From Takakia lepidozioides (lineage: Eukaryota > Plantae > Bryophyta), in assembly GCA_030704615.1 (NCBI GenBank), contig CM060731.1, positions 92,442,001 through 92,506,000 on the forward strand: a stretch of 64,000 nucleotides of DNA, in the 5' to 3' direction. Positions within the stretch are counted from its first letter, which is position 1, and each line of letters starts with the position of its first letter. A program made the position numbers and the translations under genes. This document shows, one piece after another, positions 1 through 64,000 of this stretch. The notes under the pieces were generated by a model that saw only the letters and a program-made list of their open reading frames with translations, searched no databases and was not told where the DNA came from.

Positions 1-395
1 TCCAGTGTCATCTAAGTCCAAGTGCAATCCCATATCTAATCATTTTTTTTTCCGGAGAGCCTACGACCAGATTTGAACCGGAGACATTTCCCTTGATATC
101 TCTCCCGTCGAGGCTCCAACCATTGTCCCAGGAATGCCCACTTTGCCATTTTTGCTATTTTTTGTGAATTTTCAGCGACCAAAAGTACTTGGAATTCCGT
201 ATCTCCCACACTGCAGGTCCAAAAATCATGAGACCAAGCCGGTGCGCCCCTCCTCCTTGAGGGCTTTCCAATGGTACCAAGCACTAGCGTTGGGGCCTCG
301 CAGTTTGGGACATCTCAACGTGACAAAACAAACAAACAAACAAACATACAAAGAAACAAACAAATCGTCTTAATTCATATATTGCTATATATTAC
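1..395 (-). repeat. Dispersed-repeat fragment with (TTTG)n-rich end, possibly a non-autonomous Helitron terminus
   Basis: (AAAC)n tract at about 326-364 beside an AT-rich ATATATAGCAATATATG end on the minus strand; no coding signal. The Helitron label rests on architecture only. Confidence 0.3.
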
Positions 396-399
396 CGGA

Positions 400-2240
400 A
401 CAGGGATTGTAACCCTGATTGATTTTATTATAAATTATTGGAAGGGGAAAAAAATTAAAACCCCATTTACGCCATAAGGCACACATCGTATTTAGTGTAT
501 CACGATCCAACCATCTCCTTTTGGAGATTAAGTCCACAAGACAAAAAAACCCGTGTCCCTACTAAAGACACTTACACTGTGACCAGTGTTCCCCGAGCCG
601 AAACAACTCCGAACGGAGATAAAGTCCAATAGACCAAAGAACCATGCACACTGCCCAAGACCTGATACAGAAGAGACACTTAACCTATTTGCTGTTGGTG
701 TTTTGAAGACCATCGAGGATGACACAGAGGAGAGAGGTGATTGAAGTAATCAAGTCATTGACCACTGTGGATCAAAGAGAACTCCCTATCTATAGTGTAG
801 TTTGGAAGCTGTTGTGGAGGGCTTTTGATGCTTCCAGTTGACCTTCCTTTCAAATTCCGGGGAAAGAGTGGAGTGGTGCACGGAGATCTCGCCAAGCCTG
901 TGGGGGGAGCTCATTCCAGTTGCACTGGTCTTGCGTAGGGCTGCTGCATATGAGGATCTGTCTGCCCCAGGTGTGTTGAAAGTTCATGTGGATCGCTGCT
1001 GCATTGATAGGGTCTCATTGAATGTCTGCACAAAGTTTGCCCCAGGTTTTCCTCCCCTCAGTTTGCAAATCAATGAAGATCGAGGCAAGGAGGCAGGAAA
1101 TCATTGCAGTTTGACCACTAAACGTGTTTTTACAACGTATTTTCCACAGGTGCCACATTGCAGAAGCTCTGAGTGTTTTGAATATCGGGCAGTTGAGGGC
1201 TCTATTCTTAGAGATAGGGTCATAGTTTAGCAGTAGATCTGTGTGAGAGAGATCTCTGTAATTCCAGCATCTGTAAAACGATTTAACAGAGGGCCATATC
1301 TTAGCCGGAACTTGACATGTCAGTAGACAATGTTCTAAGGTTTCCAGGACCGCCATTGAGCAACAAGCACACATCACTGCTCCCTGGAACTGAAGCCATT
1401 CACCCACTTTGAGAACCCTATTGACTATTTGCCATAGGAAGGTTGCAATCTTTGATGGACGAGTTTTAATCCAGACAGAACCCCAGATCGTAGTTCTCGT
1501 CTCGGAAGTTGTACAGGCCCCATCTAGATTCCCATTTTTTGCACATAGGCTGGGTTACTGACAGGGCTCTATAGCCTTTTTTTGTAGTGTATGCAAAGAG
1601 TGGTTCTGCTTAGTTTTTGAATTTCCAGGACCATTCCAGGGGGTCAATCTCCATTTCTGCCCGGGGCTTGCCGAGAATCCATACAAATGAGTTGGTTGCC
1701 AACCAAGCCCTAGGAGTGGTAAAAGTGGGTGGAGGCTGGGGATTCATGGCTTTGTCTAGGGCTGTCCAGCAGCAAATTCTCACTGGAGTAAGAGCCATAG
1801 TTGGTATGCTTACGGGTTCTGGAGAGGTAAGTGAGAGTCTAAGTGAAGTGGTATTGATGGTGAAGGTGTAAACCGATATATCGTTCGTGGTGATGTCATC
1901 TACAAACATAATAGTAAGTTGGTTTTGAAGTACAACGAGGGCCCAAGACTTGAGTTGGTTTCGGAGGGCTAGAGGAAAGGGTAGAGAGCCATTGTGCCGG
2001 GATAGATTGAATGATCTGTTGATGGCATTTGGAGGCTCGTGCAACTCCGACATCTTGAGCTACAGATTCCTGAGTTCGGAGAGTGTTCCCTATCCATAAG
2101 TTATGTATCTGTCTGATGCCCAGACAGTCCCATTTGGACCATCTTTTAGCCTGGTTTTTCTGGGAAGGGGACAGAGGGGTATTGTTTAAGAATGCTGATC
2201 TTATGCTAATCATATATTGATTATCTTCCAAAATCATATG
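400..2240 (-). mobile_element. Degenerate L1-like LINE, 3' part of ORF2 (zf-RVT region) plus 3' tail
   Basis: Minus-strand fragments WDCLGIRQIHNLW and CACC...ETLEHCLLTC...W...AMWHLWKIRC match the CCHC/zf-RVT C-terminus of L1/Tx1 ORF2. Broken by stops and frameshifts. Confidence 0.75.
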
Positions 2241-4286
2241 CCTATCTTATATTTTTTACATTGTTCCTAATTTTTTTTACATAAAATATATTTCCAATAA
2301 AAAGTATCAGTGTTGTCAGAAGTGGCCCTAATAGTGTGGAGCAACGCATAGCCCTAGTTATAATTATATATAATATAAAATCCAGGTGCATATGGACATG
2401 TATGGGCAACTTAGTGTTTGCTCGCCAAGTTCCGTGGGAGTGGGTCAAGGGTTTGAATAATTGGGAATTTTGGCACAGGAAGAACAATGATTAATTTTTT
2501 TCCGACAGCCCGTTTTTTGGTTTAATTATCGTCGGACAGCGTAGGGGGGGTATCCTTGCCATCATCATCCTCAAGGAAGCTAATGCGGTTGGGCCAAGTG
2601 GGACCTTCTCAGGGAAATTCCTTGCTAAGTGGGACAGTATGGGTGGGACATTGCCAGCTGGCAAGACAGCTATGCTTGCCATGGAATACAGAGCTCCAAC
2701 TGTAAGTGGGATGATAGTTACAAATCACAAAGACATTTTTAGATTGTGATGGAGGTTTCTGAAAAGCCCACGAAAAAGAGTCAGAAGGCGCAAAATTTGG
2801 GTGAATGATTGAGACACCATGGCACCAACGGCCTCATGGCCTTGGACGGTCCACGGGAGCATATCCTGTCAGAGCGTCCACGCGAGATGCATCCATGGGT
2901 TAAGATGGGGGTGTGCCAACATGGCCCCGTCCCATACGCCAATGCTGCTCTGCCAGGATATTGAATCCCGGCCGCAATTTATTGGCACGCGCTCTGCGTT
3001 GGGCATCGCCTCAAATCTAGCGCCACAAATTGTTACCGCGCCTCATCATTTCCTGCTTTTGTCGGCTTTTTTCCTGCGCTCACCCACCACGCCAATGCGG
3101 GTGAGTTGGCGAGCAGCGAGTGGGGGGGCGCGGCAGAAATTGCAGGCCACAGCCTTGAAAGGCGCAGGAGCAGAGTTAGGGTGTAAGGAGCGTCTGTCGG
3201 CCTGCCGTGAGTGCAGCGCCCAGAGCGCGCCATGCCATTCAATGGTTTTACGCCCACAGATTAATGCCCGCCTTGCCACTACTACCAACCAAGCGCTGTG
3301 TGGGTCCCACCCAGCCGCGCTCCTCGAGTAGTGGCTCGCACGTAGTTGCTTTCACCCCTTCCTTCTGCCCTATTCTCGTACCCCTAATTTTCCCAGTGGT
3401 ATTACGCTAATCCACCAACGCGATAAAGTTGCGACACTCGTAGTACCGCTGCCCACAATTTGTCCTTTACTACGCAACTGTCCATGTCTCAGTATAGCTA
3501 TGTTGCAATGACAGTAAGTTAGTAGTTGCAACTTAATTCTGGCTCAGTAGATTAGCTGTTCTCATGCTTCTAGCTGTGGAACTAGTCAAGTTAAGTGCGA
3601 GGTTTATAGTCCGGTACTAAACAGGTAAATGGCTGCTAAAGAAGTGCGCTTTGGTAGAAAACAGAGCACGTACAGTAGTTTAATAAATCCCAACGCTACA
3701 ATACCCAGTAAGTGGAAGTAAGTAAAGTGAGTAAGTGGTAAACAAGGTACGCAGGACTACCGAGCTACGACGTTCAGAGTCCCAGAGGACAATAGTGAGG
3801 CCCATCAATTGAGCACATGCTTTCTGAAATGAGCACTTGTGGGCAGCTGTGGTTGAGCGAGCTTGTGCGGTTCTGGATGGCTAGCAGATCAGATGCTCTC
3901 CAAAGCAGGGGATGCTATTCCAGTTAGGGGAATGCTGGATGCTGCTACCTGGTTGGCAGGTTGTGGTGGAACTGTCTATCACCCTCTCCGTTTCTCATGA
4001 GTAGTAATGTTATCTGTTCTCGGAGGGCAACAGGATCAAAGTCTTAGTGCAAGACAACGACTTCAAACAAGCTCTTAAACATGATGTGAAGCAGGTGGCA
4101 ACTAAATGGGTCAGCAATATGGGCCTGAAATCGGGTGTCCAATGCAGGGGCACCTCGTGAGCGTAGATAAGATGGCGACGTTTTGTGTCAATATCATGTG
4201 TGGGTAGATGGTTGTGATAACAAGTTCAAGGTTGTTCGCTAATGGTTGCGTCGGTGGGTTGGCGTGTGCCAGAGCCGGGAGGCAGG

Positions 4287-7200
4287 ATGGATCCGTATGA
4301 AGCAACACGGATAGTGTATGGGAGGGTGCAGGGGCAGGAGCCTGAGAATGGGAGCAAGATAATGCTGCATCTTCTGTTGCAGGACCGAGGTGAGCAGGAG
4401 ATGCTGCGCCTGGCTCTCGGCTCTGATGCGCTTTTGCATGCTATGGTGATTAAAGCTAAGAAGGAACTCGGGTTGGAGGAACGATTGCAGCGGCCCCCTC
4501 CCCTCTACATTCCAGATCACGACTATGGCAGCTACGCCAACTTGTTGTCACCCAGCTTGCATGAGCAGGTGAAGATTGTAGCCCTGCAGCAGCATGGTCA
4601 TGACCAGCTCTTTTTGCATGACCAGCTGCCAATACACGATCATCTTTCCCTTTTGACAGACGCAGCGGAGCCGCAGAGTTCGCTACGAGTGTACCCCAGT
4701 GACCATTTTTACCCGGACACATATGCTTTTCTCAGCGGTACCAAGGACCTTCTCCATTCAAGGTCTAGCAGTAGTCGCGCTTCCCCCGTTGTGGACAGCT
4801 CTTCACCTCCTGATCTTGGGCCAGCCCTTGCATGGAAGCCGTGTTTGTATTTCGCCCGCGGTTATTGCAAGCACGGAAGCAATTGCCGTTTTTTGCATGG
4901 CCCCATTAGAGAGAGCTCAGGTTCTCCTGCGTCCAGCAATGGACACCGTGAGTTGCGGGGGGATGATGGGATGACTCCCGGATCCTTGGAAAGACTGGAA
5001 ATGGAGCTGCAGGAACTTCTGCGTGGGAGGCGCGCACCCGTTTCCATAGCCTCGCTGCCGCAGCTCTACTACGAGCGATTTGGAAAGACTTTGCAAGCTG
5101 AGGGCTATCTTACCGAGAGTCAGCGACATGGCAAGGCTGGTTACAGCTTGACCAAGCTACTTGCTCGTTTAAAGAATACTGTTACTCTCATTGATCGGTA
5201 TGTATGCCTATTTTTGCCTTCACTTCTATCATTTGTCATAGACCTACTTTTTGCCCCCGGGGGTGGCGGGGGCATTGGGTCGTATCTCTGTCTACCTTCT
5301 TAATATCTGACAACCAGCCATCTTTTCATGAATTGCCGTGGAAACATTGCGTCCCACGTTCGGATTGCAGGAGAGGAGTTGCTACTTCATATCAGTCTTC
5401 TGGTAGCTCAGAGCTGCTGTGGAAGTATAGACGCGCTGTAGTAGGTAGACTGGCCGCTGTGTTCCAGTGCTTGGATGGGTAATGTGACTGGGATACTGAG
5501 ACACTGAAATTGAATCTTGCGATGGAATCGGAGGCAGGGGAGGCGGGGCGTATGTTGAGGTTAGATTGAACAAAGTCAGTCAGGACATCATCCTGTACTG
5601 GTTACGGCTGGTTTCTTTTCTTTTCTTTACGGAAAATATATTCTGGAAGTGTCCGTGAGATATTGGTGTGGGTCTCCCAAGTCCCACTTGACGTTGTAAT
5701 CAATTGAAGTGAAAAGTTTGTTCCTTCCATTTGACGACATGATAAGAGTTCTGTTTTGCACTATGGCTCGTTGATAGTCCGACATGTTCGAAGAACATCT
5801 CCACCAATGTCTTACTGTGTAAGTGATGGAGGGTTAAAGGGTATGAAATGCTGGAGACTTTGGAGTGCAGTTCCTTGACAACTATAGGCAATTAGTAGGT
5901 AAAGCGTTGGTGGGGTTAGAGGTCTGTCTGGCCTAAAATCCGAGAGTGGAGGGAAAGAGATGGATACAACAGAGCTGGGTACCCTTCTTACAGTGGGTGT
6001 GGGCAGTGGTTTACTCAGCCACAAGCACACTGCTGGGTGTTTGAACAGGCCCCACGGTCAGCATGCGGTTGTGCTGGCGGAGGATGCGCATCGCTTCACC
6101 GGCTTCCGGGCTGATCACCGTGGTGATGATCTGACTGGGGTTAACCCATCTTCACGGCAGATCTACCTCACTTTCCCTGCAGAGTCCACCTTTACTGAGG
6201 AGGATGTTACTGCACATTTCAGGTATGCCCTACTCCTTCAACGGATTGCACCTCCAAATTGGCTGGGACAGAATAAGGTAGGTTGGTGACTGAGGCCCGT
6301 GCTAACCTGGAGTGGGTTGGGTTGCAGGGCCTATGGGCCTGTGCAGGATGTGCGGATCCCCTACCAGCAGAAGCGCATGTTTGGCTTTGTGACTTTTGTA
6401 TATTCGGAGACTGTGAAAGCAATTTTGTCAGAAGGCAACCCCCACTACATTTGTGGGGCACGCGTACTCGTGAAACCCTATCGAGAGAAAGGCAAGCATG
6501 GTGACAGGTATTGCTGTAGAATTGCTAGATAATGTGGTGATGTCCAGGGTTTTGCATGCTTTGCACTGACAAATGTTCTGGTTGGCTCCTCTGCTCTCCT
6601 TCTGAAAGTTGTCTGATCACTTTCTCATTGACAATCCTGGGTGGCTTGTTGTAGAGATTAACTACTGGGCTTTCCCACCAGGAAGTGAAATCCTCTTGGG
6701 GAGGCCTTTGTTGAAGGGGCTGGAAAGTAGAAAACTCCCTGAGGTGATGTGGTTAAAAGTTGTTGACAAAGCATACCGGATTGTGACATCCAGAAAATGT
6801 CCTGAAAGGGGAGATACAACACGATATGTACAGAGCCGCACTCTTGACAGCAAGGAGTATGATTACCACTCGGGTTAGCTACACACCAAACTCTAATGTT
6901 AGATTGCTGCAGACAAGCATGCTTTACATCAAGGGTCATGTTGCTCATCCAGTCTCTTTGCATTACTTTGTTGTTTTTTGACTGTACTCCTTGCCATATT
7001 GCGAGACAAGTAGCTGCAAGTTGTGGGTATCTTTTCTAAATAGGTTTTGATTTCGATGGACGTGACATGTGGTATCATGAGCTTCATAGTAAATTCTTTG
7101 CACCTTCAAACATCTGCAAATACCTGGGAGAGGGCAAGAATGCTTGAACACTTGGATATGATTGGATCAGTACATTGTGCATCCCTGTAACGAGCCAATG

Positions 7201-9604
7201 CAAATAAGTTTTGTCTTGCTGACAGCTTGATTGATAATTTAGTTTTGTTCTTGGAACCCTGACCTGGTATAGTACAGTTCAGGTAATTGGCCAGCCAGGG
7301 TGGGTGCAGCGCCAAAATACTATGAAGAAGAAGAGGCCTTCTCGCGACGACTGGAAGAGGAAGTGCAAGTTCTGGAGCTAGAGCGACGACGCCTTGCAGA
7401 GCTACATTTAGCTGATGCTCAGCGTCGTCGCGCTGAGGCAGAGGCCACCATTGCTGCAGCTACTGCTCAGAGCCGCTCTCTGCCTAATGCTGGATACGTC
7501 TCTGATGACCTCACTTTGCCTGGGGAAGGTACAATTCATGTACCCCTGGATGCAAGCTGTGTTGCAAGGAGTCCAGCAGTGTGGGTTCTATGATATTCCC
7601 GACTATCCCCACATGGAAGTTAGGCTGCTTTACATTAGGGGCCAAGCACGCCAAGCACTGTAGGGGCCGTAATCCAAGGGATTCTATTGGTCGGTTTTGC
7701 ATCTCGGTTTGGCTTGGCTTTACACTTGATCCGAAGGCCAAAACAACTTTATCCTACTCGGCGCAGACTTGGGCTAGCCTAGCCAATCACAGCCCGCCAC
7801 CAAAAACCACTGCTCATTAGGAAGGTTTCTTTTAGTGATGGGGCAGTAACTCTTCTGCCAGCTGTGCGAACTTGTTCAAGTAGTTCTTCACGCGTCTCCT
7901 CTCTGTAATTTTTTCTTCAGGTTTTGGCCCTTCTTTTGCTCCCTGGTGGGTTTACACTTGGGGGGCCAACATTATGTTGTTTTGAAGCTAAGAGGCCCAA
8001 GGAAATACCCATCTTGGCCCTGGCCCCTAATGTAAAGCGGCCCTTTTGAGTACATATGAGTTAGATCATGCAAGGAGAGATGGCTGACATAGTGCTTGAT
8101 GGGTGCTGCAGGATTGCCTCACTTTCATGCAAGCAATTCATTTGGTTATTTGCTGGATGTCTTGGATAGCAGTGAACCGGGTGATGAGGTAGAACCGGCT
8201 GGGGACTTTGGTGGTACTCAAGCAAGGTGCTGGCCTGGTCCTCTGTGTGGTTTCTTGGTTATTGGAAAATGAGACCACACTCTTCGTAGAGCAGAGTCAA
8301 GTGGTTTGAATAGTGAGGAGTTGTGTCTTGTAGTTCCTGTCCAACTCCCGTCTTAAAGCTATCACATCTGAACCTGTGAAGGTGATCGGTCTGGTGATAT
8401 TTCATGCGCAGCTGTTCAAATTGCTGTGTAAAAGATACATTGAAGATTCATTGCAGATTATAGAGTTTGTTACCATAGTCTGCAAGTGTCTTGTTGGAGG
8501 CAACTGTAGCTCATATGGGCTCATCTTCTGGTGAGTGCAGCGGGAATGGACATAATTTACCAGATAGCCCTTTTACAAGTCCACATGGCACCAACAAGCA
8601 GAAGAACTTCGTGCTTCCAGAGAAGATGAAGACTTTGAGCTTGCAGGGTGCGCAGGTGGGGCCCACATCAGTCATAGCTGCTGCCCATTCTCTTGTCTGC
8701 TGCATCTGCTTGGGTATGATTTCACACCAGGCGCATCCTTACCTGCATTTTGTACATTATGGACCACTGGGCATCCCTGTCCTCCTACAGCCTTGTTGAC
8801 CCCAACCCAGGGTTTTCTCCTGTTGAAGGACCTGTTGGGATCCTCCACCATAGTTTCCTTCAGTGTCCAATGCTAGTTTAGAACTTACATATATTTCTTT
8901 GCTTATTTGCTGTCAGAGTGCACATGCCTTAGTTTCAAGTTGTGGCTGCTGGGCATTGTACCAAAATAAACAGCTAGCTTATCTCGAGGCTCAAACTCAA
9001 TCAAGCATATGGCACCCATTCTGAAATGGCCCTCTGTACATTCTCTGTTCATGCTTGTTCAAATGAGGATATGGCCAGATGGAATAGCTCCCTTTTGGTA
9101 ATGGGTATGTCCAAATATGACACTATGAGGGCTTCGTAAAATTAGGCATTTGCAAATGCTAGTGTCTTCTCCTTCATTCCCATAACCCTACTCTACTCCT
9201 TAGCGAATAATTGTAGTCAGGAGTTGACGTGGAGGCAGGGATGGATGGTGGCAGAGTACTCGGGCGATGTCATACAACTGGAATGCAGCCACACATTTTG
9301 CGTCCAGTGTATTTTTAAGGTCTTGGAACCTCTGGCTTTGATTCTTGCCCAATCTTGGCTTCTTTCATCATCTGGCTGCCTATAATCTCTTGTAGAAGTG
9401 GTACAGGACTGAAACTTACCTAGTCCGATAAAGGTCGCATTATGGGTGAAGAGAGTGGCATAATAAGAGGGGTGGATGGAGCTATGGGTGCAGGTGATGT
9501 CGAAGGAGGAGTGCCCGCTGTGTGGGAAGCACATAGGCAGCCACATGGGCAAGGGTGTGGAGGACAGGAATTTCCAGTGGCCCATAGGGCAGCAGCCTTG
9601 GTAA
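4287..9604 (+). CDS. CCCH zinc finger / OST-HTH(LOTUS)-like / RRM RNA-binding protein (AtC3H18/46/53-like) with C-terminal RING-HC; 9 exons, 675 aa
   Basis: Exons 4287-5197, 6049-6222, 6328-6507, 6794-6873, 7310-7528, 8112-8226, 8541-8713, 9255-9319, 9494-9604; all GT-AG and phase-compatible, 2028 nt total. Motifs: MDxYEATRIV N-terminus, [19 protein letters not shown] (CCCH), [18 protein letters not shown] (LOTUS-like), [21 protein letters not shown] (RRM), [12 protein letters not shown]-x11-CSH-x2-CVQC-x9-CPLC. Confidence 0.9.
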
Positions 9605-10304
9605 CATAACAGTCACAGAGCTGGAGACTCCTTCATTTTGATTACTTCACTTCTGCGCCAACCGTATCATACCAAACCAATCCAAAGCTGCAGTCTGTCT
9701 GGTTGTTTAATTATTTACACACAGGGCGTATGGGACCGGGCTGCGCTCGCAGCAGTCCAAGAAAGTGGACTGGTGGAGAGCAGAGCGGAATACACTTACT
9801 ATTACAATCAAGGATGACACTTTCTTGTATGATGTGCGGAGGAGGACAGCACCCATTATTGGGTCTCGTGTCAATATTCACACAGATGTAATGGACATTC
9901 ACTTTAAATAGGTAGATTGCGCAACAAATGTAGTCATTTTTACAGATGTCATTAATCTAGCCAGGAAAAGGCAGCAGGTTCAATACATTTGCAATACACG
10001 AAGTGAGGATTTGCGGAGTACCCATCAGAACATTTAAGACACGTGGGGCTTCTGCTTTAAGTTTGTTGGCAGGTGCTAGTTATACAGACCGTCTGCCACT
10101 ACCCATTTGCCAATTGGGTCAGGCAACGACCCCTTATCCTCTTGCATACCCTCAGTTTTGGACTGCAAGCATATTTTACATGTATTCCCACAGGGATATA
10201 TTGTGGGTTAGTGTATCTGTTTTTCTGCAACATCAATACTGCAATTTGAAGTTTTGAATATGTGCACCTCATCACTTCACTATTTTATGGGGTGAGAATG
10301 AGGG

Positions 10305-10860
10305 CAGTGCTTGTGGTTGATTGGCTGTCCCAGATTTTTTCTTAAAAATAAGCCGGATTGCCATTGTGGCGGTCCAGAGTTATTTGAACAACTAGTTAAA
10401 AAATTGGAACCATTAGGCCAGCGCTTGTGGTTTCTTGCAGTATGTTAGCTGTCCAGGTTCTTTTTTTAAAAATAAAATAAATCTGGACCACCATTGTGGC
10501 GGTCCCAAATTATTTAAAAAAAAATAAAATTCTCCCCTGCGCTTTGTTTAAGAAAATCGAAAAAATCAGGACCGCCATGCCAGCGTTTGTGGTTGGTTGG
10601 TGGTCCCCATTTTATAAAAATTAATTCGAACAGCCATCAAATTATTTACAAAAAATTAAACATATTGGGACCGCCAAGCTAGCGCTTGTGGTTGGCTGAC
10701 GGTCCATGTTTTATTTTCAAAAATAAATTCGGACCGCCATTGTGACGGTCTCGAATTACTTAAGAATATTAAAAAACAAAATGGGACCGCCAGGCCGGTT
10801 GGCTGGTGGTCCGATTTTTAAAAAAAAAACATTAATCCGTACCGCTATTGTGGCGATCTG
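10305..10860. repeat. Array of GGACCGCCA...TGGCGGTCC hairpin units separated by A/T-run spacers
   Basis: About 7 copies, alternating short-loop (ggaccgccattgtggcggtcc) and long-loop (ggaccgcca..gcgcttgtggttggc..tggtcc) forms. Confidence 0.8.
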
Positions 10861-11474
10861 AAAATTGCCCACCGTAACCTGATATGCTCTATCATGAAGA
10901 ACAGAGCCAAAAATGACCAATGTGTACACCCGACCATAGCCTTGGGGAGGAACTTCCATGATAGTTGTCACACACGTCAGGTAGCGTTAGAGAGCCCGGA
11001 GTTCATTCAGACCTAGCCTCCAGGACTCAGTCAGCACATCGGCTGCGAAAGGAGATAGGCAGCATTCCGGCTGGAGAGGAGATGCTGTGTGAGGAAGAAG
11101 TACAGCAGGAAAGGGAAGAGGGGGCTGTCGAGGGGAAGGGCGAGGTCGACGCGAGCCTGGAGAGGGCAGAAAAAAACTAAGTCCCAGGCTCGCCTCTCAC
11201 CGCAAAATGCGGAGCTCCTCCCCGCATCCTCGGGCCCTCGAGAGCCATATTTTTCCCCATGTTCTTAGTAAGCCAGTATCTATAACAGAAGCAACAATTA
11301 CATTATCTAATATACCTATAATTCAAAGAAGTGAAGCCGTTTATCACATTAATAGGGCACCTGTACAACATCGAAATGAAGTAAGAAGGCTTGAAGCCAA
11401 ACAGCATCACCGTTTCTTCTCTCTGCATGTAGCTATTGGGCCTACTGGATGACTGCTGTCACTATTTCCATTCA

Positions 11475-11730
11475 AGATCATGACCTCATACCTACAACTC
11501 GAGCATTTTCGACCTTATTGGCTGTGGACGGCAGTTGTCTACTTCATTATCAAAATGCCAATGGCACCAGATGCTTCAGTGTGGGGCCTCACTCAGTACC
11601 TGAAGGATTCGTGGCAATGTGGAGGTAGCAGATGTTCGGCGAAAAGCTCTTTAAGAGTGACCCACAGGATGCTGCAGCTTATGTGCTGCTATTGAACATC
11701 TATGCTTACGGCTGGCAGATGGCAATGTGA
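11475..11730 (+). pseudogene. Decayed PPR E-domain fragment
   Basis: Pieces EHF..., IIKMPMAPDASVWG, GNVEVA, KSDPQDAAAYVLLLNIYA in shifting frames; paralogous to 14750-15000. Confidence 0.75.
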
Positions 11731-12163
11731 CATGTGGCTCTTATTATGCAGCCAATCGAATATACTTGATAAAGAGGAGAGAGAGACAGTTCAATTTATT
11801 GGAAGCCTACACTAGCAGCCTCAATCAGACTGAAGCAATTATGAGCTCCTAAAGGTTCATATTCTAGTGGTGTTTGCATGCGGGCCAAACAACAAGCATG
11901 GAGCAGCTTTGGTGGTCCACTTCATGTCACATTGTTCACTGTGGTGGACGAACAATACACAGGAAATGTATCCAACTCCACAACAGCACACAACAGAGAC
12001 TGCGACAAGGCTGGCAAAGTTCTTTTGTTCTGTTATTCTTGCACATTGTTGAAGCAATGATAATCTTGCTCCTCTTTGTGAGAAGACTGCAGAACCGAAG
12101 CATCCTGTTGCTATCAGTTAAGTTTTTTTCCTGGTAGTGGAGCAAAAAAAAAAGGTGCTTCAA

Positions 12164-12993
12164 GGTTAAATATGCTGACAAGCGTATTAAGGAGAAAGAT
12201 GTTTGGCTTGAATCCTGTGTTGATAATGTGGGCATGCACTTGTTTTCCTTCTGCGAGACCTTTGATGTTCATGCACTCCTGCAAGACGGAGATGTAAGTA
12301 CAGGAGTCCGTTCAGCATGGGGATTGCCTCTTTCAGTCGTCCTGCCTGACATAGCGTCTTCATATACCCATGAATGCCAGAAGGGTTCTTGTTGACCCCT
12401 GTTCTTTCTCCTCTTTCAAAAGCAGTGGTGATGGTAGTAGTGCTACCACTGCCACGAGTCTTATGTCCACCAAACAACCATTCCATCCTGCACAACTGGA
12501 AAGAGTTCGTTACGACCATTTATGCTCACATTCACCCTCATACAACAGATCTCAGAGCTCATCTATATACAAAGAGAGATTCCTTCACAAGGACAGGTTA
12601 CTTGCTCCACCTTAGAGGGTTACCAAACTACAGTACACTTCTGCCTTGTATATAACCTTTACCAGTACCCACTGTTTGTACTGGCACACTTGAATGAACA
12701 TCAAAACCATACCTGTTGTAGTCTCGCCCTACAGCTCCATGATGTACATTGATATTAGAACCATCACCAAATTGTGCGCGATTGTGTATCATTGCAGCTA
12801 GCTCTGTTAGCACCCAAGGATGGTTCGAGTGCTGCTCCATCCAAAGGACCTTTTCCGCGCCATAATGTTTGACGTTTGGTGATCTTCGGCTTTTCTGTGA
12901 AAACCACAAGTGGGCAGCTCAGCAGCCATTTGTGTAATGTTACAAAAGTCTGGAACCATCAAACCTTCAAGCATCTTTCACATAACAGGGACC
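12164..12993 (-). pseudogene. Inverted 5' part (leader plus first PPR motifs) of the adjacent PPR-DYW gene
   Basis: Minus strand reads KTLCQAGRLKEAI and DSCTYISVLQECMNIKGLAEGKQVHAHIINTGFKPNIFLLNTLVSI, stopping where the plus-strand gene begins with TKCGSIVDARQVF. Confidence 0.75.
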
Positions 12994-15457
12994 AAGTGTG
13001 GCAGTATTGTTGATGCACGCCAAGTGTTTGACAAAATGTATGAAAGGGATATGTTTACATGGAATATAATGATTTTTCGTTATGCCAAGTATGGGTGTGG
13101 TGGGGAGGCTCTCAACATCTATGCCCGTATGCAACAAAAAGCGGTGCAGCCTGACAGGATCACATTCATTTCTTTTCTCAATGTATGTGCCATCAAAGAG
13201 CCCTCAAAAAGGGAAAACAAGTCCATTCTGACATTAGGAAGTTGAAATTGCTCCAGATGTTATCCTGGAGACTGCCCTCCTTGACATGTATGCCAAATGT
13301 GGGAGCATGAAGGATGCACGTCAAGTGTTCAATAAAATGCCAAAACGAAATGTGGTCTCATGGAACGCAATGATGACGGGATGTGCTCAACATGGCTGTG
13401 GTAGGGAGGCCTTTGAGATGTATGAGCAAATGCAACAGGAAGGAACGGTGCCCGACATGGTCACATTCATTTGCATTCTAAATGCGTGTGCCAGGCTTGG
13501 GGTACTGGAAAAGTGTAGAGAGGTCCATGCTGACATCATCAAAGCGGGTATCCCATCATATACTAATTTGGAAACTGCACTCGTCAACATGTATGCGAAA
13601 TGCAGGAGCATGAAGAATGCACATCAAGTGTTCGACAATATGGCTAAAAGAGATGTGATCTCCTGGAATGCCCTGACTACAGGATATGCTCAGCATGGGT
13701 GTGGCAGGGAGGCTTTCAAGATCTGCAAATGCAACAGGAAGGTGTGCTGCCCAACAGGGTGGCATTCATTTGCGTTCTCAATGCATGTGCCAGCACAGGA
13801 GCTCTTGAAAAGGGTAACAGCTCCACGCTGACATCATCAAGGTGGGATTTGCCTCGTATATAAATTTGGAGAATACCCTCATCGACATGTATTCCAAATG
13901 CAGGAGCATGAAGGATGCTCAGCAATTGTTTGAAAATATGGCTAAACAAAATGTTGTGTCCTGGAACTCCCATGATCACAGGGTATGTTGAGCATGGGTG
14001 GGGCGGGAAGGCTTTTGAGATGTATGAGCAAATGCAACGGGAAGGTGTGACACCCGACAGGGTCACATTTATTTCCGTTCTCAATGGTTGTGCTAGCTTA
14101 GGAGTCTTGGAAAAGGGCAGAGAGGTCCATGCTGATATCAGGAAAGCTGGATGTGAACCATGTTTAAATTTGGAGAATACTGCCAAATGTGGGAGCATAA
14201 AGGATGCGCATCAAATCTTTGACAATATGCTTCAACGAGACATAGTCTCATGGAACACCACGATTGCAGGCAATGCTCAGCATGGGTGCAGTAGGGAGGC
14301 TTTCCAGATCTATGAGCAAATGCAACGAGAAGGAGTGACACCCGGGGTCACATTTATTTGTGTTCTCAATGCATGTGCCACCCTAGGAGCCCTGGGAAAG
14401 GGCGAAGTGGTTCATGCTGGCATTGTTAAAGCTGGAATGATGTCATATGTGGGTTTGAGAATACCCTTGTCAATCTGTATGCCAAATGTGGGAGCACTGA
14501 AGATGCACGTCGTGTGTTTAGTAATATGAGGGCCTCGCTACCACACCCATGCTGAGCATAACCTGCAATCATGGCATTCCATGAAACCACATCTCGTTCA
14601 GCAACTATTTGAAGAAATGCAAGAGGATGGCTTGAAGCCGGACAATATCACGTTTATCTCTCTTCTTTCTGCATGCAGCCATGTGGGCCTTGTGGATGAA
14701 GGGTGTCACTACTTTGACTCCTTGAGTCAAGATCATGGCATCACACCTCCAGCTGAGCATTTTGGCTGCATGGTTGACCTTCTTGGCCGTGGAGGGCGAT
14801 TGTATGAGGCAGAGAACCTCATTAAGAAATGCCAAGCAAACCAGCTTCGATAGTGTGGGGGACCTTGCTTGGTGCCTCCAGGATCCATGGCAATGTGGAG
14901 GTAGAGAGCGCATGGCAATAAGCGTTTTTGAAAGTGATCCACAGGATGCTGCAACTTATGTTCTGCTTTCGAACATCCATGCTGCGGCGGGCATGTGGGA
15001 TGAGAGAGCAAAGGTGAGAATAATGATGGAGGAGAGAGGTGCCATAAAGGAGCCAGGGCGCAGCTGCATTGAGGTCAACAACCTGGTGCATTCTTTTCTT
15101 GGAGGAGATACATTGCATCCTTGTATTGAGAAGATCCACGCAAAGTTGCAGAAATTGTCTCTGTTGATGACCAACGCTGGATACCTTCCTGACACATGCT
15201 TTGTATTGCGTGACTTGGAGGAACAAAAGATATTGTCTCTTCGTTACAACAGTGAAAAGCTGGCCATTGCTTTTGGTATTATCAGCACACCTCCTGGGAC
15301 GCTTATCCGTGTCATAGAAAACCTTCGAGTTTGTGGTGACTGCCATTCAGCGATCAGGTTCATCTCAAAGATTGTTGGGCAGGCAGTTGTTGTACGAGAT
15401 GCCAACCACTTTCACGACTTCCAAGACGGCATTTGTTCTTGTGAAGATTACTGGTGA
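12991..15457 (+). pseudogene. PLS-class PPR protein with E/E+/DYW domain (organellar C-to-U editing factor type), frameshifted
   Basis: Repeated MYAKCGS..DA.QVF..M..R.VVSWN, P..VTF..LNAC and G..VHA motifs, PG box KEPGRSCIEV, NLRVCGDCH, C-terminal CSCEDYW. Split over at least six ORFs; the deaminase HSE motif reads NSE. Confidence 0.92.
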
Positions 15458-16964
15458 AACAAGCAGCATGCATGAAAAGAAAGTCCGCCGGACGAAATTT
15501 GAGGGGCATCGTGGCTTGTCATTATCATAGAATGTACTCATGCCACTCCCTGTGAACGTTAGCTTGCCATATAGCCTTACGGCCATTGATCCTGCAGGAA
15601 ACTAACCCTCCCAGAGCCTTTCGTGGGGTTTGCACCCACCACTAGGGTTTGTCAGTATCACAGAGTAAAGTTACAAGAAGTGGTCTGAATGAGTCAGTCA
15701 GTATTTCATGTGATTATCAGGTAAGTCAGAGAACGTCACATCGTGGGAGATTGTTGGGAGAACACATATGATGATTACTTATGGGGTTCAGACTTCTTGG
15801 CTGGAATCAAAGTGGAACCTGCTCACAAGTCAGAAGGCAAAGGAGGATTAAGGTTGAACTAGGTGCTCCTTTATTCTCTTTGTTGTGACTGGGATTCCTT
15901 ATACATACTGACACCGGCTCCTGCTTTTGCCACAAGAGCCAGAGGTTTTCCAAATTGGGGTACCCTCGGTCCTGAAGCACACATTTCCTAGAGGGTGAGG
16001 TGAGCACTCGGCTTTGCAGTCGATGATCAATTAGTCCCAAGGCGACTATATACCTGTTACTATGAATGAGTCAGCTGTTATCCGTAATCTGAGCCCTTCA
16101 ACCTCCTTCAATCACACTAGAGAGCCCTATTTGCAACAAAAAAAATTAATACATCAGTGGCGCGGTGATTCTTCAAGAAGGTGACCTTTGTTTGAATTCT
16201 GTATATGCACATAGAATCAGGTCACAACTGTCAATTGGGACAGATTGCATACACTGCTTACACGCTACCCTGCCTCAACAAGCCATTTTTGCATGCCCAG
16301 AAATGTCACGGTGGCAGACTGAGGGCTGTCCAAAGAGGAAAACAATCAAACTGATCTAGACTTGGCTGCAAGTCCAACAGAAAGTTCAAATTGAAAGAGG
16401 GAAATTAGATGTTGTGGACGTGACTGACTGGCTTCCTTGATTTTCTGTACAGAAGATATTTTGTATCTTCATCGGAGGGACCCTGCTTGCACAAAACATC
16501 CATCCATGGTCCCAAAGATCATCCGTTTGTGTATGATTCCAGCCGTGATTCGACCCGTTATTCCAACCGTGATATACACACCCGTGATCCACCAGGGTTA
16601 TTAGTCTTCAAAGGGAGGCCTTGTAGTTAATTACGGCAGAGGGGCAGGGTGCCCCCGAAGAGATTTGCAGGCAGGTGGTAGGGATCGGTGTCGGAGAGAA
16701 GGATTACAGTGATTGGAAACAAGTTACAGATTGGGTTTTGGTCGTATCTCGGCTGCGTGAGTGATCAAGAAACGAAGGCAGACCCTCCTGTGTCCCTCTC
16801 TCTTTCAACCTCTCTCAACAAAATCCTCCAACCATCCGTCTAGATTGGAAAGAAGTTCACCATTTGGATCCGTTTGTGTGCGATTTCTTACCACTTGGGC
16901 GAAGAGAGAGAGAGGGGCGCGGAGAGATTCCCTGCGCAGGGAATTGAAAGGGGAGGGGATCGTG

Positions 16965-19900
16965 ATGGCGCATCACGGCGTGGAGATGGTGGTGGCGGTG
17001 GGAGAGGTGGCAGAAGTTGCCCTGGGAGCCCTGGAGTGGCGTCATGACCGGGTGGCCGCTCAAGTAACTGCGAAAGAGTGGGAATGCGCCGAGGCTGAAG
17101 GAGAACTGGATCTGCAAAGGAGGGAGAATATGCAGCTGCGGGCTACCGTAGCCTTGTATGAGCAAGCATTTCAACAGTTGCAGACGCAGACGGGGTACAA
17201 GGGGACATTATCTGTAGAACGCGCCATGGATGTAAGTGCTTTCTGGTAGTTCCCATTTATGTTATCCTTGTGCGCGAGTGTTCAGAGCAGTGACTTCAGC
17301 GACCAATACGATCGGGAGTCTTTTAGAATTTATGGCACTTGTATCCCTACTGTTCTCAAATTATTCGTAGGATGGATTCTCACATCGGGGGTTCCATTAT
17401 GCTGACTGTGTTGTTTGACTCACGAACCTTCATGTCTCAACAACGGGATTTTTATAGTGGGCCGGTGTTCCAACCTCGTTGGCGAATTGCGAGGATGAGC
17501 GGGGCGTATTTCTGTCGTTTGTCGAATCAAATGACATGCCCAGGCCATTGCATAGTTTCTTCTCTCTCACAGAAGTGATACATTACTGCCCAGGAACCAA
17601 ATTCTAGCCTGATCCTTGTTTGTGGTATGGATTTGACAGTTGTACGAGCAAGTAAAGAAGAGAGTGGCATCACCCTCATTCCTGGAGAAATTAAAGGCAC
17701 CCCCAGAAAATGTGAATGACCAACTATCCGATGCCACCCTGATGAAAACAGAAGGTGATTTTTTTTCATGGTAACTGTGCCATCTGGTAGTATTATTTTT
17801 GGCATAATCAATGTGCTTTTAGGGGGGTGAGGGGAAACGTTAACTTGTGCTAGAAAAATGTTCTTTCTGCGTGCTTGTTCACTGATGTGGGTATTGTGAG
17901 GGTGTTTGCAACCAATGCAGAGGGCATGTTTGTGAAGGCTGATGTGGATGACCCAAACTGGTGGCTATGGCTTTCGGAGAATGAGATGATTTGTGGGGAG
18001 CCTAAAGAGGTTCTTGATGGCCTGGACTCAGATGGTTATGTGCTAGTTAGCCAGGAGGATATTGTGGATAGCATTGCAAGTTTTATGGCCCGTTACATTT
18101 CCTCTGTCCCACAAGCAAAGGTAGACATTCTAACCATCTTAGGAAAGAAAAGTAGATTTCTGAGTCTCTTTTTCATATCCCCAACCCGCAAAGAAGGATC
18201 TTGGTCAGTTTCACAGACTCTGGGAGAAGTTTGGATATTAAAGGGGGTTTGTGGGTTCATACCGCAATTGTTAGTCAGCCAGGAGATTTGTAAAATCACT
18301 AAGTCTACAGGTGGAAGACTATATGACAGCTGTTGCATTGGAATAACATAATAAAGTAGCAATATTTGTCTTCTCCTTCAAAGTGAAGCAAAATGCTTAA
18401 ATTTGGAAACCAAGCCTCATGATGAAACTGAAGTGGAGCATGTTATACAGCATGAGGTATCAAATGTTAAACAGAATGTACTCCTGAGATGTTGTTTGCT
18501 GCAGCCTTGTGGCCGTAGACCGCAAATGTTAAACAGAGTACTCTCAAGTGTCATCAGCATATGGAGTCTTTTGCTTTTGTAGGGATGCTATCGATTCTCT
18601 GGTGCTAACACAGGCTAGTCTGTTCTATGTTGAGATGGCAGAACTTAACGCCCAAGGAACTGCAACAAGGTATGTCTGGAAGCTTTTGGTCCTCACGCAA
18701 TCTGTCCTCTTTGTTAAGCTTTCTTGTCCTTGATTACATTTCCTATCTATCGCTTAGTGTTGCTTGCCTATCATACTAAAGTACTCTCTCTCTCTCTCTC
18801 TCTCCTGTAGCATTCAACGACAGAGGAGAGGGAGGAAGTGATCTTAAGTGGCAGTGGGGTAGCCAAGAGATCCCGGTCCTCCCTTCCTACACTTACCTGG
18901 GCGTTGAGTTTTCCTCCAATTGTAATTGGGATGCACATATCCGGAAAGTTGTTCAAACTGGCAAGGGCAAAGCCCTGGGGCTCACTAAATTTTTCCACTG
19001 CAGAGGGGTCAACTCTGAGGTTAAGAAAACCATGCTTTGTCGCGTTATTAGACCTGCCTTGGAGTATGGATCTGCAATATGGGTTGATAACTCCAACCAG
19101 GCTAAGTCTCTAGAATCCATTCAAGTGGGGGTGCTTAAGGAGAGTATGTCAGCATGCTCCAAAACAGCCAATGTGGCTGTTCGGGGTGAGTTTGGCATTC
19201 CGTCCTTAAGCTCCCGACAAGATGAATTCAAGGTCAGATGGTGGGGTCAGCTGCAACATATGTCCAACACCAGATATCCTAAGTTAATCGACTCTATATC
19301 TTGGAAACAGGACCGCCCTGTCAAACAGGCTGAGTCCTGGCAGAAGAGAGTAGAAGAGATTCTCAAGGACCTGGACCTGGAACCGCAAGTCTTGACCCTG
19401 CTGGATAAATCTGACTTAGAGGCTGTAGTGTCCAAAGCCATGTCTGTTGCCATGAGATTGTCTGATGAAAATGAAGTTAGGCAGAAAACTTCCCTGAACT
19501 TGTTTCCAGTCAGTGACATGGGGGAGGACATCTTGGATGACCTCAAGGGTCTACCCACTCTCGGCACTAGACTGAAATTTAAACTCAGGGCAGGAAGCCT
19601 ACCTTTGAACAGCAAACAGAAGCAGAGAGGAAAGGGAGATTGCAATTGCCCGTTGTGTGGGCAACCTGAAGACAGTATTCATTTTCTGATACACTGTCCG
19701 GGGTTCTCTCACCAAAGAGACACTCTCTTCAAATCTATCAAGGGAATTGTGCCTGTACCTCTGTTTACCAACTTTGAAAGTCTCGAGGCTGAGCCAAAAG
19801 CCCAGGCCCTCCTGAGGCCTAGTTTTTGGGCAAATCACACACAGCAGATTGATGCTTGTGTGAAGGGATTTCTAGAGGATATCTGGAAAACCCGGATTAA

Positions 19901-20790
19901 TTCTATATATGAAGGTAAGTCTTACTACCAACGTCAGCCCCTGACAGAGGTAGGTTCTGTCCCTTTTGTTTCCGCTCAAACTGGGCACGGGGTCAATGGC
20001 CACAAGGCTACGGCAAACAACGTCTTATGAGTACAATCTCTCTCTCTCCTCTCTACGGCTACGGCAAACAAAATCTTTCAGTCTCTCCTCTCTCTTACCT
20101 CCCCTGCATCCCCTTTTCTTCTCAGGCGGTGGGTCAATCGCCACATGCTAATGGGGGAGTCTAATTAGTATTCTCTCTGTGTGTCTCTGGCTCAGTTGCA
20201 TGGCAACTTCATGATGAGCAAATGTTCTGCAAGGTTGTGTTGCAAATTGACATGGTCTAGTGTGGCGGTGGTTTGAGAGCAGTGATGACACAAGCGTTCA
20301 GTAAGGCTGAGAAGAAAGGGAAATTTCGCAAGTTGTGGGAGACCGGCAAGTTCCTGTACACAGCTGGTTCCTGGGGTGCCACAGCTTTTTCGTGAGTTTC
20401 CAAACTGATTGCACCATGCATTTAACAGAATGTTAGATGTATAGGACATTAAGCTGAGTACCTGTTTAAGTCATAGCTGGAAAAATGCAGGTTGGGATCC
20501 TTGGCTTTCCCCTTTTGTCTGAAATTAAACATCTGCCCCAATACTACCAGATAGTTCAGACCACTTTTCGCCCCTCCCTGTCAATGGCCAGTCAATGCCA
20601 GAGGAAACATTGGTCTACATACAATGCCTTGGGGTGGACTCTAGGCTAATCTTTATGCTGGATGTTCAAATAATTGATGTTGGTTCTGCTTGGTTGATGG
20701 AGCAGGGTCTGCAGGCATCCTATGGTACTTAGAGCTGCCTCCATGGCTGTTTGGACATCATGCTGCATCATCCTGAAAATTTTAAAGTGA
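16965..20790 (+). CDS. Conserved uncharacterised plant protein, 6 exons, 267 aa
   Basis: Exons 16965-17231, 17640-17754, 17921-18120, 18642-18669, 20283-20391, 20706-20790; GT-AG, in phase, 804 nt. Motifs EVAEVA..ALE, coiled LRRENxQLR, DLYEQV, PNWWLW, YVLVSQEDIVDSIASFMARYI..PQAKNLTPKELQ, LWETGKFLYTAGSWG recall a land-plant family of unknown function. Confidence 0.85.
18806..20075 (+). mobile_element. 5'-truncated non-L1-type LINE (RTEX/CR1-group-like) in intron 4
   Basis: Frame open from about 18807 to 20030: YTYLGVEF (RT thumb), IRPALEYGSAIW, VRGEFG, KLRAGSLPL, CPLCGQPEDSIHFLIHCP. Flanked on both sides by (TC)n. Confidence 0.85.
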
Positions 20791-21631
20791 AGAGTACTTG
20801 GAAATGCTACCTCAATATATCAACTTGCTGTCCGCGGCAGCCAGCCTCAACATGCTTCATATATGTCCTCTGTGCATAATTCTTTGCTGTATATATGTAC
20901 CATATCTTGGACTATAGTGGTTTTCGTGTTATGTTCGACATTTAGCTCTACACAACTGGCTTCCTATACTTCTCTCGTATTGGTGAGTCCCTAGAGGGGG
21001 GGCCCTATAGGCCATGTTAATCTCCAATTATCTGAGTCTTTTGTGTGATCAGGTCGATGCCCTGACAAAATCTCCCTTTCTCTCCATCACATTGGCAAGT
21101 GAAGTGCAAGACGAGGTTTGTCTCTATGAGGGAGGCAGCCATCGCTTTACTGTAAAAATATGAAGGTTTTCTTGGAAGCTGATGGGGTAGTTGAGGGTTA
21201 AGGAAGTTGCCTATATTCTGGCCCAATCATTGATAGTAAAAAAGTTGGTTGGTTGACTAGTCCGAATTTAATATTGGCCCTCCATCCCATGAATGACATG
21301 ACTTCAGCCTCTCCAGCATTGAAAGGAAGTGTCCGGACTAGAAGTGAGCGACATTAGGCCGGACCGACTCCATGATGGAACTTCTACTTCACGCTAAAAT
21401 TTGGGTCATGAGCTTAATTTGCCTTTCTTATTGTCTAAGGGCCAAAATTAGTGGGGCGTATTTTTCATGGTTTAGTTCTGGGTATCGGTCATGCCAATAG
21501 AAAGAGAGAGGAAAACTCTTGCTGAAGCAGGCGTAGTTACTGATGCCATTTCACTTTGAAGGTTGTGAAGCTCAAAATGCATGTAGGGTAGAGATGCTTC
21601 GTCCTCTTCCTGTATGCTCAAAATGGGGGGA

Positions 21632-22009
21632 TGTAACTCAGGAAGTGAGCTTTACGATGAGGAGGGAATCACTGGCAGAGGACCGACAGACAGATGCCAC
21701 GGACATATGACATACACGCAACACAGCACATTCGTCCCTGACTCTGCTACACCAGTATGCCTACAGCACTCTCCCTTGTCACCCTTGTACAGAATCCGTC
21801 CACCAACCGCCCACATTCCTTTTCCCAGAAGCCTTTTATTGAGCAGCCACATCATATCCAAGTCATCACCACCTGGCGAGGCGCTACTGGCCCATCACGA
21901 GGCGGGCACAGCTAGGCATGGGGCCAAGAGTTAACGGTATAAAGCATTGAAGGGTATTGTAACAGTATGTCTAGAGTATAAGTAGCTTCCAACAGCTCTC
22001 TACATTACA
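21632..22009 (+). mobile_element. Possible LTR (378 bp)
   Basis: TGTAA...TTACA inverted termini, preceded by purine tract AAAATGGGGGGA and followed by TGGCGG (PBS-like). No second copy in the window. Confidence 0.4.
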
Positions 22010-22060
22010 TGGCGGCACCATAAAAGGTATGTCAGAACCAAATCGGGGCAAGGCAGGAAC

Positions 22061-22320
22061 ACGGTGCCACTGAAAGGGGTGTGGGGTGCCGCACACCCCT
22101 TTTCAGGGGTTTTCTTTTTTCTTTTTTGGGGTTTTTTCTAGGTTTTTTTGTTTTGTTTTTTAGGGTTTTTTTAGGGTTTTTTTTTAGTGTGCGGTGCCAC
22201 TGAAAGAGGTGTGCGGCGCACCCCTTTTCGGAGGTTTTGGTTTTCTTTTTTTTTTGGGTTTTTAGGGTTTTTTTTTAATTTATTTTTTCTCCGTAGATGC
22301 CACTGAAAGTGGTGTGCGAT
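22061..22320 (-). repeat. AAAGGGGTGTGCGG-CA-CCGCACACCCCTTT hairpin array with AAAACCCT-rich spacers, inverted piece
   Basis: Three units; reverse complement of the arrays at 23751-24045 and 28010-28420. Confidence 0.85.
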
Positions 22321-22470
22321 ATATTTGGCAATTGCCGCTCAAAATGGTGTCGTCTTGTTTGCAATATGGAGCATAGGTCAGCAGTTGACAATCCTACCTA
22401 TTCATTGAAGCCATGTGCTCTTCTTTCATAATGGGGTCTAATTTCATCGTACTTTACATGCCTATTCCCA

Positions 22471-22647
22471 CGGTTATAGGTCCAGCGGGAATAGGTACTC
22501 TTTGTTCGACCGCCCGTCCTATGGCATTTGCTGACAAGGCCTTCGCTCGCGCTAACGTGGTATCCGCTCACGCTGATATGGCCTGAGCGTGGGCTCACAC
22601 CACGTCAGCCCTGCGTGGCGCTCACCGCTCACGCCGTAGCGTCGCTC
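22471..22647. mobile_element. Terminus of Mutator-like element 1
   Basis: CGGTTATA...CTCACCGCTCACGCCGTAGCGTCGCTC, followed by 9-mer GTCTCAAAG (22648-22656) that matches the 9-mer at 28673-28681 (rc GTCTCATAA, 7/9). Confidence 0.65.
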
Positions 22648-23400
22648 GTCTCAAAGGATAGTGATGGCGTTGCACAATTTTTCTTCAATGAGATCATCTT
22701 ACAACACGGTTGCCCGTTGGAGATCCTAACTGACCAAAGGAAGGAATTCTGTAACCAACTTATGCTCATCCTCTACCACACCCTGGATGATCATCAGACA
22801 CGGATACGTCCTTATCACCCACAATGCAATGGTCTTACTGAGCAATTCAATCAGACGATGTGCTTGATGCTGGAGAAGTGTGGAAGCCTCACACAAGATT
22901 GGGACAATATTCTTCTCCCTCATCTCATTTTTGCTTATAGAACAGTAGTTCAAGCCAGTACTGGGAAAACTCCATTTGAATTACTCTATGGTAGGACTTG
23001 TGTCTCTCCCATTCACCCCACCCTTTTGAATTCTGTAATAGTTGATCCTGAGAATTGGAGTGCGTTCGTGGCTAAGTTGTAGGCCAAGCATACTCAGATG
23101 TTTGATGAGGCTAAGTTTAACATCTCCAAGGCACAACTGTCTCAGGCTAAGCAGTATAACCGTAGGGTCGTGTATTCCTCTCGTTTTGTTGAAGGCCAGA
23201 CTGTGCACTTGTGAAACTCCAGCATGGTCCCATTGAGAGTAAGTCTAAAACTAGGATTGATGGCCTTATCTGATTCATGAGATGATTGCAGGCGACAAAG
23301 CCATGCTTCTCCCTCAACATCACACGGCTCTTTGAAATTCTTGAGCCAGTGCCCGTTACAGACTTGTTGCATTCTCGTCTTCAGTTTGATCTTACCTAAG
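22648..23400 (+). pseudogene. Old Ty3/gypsy integrase core and GPY/F region
   Basis: HGCPLEILTDQ..EF, PYHPQCNGLTEQFNQT, FAYRT..QASTGKTPFELLYGR; stops after 23082. Confidence 0.9.
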
Positions 23401-23750
23401 TGAATGTTGAAGGGCGCAAAGTGGAGATGATGCCGAAGAAGAAGACCAAGCTTTGAGTTGGCAGTAGGATCTGGTTTCTTTTGAACACTCGGCTTTGTAA
23501 ATAGTTGTGCTTGATTAGGCTGTAGACATAGGGATTTGGATAGTTTTAGAGTTGTTTGTTTCTTTTTGAACTAGCCACAACTTGTAAGAGTTGGGGTTTT
23601 TCCCGCACTGCAGGTTTTTTCATCCCAGCTCGGCCTAAAGGTGGGAGCACTTCCAGCTCTCATTAGACAGTCACACTGGACTGGCGGAGCAAATTGCTAC
23701 TAAGGTGATAACGTTCCAAGCTTGCATTTGGATCTAGAAGTGATTGCATT

Positions 23751-24045
23751 GTACACTAAAAAAAACCCCTAAAAAAAACCCTAAAAAACAAAAACAAATA
23801 CCCCAAAAAGGAAAAAAAAAAAAAAACTCCTGAAAAGGGGTGTGCGCGGTAATGCCCTGAGTGGAGGGCATTCCCGGATTTTTGGGCCCGACACCGAGGG
23901 CGGCAAAAACCCTAAGAAAACCCTAAAAACCCTTTAAAAACCTAAAAAATCCCAAAAAAAGAAAAGAAAAATCCTGAAAAGGGGTGTGCGGCACCGCACA
24001 CCACTTTCAGTGGCATCTGCGGGGAAAGTAAAACCCCCCTAAGAA
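23751..24045 (+). repeat. GGGGTGTGCGG hairpin array (continuation of the 22061-22320 piece)
   Basis: Same unit at about 23831 and 23976, with A-run/AAACCCT spacers. Confidence 0.85.
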
Positions 24046-24062
24046 CCGGGGGGACTGTCAGC

Positions 24063-26379
24063 TCATATATTTTCGGGAGTTCTCTCTTTTCCTCCTTGTT
24101 AAGTTCACTTTAAGAGGTCTCGTTTGCAAGTGTGAATTGGCGCACACCTCTAGAACCATCGACTCAAAAAGAATGAGGTGGCCATGTCCAGCCATGCATG
24201 CTGCACCAGATCACTTTACTTTGCTTGTTCTTCATTTGGTTCCTTGGTGGAACTGTGCGCTGGACATGTGCGCCATTGTGCACCACCCCGAAACGCCAAC
24301 GCACATTTGTTTCGCAGTGTTTAATTATTTTTTTATCCCTAGTTTTGAGGGGGGCTGAAAAACAATTGTGCGTTAACGCATACTTGCTTTGCAATAGCCC
24401 AACTGGATTTTATTATTATTATTATTTTAATCTGGTTTTGACGGGGTCTTAAAAACAAGTGTCCATTAACGCACACTTGCTTTGCAGCAGTCCAACTATA
24501 TATATATATACATATTGACGGGGGCTGGAAAACAACTATGCCTGAGCGTAGCGCGTCAATCGGTGGGACGTTGCTCCTTTAAAAAATGAGAATAAAATGA
24601 AAGCAAGATAAATATTTTTTTTTCTTTAAAAAGAAAATAAAGTGATCGCACAATTGACGGTCATTTCTTTTTTTAATTTCAACAACTCCTGCAATGTGAA
24701 CACACTAGCTTTGCAGCAGCCCAACGGGGGGGAGGAAAATAAATAAATAAAAATCGGTTTTGACAAAGGATGGAAAATAAAGTGTGCGTCAACACACACT
24801 TCTATTGCAGCAACCCAATATCTCTCCTATTGTTTTACATCCACGAATTATTTGCTATAGTTTTCTTTTGTAGTGTGAATTCATGAGGTGAAATTTTCTT
24901 GCCAAAAGAGTTTGTTTCAAAGTTGCTAGATGCATTACACTGTTCGGGGGGTTACCGACGCCTAAGCGACGCCATGCGCGTCGCTAAATGCGGATTTCTG
25001 GCCCGGCGGAAATCGCAAATCTGCGACGCCTCAGATGCGTTGTTACGGTGCCGTCGCAGAATCCGCGCTTAAGGCGACACCTCAGGCGTCGCAAATAGCG
25101 CCCCCCAGGACTCCCTGGATTGCACCTACGATATCCCCGGCGTCGTAATGGGCGGGAGCATGAGGTGCACGGAACGCGACGCTGGGAGCATCGCACTTCT
25201 AAGCGACTCTGTGCGTCGCTCCCGCACTGCGTCATCTCTGCCGTCGCCGTTTCCATGCGACTGTTTTTTATTTTTTATTTTTAAATAAATATTGTATATT
25301 AAAATTTGTTTTTGTTTAATCCATTATTGCGATTTCTCGTGCGTCGCAATAAAACTGCAACTTTTTTTTTCCTTTTTTTTAATTGGATTTTGTTTTTCAA
25401 AGTGCTCGCAACTGCGACGCCTTTCGAGTAATTGTTTTTTTTTTTTTTTTTTTTTTCGTATTGGGTTGTTGTAATTGTTTTTTTTTTCCTTTCGGGTGCC
25501 CGTCCTGCGGCGGCATAGACGTCGCAGCAAACCTACGACGCTTTTGCGGGGCCCAATATGTGTCCCCCTGTGCAACGTCATCAGCGTTGCAGTAAACCTG
25601 CGATGCTTTTGGGGGGATCAGTATGTGTTCCTGGTGCGATGGCATGGGCGTCGCAGTAAAACGGCAACGCTTTGGTGGCCCAAATAGGTGTCCCCTCATG
25701 CGACGACCATGGCGTTGGAGTTAATCTGTGACGCTTTTATTTGAAATGAAGCTAGAGCGGTGGTCCATATCTGTGACGCCAAGACCTGCATCGCGTTTTT
25801 TTTTATAAAAAAATTCGGTGGCCTCTATCTGCGATGCCCGGGGCGTCGCATTAAACCTGCAACGGATTTTTTTTCAAAACGTTTTTTAGGGTGGCCCCAT
25901 ATGCGACGCCCAGGTGTTGCAGAGGGCCGGGTTTCTTTTGTTTTGTAGATTTGCGACGCTTGGGAGGTCTCACCAGGCCTGAATTAGGATTGGGAGTTTA
26001 GGGTTAGGCTTAGGTTTGGGAAATATGGGGATTGTGCATATTTAATATAAATGAGAGAGTAACCACATCATGCGCATGCGTATATACATATATATATATG
26101 TAAAATTGACCTCAAAGATCGTGTACATCATCCCTACTACTCACCCTAGCCCTCCGAACTCCCGGGGCTAGATCCCTCACTACCGTCATCACGGTCAGGG
26201 TCACCATCACCGTCGGTCTCACTCTCACTCACATGACTTTCATCACTCTCACTACCCTCACTATCGCCACTCTTCTTCTTCCTCCTGTTCTTGAGCATCT
26301 TACATGCCTTCATGCGTGTAATGATGCCAGCGTACTCATGGAGCTTGGCGTACTCCACTTTCGATCTGTGGGGTACAAC
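24063..26379 (+). repeat. 2.3-kb segmental duplication, copy 1 (inverted relative to 33346-35654)
   Basis: Colinear high identity; mirrored ORFs (METATAE..., MVHICDA..., KLHEYAGIITRMKACK...). Confidence 0.95.
24933..26370. mobile_element. CACTA terminal region with GCGACGC subterminal repeats and a last exon (RSKxEYAKLHEY...acidic/Ser tail, minus strand)
   Basis: CATTACAC at 24933; the duplicate copy has the intact terminus (TAGTG at 34755-34759 = CACTACACCG). Dense GCGACG/CGTCGC repeats over about 1 kb. Confidence 0.65.
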
Positions 26380-28009
26380 AATTATATAACATCCATCCAT
26401 TTTGCCCTAGAATGTCGAGACTTGTGCAGGCGGCGGGCTGAAGTCAAGCAGGCTCGAGAGTCTTCCACGAGCTGGACATGGTTGTCTCTCAGTCTCTGAG
26501 CATAGAAGTATGACGGCTAGAGTTTAAGATTTTGGCTGTATTAATGGTGGAAGCACCCGCCATGGGAGCTGGCACAGTTTTGGGGCAGTGTGGCCAGATG
26601 TTGTGACAGGGAGAATGATGGCAATACGAAGGGAATGGAGAGACGGTGATGGGGATTTAAGCCAGGAATAGAGTGTAGATGAGGGCTTTTTGAATCATTT
26701 CACCTTCCATTTGTTGCATGTGCACTCAGGTGGATTCGATGCAACCTTATGTATGTGATTTACTGATTGTGGGGGGGGGATAGGAATCGTGGGATGCGCT
26801 CATTGCGGGAGAAAATGATGTAGCAAAGAAGGCCAGTTTTGAGAGGGCACGCTCCGCAACAACATCACGCCTTGACAAGGCGGACTCCACACACAACTCC
26901 CCTGGTAGATCCAAGTATTTTATCACTCACGTTATAAGTCATATTTCTCTATGTATTTTGTTATGTCTTCTTTTTGGCTCCATCATCGTGAGGAACTGAC
27001 TTTAATTTGTGGCATGTGTAGCAACGCAAGTTTGAGAGGAAGCCATCTCCGGTGGAGTACGACTACACCAAGACCCATGGTTGGCACGGGCTCATGAACA
27101 CCATGGCCAACCCGGAGGGGAATGCACTATAGGCACTACCGTAGAGGCCGCTCTATTTCGACGGACCCCTGCCGGAATCATTAAATACATGCAGGTCGCT
27201 AGGTTCGGCAGACTTAATGACAATATTAATTTTTTCGTCCAAGCTTCATCCAATTTTTCTGGAATTGGGCACCCCTCGGTACTTTTCATTAAATTAGGTG
27301 GGCCGTGTCATGATTCACGTACAGTTGACATTCTCTGTGGCAAGTCACAGTTATGGTTAGCCATAACTCTCTGTAGCAAGCCATAATCATGGTTAGTGGT
27401 AAACGCTGCATTTTTAATAAGTCTCAAACTTGACGTTTAGGAGTTCACTACCGTATTTTTGTTGCATTCGGTAGTTGCCACCTTTTTTTTCAAAGTTCAT
27501 TTTTTTAAATGAAGATTATTCTCATATTTCGTCTATTCTCAGGGCATAATTTTAAAATATTCGTCCTCTCTTAAAATGAATTAATTAAAGTCGGAATAGA
27601 ACGACCTCCATGGTATTATGGATGGAGGGGGGGGCATGACCAGGGATTGGATCAGAGCTCTGTGGGAGTTTAGGGATATGGTTCAGGTGCAGGCATAGGG
27701 CCGGGGTGATAACAATAGATCATCCTCCGCAGAGTCATCAGGCTCAACGGATAGCTATGATTCCGATGACTCCGAGGATGACTAGTCCTAGTCCCCCTGT
27801 AAGTACTGAGAATTAGAGTGTAGATCACGGAGTCAGCCTACTTAACCCTTGTGAGCAAAATATTTCAGCTCATTGCTTGTAAATATACCATCTTTCACCT
27901 TGTATTTCATTTTGTGCCGTGCCATCACTATGCTTGCTCATACTCATGCAATAAACCAAACTTGTGTACCTGCCAAATCAGAGTGATGGAAGCTCTGAGG
28001 AATCCCAAC

Positions 28010-28420
28010 ACCATAAACCCTAAACCCTCAAACCCTCAAAACCCCCCAAAAAAAGAAAAAAAAACCCTAAAAAGGGGTGTGCGGCACCGCATACCCCTTT
28101 CAGTGGCACTGCACACTAAAAACAAAACCCTAAAAAAACCCTAAAAAAACCCTTAAAAAAAAAAAAAAAAAAAAAAAAACTCTTGAAAAGGGGTGTGCGG
28201 TGCTGCACACCTCTTTTAGTGGCACCGCACACTAGAAAAAAAAAACCCTAAAAAAAACCTAAAAACCCTTTAAAAACCTAAAAAACCCAAAAAAATAAAA
28301 ATAAAAATCCTGAAAAGGGGTGTGCGGCACCGCACATCAGTTTTAGTGGCATCTACGGGGAAAGTAAACCCCCCTAAGAACCCACTAAGAAAACCCTAGA
28401 AAACCCTAAAGAAACCCTAA
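28010..28420 (+). repeat. GGGGTGTGCGG hairpin array, three units
   Basis: Units near 28070, 28185 and 28312; 3' part nearly identical to 23926-24045. Confidence 0.85.
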
Positions 28421-28564
28421 TTACCCATCCACTATATCACCTTCCCCTTAATTACTAATCTTCATTGTGCCCACTTTCAATATCGCACCAATCGGTTGGA
28501 TCCTTGGCAACTGTGTTCTTCATATGAAAGAGTCACTGACATGCCTACAAGGACATCGTGTCCG

Positions 28565-28672
28565 CGGTTATATGTGTCATCCGCGGAATTGCGTAGAGTA
28601 CCTTTTCGCAAAGTCTTGAGGCAGCACCGCTCATGTGAGCATAGGCTCACCGCTCACGATCTAGCATCCCTC
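28565..28672. mobile_element. Other terminus of Mutator-like element 1
   Basis: CGGTTATA...CTCACCGCTCACGATCTAGCATCCCTC, homologous to 22471-22647, abutting the TSD at 28673-28681. Confidence 0.6.
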
Positions 28673-28699
28673 TTATGAGACCAATGGCTGGACCTCTAC

Positions 28700-29632
28700 T
28701 GTCGCGTACCTCACTTCGGTAAGCTCTCCCCTCAAGTCATAATTACTCGCTTGATGCGCGCGCCTAACTCCCAACCTGGCCGCCGGGCCAACTTGGAGCT
28801 CCGGCTGCTCACCGGGGCATAACGGTCCCCCCTTTGATCTCCCAAAGAACCCTCCAACGATTTCAAACCAGCGGAATTCCCTTTGGTAGTTGGCAGTCCG
28901 GAACAGCTCCCCACTCTTTGGTCGCTTTCCGGCTCGCTCGCTTACTCACTAGTTTTTGGTCACCAACGGGCTTGCACCGTTCTCGGGGTTACTACTCCCT
29001 ATATATACTTATGTAGCTGTCAGCGGGGGTTTCACAAACAACCATGCCATTTTATGGCGAACCACCACGAACACCCTCAACTCCCGGTGATGAGTCGCGG
29101 TGAGTCTTGGCCCACCCACCACGGCCCCTATGGACCGTGATGAGTCCCAAGACTCCCCACGACTCCCACCACAAGGTCTCTGCCCCAGGGTGAGTCCTAT
29201 GCTACCCCCACTAAGTCCCGCTAAGCTACCACCACCCCTTGTGGAGCCACCCCCACCGCAACCCGGTGTGCGGGGTTCCACCTAGTGAGCGCCTCTGCCT
29301 CCTTGAGTGCCTTGGGCACTCAAGGGTGCTTCAGCCCCCCATACCTATCGCTGCCACTGCCCCCACCACAGGGGCAGCCCCTCTTGTGTCCCGACCCCTT
29401 GCCCTCAAGGCAAAGGGCCGCGACACGCTAAGCTACCACCACCCCTTGTGGAGCCACCCCCACCGCAACCCGGTGTGCGGGGCTCCACCTAGTGAGCGCC
29501 TCTACCTCCTTGAGTGCCTTGGGCACTCAAGGATGCTTCAGCCCCCCATACCTATCGCTGCCATTGCCCCCACCACAGGGGCAGTCCGTCTTGTGTCCCG
29601 ACCCCCTGCCCTAAAGGCAAAGGGCCGCGACA
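28700..29632 (-). mobile_element. 3' LTR (933 bp) of the split chromovirus
   Basis: TGTCGCG...CGCGACA termini; reverse complement of 38240-39160; PPT-like GGTAGGGG upstream on the minus strand; flanking TSD rc GTAGA at 28695-28699. Confidence 0.95.
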
Positions 29633-30457
29633 CACACCCCTACCAACAGGGAGTCGATGTCCTCATCAGCTTGTCCCTTTTGTGGAAACGAACATCCAAG
29701 TTGTGGCGTCCCACCTCGGCCGACTTCCTCCGAGTCCCCGCCAAGGGTGGAGCTTCTCAAGCTTCTCCCAGTGCACTCTTCTTGGCCTACTTCAAGGCCA
29801 AGGAACGATCCTCCCCGAGGATCGAATCGCCTTACTGCAACAACATTGCTTGCGACTGGTCATGATGCCGCTTTTGGCATCACCTTGAGCAAGGGTTCAC
29901 CTCGAACCCTCTTTGACTAGGAAGATAACCCTGAACCAACCGCGCGCCCCAATCACTACAATTGGGTCCGCCTTGGAATGCTGGCCTGAGGTACGGGAAC
30001 ACGCCGAAGCCGCACTACGATTTCGTCCCGAGGCTACACGATTATAGTATGTGAACGGAAGCACGTAGCTTCCGCGTTAGCCCGCACTACAAAGCAACCC
30101 CCTCGGTAGCGCAGTTATAGTATGCGCGCGCGCCAGGTGCGCACTAGCATGTGAACTCCTAAAGAAGGCGCAAGTTTCCTTGCCCCTTGGATGGGAGTCA
30201 CCCGATTTCGGCACTGCGCAAACACACGATTAACCCAATTTACCTCTCCCACTTTTGTAAGCTAGCATGCATTCTACACACTAGCCAACCACACCATGCA
30301 TCACCATTCCAAACAAAATAGGACGCATAACATTTGGAACCCATTTCCTTTATAACAAATTTTTGTACAATACAAGTTTTTGCAATCGGATTCATAAGCT
30401 AGCTAAGTCGGGCTAAGCATGCATTTCCTCCCCCATGCTCCAAGGTTGATGTCCCCA

Positions 30458-32063
30458 TCAACGTTTCTTCCGCTTTTGAGGTCGCCCTTCGAAAACTGCA
30501 ACCGTCTCGGATGCGTTTCCCATGGCACGCACCCAAGATGCCTCCACATGATGATAGCCCTTCCATTTGACGAGATACTCCATTTCTCGGTTCTTGAACC
30601 TCCTCGACTTAAGTACTGCCTCCACCTCGTATTCAGGTTCATTTTTATGATCCAACAGCACAGGTGGTGGACGCAACACTTGATGTCGATTCGGACGCGC
30701 TTCATCTTTGAAGTAAGGCTTAAAAAAAAAGACGTGGAATATTGGATGTACCTTGCTGTTTGCCGGCAGCTCCAATTCATACACATCCTCATTCATAACC
30801 TTCCGGATGCGAAAGGGTCCCGCATACGGAGGTACGAACTTTGGACTCACTTCCGGAGGTAGTCGGAAATTTTTGATGTTCAACCAAACCTCCGTGCCTG
30901 CCTCAAACTTGACTTCCCTCCGCTTCCGATTCGCCTGCCTTTCATACCGTTTCCTAGCTTTGGCAATGTTGTACTTTGCGAGCTTCAACAAACGCTCGCG
31001 TTCTTCTAGTACCGCCGCTACTGCCGGTTCCTCAACGTCTTGGGCGGCCCAACTTGTCGGCACCAGAGGTGCTTTTCCATAGACCAATACGAAAGGGGAA
31101 ACTCCCGTTGCGGAGTGTTATGTGTTATTATAACAGAACTCTGTCGCGTCTAAGTGTTCCACCCAGTCTGTTTGGTCTGCCGACACGTAATTCTGCAAGA
31201 TCTGCTTCACTACGGAATTCACTCTTTCCGTTTGGCCGTCGGTCGTAGGTCGGAAGGCGGTGCTCATCTTCAGCCTCGTCCCCATCTTCTTCCAGAGTGC
31301 CCTCCAAAATTTACTCGTAAACTTTGGATCGCGGTCCGAGACAATATCCTTCGGGACTCCATGATGTTTTAAGACGTGGGCGAAGTAAAGTCGCCCTGTT
31401 TCCTGCGCCGTTGCCGTCTCCTTGGTGGGGATGAAATGGCCTATTTTACTGAACCTATCCACCACCACCATGATTGCATCGAATCCTTTTGACAGCGGCA
31501 TAGCAGTCATGAAATCCATCGAGACGCTTTCCCAAGTCCCCTCTGGAATCGGCAAGGGTTGTAACAGCCCCGCTTGCTTTTTGTACTCGCTCCGGTTTTG
31601 TTGGCATGTGGTGCATGTCTTGACATACTCCTCTGCCTCCTCCCTCAGTTTGGGCCAGAAATACTCTTTCTTCAAGGGTGCCGCAGTGCGCTTGGCTCCG
31701 CCGTGGCCCGCAAGCGGGCTATCATGGCATTCTCTCAAGAGGCTATCTCTGATCCCTCCCTTCGGCACGTAGAGACGCTTTTGCTTATACTGGAGCAGTC
31801 CATTTTGCAAGTGGAACTGTGATTTAATCCCCATCCTCAAGTCCTGCATCACGGACTTTGCCAGCTCATCCTTCCGGCAAGCCTTCCGGATCTTCCTTTG
31901 GAGCGTCGTTTCGCCCCTGTACACCAACAAGAGCTGCTGCTTTCTACTTAAAGCATCGGCCATCACATTGTCCCGTCCCGGTTTGTGCTGGATATCCACG
32001 TCGAACACCGCCAAAGTATCTTGCCACCTAAGTTGTTTTGGGGACAACTTGGGTTGCGTGGCA
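30458..32063 (-). pseudogene. Chromovirus pol 3' half: end of RNase H, integrase and chromodomain
   Basis: ATQPKLSPKQLRWQ..KPGRDNVMADALSRK; HHCC (CHDSPLAGH..CTTC); SMDF, VSDRD, GQTERVN; YAGPFRI; YEVEAVL..EYLVKWKGY..EASW. One frameshift near 31118. Confidence 0.95.
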
Positions 32064-32766
32064 GCGACGCTCTTGCGATTCCCAGCAGTCGCAACAGAAC
32101 CACGCCAATGTGGAGCTAGCTACGCCGCCCAGGGGCTGCGACGTTGTTGCGACTCCAAGGAGTCGCATAAGAACGTGCCCTCCCATGGAGCTAGCGATGG
32201 CCCCCGGGGGCTGCGACGTCCGTGCGATTCCCGGGCGTTGCTAGAGAACCTCCCTACCCATGGGGGGTCTAGCGACGCCCCCAAATGGCAGCGACGTCAT
32301 GGCGATTCCCGGGCGTCGCCAGTCCCCTAGGTAGAATAGACCCCATATGCGATGTCCAGGCATCGCAGAGCGGGGGCTTTAATGTCCCAGGCTGCGACGT
32401 GCCGTCGGCGCGTGGTTTTTTTTGGGGATGGGCGACGTCCTTGTGACTGCCCCATGACGCAGAGGGAGGGATGGACCCCCCTCCTTGCCCTTTGTTGCGA
32501 CTCCCGGGAGTCGCCATATTGCGACGCCTCGGAGGGGCGGCGTCATTCCGCTGTCGCTGGTCGTGGCCAGGGGGACCCGAGGGATTATCGATTCCCCTAG
32601 GTCGCTAATCTGCGACGTTCCGGGAGGTCGGACCGACGTGGCGGCGACCTCCCGACGTCGCAATTTGTCCCCGGCGCGCCCCGGGCGCTGTAGTGTATTT
32701 CCATCGCTAGGCGTGGTGTTTGAGGTCGATGAGGCATCGCTAACCCCCCCCCCAAATGTAGTAGTG
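32064..32766. mobile_element. Displaced CACTA terminus, partner of the TIR at 46412
   Basis: Ends ...CTAACCCCCCCCCAAATGTAGTAGTG followed by AAT; near-perfect inverse of CACTACTACATTTAGGGGGGGTTAG at 46412, which is preceded by AAT. Confidence 0.8.
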
Positions 32767-32842
32767 AATGACTGCTAATCCATGTCAGCTTCACGTGGAA
32801 CGAAAGGGATATGCCACGTGTCACGACAATGGAAAGGCGACA

Positions 32843-33105
32843 GGGTCTTCACGACTGGCATATACGACTTCCGCAGATTAATCCAAGGACAACACGTGGA
32901 GAAGATTGGACATGACACGTGGCATGATAGGGTGAGGAGAGAGGGTCTTCCAAGACTGGCATGTATGACTTCCGCAGATTAATCCCAGGACCACACGTGG
33001 AGAATATGGGACATGACACGTGGCATGACAATATGGAGCGGGAGGGTCTTTCGTGATTGGCATGTATGACTTCAGACGTTTATTCCTAGGTCCATACGTG
33101 GAGTC
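32843..33105. repeat. About 102-bp tandem repeat (about 2.5 copies) rich in CACGTG
   Basis: gggtctt..gactggcat.ta.gacttccgcagattaatcc..gga..acacgtggag..ggacatgacacgtggcatga recurs at about 32843, 32943 and 33044. Confidence 0.85.
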
Positions 33106-33345
33106 AAATTATGCAGGATGGGGGTGGTCGTTATGACTGGAACATATGACTTTCATGGCGCATTATGGATACTGCACGTGGCACGAGTATGGGCGAACAC
33201 GAGGGGTGAAAGTGGCACGTGGTGGAGGCTCTGTGGATGGGAGGTAGTCGTGTACATGACCGTAGTCATGGGCCTGACTCTAGCAGCATTGAAACATGAA
33301 AGCACCATTGAAAGCACACGAAAATACAATTGAAACATGAAAGCG

Positions 33346-35654
33346 GTTGTACCCCACAGATCGAAAATGGAGTACGCCAAGCTCCATGAGTACGCTGGCA
33401 TCATTACACGCATGAAGGCATGTAAGATGCTCAAGAACAGGAGGAAGAAGAAGAGTGGCGATAGTGAGGGTAGTGAGAGTGATGAAAGTCATGTGAGTGA
33501 GAGTGAGACCGACGGTGATGGTGACCCCGACCGTGATGACGGTAGTGAGGGATCTAGCCCCGGGAGTTCGGAGGGCTAGGGTGAGTAGTAGGGATGATGT
33601 ACACGATCTTTGAGGTCAATTTTACATATATATATGTATATACGCATGCGCATGATGTGGTACTCTCTCATTTATATTAAATATGCACAATCCCCATATT
33701 CCCCAAACCTAAGCCTAACCCTAAACTCCCAATCCTAATTCGGGCCTGGTGAGACCTCCCAGGCGTCGCAAATCTACAAAACAAAAGAAACCCGGCCCTC
33801 TCCGACACCTGGGCGTCGCAGATGGGGCCACCCTAAGAAACGTTTTGAAAAAAAATCCGTTGCAGGTTTAATGCGACACCCCGGGCATCGCAGATAGAGG
33901 CCACCGATTTTTTTTATAAAAAAAAACGCGATGCAGGTTTGGGCGTCACAGATATGGACCACCGCTCTAGCTTGATTTCAAATAAAAGCGTCGCAGATTA
34001 ACTCCGATGCCATGGTCGTCGCATGAGGGACACCTATTTGGGCCCCCAAAGCGTCGCCGTTTTACTGCGACGCCCATGCCATCGCACCAGGAACACATAC
34101 TGATCCCCCCAAAAGCATCGCAGGTTTACTGCAACGCTGATGATGTCGCACAGGGGGACACATATTGGGGCCCGCAAAAGCGTCGTAGGTTTGCTGCGAC
34201 GTCTATGCCGCCGCAGGAGGGGCACCCGAAAGGGGAAAAAAAAAAAAAAAAAAAAAAAACAATTACTCGAAAAGCGTCGCAGTTGCGAGCACTTTGAAAA
34301 ACAAAATCCAATTAAAAAAAAGGAAAAAAAAGTTGCAGTTTTATTGCGACGCAGGAGAAATCGCAATAATGGATTAAACAAAAACAAATTTTAATATACA
34401 ATATTTATTTAAAAATATAAAATAAAAACAGTCGCATGGAAACCGCGACGGCAGAGATAACGCAGTGCGGGAGCGACGCACAGAGTCACTTAGAAGTGCG
34501 ATGCTCCCAGCGTCGCGTTCTGTGCACCTCATGCTCCCGCCTGTTACAACGCCGGGGATATCGTAGGTGCAATCCAGGGAGTCCTGGGAGGCGCTATTTG
34601 CGACGCCTGAGGCATCGCCTTAAGCGCGGATTCTGCGATGGCACCGTAACAACGCATCTGAGGCGTCGCAGATTTGCGATTTCCGCCGGGCCAGAAATCC
34701 GCGTTTAGCGACACGCATGGCGTCGCTTAGGCGTTGGTAACCCCCCGAACGGTGTAGTGCATCTAGCAACTTTGAAACAAACTCTTTTGGCAAGAAAATT
34801 TCACCTCATGAATTCACACTACAAAAGAAAACTATAGCAAATAATTCGTGGATGTAAAACGATAGGAGAGATATTGGGTTGCTGCAACAGAAGTGTGTGT
34901 TGACGCACACTTTATTTTCCATCCTTTGTCAAAACCGATTTTTATCTTCTTTTTTTTTTTTTTTCCTCCCCCCTCCCCGTTGGGTTGCTGCAAAGCTAGT
35001 GTGTTCACATTGCAGGAGTTGTTGAAATTAAAAAAAGAAACGACCGTCAATTGTGCGGTCACTTTATTTTCTTTTTAAAGAAAAAAAATATTTATCTTAC
35101 TTTCATTTTATTCTCATTTTTGAAAGGAGCAACGTCCCACCGATTGACGCGCTACGCTCAGGCATAGTTGTTTTCTAGCCCCCGTCAATATGTATATATA
35201 TATATATATATATACCGTTGGACTGCTGCAAAGCAAGTGTGCGTTAACGGACACTTGTTTTTAAGACCTCGTCAAAACCAGATTAAAATAATAAAAATAA
35301 AAAAATCCAGTTGGGCTATTGCAAAGCAAGTATGCGTTAACGCATAGTTGTTTTGCAGCCCCCGTCAAAACTAGGGATAAAAATAATAATTAAACACTGC
35401 GAAACAAATGTGCGTTGGCGTTTCGGGGTGGTGCACAATGGCGCACATGTCCAGCGCACAGTTCCACCAAGGAACCAAATGAAGTACAAGCAAAAATATG
35501 AAAAGATCTGGTGCAACATGCATGGCTGGACATGGCCACCTCATTCTTTTTGAGTCGATGGTTCTGGAGGTGTGCGCCAATTCACACTTGCAAATGAGAC
35601 CTCCTAAAGTGAACTTAACAAAGAGGAAAAGAGAGAACTCCCGAAAATATGTGA
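33346..35654 (-). repeat. 2.3-kb segmental duplication, copy 2
   Basis: Reverse complement of 24063-26379; contains the CACTA terminus at 34759. Confidence 0.95.
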
Positions 35655-36145
35655 ACCCTAAACTTGAACTAATTTGTGAACTCATACTGGTCAAAGAGTA
35701 GCAAGAAGACAAAAGGGAAGTATGGATGTCTGCACCAGAGCCGACAGTCCGCGCTGCAAAGTGGTAATGTGATCCCACGAAACTTGGAGACATGTGACAT
35801 GTGTCTAAACTTTGTGTTCATGCAACATGCATCTCATCTTTGTGTGCTCATTTCACTTTGCGATTTAACATTGTGAACAAAATCTGACTCATTTTGCCTC
35901 TTATCATTAACTTTATCTATAAGTAGTTAGTCACCTTGAGCATTGATGTTCTAATGAAAGATCATATGTGTACATTAATTGTAATGTAAACTATTCAACC
36001 GCCTATGGTCGCACGCCTATAGGCCCTTCTTTGCATATGTGTCTGTGGTAACAGGCCCTTGGAATAGTTGACCACTAAACCCTTTTCTATTATCCATATC
36101 ACTAAACCATAGGCGTGTGAGTATGCTCACATGGTAGCGTCGCTG

Positions 36146-36589
36146 ATACTCGGGGGTCGCAACGCCCCGTGGCGCCACGTGTTTCTACTTTTTTTTTTGA
36201 CAAAAATGGCAGGCTGCGACGCCCGGGGGTCGCAGCCCGGGCCCTACCCCGTCGGCTGTCGACGCCCGGGCGTCGCAACGGAGCTGCTGCCACGTGTTTC
36301 CACCTTGTTTTTGAAAAAAATTCAAGCAGCGATGCCAAGCCGTCGCCCTAGACAACGTCGTCGCTTAGAGGGCAGCGACGATCGGGCTTCGCTAGCCAGA
36401 GGCCCCGCCGACGCTGGGGATAAAAAGCGACGTTGGGCGTCTCCCCCCCCCCACAGCGACCCCCCGACGTCGTTTTTTAGCGACGTTCGAGTGCGACGGC
36501 CCAGCGACGGGCGTGCGACGTCCATTTGGGCTGCTACCCCGCCCCAAAAGGGGGCGCAACCCCGACGGCCCCCACAATTTCCTTTAGTG
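36146..36589. mobile_element. Terminus of another CACTA element
   Basis: GCGACG-rich subterminal region ending CCCACAATTTCCTTTAGTG; partner end not found. Confidence 0.65.
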
Positions 36590-36633
36590 CATGTCCAAGG
36601 GGGATGGCTACATCATTGTTGCTACTGACTGTC

Positions 36634-38214
36634 GGGGGATGCCTCCGTGTGAGCCTGGCTGCGTGAGCGTGTGAGCGCGGCCAAGCTCACGCCACGTCAC
36701 CGGTTCTCGCCACATTGGCTCAAGGGTCTGACGCCACGTTAGCAGTCTTCGCCAGCGTGGTTGACGCCACGTCACGCCTCGCCATATCAGTTCCACGGGC
36801 GTACCTGTGACCGCGGACAGAACAGGGAGAAATGAGCCTACAGCCGCGGAATTGGTAGCCGTAGACTGTTTTTTTTTTAAATTTATTTTTATTTTTATTT
36901 TTATATTTGGCATTTGTGTGGATGTGATGATTGGTGCCGGTCATCACTTCTGTCAGTGCCGCCGATCTTTTTTTTTCTTTTTTAAAATAAATAAATAAAT
37001 AAATATATTTATTTATTTATTTTTCATTCGGCATTTGGGTGCCGACCATCACATCTGTCGGTGCCGCCGATCATCATTCTCCGTTTTGTTTTGTTTTGTT
37101 TTTTTTTTTCCGGGGGACATTCGGCATTTGGGTGGATGTGATGGTCAGCACCGACCATCACTTCTGTCGGTGCCGCTGATCATCACTTTTTTTTTTTCTT
37201 ATTTAAATTTAAATTTAAATTTAAGTTGGCTTTTTGACATTCGGCATTTGGGCGGATGCGATGGTCAGTGCCGACCATCACTTCTGTCAATATTGCCGAT
37301 CATCACTTTCTTTTTTTTTTTTTTTTTTTTTGGCTTTTGACATTCGACATTAGGGCGGATGCGATGGTCGATGCCGACCATCATTTTTTTTTTTTTTTTT
37401 TTTTTGGCTTTTGACATTCGGCATTTGGGTGGATGTGATGGTCGGTGCCGACCATCACTTCTGTCAGTGCCGCCGATCTTTTTTTTTGGCTTTTGACATT
37501 CGGCATTAGGGCGGATGCGATGGTCGGTGCCGACCATCACTTCTGTCAATATCGCCGATCATCACTTTCTGTTTTTTTTTTTTTTTTTTTTTTTTTTTGA
37601 CATTCAGCATTTGGGTGGATGGACAATTTGCAACATTATCATGGAAATTCAATTCAAATCAATTCGTTTGCAACATCGTCGGCGGTGCAATGATATGGCG
37701 TCCCTTATCCCTCCATTATGCTTCCAACTATACTGAGTGACCTCTGAGTGACAACTTTTAAAAGCACATGCATCATTGCACCTTTCGAAGTCTAAATGTT
37801 TTCCTGTCGCTATGCACTGCAATCATCTTTTGAAGATGATCCTAACTCTCATTGTTATTTGGGGAGGGAGCAAGATCTTCCCATGGTAGCCTCTATGGCG
37901 CATATTTTTTGAAGATATTTTCTTGTCCTTGTAATTGTAAAAGTGAAACAAACATTTGTAATTGCACAATGTTGGATGCTACAATTGTAGGCCCCATGGT
38001 AGTCTTCATTGTATTCAGCCAAGGATTCCCTGCATTAATCCCATGGTCATAGGACCATCCTCGGTTATAGGCGGCGCATGTTCATGCTGACGTGGCAGAT
38101 GACGGCGCAGTGCCACATCAGCATTTGTCGCCATATCAGCCTGCTGACATCATGCTCACGCCACGTCACTCCTGCGTGAGTGTACGCTCGCGCGCTCACG
38201 CCATTGCGTCGTTG
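36634..38214. mobile_element. Non-autonomous Mutator-like element 2 (1.58 kb)
   Basis: Imperfect 150-180-bp TIRs of the GAGCGACGC..GTGAGC family; 9-bp TSD CTGACTGTC (36625-36633) / CTGACTACC (38215-38223). Removing it restores integrase YIIVATDYLTKW. Confidence 0.75.
36908..37620. repeat. Array of GACATTCGGCATT..GATGGTCGG-TG-CCGACCATC hairpin units with poly-T spacers
   Basis: About 8 copies inside Mutator-like element 2. Confidence 0.9.
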
Positions 38215-38239
38215 CTGACTACCTGACCAAGTGGGTAGA

Positions 38240-39160
38240 TGTCGCGGCCCTTTGCCTTGAGGGCAGGGGGTCGAGACACAAGAGGGGCTGCCCCTGTGGT
38301 GGGGGCAGTGGCAGCGATAGGTATAGGGGGCTGAAGCACCCTTGAGTGCCCAAGGCACTCAAGGAGGCAGAGGCGCTCACTAGGTGGAGCCCCGCACACC
38401 GGGTTGCGGTAGGGGTGGCTCCACAAGGGGTGGTGGTAGCTTAGCGTGTCGCGGCCCTTTGCCTTGAGGGTAGGGGGTTGGGACACAAGAGGGGCTGCCC
38501 CTATGGTGGGGGCAGTGGCAGCGATAGGTATGGGGGGCTGAAGCACCCTTGAGTGCCCAAGGCACTCAAGGAGGCAGAGGCGCTCACTAGGTGGAGCCCC
38601 GCACACCGGGTTGCGGTGGAGGTGGCTCCACAAGGGGTGGTGGTAGCTTAGCGGGACTTAGTGGGGGTAGCATAGGACTCACCCTGGGGCGGAGATCTCG
38701 TGGTGGGAGTCGTGGGGAGTCTTGGGACTCATCACGGTCCATAAGGGCCGTGGTGGGTGGGCCAAGACTCACCGCGACTCATCATCGGGAGTTGAGGGTG
38801 TTCGTGGTGGTTCGCCATAAAATGGCATGGTTGTTTGTGAAACCCCCGCTGACAGCTACATAAGTATATATAGGGAGTAGTAACCCCGAGAACGGTGCAA
38901 GCCCGTTGGTGACCAAAAACTAGTGAGTAAGCGAGCGGCCGGAAAGCGACCAAAGAGTGGGGAGCTGTTCCGGACTGCCAACTACCAAAGGGAATTCCGC
39001 TGATTCGAAATCGTTGGAGGGTTCTTTGGGAGATCAAAGGGGGGACCGTTATGCCCCGGTGAGCAGCCGGAGCTCCAAGTTGGCCCGACGGCTAGGTTGG
39101 GAGTTAGGCGCGCGTAACTATGACTTGAGGGGAGAGCTTACCGAAGTGAGGTGCGCGACA
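38240..39160 (+). mobile_element. 5' LTR (921 bp) of the split chromovirus
   Basis: TGTCGCG...CGCGACA, preceded by TSD GTAGA (38235-38239) and followed by the PBS. Confidence 0.95.
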
Positions 39161-39162
39161 CT

Positions 39163-39174
39163 TGGTATCAGAGC
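39163..39174 (+). promoter_or_regulatory. Primer-binding site for initiator tRNA-Met
   Basis: TGGTATCAGAGC, 2 nt after the LTR. Confidence 0.92.
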
Positions 39175-39215
39175 TTAGAGTTCAGTATGCGATCGTCCTT
39201 GGGATTAGTCTCATC

Positions 39216-42172
39216 ATGGGGTCGGGCAAGCCAAAGCGAAAGCGGAACGGCCCAAAAGATGATAATCCTGGTGAGCCCGATGGGGGCAACGTGTCACCGA
39301 GGCGGCCGTTTGAGGAAGCGATGCATGTTTCCGAAAACGAGACCGCTCAAGAGCGGGAGGAATCTGAGGAGTCGGAGCCTGAGGAATCCCTGAGAGCTCC
39401 GACCGACCAACAGATGTCTCCCATGCCGACAGCCTTTTGGGAAGGGTTGTTGGCGCAATTTGGCGAGACGTTGAAATACGTGTTGAAGGCGGCTAATGTC
39501 ACTTCCACTAAGGCTAAGTTTAAGGTGAAGCCTAAGGAACCCGGCACCTTCGAGGGCGTCCAAAATCGGAAGGCACTCAACACCTGGCTCTTGGAGCTAG
39601 AGCAGTACTTCCGGGCGGCCAAGTTGAGTGACGAGGATCGGGTGGAAGTGGCTCCCACCTATTTGAGGGGCTATGCTCAACAATGGTGGCAGAAACGCCT
39701 TCACGACCGAGGTCCAAGCCCGGAAACCTTGAACTGGAGTGGGTTCAAGGAATTGATGAAGAGGCAGTTTGTGCCCCTCAACGTGTCCTGGCTCGCCCGG
39801 GACAAGATGAGGAATTTGAAGCAAACAGATGACATTCGGGGATATGTCCAGGCTTTCAATGTGCTGTTGCTCGAAGTCGCGGACATGGCAGAACCAAAAA
39901 TGGTCTTCAACTTTGTGGCGGGATTGGCCCCATGGGCCAGGCGGAAGTTGGAGGAGAAGCCACCTAAGACTTTGAACGAGGCGATTGAGAGGGCTGAATC
40001 TTTCTCGGATGTTCCTAAGGGTGAAAGACAAGGCCGTACGGAGCTGAACCACAAGAAGACCCGGCGGGAAGGTGACTCCTTCCGACCGGAAAAGAAGTGG
40101 GATATAGGCCACGCGGCAACAATGGCACGTGGAAATCAAAGGGAGGGCCTTCACAAGTCAAGGCGGCACCCGGTGCTTCGAAAGGAAAAGCGGGTGGGTG
40201 GAGCGGCCTATGGCGGACAGAAGGCGACCTTTGATGGAGTGTGTTTCAATTGCGGGGAGCCCGGGCACGTGGCCAAGAAGTGCACGAAGCCCCGACAATT
40301 GAACATGACTCGGGCGACCACAGAGCTGTCGGAAGATACCATCAGTCGCTTGGTGGAAGCGGTGATCGCCAGGACTTGCAAGGTAGGCAAATTTTCTTGT
40401 GAGTTGTATCAGGAAACTGGCGCCTTACGTAAAGGGAGTCAGTTATTGTTCGTGGATGGGATAATATCCGGAACTAACGTGTCATTGTTGGTGGACACAG
40501 GAGCGTCGCACTCCTTCATGACACCGGCAACGGCACAAAAGCTGGGACTCCCGACAAGTGACGTGGGGGCCTCTATTGAGGTGCGTTTTGCCAAAGGAGA
40601 ATCGCAATTGGCGACAAGGTTGGCGTTTTTGATGTTCCTCTTCAACTGGGAGTTGGGAGGGACGTGAGAACTTCACCATCTGCGAGATTGATGGAGTCGA
40701 TCTCATTTTGGGGATGACCTTTTTGAGCAAATCCGGAGCGGTCATAGATGGCCGCAAGAGAGTAGTCACGTTGCCATGTGGGAATGGTGGCGAGGTCTTA
40801 CAAGTGTCGGAAACGCCCAAACCCGTGGGAGGGCGAATAAACCTTCTGTCAGTAAGGGAGTGGGCCGTGGAGGAGGCACACGAGCCCCAGTTTTTGCTTT
40901 ACATTAGAGAAGTGAAGAGAGAAGGCGATGGGGAGCCGAGCCCAGATTGGATCAAGGGGATTTTGGAGAAATACCAGGATATGATGTCGGAGGATTTACC
41001 AAGCGGCTTGCCACCGCGAAGAGGAGTTGACCACAAGATTGAGGTGATACCGGGATCGGAACCGCCTGCCAAGGTGCCCTACCGGTTGAGCCACAAAGAG
41101 TTGGTCGAGCTGAAGACTCAGCTCAAAGATCTAATGTCAAAGGGGTACATCCGGCCGAGTAAGTCACCTTACGGAGCCCCGGTGCTATTCGCAGACAAGA
41201 AGGATGGGACGCTGCGGATGTGTGTCGATTACAGGGCTTTGAATAAGGTGACTATCAAAAACCGGTACCCTTTGCCAAGGATCGACGACCTTTTCGATCG
41301 GTTGGCAGGAGCGAAGTATTTCAGCCGGATCGATCTGCGCTCCGGCTATCATCAAATTCGAGTGGCGGAAGGAGATGAGGAGAAGACCGCGTGCAGGACA
41401 AGGTATGGTTCATATGAGTTCTTGGTGATGCCTTTTGGACTCACCAACGCTCCCGCGACCTTTAGCACGCTGATGAACAGTCTTTTCCAGGAGTGGTTGG
41501 ATGACTTTGTGATCGTGTACATCGACGACATCTTGGTGTATTCGAAAACAAAGGAGGAGCACCTAGAGCACCTCAAAAGGGTGTTCCAGAAATTGTGGGA
41601 AGGGAAGCTGTATGCCAAAGCTTCAAAGTGCGAATTCGGGATCACAAAAGTGGAGTTCCTGGGGCATGTGATTACACAGGATGGGATCAGAATGGATGAC
41701 AGGAAGGTGAGGGCAATCTTGGACTGGGAGCCTCCGATTTCGGTCCCGGGAGTGCGATCCTTCCTAGGACTCGCCTCCTATTACCAGAAGTATGTGAGAA
41801 ATTTTGCCAAGATCGCGGGGCCGCTGTCAGACCTTCTGTGTAAATCCAAAGTCTGGGCATGGAACACCTTTTGTGGCCAAGCTTTTGCTGAATTGAAGCA
41901 GCAGATGGCGGAAGCTCCAGTCTTGAAAATCCCGGAGTTCGATCGTCCGTTTGAGATTCATACAGATGCGTCGGACTTCGCGATTGGGGGTGTACTAATG
42001 CAAGATGGACGTCCAGTGGCTTACGAAAGTAAGAAACTGAATGAAGTGGAGCGACGATGGCCGACGCACGAGAAGGAGATGAAGGCGGTGGTGTACTGTC
42101 TTGAGCTTTGGCGCCACTATGTTGGTTCCAACCCAGTGAAGGTGTTCACGGACAATGTCACGGTGAAGTATT
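39216..42172 (+). pseudogene. Chromovirus (possibly Galadriel-like) gag-protease-RT-RNase H, cut inside RNase H
   Basis: Gag with CFNCGEPGHVAKKC knuckle, protease [41 protein letters not shown], RNase [22 protein letters not shown]. Frameshift near 40630-40670. Confidence 0.95.
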
Positions 42173-42184
42173 CCTCCTTCCACC

Positions 42185-42673
42185 TCATTGCGGCCTCCTT
42201 TGAAGCCTCCCTCTTCTCCCAAGGTGAGGAGGAACCCACCCCCTTCTGAGCCCCCCCCTTATAAGCCCTCTTGGTTGCAGAAGAAGGGAAAAGGCATTGG
42301 CGGTGGGGCTAAGATCAAGTTGCCCATATCTGGCGGCAGATCTGAGAATGCGCTTCCCCGCGTAAAAGTCAGGGCCCTCCATCAGCCCGTGGGGTGGCGT
42401 CCCAGCCTGAACATTGGGTGCACCACCCTCAAGTGGAGGCTCATCCCCAGCCTCATTCTTCGAGGGCGTGGAGGCCTCGACGGCCTTACGGCTTGGTCCT
42501 CTCACATAGCCGCCTATAGGGCTGGTGAGTTTGGACCAAGTGGACCGTGTCACACGGCCGTCAATGACGGGAGCGTTGTCAGGCTTCCCTACCTTAGCGG
42601 CAGGCGATTTCTGCTCCTTCAGCGGCGTCTTCTCCTTGTCCTTCGGCGGCCCCTTCTCCTTGTCCTTTGCCAT
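42185..42673 (-). pseudogene. Basic/Pro-rich ORF start, probably TE-derived, truncated at the 42172 breakpoint
   Basis: MAKDKEKGPPKDKEK...; no recognisable domain. Confidence 0.3.
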
Positions 42674-42839
42674 ACTACTAGCTTATCCCTGCGCCCACAA
42701 CACTACTACCGTGTGATTTCACATGCCAAAAACAAACAAGGCCTGACCCTCCCCTTCCCCTCTCTCCTCTCCCTCTATCTTTATGTCCTTCTCCATCTCC
42801 CCCTTTCTCTCTCTGCTGATAAGCAAAAAATGAAAAGAG

Positions 42840-43560
42840 GGCGCGGGGGGGGGGGGGGGCTGAGAGCATCAGCACTTGCTGCTGCTGTCAGCCCCCCACC
42901 ATTCCAAGAAGCAAAAAAAAAAAGGGTGGGGGAACCTGAGAGCAGTAGCAGCAAGTACTTGCTGCTGCAGCTCTCAACGCCCCCCACCATTGCCAAAACC
43001 AACAAATGAAAGGTCGGGGGGGACTAAGACCAGCATCAGCAAGCTGCTCTCAGCACCCCCCACCATTCCAAAAACAAAAAACGAAAAGGTGGGGGGGGGG
43101 GGGAAGTGACTGAGCAGCAGCAGCTGCTGAGTCACTCCCCCCCCAACCTTCTTTTTTATTTTTCTTCCCTCATCTCTCCCACTCTCTCCCTCTCTCCCTC
43201 TCTCTCCCTCTGTCCTATGTCCCTCTGTCTCCCTCTGTCCCATCAGGATGTGGAGAGAGAGGGATTGTTGAGGGGGGGGGGGGAACGGTGGGGGGGTGGG
43301 GAAGTGACTGGAGCAGCTGCCCCCCCCACCTTTTTTTTTTCCCCCCCCCCCCTCAACAGTCCCTCTCTCTCTCTCTTGTCCCTTATCTCTCCATCTCTCT
43401 CCCTCTGTTCCATCACGATGTGGAGAGAGAGGGAGAGAGGGAGAGAGAGGGAGTGATGAGGGGAAAAATAAATAAAAATTGGGGGGGAGTGAGCAGCTGT
43501 TTTTTTTTTTTTTTTTCCCCTCCTCTCTCCCTCTCTCTCCCTCTCTACTGGGAATTGGCA
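42840..43560. repeat. GTGACTGAGCAGC..GCTGCTCAGTCAC-type palindromes among G/C runs and (CT)/(GA) tracts
   Basis: About 6 related units; a related inverted block lies at 55560-56050. Confidence 0.75.
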
Positions 43561-43599
43561 GTTTGCTATCAGTGTTGACTTTTTGTTTTCTCATCCACT

Positions 43600-44110
43600 A
43601 TCAGGCTTTTTCATCCATACCGGATGAGCCACCAGGATGGACACTGAATTACCTCTCGGATGGTTCTTTTGGCCTTTTCATTCCTCCTTTATTGACTCTC
43701 ATCCATACCGGATGAGTCACCATGGAAGAAAAGAATTACCTCTATGGAGGTTGCCAACAGCATCATGTTTTTCCATCCGTACCGGATGAAAACGGTGATA
43801 ATTTTTCATTCCTCTTTTATTGACTCTTTTTATCCATACCGGATGGTCTGGTGAGGAATGATAGAATTACCTAGATGGAGGTAATGCGCTGCCACGGATG
43901 ATATTCCCTACTTTTTCATCCTGACATAAGTGATCTGTCTATGGATGATGTGATTATGGCCTGGAATTGATCTTTACTACCCCTAATTATGATTAATTAC
44001 AGTGGAAACCCTAACCCTTACCCCAAAACCTATTTTAAACCTTGTTGCCGATGAAATCCGTCAGGGTATACGGATTCATCCTATTGTTTTTCATCCACGG
44101 ATGAATAATC
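43600..44110. repeat. CATCC-n-GGATG palindromic repeat cluster
   Basis: catcc(a/g)taccggatg and variants at about 43612, 43699, 43774, 43811 and 44092. Confidence 0.7.
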
Positions 44111-44736
44111 GGGGGACAACCCTATGTCGTCTCTCCCGCTGTCAGAAGCACGCGATGTGCTTCTGAGCTCGAGAGGAGAGTGTTATGGCGGACGTGCTTC
44201 GGTGGATGCCCCGTTTGTGGTGTCGTACCCATGCTGGACGAGCGCCTGGGGGGGCGCGAAGGCGGCGCCTTGTTTCTCTTGCAGCAGGAAACACCGCTTT
44301 GAATGCAGTGGCATCTTCCCTCCTCTGGCTTTTTCTGTGCTTAGCAAGGATACTTATGATGGGAAGTTCTCTCCCTTCTTTCTAGTGCCTTGCGATTGTA
44401 GATAACGGAGTGCGGGTGCTGCAGGCAGGAGCCCTACGAGGGGTCAAGATATATTTTCTGAGCATTTGCCATACCACAGACGGAATGGTGACATGATGTC
44501 AAACAAACGAACGAGTAGCAGAACATTCCGGTCTAGGTGTCATGATGTTTTCATGCTTCCGCTACGGCTCATGTAGCATCGAAACTGGACTGACGGGTTG
44601 TTTGATCAAGAGGGAACAGATAGATTTACCCCGGGTGGTGAAACAAGGCCCCATTTTTGGTATCAGAGTTGCTGATTGCGGCCATGTCCAGTTCAAGCTG
44701 GCGCAAGAGAGAGCTGGCAATTTGGTAGCACAATGG

Positions 44737-45012
44737 ATGCACAGTTCTAACTATACAACTCAAGGGCCAGACATAGGTGACTTGGTGTTACATATAGAAA
44801 GCTTTGGTCGCATCTCACTTGCAGGTTTGAATCCGCTGTCTTTCTACTGTTTGCCAGGAGATATAGCGATTTGTATTGTGCACACTGGTGGAGGAACTTA
44901 TGCTAAGGCGTGGATCCTATGCCATGAAAAAAACACATGGGCAGATGCGGGACATGATGCTATAAACCACACCAGTCATGTCCGATCAGTCCATTTCGGA
45001 CGACGAATCTGA
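44737..45012 (+). CDS. Small ORF A (91 aa), unknown PxhGD..D-x6-HxG-x7-W domain
   Basis: In-frame ATG 68 nt after the PBS; PDIGDLVLH..PGDIAICIVHTGGGTYAKAW. Confidence 0.6.
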   Translation: MHSSNYTTQGPDIGDLVLHIESFGRISLAGLNPLSFYCLPGDIAICIVHTGGGTYAKAWILCHEKNTWADAGHDAINHTSHVRSVHFGRRI

Positions 45013-45331
45013 ACTTAGGAATCAGCCAGTAGAACACACACGAGATGATGTAGATCCCGAGCTAGCAGCACTGCACAGACTTCCCAAACTAGGGGATATC
45101 TTTGTGGATCTGAGGCCAACGGGCAATACTAGCTATAGTTTATGGACAACGAGACAAGTAGTATAGTTCAAAGAAGGTGATGTGCTCATCCGCTTGGAGC
45201 ACCAAGGATATAAGTCTAGGATGCTTGTGTGGGAAATGATAGACACCATCGGCAGAGGTAGAGAGTGGTTGGTTACCAAACGTGAGATCTTGTCATACAA
45301 GAATCTACTAAGAGGAGTCGTCAGGCACTGA
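44978..45331 (+). pseudogene. Small ORF B (117 codons, one internal TAG at 45164-45166), paralogue of A
   Basis: PKLGDIFVD..*FKEGDVLIRLEHQGYKSRMLVW. Confidence 0.6.
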
Positions 45332-45346
45332 TAACACTAGTGAAAC

Positions 45347-45673
45347 ATGCCAGGTCTGGATCAGACATCAGTGACTGATCAACCAGAGGTAGGAGATGTT
45401 TTGATTTCATATAGTTTAGATCCGTCGCCAAATACTAACCCAAGACCAGTGTTTTACCATCAATTGTCAAGAGCGCCTAATGAAGACCTCTGTGTACGAG
45501 TGATACATGCTGGAAACCGGGTAACAGTAGTATTATGGGTCAGAGCGGCATATGCTTGGGTAATGGTTTCCGTCATGTCAATAAGAGTAGCAGTAAGCGG
45601 ACGGGATGAAGTGCTTCAGAACGGAGTATGGAGTACAAGTACTAGAAATCTAGGACATGGAAGAGTAAAATAG
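45347..45673 (+). CDS. Small ORF C (108 aa), paralogue of A
   Basis: PEVGDVLIS..NEDLCVRVIHAGNRVTVVLW. Confidence 0.6.
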   Translation: MPGLDQTSVTDQPEVGDVLISYSLDPSPNTNPRPVFYHQLSRAPNEDLCVRVIHAGNRVTVVLWVRAAYAWVMVSVMSIRVAVSGRDEVLQNGVWSTSTRNLGHGRVK

Positions 45674-45729
45674 AATAGTGTTGTTGTCAATTTAAATTGA
45701 AAAAACCCGAAGAAAAGCGACGTAACAAA

Positions 45730-46215
45730 ATGGCTAGCCCGTCAGGGGTAGATGCACCCTATTATGGTAGGGAATCAAAGGATGTGGTTGATTGGATCGA
45801 AAAATTGCAAATGGCGGGAGATGTAAGAGATTTATCAGATGACAAGATATTCAAGGTGGCAAGGTTAAACCTCAAAGGTAAAGCTGATGATTGGTATAGG
45901 TGTCAAAACCCGAAACCAGTAGATTGGGAGAATTTACAAGTGGCCATGTTGGCAAAGTTTGGGCATGTGGATATGGCGGATTTAAAGATGAATGGACGAA
46001 GTGAAGCAGGAACCAAAACAAAGGGTTCAAGCTTACTTTGACCGACTTAATCGGTTGTTTGTCAAAGGGCACATTCCCGAGTTAGAACAACGTCCAAGGT
46101 TTATGGGGGGTCTTAGGCATGAGATAATGAAGCTGATGCTAGGAACCCGATTTTAGAGTGTTGATGAAGCAGTGGAAACCGCCATGGATGTGGAGAGAGG
46201 ATTATCCACTACAAC
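45730..46215 (+). pseudogene. Ty3/gypsy-type gag (capsid) fragment
   Basis: YYGRESKDVVDWIEKL..LNLKGKADDWY..WENLQVAMLAKF, then after a frameshift KQEPKQRVQAYFDRL..FMGGLR. Confidence 0.85.
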
Positions 46216-48208
46216 ATATCCCGGCTTTTACGTCTGCTATTTTCCAGCCGTATCAGCCTTTTATGGCTGCATGACTGCCCAGTCAGATAAACCCAGTCAA
46301 TTGTGACAAATGAGTCGTAAGCGCAATAGAGTCGTATCTGCCAGTCGTGGAGCTCACTATTGACGTGGCAATGGGGGCCTAATCATAGTCATAGATAAGA
46401 CTGCAATAAATCACTACTACATTTAGGGGGGGTTAGTGACGCCGGGACCCCGGGCGCGCCGGACGCGACGACCCTCCTGCGACTGCAGCGCCGCGCAGGC
46501 GCCCGGCCCGGAAATTGCGACGTCGGCCCGTTGCCGCCGTGCCGCTCCGGTGACGCTTTGCCTGCTTGCGATTCCGCCATAGTCGCTGCTGGTGGGGATG
46601 ACCCGCCAGCGAGCTGGGGGTCGCGACGCCCAGGCGTCGCACTTACCCTCTGCGACGCTCCCGCAAGGCTGCGACTGCCGGGAATCGCAACAACACCCCC
46701 CACACTTAGGCGCGTGGGGAGGGCCGAGTCAGGTCGCGCTGGGTTTTGCGACGTCCAGACGTCGCCAAAATGCCACAATGGTGAGGTTGCGATTCCCCGC
46801 AGTCGCATGCCTGCTGGGACGACGCTCCTGCAGGGCCGCGACGTTGGGGAGTTGCAAGGATGCCATTTCCCCTTGGCCGCCACGTGGCAAGGGCACGCCA
46901 CCTCGTGGGGGTTGCGACTGCTAGAAGTCGTCCGTCAGCGGTAATGCGATGGGCCTGCGACGTCCGGGAGTCGCAGAGAGGCCCTATTTAGTGTCTTTTT
47001 GCAAAGGTCATGGCAATTGATCCCCTTCTTCCAATCTTTATAGTGCTCCTTCTCTCTTGCTGTATAACACGGCCAGAGTTCTTTCTACCACCATTGGTGC
47101 CGATCCCAGCAAACTTGACGGCCGCCGCCACATCCTCCTCCTCATCCCCTTAGGTGGGATGATGATTTTTTTGCACATGCACATGATTTTGTTTTCATCC
47201 GTTCCCAAGCCATATGCTTAATGACAACGTTTGCAATGCGTGTGCAAAATTTGGGAGCGAACAAAAATCATTTTGACTGAAAACCATATTTTCTTCCCTC
47301 ATTTGCACTCCCAAGTTGAGTTCTTTTCAACTTCATGCACTCTCCATAGACAGTTCCGCAATAGTGAGTGAATGAAACTCTTTGTTTTTTTTGTTTTTTT
47401 TTTTGGGTCCAAATTTTCCTATGGATGTAGTGGTCTGGGGTTTGCATTCACAAAACAAAATAGAGCTAAAACAAAAATCATTACGTAGGACAAATCCGCA
47501 ATCATAGATATTGTAAATGCAGGGGGTTGCGACCTCCAGGGGTCGCCTTGCGACGACATTGCGATGCCCCAACAGGTCTGCGACGGCGGGGAATCGCAAT
47601 ATCGCCTTTTATGTGTCCTTGCAAAGGTCACGGCAGAGGCCAAGCTGAATGGATCCATTGTTGCAAATCTTTTTAGTCCTCCTTCTGTGCTACAATATAA
47701 CAGGTCTATTTGCATGTGGGAGACCGTGATCAACCCGGGCGGCCTTATTGTTAAAGACAAAGGGCAGGAAGAGGGGGTAGGGACACTAGGAAAGGAAAAG
47801 GGAAGGGCCATGGGATTAGAGGGTTGAGGGTAGATTGCTTTGGCAATGGCTTTAGCAACATTGTTGTCTTTCACACCAATTTCGAAGATTCTTTCTGTTG
47901 CATCGAGATCATGGTAACCAAATCGATTGAAGGGTTTCCAGGGGTAAGTCTTGGTCAGCATTTGTAGAACAAGAACCATGTCTTCCAACATTCTTGCCCT
48001 CGTACAAAAACTCAACAATCCTAGAGACACTTTTTCGAGTCACAACTTCACTAGAATCATTCCTAGATCGCCACACCTGCAAAGGATTTTTTCATGGATT
48101 TTTCATTAATCAATCATAGAAATAAGCTACATGCATGTACATGTACAATCAATCGAAGGGATGGGTACAATTCTGTGCGAGAATTATTATGTAGCTTTGA
48201 TTATGTGT

Positions 48209-51200
48209 CTAATAAACTTGAACATCATCATCCGGAGCTTCTTCGCCCTCATCAAGCTGCAAGTCTTCTTGCTCATCAGAGTCATTGTCATAAATGGCCT
48301 GGTCACCAAAAGGCACATCTGAATCATCTTTCACCTCGGTTTCAATGACCATGTCTTCATCTTCTTCTCCAACATCCGCATCTGATGGAGCCTCATCGTA
48401 TAGGGTCCGGGATGCATTGTCCGGGGCGTCATCATTCTCTTGTACCCCATCTATCCAACCTCGGCCAACATCAGCGTCATCATGACCAGTCTCTTCCTCC
48501 TCCGCATCTGCCTCGCCCCATGTAGATCCCTGACTATGATAGATACGTCTTCCTCTTGGCTGAGCATGCACAACCACCTTCCAATTTCCTGATCCGGAGA
48601 AGAAAACTTGCTCCATGTCTGAAGGCCATGAAAAAGGCTCATCGGAGGGACGATGAGTAGACTCGAGCCTATCTGTATTGACGCGCATGAAACCACACTC
48701 GTCTTCCACTATTGTTGCGGATGGCCCCACAAGATGTGGCTGGAACCACCTTGCCTTGAAGATAAGAGGCTGGTGTCTTGTACACTGAAGTTGGAGTATG
48801 CTCTCAAGCTCTCCAAAGTAGTTGAGTGTGCTCATGGTAGGTCATGTATCTCCCCTGCCCCACACGGAGTCTTACCAATATGAGGCACACAAGTCAGAAT
48901 CAAACGTTGTTTTGCGCTTCATGTCAAGAGCACGAATACGAAAATGACGACCATGAACCCAAACCGCCGTGTATGAGGTCGCAAATTGAGAAGGGCCCTT
49001 TGCAATGTCTTGCACCAAATCTGAAACCACCTCACATTTCGCAATGCTATCCTCTACTTCAATCCAAAGCCAATGGTGGAATGAACTTAGAGGCTGCAAT
49101 TCCATGGGCAATTCTTGTGAAGGCACATTCCTACCTCGGCCCCTTACTCGCGGAGCGCTTGTAGTCGCCCTTGCATGGTTCCGCCTCCATGCAACCGTCT
49201 CCTCCTGTCATTGCTGAACAAGGTTATTGTATCTTGCCTCCCACTCATGTATGGATGGGGTGTTCTTCAGTATGAACTCATGCGCTTGGTTAATCAACAT
49301 GATGGGTAATTTTACCCTCTTTGAATTTTTGGGCAAAACGATGTCTTTGGTTCGTACATCCTCATCTTCCTTCCACATCGGAGGGGCTTCCTTATCCACC
49401 CTTGCCAAGTACTCCATGCAGTAGAACATAGCCTCTTGCAATGTATACCCCTCCACCATGCTACCCTCCGGGTGTGCCATTTGTCTTACATGTGCTTTCA
49501 AAAGTCTTCATGTATCGCTCAAGGTAGTACATCCACCGAGAATGAACGGGGCCGGCAATTGAAGCCTCTTCCACTAAGTGCACTACCAAGTGCACTTGGA
49601 TGTCAAAGAAGGAGGGAGGAAGGTGCATCTCCAACATACACATGACTACCACCGCCTCCTTCTTCATGCGTGGAAAGTCCGCTTCCTCCAGCTCTTTGGA
49701 GCAAATCCACCGGAACAATGCTCCCAATCTATAGACTGTCTCGCGAACCTCGGGAGTCAATGTCCCACGTACTGCAATGGGCAAGATGTCTCGCAATAGA
49801 TTGTGGTAGTCATGAGACTTCAAACCATGGACCCCGTCTTCGTTGAACTTCATACGGAGGGATGACCCATAATCAGTTGGTGTTCGGACAGCTCCTATGG
49901 TGGCTATCACTTTCTTGTATTCCTCCTTTGTCCATTGCCAAGGTGCACGCCTATACTTCCACCGTACAACACCCTTTGGGTCCACACCATTTTCTTCGGC
50001 CCATAGATGGGGCATGTGACCCTGCTCCTCAAGTTCTTTCTAACACCGAGAAAATCTCCTTTCGCAGCCACTCCCTTCTTTGCCGGCGTGCCATGAAGAA
50101 CACGAAAAAAGGACGAGCAAACATTCTTCTCAATATGCATGGGATCTAGAAGATGACGAATCTTCAGGTCCTACACATATCCCCACCCACAAATTCTTAC
50201 ACGTCTATTTTGTCGTGAAAGTGACAATGGAAATCATACAAAACATGCAATATCACATGCATGCATAGCAATATTGATGGTGTTTTTGTGGAATATGTAC
50301 CGCCCAATATGGCAACTCGTAGAAGATTGAAAGTCGCTTCATGCTGCACCTCCACTTCGCCGGACCCCTCCGGATGGGCCTCCTTCCATCGGTCTTCCCA
50401 AAAGTGCCCGGATGGTGTCACAGGTGGGGGACGTTACTCCACTTTGCCATCAAACAAGTGTTTGTCTCTTCTTCTCCAATGATGGCTCATAGGAAGAACT
50501 TGCGGTAGTTGGGATACACCATCTTGTGAAGATTGCTGGAGCTTTGTGCATCAAGTTCATCGCCACAATGCAGGCATGCGTGGTACCCTTTAGTGCTCAA
50601 CCCCGAGCAAATAGTAAGTCCTGCAGACATTCCGCCACATTAGGAAAGACAAAAAGTTTCCATGTGCATCTACCCCACTACGGTGCAGAAGACTGTCGCT
50701 GCTACTTCAATCAATCCCAATCCTCATCAATATCCCTTGACAGGTAAATGTACGCGGGTTTCTCATGGGGAACATAATATACCTGGATAATCATGCATTG
50801 TCCAGAGCAAGAAGCCTCTCATTTGAGAAGATTGTCCGGCCATAGGGTCAAGTGAAGCATCCAATGCCGGGACCCCCCTCCATAGCTCCTTCAGTTCATC
50901 AACTAGAGGTCACAAGTACGTGTCCATGTCTTTCACTTGTTTTTTCCCTCTGAGACATTCACACCATTAATTGTTTCAATGCTCCACCATGCTAATTATA
51001 CTTCATAATGAATGACACATTTTACTACATGATTACGTCACTCATCAATCTTCCATCGGAATTGCGCCAAAGAGAAGGAGATTAATGTAAAATCCAAAGA
51101 AATAATAAGCATGAAATGAGAACACTCACCCGGTACAATGGCAACCAACATGATATGACATTTTATTATTGAAAGATATGGAGGGATGTTGTAATTCACC

Positions 51201-52188
51201 ATGGTCACCGGCCAAGTGGAATGACTACATGACTGGACAGAGTATGGGCTAACCCCATCTGAGGAGAAGCCGAGGCGGACATGTCGTGGGTCCTCCAAGA
51301 GAAAAGGCCACATCTCTTCAGTATGCCTCCATGCTTGTGAATCTTGTGGCCCGCACACCTTTCCCGGGGGGCTCCGATGCGAGGCGTGCCATCTCATCAG
51401 TTGTGCCAATGAGGGGCTTTGGTAGTGTGCCTGCAGTCACGGGATGATTGGAAAGTAGTGCATTTTCTGGCACCATCCCCATGTCGGCCCCATATCATAA
51501 TCAGTGTCATTCGTATCTCTAAGTAAAACCTTACGTCTTGTAGCGGTTGCAAAAAGGTAGAATGCAATATACAAGTGTATTGTGGTGCGGGTATACCTTG
51601 CGCGGGGCTTTCTTCCCTTGAACATCATCCCAATATCGGTCTTTGTTGCACTTTGGACACTTGGTGAGTTTCGCATCCTCTCCGTAGTACAGGGTTTTAT
51701 CACATGGACATGCATGAAAAATCTTATAGCCCATCCCCACAGCATCCAAGGCTGCTCTTGCTTCTTTTTTTGATCGTGACATTCTCGGCTTCAAATGTGG
51801 GGCAAGGATGTAGTCCGCAATAGTCCGCATTATGGCGGACATACCCACATTGCTTATGCCAAACCGGATTTGCAAATTCAGCAACAACAAGATGGTTGAA
51901 AGTCTACTCACTTTGGCCCCCTTCGTATAAGGGAGTTTTGGCTTCTTTTTCCATGTCATTCAAAGAGTCCGGGTCCTCATCTACCATCTGATGCATTAAG
52001 AGGTCCTCCATTGCTGCCACATCTTCATGCATAATTCCATTGTCATTGTTGTCCTCATCATCGGAGACCGTCATTTCAGACGGGGTCGGGTCCCTTTGAT
52101 ACGCACCCCCCTCCGAAGGAACAAAATCCCGGTTCATGACAAGATCATGAACTTCATGAATTAACGTCATGGGGTTGTGGCCGGCATC
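48209..52188 (-). pseudogene. Tnp2/TnpD-type transposase (Transposase_21, DUF4218, DUF4216 regions), multi-exon, decayed
   Basis: HACPCD..CPKC, LMRWH, RLGFSSDGVSP..STWPV..NYNIPP, PLVDELKELW, LDPMHIEKNV, GLKSHDYH, PPSFFDIQVHLVVHL..GPVHSRWMY..ERYM, PEGSMVEGY, YFGELESIL..FKARWF, DEPF..QVFF. Confidence 0.95.
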
Positions 52189-52501
52189 CTAAGATGCCAA
52201 AAACAACCATGTCATTATCAGTTTCCATACATGGCGTTGTTCATTATCATACAAGATAAAACCCAAAGTACACATTATACACACGGGGGAATACATACAA
52301 TGCTTCACCACATGAAGGAGACACTATATAATTCAAAATACCCAAATTCACATATAACGTCCACCCAAACTCCCTTGAATATAGCATGAAAAACTGCATC
52401 CAAATACACATCAATGCCTATGTATATATATACATGGTGGAGGAAGCCACCTCAATGTACAAAATGTCTTCCTACGTCCATCTACACATGATGAAAGTCG
52501 G

Positions 52502-54296
52502 CTAACGCCTAAAGTCATACTCTACAAACAACTCCTCTCCAGCCCTAATGGTCCTCCTTGCACATGTCATCACAAAAGTGGTGATGTTAGGGTCCAATCT
52601 ACTATCCCCGTCATGGCGCTCATCCCAAAACACGTTGGCGGTGTGGCCCGGCGGTAAGGTAACTGAACTGTTGATGAGCCCAGCCACGTTGCCGTACACA
52701 TCGGGGTTTCCGTCACAATAAATATGGGCTTTGCGGCCCACATTTCTCGCCCTTACATCATTGTCGTTCACAACAAGGATGTAAGGATGGATCAAGGACC
52801 CAAGGCCATGTATCTGCAATAATTGCCACTCCCGGTGGGTGTACCTCGGCCCAAAATAGGGGAACAAATCCACAGAATCCTCTCCTCCCCCCAAAACTAC
52901 ATCCTCTATCAAAAAAAGTCCGTGACCCATACTAGGGTCCATTGCCTCCATCACGCAAGCGACCCCAAAAAAGAAAGGGCTCACCCTCGAGAATCGGAAC
53001 TGGACAAGGCACAAGACATTGGTAGAAATGGGGTTGGACTTCCATCGTGAATAGCTCCCTAGCACCACGATGACGTATGGCGCCGTCATCAAGCCGGCAA
53101 AGGCGCGGACCAACCGTGCGAAACAACTTCGGTCCACCTCTCCTAGGGGGCGGCGCCCGTCCATCACTTCGGGGGCCCTTCTCCCGGAGTAGGAACCTAG
53201 TGATCCATCAGTCCCAGTCATACACAGTCCCCAAAGGTGGTGGGATCCATCCGGGTTCTACCGGAGGACCCGGATACGGACTCGGTGGCGGTTGTGGTCT
53301 CGGAAATGGAGGGGAAGGGACACGTAGGTTGGTATGAGGGATCTCGCGTGGAGGTAGTACTGGCCGAGATGGCCGGGATGGTGATGGTGATGAGGAAAGA
53401 ACATGTACAATAGGAGGAACGGACGATGCAGATGATGGGGGTGCCGATGTCGAGGATATCGAACTCGGACTCGGTGGCGGCTGTGGTCTCGGCAATGGAG
53501 GGGAAGGGACACATAGCCGGTCGGTATGAGGGACCTCGGTGGCAATGGTGATGAGGAAAGACCATCTACAATAGGAGGAACGGACGATGCGGATGATGGT
53601 GATGATGGGGGTGCCGATGTCAAGGATGACAAATGTGTGTGCGTAGGTGGCAAGCGCCTAGCCCGGTGCCCAAAAATAGAAAAACACGCATCGTACCCCG
53701 CTACCTCACAAACTGCATCTACGTCATGTTGCGAGAAAAAAATGTTCACATCCGGAACGGGGTGGGGCTTGTAAGAAGGAAGAAACCCGCATCGGTATGC
53801 CTCTTCAGCAAAAAAATTGCAAGCTTGGACATCAAGACTGGGCTGCAAGATGCATGATATGAAATGCATCAATACTCAATTCACAAACACGAGGTTTCAT
53901 TAGATATGGTACTTTTAATTGAGGAGTACGTGAGAAGATATATGGACGACTTACCTTTGCTGCATCAGCAATCTCGTACTTGGTGTAATGTTTTTGCACA
54001 ACATGGGGTCGCCGCATCATCGGTGTGGTCCTCCCAACCGATAGTTGTGCCCAACACCAATTGCACCAACACTCAATCTTGGGGAGGCGGTCCTGGCGGG
54101 GTCTCCCCGGGGCTCATGCCTCTGGACTCGACGGCCTACGACCTCGGGGTGGTGGCCGTGGGGGCAAAGCTGTGCGGACATGGCGATGCCGCCTAACTCG
54201 TAGACGAGGCGAACGTGCTGACTCGCCCTCAGCAGGTGGTTGTGGCACAGCCGACAACGAATCCTCAAGCGTGACACGTCGATAAACACGCGGCAT
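52502..54296 (-). pseudogene. CACTA-encoded CxCxxC..H / Pro-rich / SET-domain protein (exons 54296-53955 and 53842-52502), decayed
   Basis: SET motifs MGHGLFLIEDV, FPYFG, DGNPDVYGNVAGLINSS, ANV, CARRTIRAGEELFVEY. Two premature TGA (54114, 53208) and two frameshifts (about 53535 and 52950). Confidence 0.8.
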
Positions 54297-55559
54297 GACC
54301 TAGCACGAGAGAGAGGTAGAGTACCGTATTGTGTTAACCTCCGGAGGAGTTACACTCCCAACCCTTGGAAAAACTTGAAAAAAAAAACCCTACAAACGTA
54401 AAGCCATATGTCCCCACCCCACCAAAAAACAAAACCCTCAAAACAAAACTATATTGCAGCTAATCCTAAACTAACTATATTATAACTAACTGTAAACGAA
54501 ACTACGAAACTAAACCCTAAACTAAACTATGTAACCCTTAAAACCCTAAGAGCCAAAGACCCAAAACCCAAATGATCCTTGCAAAACCCCACAACCCAAA
54601 AATCCAAAAAATAAAATAAAAAATGATAGGCCTCTTCAACTCACCTCTGCGCCAGATCTGCGACTGCCATACGACGTCCCTGCGACTTCTGTGCGACGTC
54701 CTCCTGAGGCAGCGATTCCCCAACGTTGCAGCGGATCCACCTCCTGCAAAGGTGGCCGCCCTTCTCTCCCCTTCTCTCTCCCCTTCGCGAAGGCGCCTGA
54801 TCGCCGTCGAGGTTTTCCGGTGGGGTCGCCACACTGGCGCGCCGCGCTGCACCAACCGCCTCTCACTCCCCCTCTCAATCTCTCTATCTGATCTCTCTCT
54901 CCCTCACCCTCCTCCTCTCACTCTTCCTCCCTCCCCTCCCTCCATCCCTATTTTGTTTTTTTTTGCTCTCGAGCTCTCCCGGGCGCAACTACCCCCGCGC
55001 GCTGGAGCATTTTCCGGCGGCGGTGACGCAGCACTGACACGCCACGACATTCAAACCCACGCGCGCCCTCTCTCTCACTCTCCCTCTCGCCCTAATCCCT
55101 CTCCCTCACTCTCTCTCTCGCTCTCTCTCTCCCTCTTCTATCTCTTTTTGTTTTTTTTGCTGTTTGAGCGAGCTGGGAGCGCGCCCCCGTGACCTGCTAG
55201 TGGAGCGCCAACCGAACGCCAGCGCCGCGGGAGGGACCGTCCCTCCCTCTCCTTCTCTCTTTCTCATTCTCCCTTTTATCTCTCACTCTCCCTCTCGCCC
55301 TTATCTTTCTCCCTCATTCTCTCCCTCGCTCTCTCTCGCATTTTTTATTTTATTTTTTGTTGTTTGAGCGAGGGAGTGTGCCCACGCAACTTGGTGGAGG
55401 AGCGCCAGCGTGAAGGAGCTGCTGCGTGAGGCGCCCAACTGCAGGTAAGCAGCCATGCATTTCTGATCTTTATAGTGAGAGATTTCAGTGAGAGTTTGGG
55501 TTCCACAGAGTAGACAGTGGAATCCCCACGGATCTCATAGTATATAGGACAATAGAGGA

Positions 55560-56050
55560 AGTGTTCTTCAGTTTCAATTTCATGGAGAGAGAGGGAGAGA
55601 GAGAAAGAGAGGGAGAGATTTACCTATTTTTTTTGGACGTGCACAAAGGAGAAGGAGAGAGAGGGAGAACGAGGGAGAGAGAGGGAGAGGGACAGACGGG
55701 AGAGAGGGAGGGAGAGGGATAGAGGGGGCCAAGAAAATAAAAAAAGAAGTAGGGGGGGGTGACTGAGCAGCAGCAGCTCAGCCCCTCTCTGGTTTTTTTT
55801 TTTCTTTTGTGAGCGGCAAAGGGACAGGGACAGATGGAGGAGAGAGACGGAGAAATGAGGAAAAAATAAAAATAAAAAAATGGGTGGGGGGAGTGATTGA
55901 GTAGTAGCTGCTCAGTCACTCCCCCTCCCCACCTTCATTTTTAATTTTTTTTCCCTCAACACTCCCTCTTTCTCCACATCCTGATGGGACAGAGAGAGAG
56001 AAAGGGAGAGATGAGGGAAAAGAGGGAGAGACAGCGAGAGAGGGAAGATA
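55560..56050. repeat. Inverted relative of the 42840-43560 palindrome/(GA)n block
   Basis: tctccacatcctgatgggacagag (about 55971) is the reverse complement of about 43233-43256; same GAGCAGCAGC units. Confidence 0.7.
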
Positions 56051-59000
56051 TTCATGTCATGTCAAGATATGGACAAGACCCACTAGGGTCATTGTCAATT
56101 AAAGACATAAACAACCCAAAACAGGGCACCATCTAACATCTCCATTCTCGTCATAGCTTCCCATGAATTGACATCACCCAATCAGTCATGATAAAACAGG
56201 GTGGGAGGGCGGGGTTTGTTCATGTAGGGGATGCAAGCATCTTGAACACCCGAGATCCGGCCATCTTGGCCAATGAATCATGTGTTCATGTGTGGGACAA
56301 GATAAGATATTGCTGCCCCTGTGCAGGTTGCAAGGCCTCTTGGTTCAGCCTGCACACATACCTTACCAGCAGGTCATGTATTGAAGGAGCATAAAAATGC
56401 TGAGGTCATGCAAAGGGCAAGGTACCATGGTCCAGCCTGCCCTATTACCATTTCAAGACACGTTTTCACACATACATCTTGGATATGACCCACAGGTTGC
56501 AGCATCTTACCTTTTCAGCCATTAATTATGGCAGGTCATGCATCAGCCAAGGCATAAGGACCAGCTTGCAATTTGTCAGAATCACAATATGCCACCAAGC
56601 AGTCCTACTTGGGCATGATGAAATAAATTCCATATGATTTGTATTCACCCCGAGACATGTGATCACACAAGGTGTCAAGGGAATGTGAACTCAGCCTGTC
56701 AAATTGCAGGTTTAAGACTTGTACATACAAGCAGCTTGAACAGCCGAGATCCAGCCTCTTTTGCATATAAAAAACCAGATTGCAGGTCATAGGCATGATG
56801 TCATGACAAAGCCAAAACTATAGGTAGGATCCCATTGCAGCTTACCATCCTCATCCTTCAAGAGTTCCATGCTAAAGCATGCAAAGAACACCTCAATGTG
56901 ATCCAGTACTCAACAGAAATAGGCCCGAAAAGGAGCAGGTCGGTGCTTTATCAGGCTGCCACCATACCCTTCAAGGCCACCATGTCCATAGAGACCCAAA
57001 ACCGCCAATAACATACCACCTAAAACCAGATCCTCTTTGGCCAAAAGAACTTACAACCTAGCTCAACAATCCACAGGCCCTGCTGTCAAAGATCAAGAGG
57101 TAGGGTATGGTTTGTATGCAAGCCTCAGGAGACAGGCCAGTCAGGCCGAGCTGCGCTTTGACGGCAGAACGACAAAGGCCAAAAATCAGGCTGTAGCATG
57201 CCAAACCAGGAGCAGTCGGGTTGAGATCGGGGCTGCAGGCAGCAGCCACCTCACAACGCAAAACCCACAGGTCTTCTCAGCCCATATCCCAATCTGCATG
57301 CTCAAGAAGCTTCAAAGTAGGTGAGGATCCTCACCTGGTCCCATCACAAGCCCCCACAAAAACCAACAGGTTAGTGAGGATTGTGGAACCCCAGGTGAAT
57401 CACAGACCCTCACATTTGTCATCGATGTCAACTAAGAAACTCAAAAGCAAGAGAAAGAAATAAGAACATGAGAATCCCTAAACTCCAAAGGCACCTTAAG
57501 CGATTGAGGAAGAGGGTTATGCGCCATCACCACCCGCAACAAGCCGCCTCCACAAAGCACATAAGCAATGAAGCAAAGCAGAGTTTGCATGGTTCGCCAT
57601 GTGTACGGGTAGTCACTTGACTCACATTCCGTACATCCTTCATGGCAGTTATCCTTGGCTACTTTGCTTACTTGTGCGATCTATCCCTCAATACATACTA
57701 CTCAGCTTTATATCTCTACCTTTCATCTCGATCTGTCATTTACAGGGCCTGCATAGATCAGTTTTACTTGTGATCCAGCCCAGCTACCCTCATCTTGTCT
57801 CGTTCTCTCTACACTTGTTGCAGCTCAAACGTTTTCCAGTGTTACTCTCTTAATCGTTGGTTTCAACTGTACATGCTTTTCCTCGTAAATCTAGTCTATC
57901 TCCTTTGTATCACACGGCTTACTATGAAGGCCGCTTGGTATCAACATGATCTGTACACTGTACACGCATCTCACTAATCACTTCACTAAACCTACTCAGT
58001 CTAATCCACGCTTCTTCTGCTCTGTCTTCATCGCCTCTCTCTAACTTGAAAGTAAAACTTAACTTCAAAGTGAATCGTCTCTTCATCCTGGAATGATCTC
58101 TGTCTGCTACCTTGTACCCTGCAGCAGTCCTTGGAAATCGCTTCTGTCTCAAGTCCCTACTTTCTAATCACCGCCCCAACATCTACTAATCAGCTAAGCC
58201 TTCCCTGGTCGTGCCTGCTGACTAAGCACTAAGTTATGCGCTAATCCACGTCTTGATAAGATCTTACAAGCCCAAAACTTAATGACATGGTTTCGCTTAG
58301 TCATGCGCCTTCAATATCAGATCAATGGTTTGCATGCTATCAAAAACTGTTCATCCAGTGGCTTCATCCATCTTGGCATAGTGCGCTCAAGCAACGTCTC
58401 ACTTGATGAATGTATCTCCCCCATGCTGACTGTTCACACTACATCCATCCTGATCCACGAAGTGAACCAAGACCTTCATCCTTCTCTACGTTCATCCGCG
58501 TTCTTCCTTCTTTACTTACGTTCATCCCCTTCCACTGTTCATCCAGTTTGCCTCGCCTCTTTGCTTGTTATCTAGTCCTTCCCCCGCACACTCTATACTC
58601 TACTTGCGAAATCTAAGTGTGTTTCTCATCACTTGTTTTCCCCTTACAGCCCTATACCCACTCTCAGGAGGAAGATTGCAGACTACTTTCAACTTACATC
58701 TTCCCCAATTTACAATTCCCAGTTCTGTACCAATCTCTTGGGCCTCGTACATTGAAGCATACCCAGGTCTAAGCGATGGTCTATCTACTCAGATTCTGGC
58801 CCTCATCAACGTCGAACACCTATGCTTGAACCTCCCCCCTCTTTGCGATGTCTGGGTTCGAGCAGAGTGATCCTGAACCTTGGTGCACACATCAAGCAAA
58901 GATTCAACACTCTCTTCAATGGAGTTGCCCTCCTCTACGCTCTACTGGAATCCGATACGAGGAAACGGTAATCCAAGGACAAATACTCGGGGGGGGGGGG

Positions 59001-59628
59001 GGGGGTCCTCAGATGAATCCCTGGAAGCTGCCCAGCTGCTTCACGTTGCTGCCAAGGATGTGGGGTTGTCAGCTGCTGCCAAAGGAAAAAACAAAGGCAA
59101 TCAGGCTCCGGTTACCCTCCATCCTGTCCATCCAAGGCAGCCAATCACCATGGCCAGTTATCATATTCATATTTTCAAGATGGGTTAGGGACTTACAGCG
59201 GTGCATGGTATTATGCAGGAAGCCCCCCAAAAAGACGGGAAAAAAAATCAAAATGCTTCCTTCTCTCTGGTGGAACTCCCACAACCAACAATCAATATTT
59301 CATGAGCTCTGTGCGGGGCAGGTACTTTCAGACTCATTGACTCAGTCAAATGGGGCTTTGTTGGGACTCCAGAGTGATCCCCCCTCAATCCTGAAGCCTG
59401 TCGAGTTGGACTGGGCCTGTACAAAACAATTTAGACCCATTCCTGCAATTTCAAACCATCCTCAAGCATGGGTTCTATTCATTCAGATCTTCTCACCCCA
59501 TCGAAAAGCCCCAAGCAACTTGGTCTAGGAAAAGTCACTGCTTCCTTCAGACAAAAGAGCAAGGTTTACTTTTAATACCTCAAGGCCATCAAAGGAGAGC
59601 AGCCCTCTCAGCCTGTCGAGCCCCACAT

Positions 59629-61776
59629 ATGTTAGTTAAACTTCATTATTGGAACATTAGAGGGATTGGTTCTGCACAAACCTCCCTCAAGAAAGCAAAA
59701 CTCAAAACCTGGCTATTACCACTCTTCCAACAAGAAACTATCATCCTTTTGCAGGAACACAAATTGGACAGTGCCAAAATTTCTGCCCTGGGGGACCAGC
59801 TCTGGCCTGCTAACCTTAGCTTCTAGAAACCAACAATCGAAGGCTCGAGGGGTGGGACAGCCATACTGCTTTCCCCATCCTTGGCTGCTTTGATTCAGAA
59901 AGAGGAGGTATGGTTCCATGGAAGGACTCATTTCTTATCCATTACAGTTCCGAATGCCGCTGGGGTCATAGGGATAGTTAACTTGTATGCACCAAACTCT
60001 ACCAGTGAACGCAAGGCCTTTTGGTCATCCCTCCACTCCAAAATGGAATCTGAAACCTCTATGGAACAATGGCTGATTATGGGGGGGCTGGGATCTGCGG
60101 CCCCAGGACTTGGGGAGGGTGAAGCAGCATCATGGCATTAAAGGATCGGGAACAATTTTTCCATGTCTGAAGTCACCAGAGCCAACCCCGCCCCATCTCA
60201 TCCAAGTTTCACATGGACCAACAACAAGTCTGGCCTCTATATCTACATGGCCAAACTAGACAGGCTCTACCTGTCTCAAGGGATCTTGCCTTGGGCCTCA
60301 ATGCTTCCTCAGGAACCCATTTACCAGGAGTTTGACCATGCCAACATATCCTGCCAATTAAACCTCCCTAATCTCCCAAAAAGAGGCAAAGGCTGGTTTA
60401 GGCTCAACACATCTCTTCTAACCTATCCAATATTCAGGCTTGCCCTTGAGCGTGCTTGGACCAGGGCTGACAATGATCTCATCTGCCCAATTGCGTGAAA
60501 TTGGCTCAAACTGTTCAAAAAGCTCAATCCCTTAGCTCTGAGATATCCATTCAGAGGTAGCTGTAGAACCCAAGCTCTCAAGAAATGCCTTGGAACTTGT
60601 CAAAGACTTATGGAATTGGGAAAGTCGGATGCACAATCCTTCCAAACATACCAGGAAGCTTGACAAAACCTGGAGTCCTATGCTACATTGCAAGAGCAAA
60701 AGTTAAAGCTGGCATTAATTGTTCTACGAAGGATGAGAAAATGTCCAGATACTACAGGCCCAAAAGGACCTCTCAGATAGTCACAGAACTGAAGGACTCC
60801 CAGGGCCACATCTCTTCGGATCCTAAGGAAATGCTTTCAGCAACTCAGTCTCACTTTGCTGCCCTCCTCAGACAGAGAACCCCTTCTCCTGATATAATTG
60901 CTGATAGGGATTAAACCTGCCTTCGAAGTCACAAAACCAAACTAGACCCCACCATGGCGGCCTCCCTGGACGGGGACTTCTCAGAAACCGAACTTTTCAA
61001 GGCTTTAGAACTGATGTCCAATCGAAAATCCCCGGGCTTTGAGGTATGCTAGTAGAGTTCTACAAAGCTGTGGTTGGTGTTATCATCCGACTTCTGTGAT
61101 ATGGCAAATGAAATCAAGAAATTAAAGGGTGCCATGCCACGGCCAATGGCTCAGGGTGTTATTACTCTGCTCTTCAAGAAGGGTGACAGGAAGGAAATAT
61201 CCAACTATAGGCCGATCACACTGCTCAATGTATCCTACAAGATCATAGCAAAGGCCCTCGCCTTGCGCCTTCAGCCTCACCTCCCAACAATTATCAGACC
61301 AGGCCAAGCCGGTTTCATTAAGGGCAAATACATTTAGACAACATCCTTCTTGCACAAGAAACGCCTGTCTTTGCATAAGCATCTGGCCAGCCCATTGCAA
61401 TGCTCATTTTGGATTTTGAAAAAGCTTTCGATAAGGTTGAATGGCCAATGTTCCTGGCAACACTAAAAAAAACAGGGCTCTCATCAGATTTCTGCCAGTG
61501 GGTGAAAATCCTTCTTCTCAACGCCTCAAGCAGGGTTTCAATGAATGGATTCATCTCTAAACCATTTGACCTTCAAAGATCGGTGCGTCAGGGGTGCCCA
61601 TTGGCACCATTCCTTTTTCTAATAGTTGCGGACTCGCTAGGTTATCTCTTAGACAACAACCGAAACATAACAGGTCTCAAAATTCAAACTCAAACCAACC
61701 CGGACCTTCATATCAAAGATTCCATGTTCCCCGGATTCAAGGTTAACTGGGTGAAAACAGTAGCCATTCGGCAACA
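59629..61776 (+). pseudogene. L1-clade LINE ORF2: APE endonuclease and RT, decayed
   Basis: HYWNIRG..LLQEHK, NLYAPN, FTW..KLDRLY, NYRPITLLN..YKIIAK, LDFEKAFDKV, SVRQGCPLAPFLF; many stops. Confidence 0.92.
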
Positions 61777-62294
61777 ACAGGTGAACGCCTCATTGGCCCA
61801 TTTAACAAATTTTGATTGGTCTCATATTAATCTGGGACCTGTCAGATGGTACATTGAACATATTGGCAAAGTCTCAAAGCAAACAAAAACCATTTGGATG
61901 GGCAACCATCCAGTGGCCCATTAAACAAATCTCGTTTGATCTCATGGTTCGCTTTGAGACTTTGCCAGTATGTTCAATGTACCATCTAACATGTCCCAGA
62001 GTAATACAATATCAATCAAAATTTGTTCAATGGCTCAACGGATGGTTGCCTATCCAAATGATTTTGGTTCGCTTTGAGACTTTGTCGGTATGTTCAATGT
62101 ACCATCTAACAGGTCCCAGAGTAATAGGAGATCAATCGAAATTCGTTCAATGGCTCAACGGATGGTTGCCTATCCAAATGATTTTGGTTCGCTTTGAGAC
62201 TTTGCCAGTATGTTCAATGTACCATCTGACAGGTCCCAGAGTAATATGACATCAAACGAAATTTGTTCAATGGGCCAATGAGGCGTTCACCTGT
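61777..62294. mobile_element. Foldback/MITE-like element built from a 120-bp unit
   Basis: Termini ACAGGTGAACGCCTCATTGGCCCA / TGGGCCAATGAGGCGTTCACCTGT; three tandem 120-bp units (61946-62290) opposite one inverted unit (about 61790-61930). No clear TSD. Confidence 0.75.
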
Positions 62295-64000
62295 CATCCA
62301 ATTTTGTTCATTGGGAAAAAGAAATCCTCTCATGGGTGAACGGCTATTGCACCCATTGAACGGATGTGGTTGAAGCCCAATTTTTGCCCACATGTGCTTG
62401 AATATGTGTGCAACACATGTGCGGAGATACAATAGAAGAAACAAACATTTGTCTTCCCAACGATGCGCTTACCTTCAACCAATTTAGAATTAAATTGAAT
62501 TGACAACCAACATGTAGCCTAGTGGTAATGGGCACATACCACGTTGGATGTGGTTGTGGGTTCAAACCATAGTCTGGAGTGTCATGAAGGTGTCCACCTT
62601 CCTAGCGGAAGGCAGTAGCCCTTCGGGGTGAAGTGACTCCATAAGTTACGCTTCCTTCGAGAGGCGTCATACTTTACTTTTCTTTACTATACTTTAAATT
62701 GAATTTAAATAATTAGGTTTACACTGTCTTTGATTGGGGGTTTATGCTACGTAATGATTCTATTTTTGACTCAATTTGTTCTGTGGCTTCAACCCTCACA
62801 CCGCTACATCAGCCTTCACATCCAACAAAAAAAACATACCCACTTAGAAGACCTGCAAACAGTCTTCAAATCTACATACACACAAGCTGGAAGAGATAAT
62901 GTATTCACCAGAGTGAGGAATGACGACAATGTCTCCCAAGTCGGGGACTTCTCCACGTGATGCCATCATGTCCATGAAGCCTTCGTTCATTGTCTTGTGT
63001 TGGAATTAAGTAGCAACACCTCTGCCAGGGTTAGGAAGGGCCTCGTATGGCCGGTCACACTGAGCAGGCCCCTTTGACCCCCTTTGAGCCCTACCTTGTC
63101 CAGAAGCTGAAGTCTGAACGTGATTAGCCTCTTTTTCTTTTTCCTTCTTCTGTCCTTTTTCTTCGGGCTCTAACTCACCACCGGTTCCTTTGCTTTCAAA
63201 ACCCGGAGATCTCTCAATTGCAGCTGTCTATCTGTTAGAGGAGTAAGAGCCTCCGCATTGTCATTCAAGTGCCGAAGGACGTTCTCCTCCCATGGTGTTG
63301 ATTCTTTGGGGCAATTTAGGTACCAGCCACAGTCTTTCAAATGAGATTTGCTCCAGTCCTCCAAAATACCGGCTGAGTACATAGTTGTGTCAGAATTTGT
63401 CTTTGCCCAGCTATCGATGAAGAATGGGTAGGAGCTCAGAAAACCGCCAGGCGAAAGCACTCCGTGGATATACTTGCGATGAAAGCAAACAGAAAATCAC
63501 CAGAAGCCAATCACATACTGATATTAGAACATCCAGCATATCTATTCGTGTTGTGGAATAAACACATTGCAAACACAGGCTGGAATCATGCTTGCGTCAA
63601 CGCAAGCCTGATCCGAGGTTTGAGAGAAGTCCCCTCACCCACACTGCCCACTGTCCGTATTCATGCTTTCGTCAACGCAAGCATGAATACGCATGTTGCA
63701 TGAATACATGGTGGAAATATTACATAAAATTCCACTCTTGGTCAGGCTTGCGTTAATGCAAGCCTGAACCCTGGTCTGAAACCAGTCCCCTTTCCTACAT
63801 TCTTTCCCCAATCCAAGGAAAAGGCAAACCCTAGGTCTCACATCCCAGGACTTCAAGGACTCCAAAAAGGGGGGCTGCTATTTCATGAGTGGCATGAGCA
63901 TGAGCGGAAAAAAAAAACATGAGCGGACCATTGTGTGTCCACGGAAATAGGGTCATGTGAAGTTGGAATGTGGCACCAGTGGACTCGTCATAGCAATGAA

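What the first reader, a model, noticed from the sequence alone, without database searches (positions are those of the whole stretch)
44653..46215. LTR retroelement with three divergent paralogous small ORFs packed between PBS and gag
Seen: ..CCCCA-TTTT-TGGTATCAGAG (LTR end plus Met PBS), then ORF A (91 aa), B (117 codons, one TAG) and C (108 aa), then gag. All are on one strand, intronless, with a 35-nt overlap and 15-nt and 56-nt gaps. The three proteins share an exact spacing pattern despite little identity: P-x-[ILV]-G-D-hhh, 27-30 residues, then D-x6-H-x-G-x7-W (DIAICIVHTGGGTYAKAW / DVLIRLEHQGYKSRMLVW / DLCVRVIHAGNRVTVVLW). Known: some plant Ty3/gypsy lineages (Ogre/Tat) have one extra ORF before gag; I know of none with a triplet of paralogues. 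Inference: an old, selected, virus-like polycistronic accessory cassette (anti-silencing, particle or transfer function) that would need leaky scanning, reinitiation or splicing to reach gag.
Basis: partly seen in the sequence, partly recalled or inferred. Interest (0 to 1): 0.85.

Follow-up and report, generated by a model that had tools for sequence, protein, structure and literature searches.

The report
Three small sister genes before gag
A broken copy of a plant jumping gene (an LTR retrotransposon) carries three small, anciently duplicated reading frames of unknown function between its replication primer site and its capsid gene, an unusual but not unprecedented kind of extra cargo.

Summary
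ORF A (44737-45012), B (44978-45331, one TAG) and C (45347-45673) sit on one strand between a tRNA-Met primer site (44658) and a gag start (45730), with the stated overlap and gaps.

- **Shared motif:** D-h-x-h-x-h-x-H-x-G-x7-W. In leave-one-out scans the left-out ORF is always the best hit among about 83,000 six-frame positions of the window.
- **Unit structure:** each ORF holds two 'GD' hairpin-like units 27-30 residues apart.
- **Age:** third codon positions are no more alike than chance and there is no DNA repeat, so the triplication is old. The frames nevertheless stay open.
- **Other copies:** contigs from DNA runs of the same organism show that 44408-46206 is a multi-copy family that includes the ORFs. 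B's stop is absent from all 10 contigs laid there.
- **This copy:** a decayed 1.8-kb stump, cut at 46207 by a CACTA transposon end.
- **Relatives:** none found, and structure models are unreliable.

Best reading (0.55): family-specific accessory genes, a new variant of the known extra ORFs upstream of gag. Function, expression and the route to gag translation are untested. First-reader notes of this scan list similar tandem ORFs before gag elsewhere in this genome, unchecked.

The parts
44397..44652 (+). Probable short LTR (about 256 bp, TG..CA), with a TATA-like GATATATTTT at about 44449. The left edge is inferred.
   Evidence: Contig depth drops about 20-fold at about 44400, and contigs of the far more abundant left-hand repeat continue differently after 44399. 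The sequence was read. No second LTR is available to confirm it.
44658..44669 (+). Primer binding site complementary to the 3' end of tRNA-Met, 4-5 nt after the LTR end.
   Evidence: Exact match TGGTATCAGAG. The same 11-mer also follows the LTR of the neighbouring Ty3-type element at 39163.
44737..45012 (+). ORF A, 91 aa, frame 1, with two GD hairpin-like units at 44776 and 44857. The frame is open from 44542, through U5 and the PBS.
   Evidence: Indels among copies at 44586, 44648 and 44686 lie upstream of this ATG.
44978..45331 (+). ORF B, 117 codons, frame 2, broken in this copy by TAG at 45164-45166. GD units at 45092 and 45176.
   Evidence: All 6 and 4 contigs laid over the stop's first base read another letter there, giving a sense codon.
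45347..45673 (+). ORF C, 108 aa, frame 2, preceded by four in-frame stops within six codons. GD units at 45392 and 45482.
   Evidence: Three contigs in each DNA run lack one base at 45650, which ends C seven codons earlier. A divergent contig keeps only the block-2 part, 45436-45538, alignable (records 5 and 13).
45674..45729 (+). A-rich, purine-rich spacer before gag. The gag ATG has a strong context (aacaaaATGG).
   Evidence: It is the region with the lowest depth, and a contig spanning it (45494-45777) carries 11 gaps.
45730..46206 (+). N-terminal part of gag, decayed: the frame changes around 46000-46030 and there is an in-frame TAG at 46154-46156.
   Evidence: Pfam PF03732 E 0.012. BLASTP E 5e-05 to the gag at 39162-40664. 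Translation of the second frame.
46207..46411 (+). Start of a high-copy CACTA-type transposon (CACTACAACAT...) that cuts the retroelement. It is itself followed by a second CACTA end at 46412.
   Evidence: Depth jump and diverse left flanks at 46207. Terminal sequences.

Best explanation
This is a truncated, dead copy of a multi-copy LTR retrotransposon family with a Ty3-type gag, a tRNA-Met primer site and a short LTR. Its 1.07-kb leader carries three small genes made by an old tandem triplication.

Each gene encodes about 90-117 aa with two GD beta-hairpin-like units and a conserved D-h-x-h-x-h-x-H-x-G-x7-W block. This domain has no detectable relatives.

Inferred, not shown: the active lineage kept the three frames open under selection, so they are translated accessory proteins of the element. 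They would be read from the full-length RNA as 5'-proximal cistrons. B and C would be reached by leaky scanning or termination-reinitiation, which the 35-nt overlap and the 15-nt gap favour. gag would be reached by reinitiation, shunting or internal entry at the A-rich spacer, or from a spliced RNA.

My best guess at their role is small beta-rich proteins that act with the element's own Gag or RNA. This gag has only about 16 residues before its conserved core, against about 118 in the neighbouring element.
For: - ORFs and spacing confirmed.
- Paralogy: shuffle tests and leave-one-out block-2 scans, rank 1 of about 83,000 positions each time.
- The GD-unit pattern occurs five times in the leader and only in the ORFs' own frames, against 0.27 per 1000 codons window-wide.
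- Old duplication: nucleotide identity among units is 0.36, 0.51 and 0.26 by codon position, and neither blastn nor Tandem Repeats Finder sees a DNA repeat.
- Frames open beyond chance. GC falls from codon position 1 to 3 in A and C.
- Family membership: 3-16 distinct contigs at each listed site, 80-99% alike, across 44408-46206. One 546-nt contig spans B into C with 67 differences and a single gap.
- B's stop is absent from all 10 contigs laid there.
- The best-supported indels within the family stretch lie at 44586, 44648, 44686, 45650 and 45992. None lies in 44737-45649.
- At 45483 the other copies encode Gly, giving G-D in C as in A and B. At 44792 they encode Arg, as in B's second unit.
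- A divergent contig keeps B's tail, C's block 2 and gag alignable, in the same order, while the linkers are not.
- 35 AUGs precede the gag AUG, which has a strong context.
- Short gag N-terminus.
Against: - No other copy could be fetched, so there is no dN/dS and no count of intact ORFs per copy.
- No relatives in any search.
- Protein-language-model recognition scores (1553 and 1750) are below the 2300 that 91 in 100 proteins of known families reach.
- AlphaFold2 models have pLDDT 47 and 50, and Foldseek finds nothing.
- Pair-profile HMM tests detect only C.
- Block 1 is weak, and its hydrophobic position in B differs in other copies.
- The codon-position contrast is partly built in by aligning on the amino-acid motif.
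- The laid contigs show no transcript of the ORFs.
- Extra ORFs of plant LTR elements are often fast-evolving orphans of doubtful function (PMC6317226).
Confidence: 0.55

Rival explanations
1. Relic without present function. A leader segment that once coded was triplicated long ago. The frames seen today are simply those of a recent master copy, and the leader now acts, if at all, as RNA (packaging, dimerisation, reverse-transcription signals).
For: - Orphan status in every search.
- Low model confidence.
- The family's copies are mostly 80-99% alike, so many shared open frames could be inherited from one master.
- The window's differences from the other copies fall 5, 7 and 3 on codon positions 1, 2 and 3, as in neutral decay.
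Against: - With third positions saturated, about 4.7 stops would be expected per 100 random codons. Three frames of about 100 codons staying open is very unlikely without selection.
- Motif residues are better kept in the other copies than in this dead copy.
- No Rfam family matches the region.
Confidence: 0.25
2. Translational control cassette. The ORFs are long upstream ORFs whose translation tunes how many ribosomes reach gag-pol, and the peptide sequences matter little.
For: 35 AUGs lie before the gag AUG. The ORFs are tightly packed, with four stops before C. An A-rich spacer and a strong start context precede gag.
Against: A conserved amino-acid block in three diverged paralogues is not expected if only the act of translation matters. 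Upstream ORFs that regulate translation are usually far shorter (general knowledge).
Confidence: 0.12
3. Parts of one larger protein. A, B, C and perhaps gag are joined by recoding (+1 shift in the A/B overlap) or by splicing, so they form the N-terminal region of Gag rather than separate genes.
For: The A and B frames overlap by 35-47 nt, with two rare CGA codons before A's stop. This gag has an unusually short N-terminus.
Against: - Four in-frame stops separate B from C.
- The C and gag frames do not overlap (C ends at 45673, the gag frame opens after 45696).
- In most other contigs laid there C ends even earlier.
- Each ORF has its own ATG.
Confidence: 0.05

Closest known systems
Extra ORFs upstream of gag (eORF-5'F) of plant Ty3/gypsy elements: ORF0 of rice Retrosat2, RIRE3 and RIRE8 (PMC3485330); Ogre's upstream ORF (as I recall it); survey in PMC6317226; review PMC7264820
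   Same: A sense-strand coding region between PBS and gag. It is carried by many copies of a family, is an orphan or fast-evolving protein, and has no known role.
   Different: - The known cases are one ORF, and the survey only counted ORFs of at least 250 codons. Here there are three small paralogues of 91-117 codons.
- The known cases sit in non-chromovirus (Ogre/Tat/Athila) lineages, which according to PMC6317226 do not use tRNA-Met. This element has a tRNA-Met PBS.
- No sequence similarity was found.
Polycistronic pararetroviruses (Caulimoviridae)
   Same: As far as I recall, they have a tRNA-Met primer site, tightly packed ORFs with small overlaps and gaps on one strand, and a long AUG-rich leader that needs shunting or reinitiation.
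   Different: This element has an LTR-type end next to the PBS and a Retrotrans_gag-type gag. No movement protein, capsid or transactivator similarity was found. The resemblance is in layout only.
Accessory genes of complex retroviruses and of bdelloid or nematode LTR elements (PMC5408684, PMC10309623)
   Same: Small element-encoded proteins in addition to gag-pol.
   Different: Going only by the titles and abstracts listed, those are animal elements with ORFs of different origin. They are not tandem paralogues placed before gag.

Membership tests
LTR retrotransposon, Ty3/gypsy type (Metaviridae) | LTR ending in CA, followed within a few bases by a tRNA-complementary PBS | tested here: met
   ...CCCCA, TTTT, then TGGTATCAGAG at 44658. 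The left LTR edge is inferred from the depth break.
LTR retrotransposon, Ty3/gypsy type (Metaviridae) | gag of the Retrotrans_gag (PF03732) kind | tested here: inconclusive
   Pfam E 0.012, 16.3 bits, below the 24.1-bit cut-off. BLASTP E 5e-05 to a clear PF03732 gag at the homologous place.
LTR retrotransposon, Ty3/gypsy type (Metaviridae) | pol with PR-RT-RH-INT order, a second LTR, PPT and target-site duplication | not testable with these tools
   The copy is cut at 46207 by a CACTA end, and no continuation was found in the window. Other copies could not be fetched.
Chromovirus clade | tRNA-Met PBS (used by most chromoviruses and not by non-chromovirus Ty3/gypsy lineages, per PMC6317226) | tested here: met
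Chromovirus clade | Chromodomain at the integrase C-terminus, and RT phylogeny | not testable with these tools
   pol is absent from this copy.
Plant eORF-5'F (extra ORF upstream of gag) | Sense ORF between PBS and gag that is present in many copies of the family | tested here: met
   ORFs. Multi-copy contigs span B into C, and C on to gag. The share of copies with intact frames is not known.
Plant eORF-5'F (extra ORF upstream of gag) | Sequence similarity to a described eORF group, or the survey criterion of at least 250 codons | tested here: not met
   No relative in Pfam or in the large protein libraries. The ORFs have 91-117 codons.
Caulimoviridae-like endogenous pararetrovirus | No LTR, and movement protein, capsid and polymerase genes of the caulimovirid kind | tested here: not met
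   LTR-type end and Retrotrans_gag-type gag. No such domains in A, B or C.

The most novel reading that the evidence does not exclude
A plant LTR retrotransposon family, probably chromovirus-like, maintains a virus-like polycistronic cassette of three paralogous small proteins built on a previously unseen two-hairpin beta domain. The proteins are translated ahead of gag and needed for the element's success, for example by acting on its particle or RNA or against host silencing. gag would then be reached by non-canonical initiation. First-reader notes of this scan hint that tandem paralogous ORFs before gag recur in several families of this genome, which would make this a lineage-wide strategy.
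Probability: 0.25. Interest if true: 0.75.

Novelty: new variant of a known kind. Interest (0 to 1): 0.5.

Why it matters
Extra ORFs of plant LTR retrotransposons are common, yet almost none has a known role. The largest survey read here counted only ORFs of at least 250 codons (PMC6317226), so small tandem genes like these would have been missed.

A triplet of diverged paralogues carries its own internal evidence of selection: motif kept, synonymous sites saturated, frames open. Single orphan ORFs cannot provide that. This makes the family a good test case for two questions. Do such ORFs encode working proteins? How does a retrotransposon RNA with 35 upstream AUGs still express gag-pol?

If these ORFs are ordinary relics, little is lost. 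The element is one more decayed transposon in a nest of transposons.

Tried and rejected
**Searches that found nothing**
- Pfam and PHROGs scans of A, both pieces of B and C, with nothing up to E 10 and E 1.
- Profile of the three ORFs against PDB sequences.
- Word-based search of 5.8 billion proteins with C, A and gag.
- Exhaustive phmmer of C against 1.84 billion representatives. The single hit is an animal SRCR-repeat protein that matches a 17-residue stretch of C's tail 11 times. I rejected it as a chance match multiplied by the repeats.
- ESM Atlas look-alikes for C and A: no usable hit for C, and only clusters of hypothetical proteins below the lead threshold for A.
- Metagenome and viral contig scans with C and gag.
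- Exact-product look-up of C.
- Rfam and Tandem Repeats Finder on the region.

**Structure**
- AlphaFold2 of C and A with the four-row alignment gave pLDDT 47 and 50, so the fold is not known. Both models are all-beta.
- Foldseek against the PDB had its best hit at E 1.1.
- No complex prediction was run, because I claim no binding.

**Ideas tested and dropped**
- A, B and C derive from the integrase SH3 or chromodomain, from gag, or from the neighbouring element's gag-protease: no similarity beyond shuffles.
- Recent DNA tandem repeat: rejected.
- C fused to gag through the 1-nt difference at 45650: it gives an earlier stop instead.
- The rest of the element lying beyond the CACTA insertion: not in the window.

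**Other**
- Look-ups of earlier findings by sequence came back blank.

Full report
**1. What is in the sequence**

I re-read 44000-47000 and listed the ORFs.
- The text ...GGCCCCA, TTTT, TGGTATCAGAG(T) lies at 44646-44669. The 11-mer complementary to the 3' end of tRNA-Met starts at 44658.
- ORF A is 44737-45012 (91 aa). Its frame is already open from 44542, through U5 and the PBS.
- ORF B is 44978-45331, 117 codons with TAG at 45164-45166.
- ORF C is 45347-45673 (108 aa).
- The gag ATG is at 45730.
- A and B overlap by 35 nt, B and C are 15 nt apart, and C and gag are 56 nt apart.
- A and gag are in frame 1, B and C in frame 2.
- Between B and C, four of six codons are in-frame stops.

**2. 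Is it gag, and is it an LTR element?**

The first gag piece matches Pfam Retrotrans_gag only weakly: E 0.012, 16.3 bits, below the 24.1-bit cut-off. It aligns at E 5e-05 with the homologous stretch of the clear gag of a neighbouring Ty3-type element at 39162-40664.

The gag continues in another frame from about 46019 and has a TAG at 46154-46156. The copy is therefore decayed.

According to PMC6317226, tRNA-Met is used by most chromoviruses and all complete-tRNA copia lineages, but not by non-chromovirus Ty3/gypsy lineages. The element is therefore probably chromovirus-like. That cannot be tested here because pol is missing.

**3. Limits of this copy**

I laid Logan contigs of two DNA runs and two possibly-RNA runs of the same organism on 43600-46600.
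- Depth is about 20-30 times lower in 44408-46225 than on either side.
- Contigs of the abundant left-hand repeat continue differently after 44399.
- Many contigs with unlike left flanks begin at 46207.
- The letters at 46207 read CACTACAACAT..., a CACTA-type transposon end. A second CACTA end follows at 46412.
- The left-hand repeat (43600-44400) is full of short palindromic CCGGATG-type subrepeats, typical of DNA-transposon subterminal regions.

The retroelement here is therefore a 1.8-kb stump.
- It has a probable short LTR (about 44397-44652), with a TATA-like box at 44449.
- It then has the PBS, the leader with A, B and C, and about 160 codons of gag.
- I found no continuation in the window.

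**4. Are A, B and C related?**

Pairwise local alignments against 2000 shuffles gave A-B 31/2000, A-C 9/2000 and B-C 0/2000, z about 6.6.

The signal sits mainly in block 2, D-h-x-h-x-h-x-H-x-G-x7-W. A scoring matrix made from the 21-mers of any two ORFs ranks the third ORF's block first among about 83,000 positions in all six frames of the window. The scores are 57-63 against 31-40 for the next hit.

Block 1 (P-x-h-G-D-h-h-h) is weaker. The left-out block ranks second for A and for C, and B's is not among the listed top hits.

Pair-profile HMMs built from MAFFT alignments gave mixed results.
- A+B finds C at E 0.0024.
- A+C finds the second piece of B only at E 4.8.
- B+C does not list A among the hits shown.

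Blocks 1 and 2 resemble each other (GD, eight residues with alternating hydrophobics, G or P, then about seven residues, often ending in W). Each ORF is therefore a pair of hairpin-like units 27-30 residues apart. The pattern occurs only in the ORFs' own frames.

**5. How old, and was there selection?**

- blastn and Tandem Repeats Finder see no DNA repeat.
- Among the six units, nucleotide identity is 0.36, 0.51 and 0.26 at codon positions 1, 2 and 3. Third positions are thus at chance level. The alignment was chosen on the amino-acid motif, which inflates positions 1 and 2.
- Stop-free runs of at least 50 codons nevertheless cover 92.6% of the leader. Only 2-5 of 5000 shuffles reach that.
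- About 4.7 stops are expected per 100 random codons. Three such frames surviving saturation of silent sites points to selection for coding in the active lineage. This step is inference.

**6. Evidence from other copies**

- Three to sixteen distinct contigs cover each listed site of the ORF region, at 80-99% identity.
- A 546-nt contig runs from the start of B into C with 67 differences and one gap. Three contigs of about 250 nt over B have 33-39 differences and no gap.
- A contig over the tail of C and the spacer has 11 gaps.
- At the first base of B's stop, all 6 and 4 contigs read another letter, giving a sense codon. No other copy laid there carries the stop.
- The best-supported indels within the family stretch lie at 44586, 44648 and 44686 (before A's ATG), at 45650 (C's tail) and at 45992 (gag). 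None lies in 44737-45649. A further 34 less-supported indels were not shown.
- Three contigs in each run lack one base at 45650, which ends C seven codons earlier rather than joining it to gag.
- Where the window differs from nearly all contigs, the changes fall 5, 7 and 3 on codon positions 1, 2 and 3. That is expected for a dead copy.
- Two of those sites make the motif more regular in the other copies. C's second unit reads G-D there, and A's first unit has Arg as in B's second unit. In contrast, B's first motif reads P-E-P-G-D in the others.
- A divergent contig (records 5 and 13) keeps B's tail, C's block-2 region (45436-45538) and gag (45744-45885) alignable, in the same order. The stretches between them are replaced by unalignable letters of similar length.

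I built no consensus and repaired no frame.

**7. Relatives, fold and function**

Nothing was found.
- Pfam, PHROGs and PDB sequences gave no match.
- The 5.8-billion-protein word search gave nothing.
- The exhaustive search of 1.84 billion representatives with C gave only a spurious SRCR-repeat hit.
- The ESM Atlas gave nothing usable.
- Metagenome and viral contigs gave nothing.
- AlphaFold2 gives all-beta models with pLDDT 47 and 50, and Foldseek finds nothing.
- There is no similarity to the integrase SH3 or chromodomain, or to gag.

**8. How gag could be expressed**

If transcription starts about 30 nt after the TATA-like box, 35 AUGs precede the gag AUG. Plain scanning is therefore implausible.
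- The gag AUG has a strong context.
- It is preceded by an A-rich, purine-rich spacer.
- The 35-nt overlap and the 15-nt gap suit leaky scanning or termination-reinitiation.
- Splicing cannot be judged, because the possibly-RNA contigs touch only 44527-44613 and 44700-44824 and then run on into unlike sequence.

All of this is inference.

**9. Comparison with the known**

Extra ORFs upstream of gag are known in plants. Rice Retrosat2, RIRE3 and RIRE8 carry ORF0, which evolves fast and has no assigned role (PMC3485330). Ogre elements also carry an ORF upstream of gag, as I recall it. Reviews and surveys are PMC7264820 and PMC6317226.

Those are single ORFs in non-chromovirus lineages. The survey only counted ORFs of at least 250 codons and excluded ORFs that lie in tandem-repeat regions.

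A triplet of small diverged paralogues next to a tRNA-Met PBS is a new variant of that kind, not a new kind.

The layout recalls caulimovirids, but the LTR-type end and the gag type do not fit them.

**10. Notes of this scan**

First-reader notes on other windows of the same genome describe the following.
- 'Three tandem paralogous small ORFs packed operon-like between LTR and gag'.
- Two tandem paralogous genes in a chromovirus leader.
- Pairs of Cys/His ORFs between PBS and gag.
- An ORF that starts in the LTR and reads through the PBS.

I could not read those stretches, so they are leads only. They suggest the arrangement recurs in this genome.

**11. Verdict**

Function, expression and translation route are unknown. 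Novelty: new variant of a known kind. Interest: 0.5.

Noticed in passing
window 46207-46432: Two CACTA-type transposon ends lie 205 bp apart (CACTACAACAT... at 46207 and CACTACTACATTTAGGGGGGG at 46412). The second has a near-identical inverted mate at 32746-32766, on the wrong side to be its own partner. This indicates nested or separate copies of two CACTA families.
   Followed up: partly
window 43600-44400: A very high-copy repeat with about 25 times the contig depth of the retroelement. It is full of short palindromic subrepeats (CATCCATACCGGATGA-like), as in subterminal regions of DNA transposons. Its usual continuation after 44399 is found inverted at 57559-57583.
   Followed up: partly
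window 39162-42249: A separate Ty3-type element (gag, zinc knuckle, protease, RT, RNase H) with the same tRNA-Met PBS at 39163. Its gag frame is open right from the PBS, with the first ATG 18 codons in. It has no extra ORFs and is cut at about 42.2 kb.
   Followed up: partly
window 42700-43560 and 54600-56050: Long CT/GA-rich and G-run low-complexity tracts with imperfect inverted symmetry. They give many spurious ORFs on both strands.
   Followed up: no
window 45590-45640 (ORF C tail): A 17-residue stretch (SGRDEVLQNGVWSTS-like) matches the core motif of animal SRCR domains at 72% identity. It produced the only hit in the 1.84-billion-protein search. I judged it coincidental.
   Followed up: yes
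window 61074-61924: Reverse-transcriptase fragments of a different kind (Pfam RVT_1 at E 7e-09, apparently a non-LTR element) on the + strand. They are not the continuation of the element studied.
   Followed up: no
window 13200-14550: Arrays of about 300-bp repeats that encode pentatricopeptide-like motifs, probably a PPR gene of the host plant.
   Followed up: no
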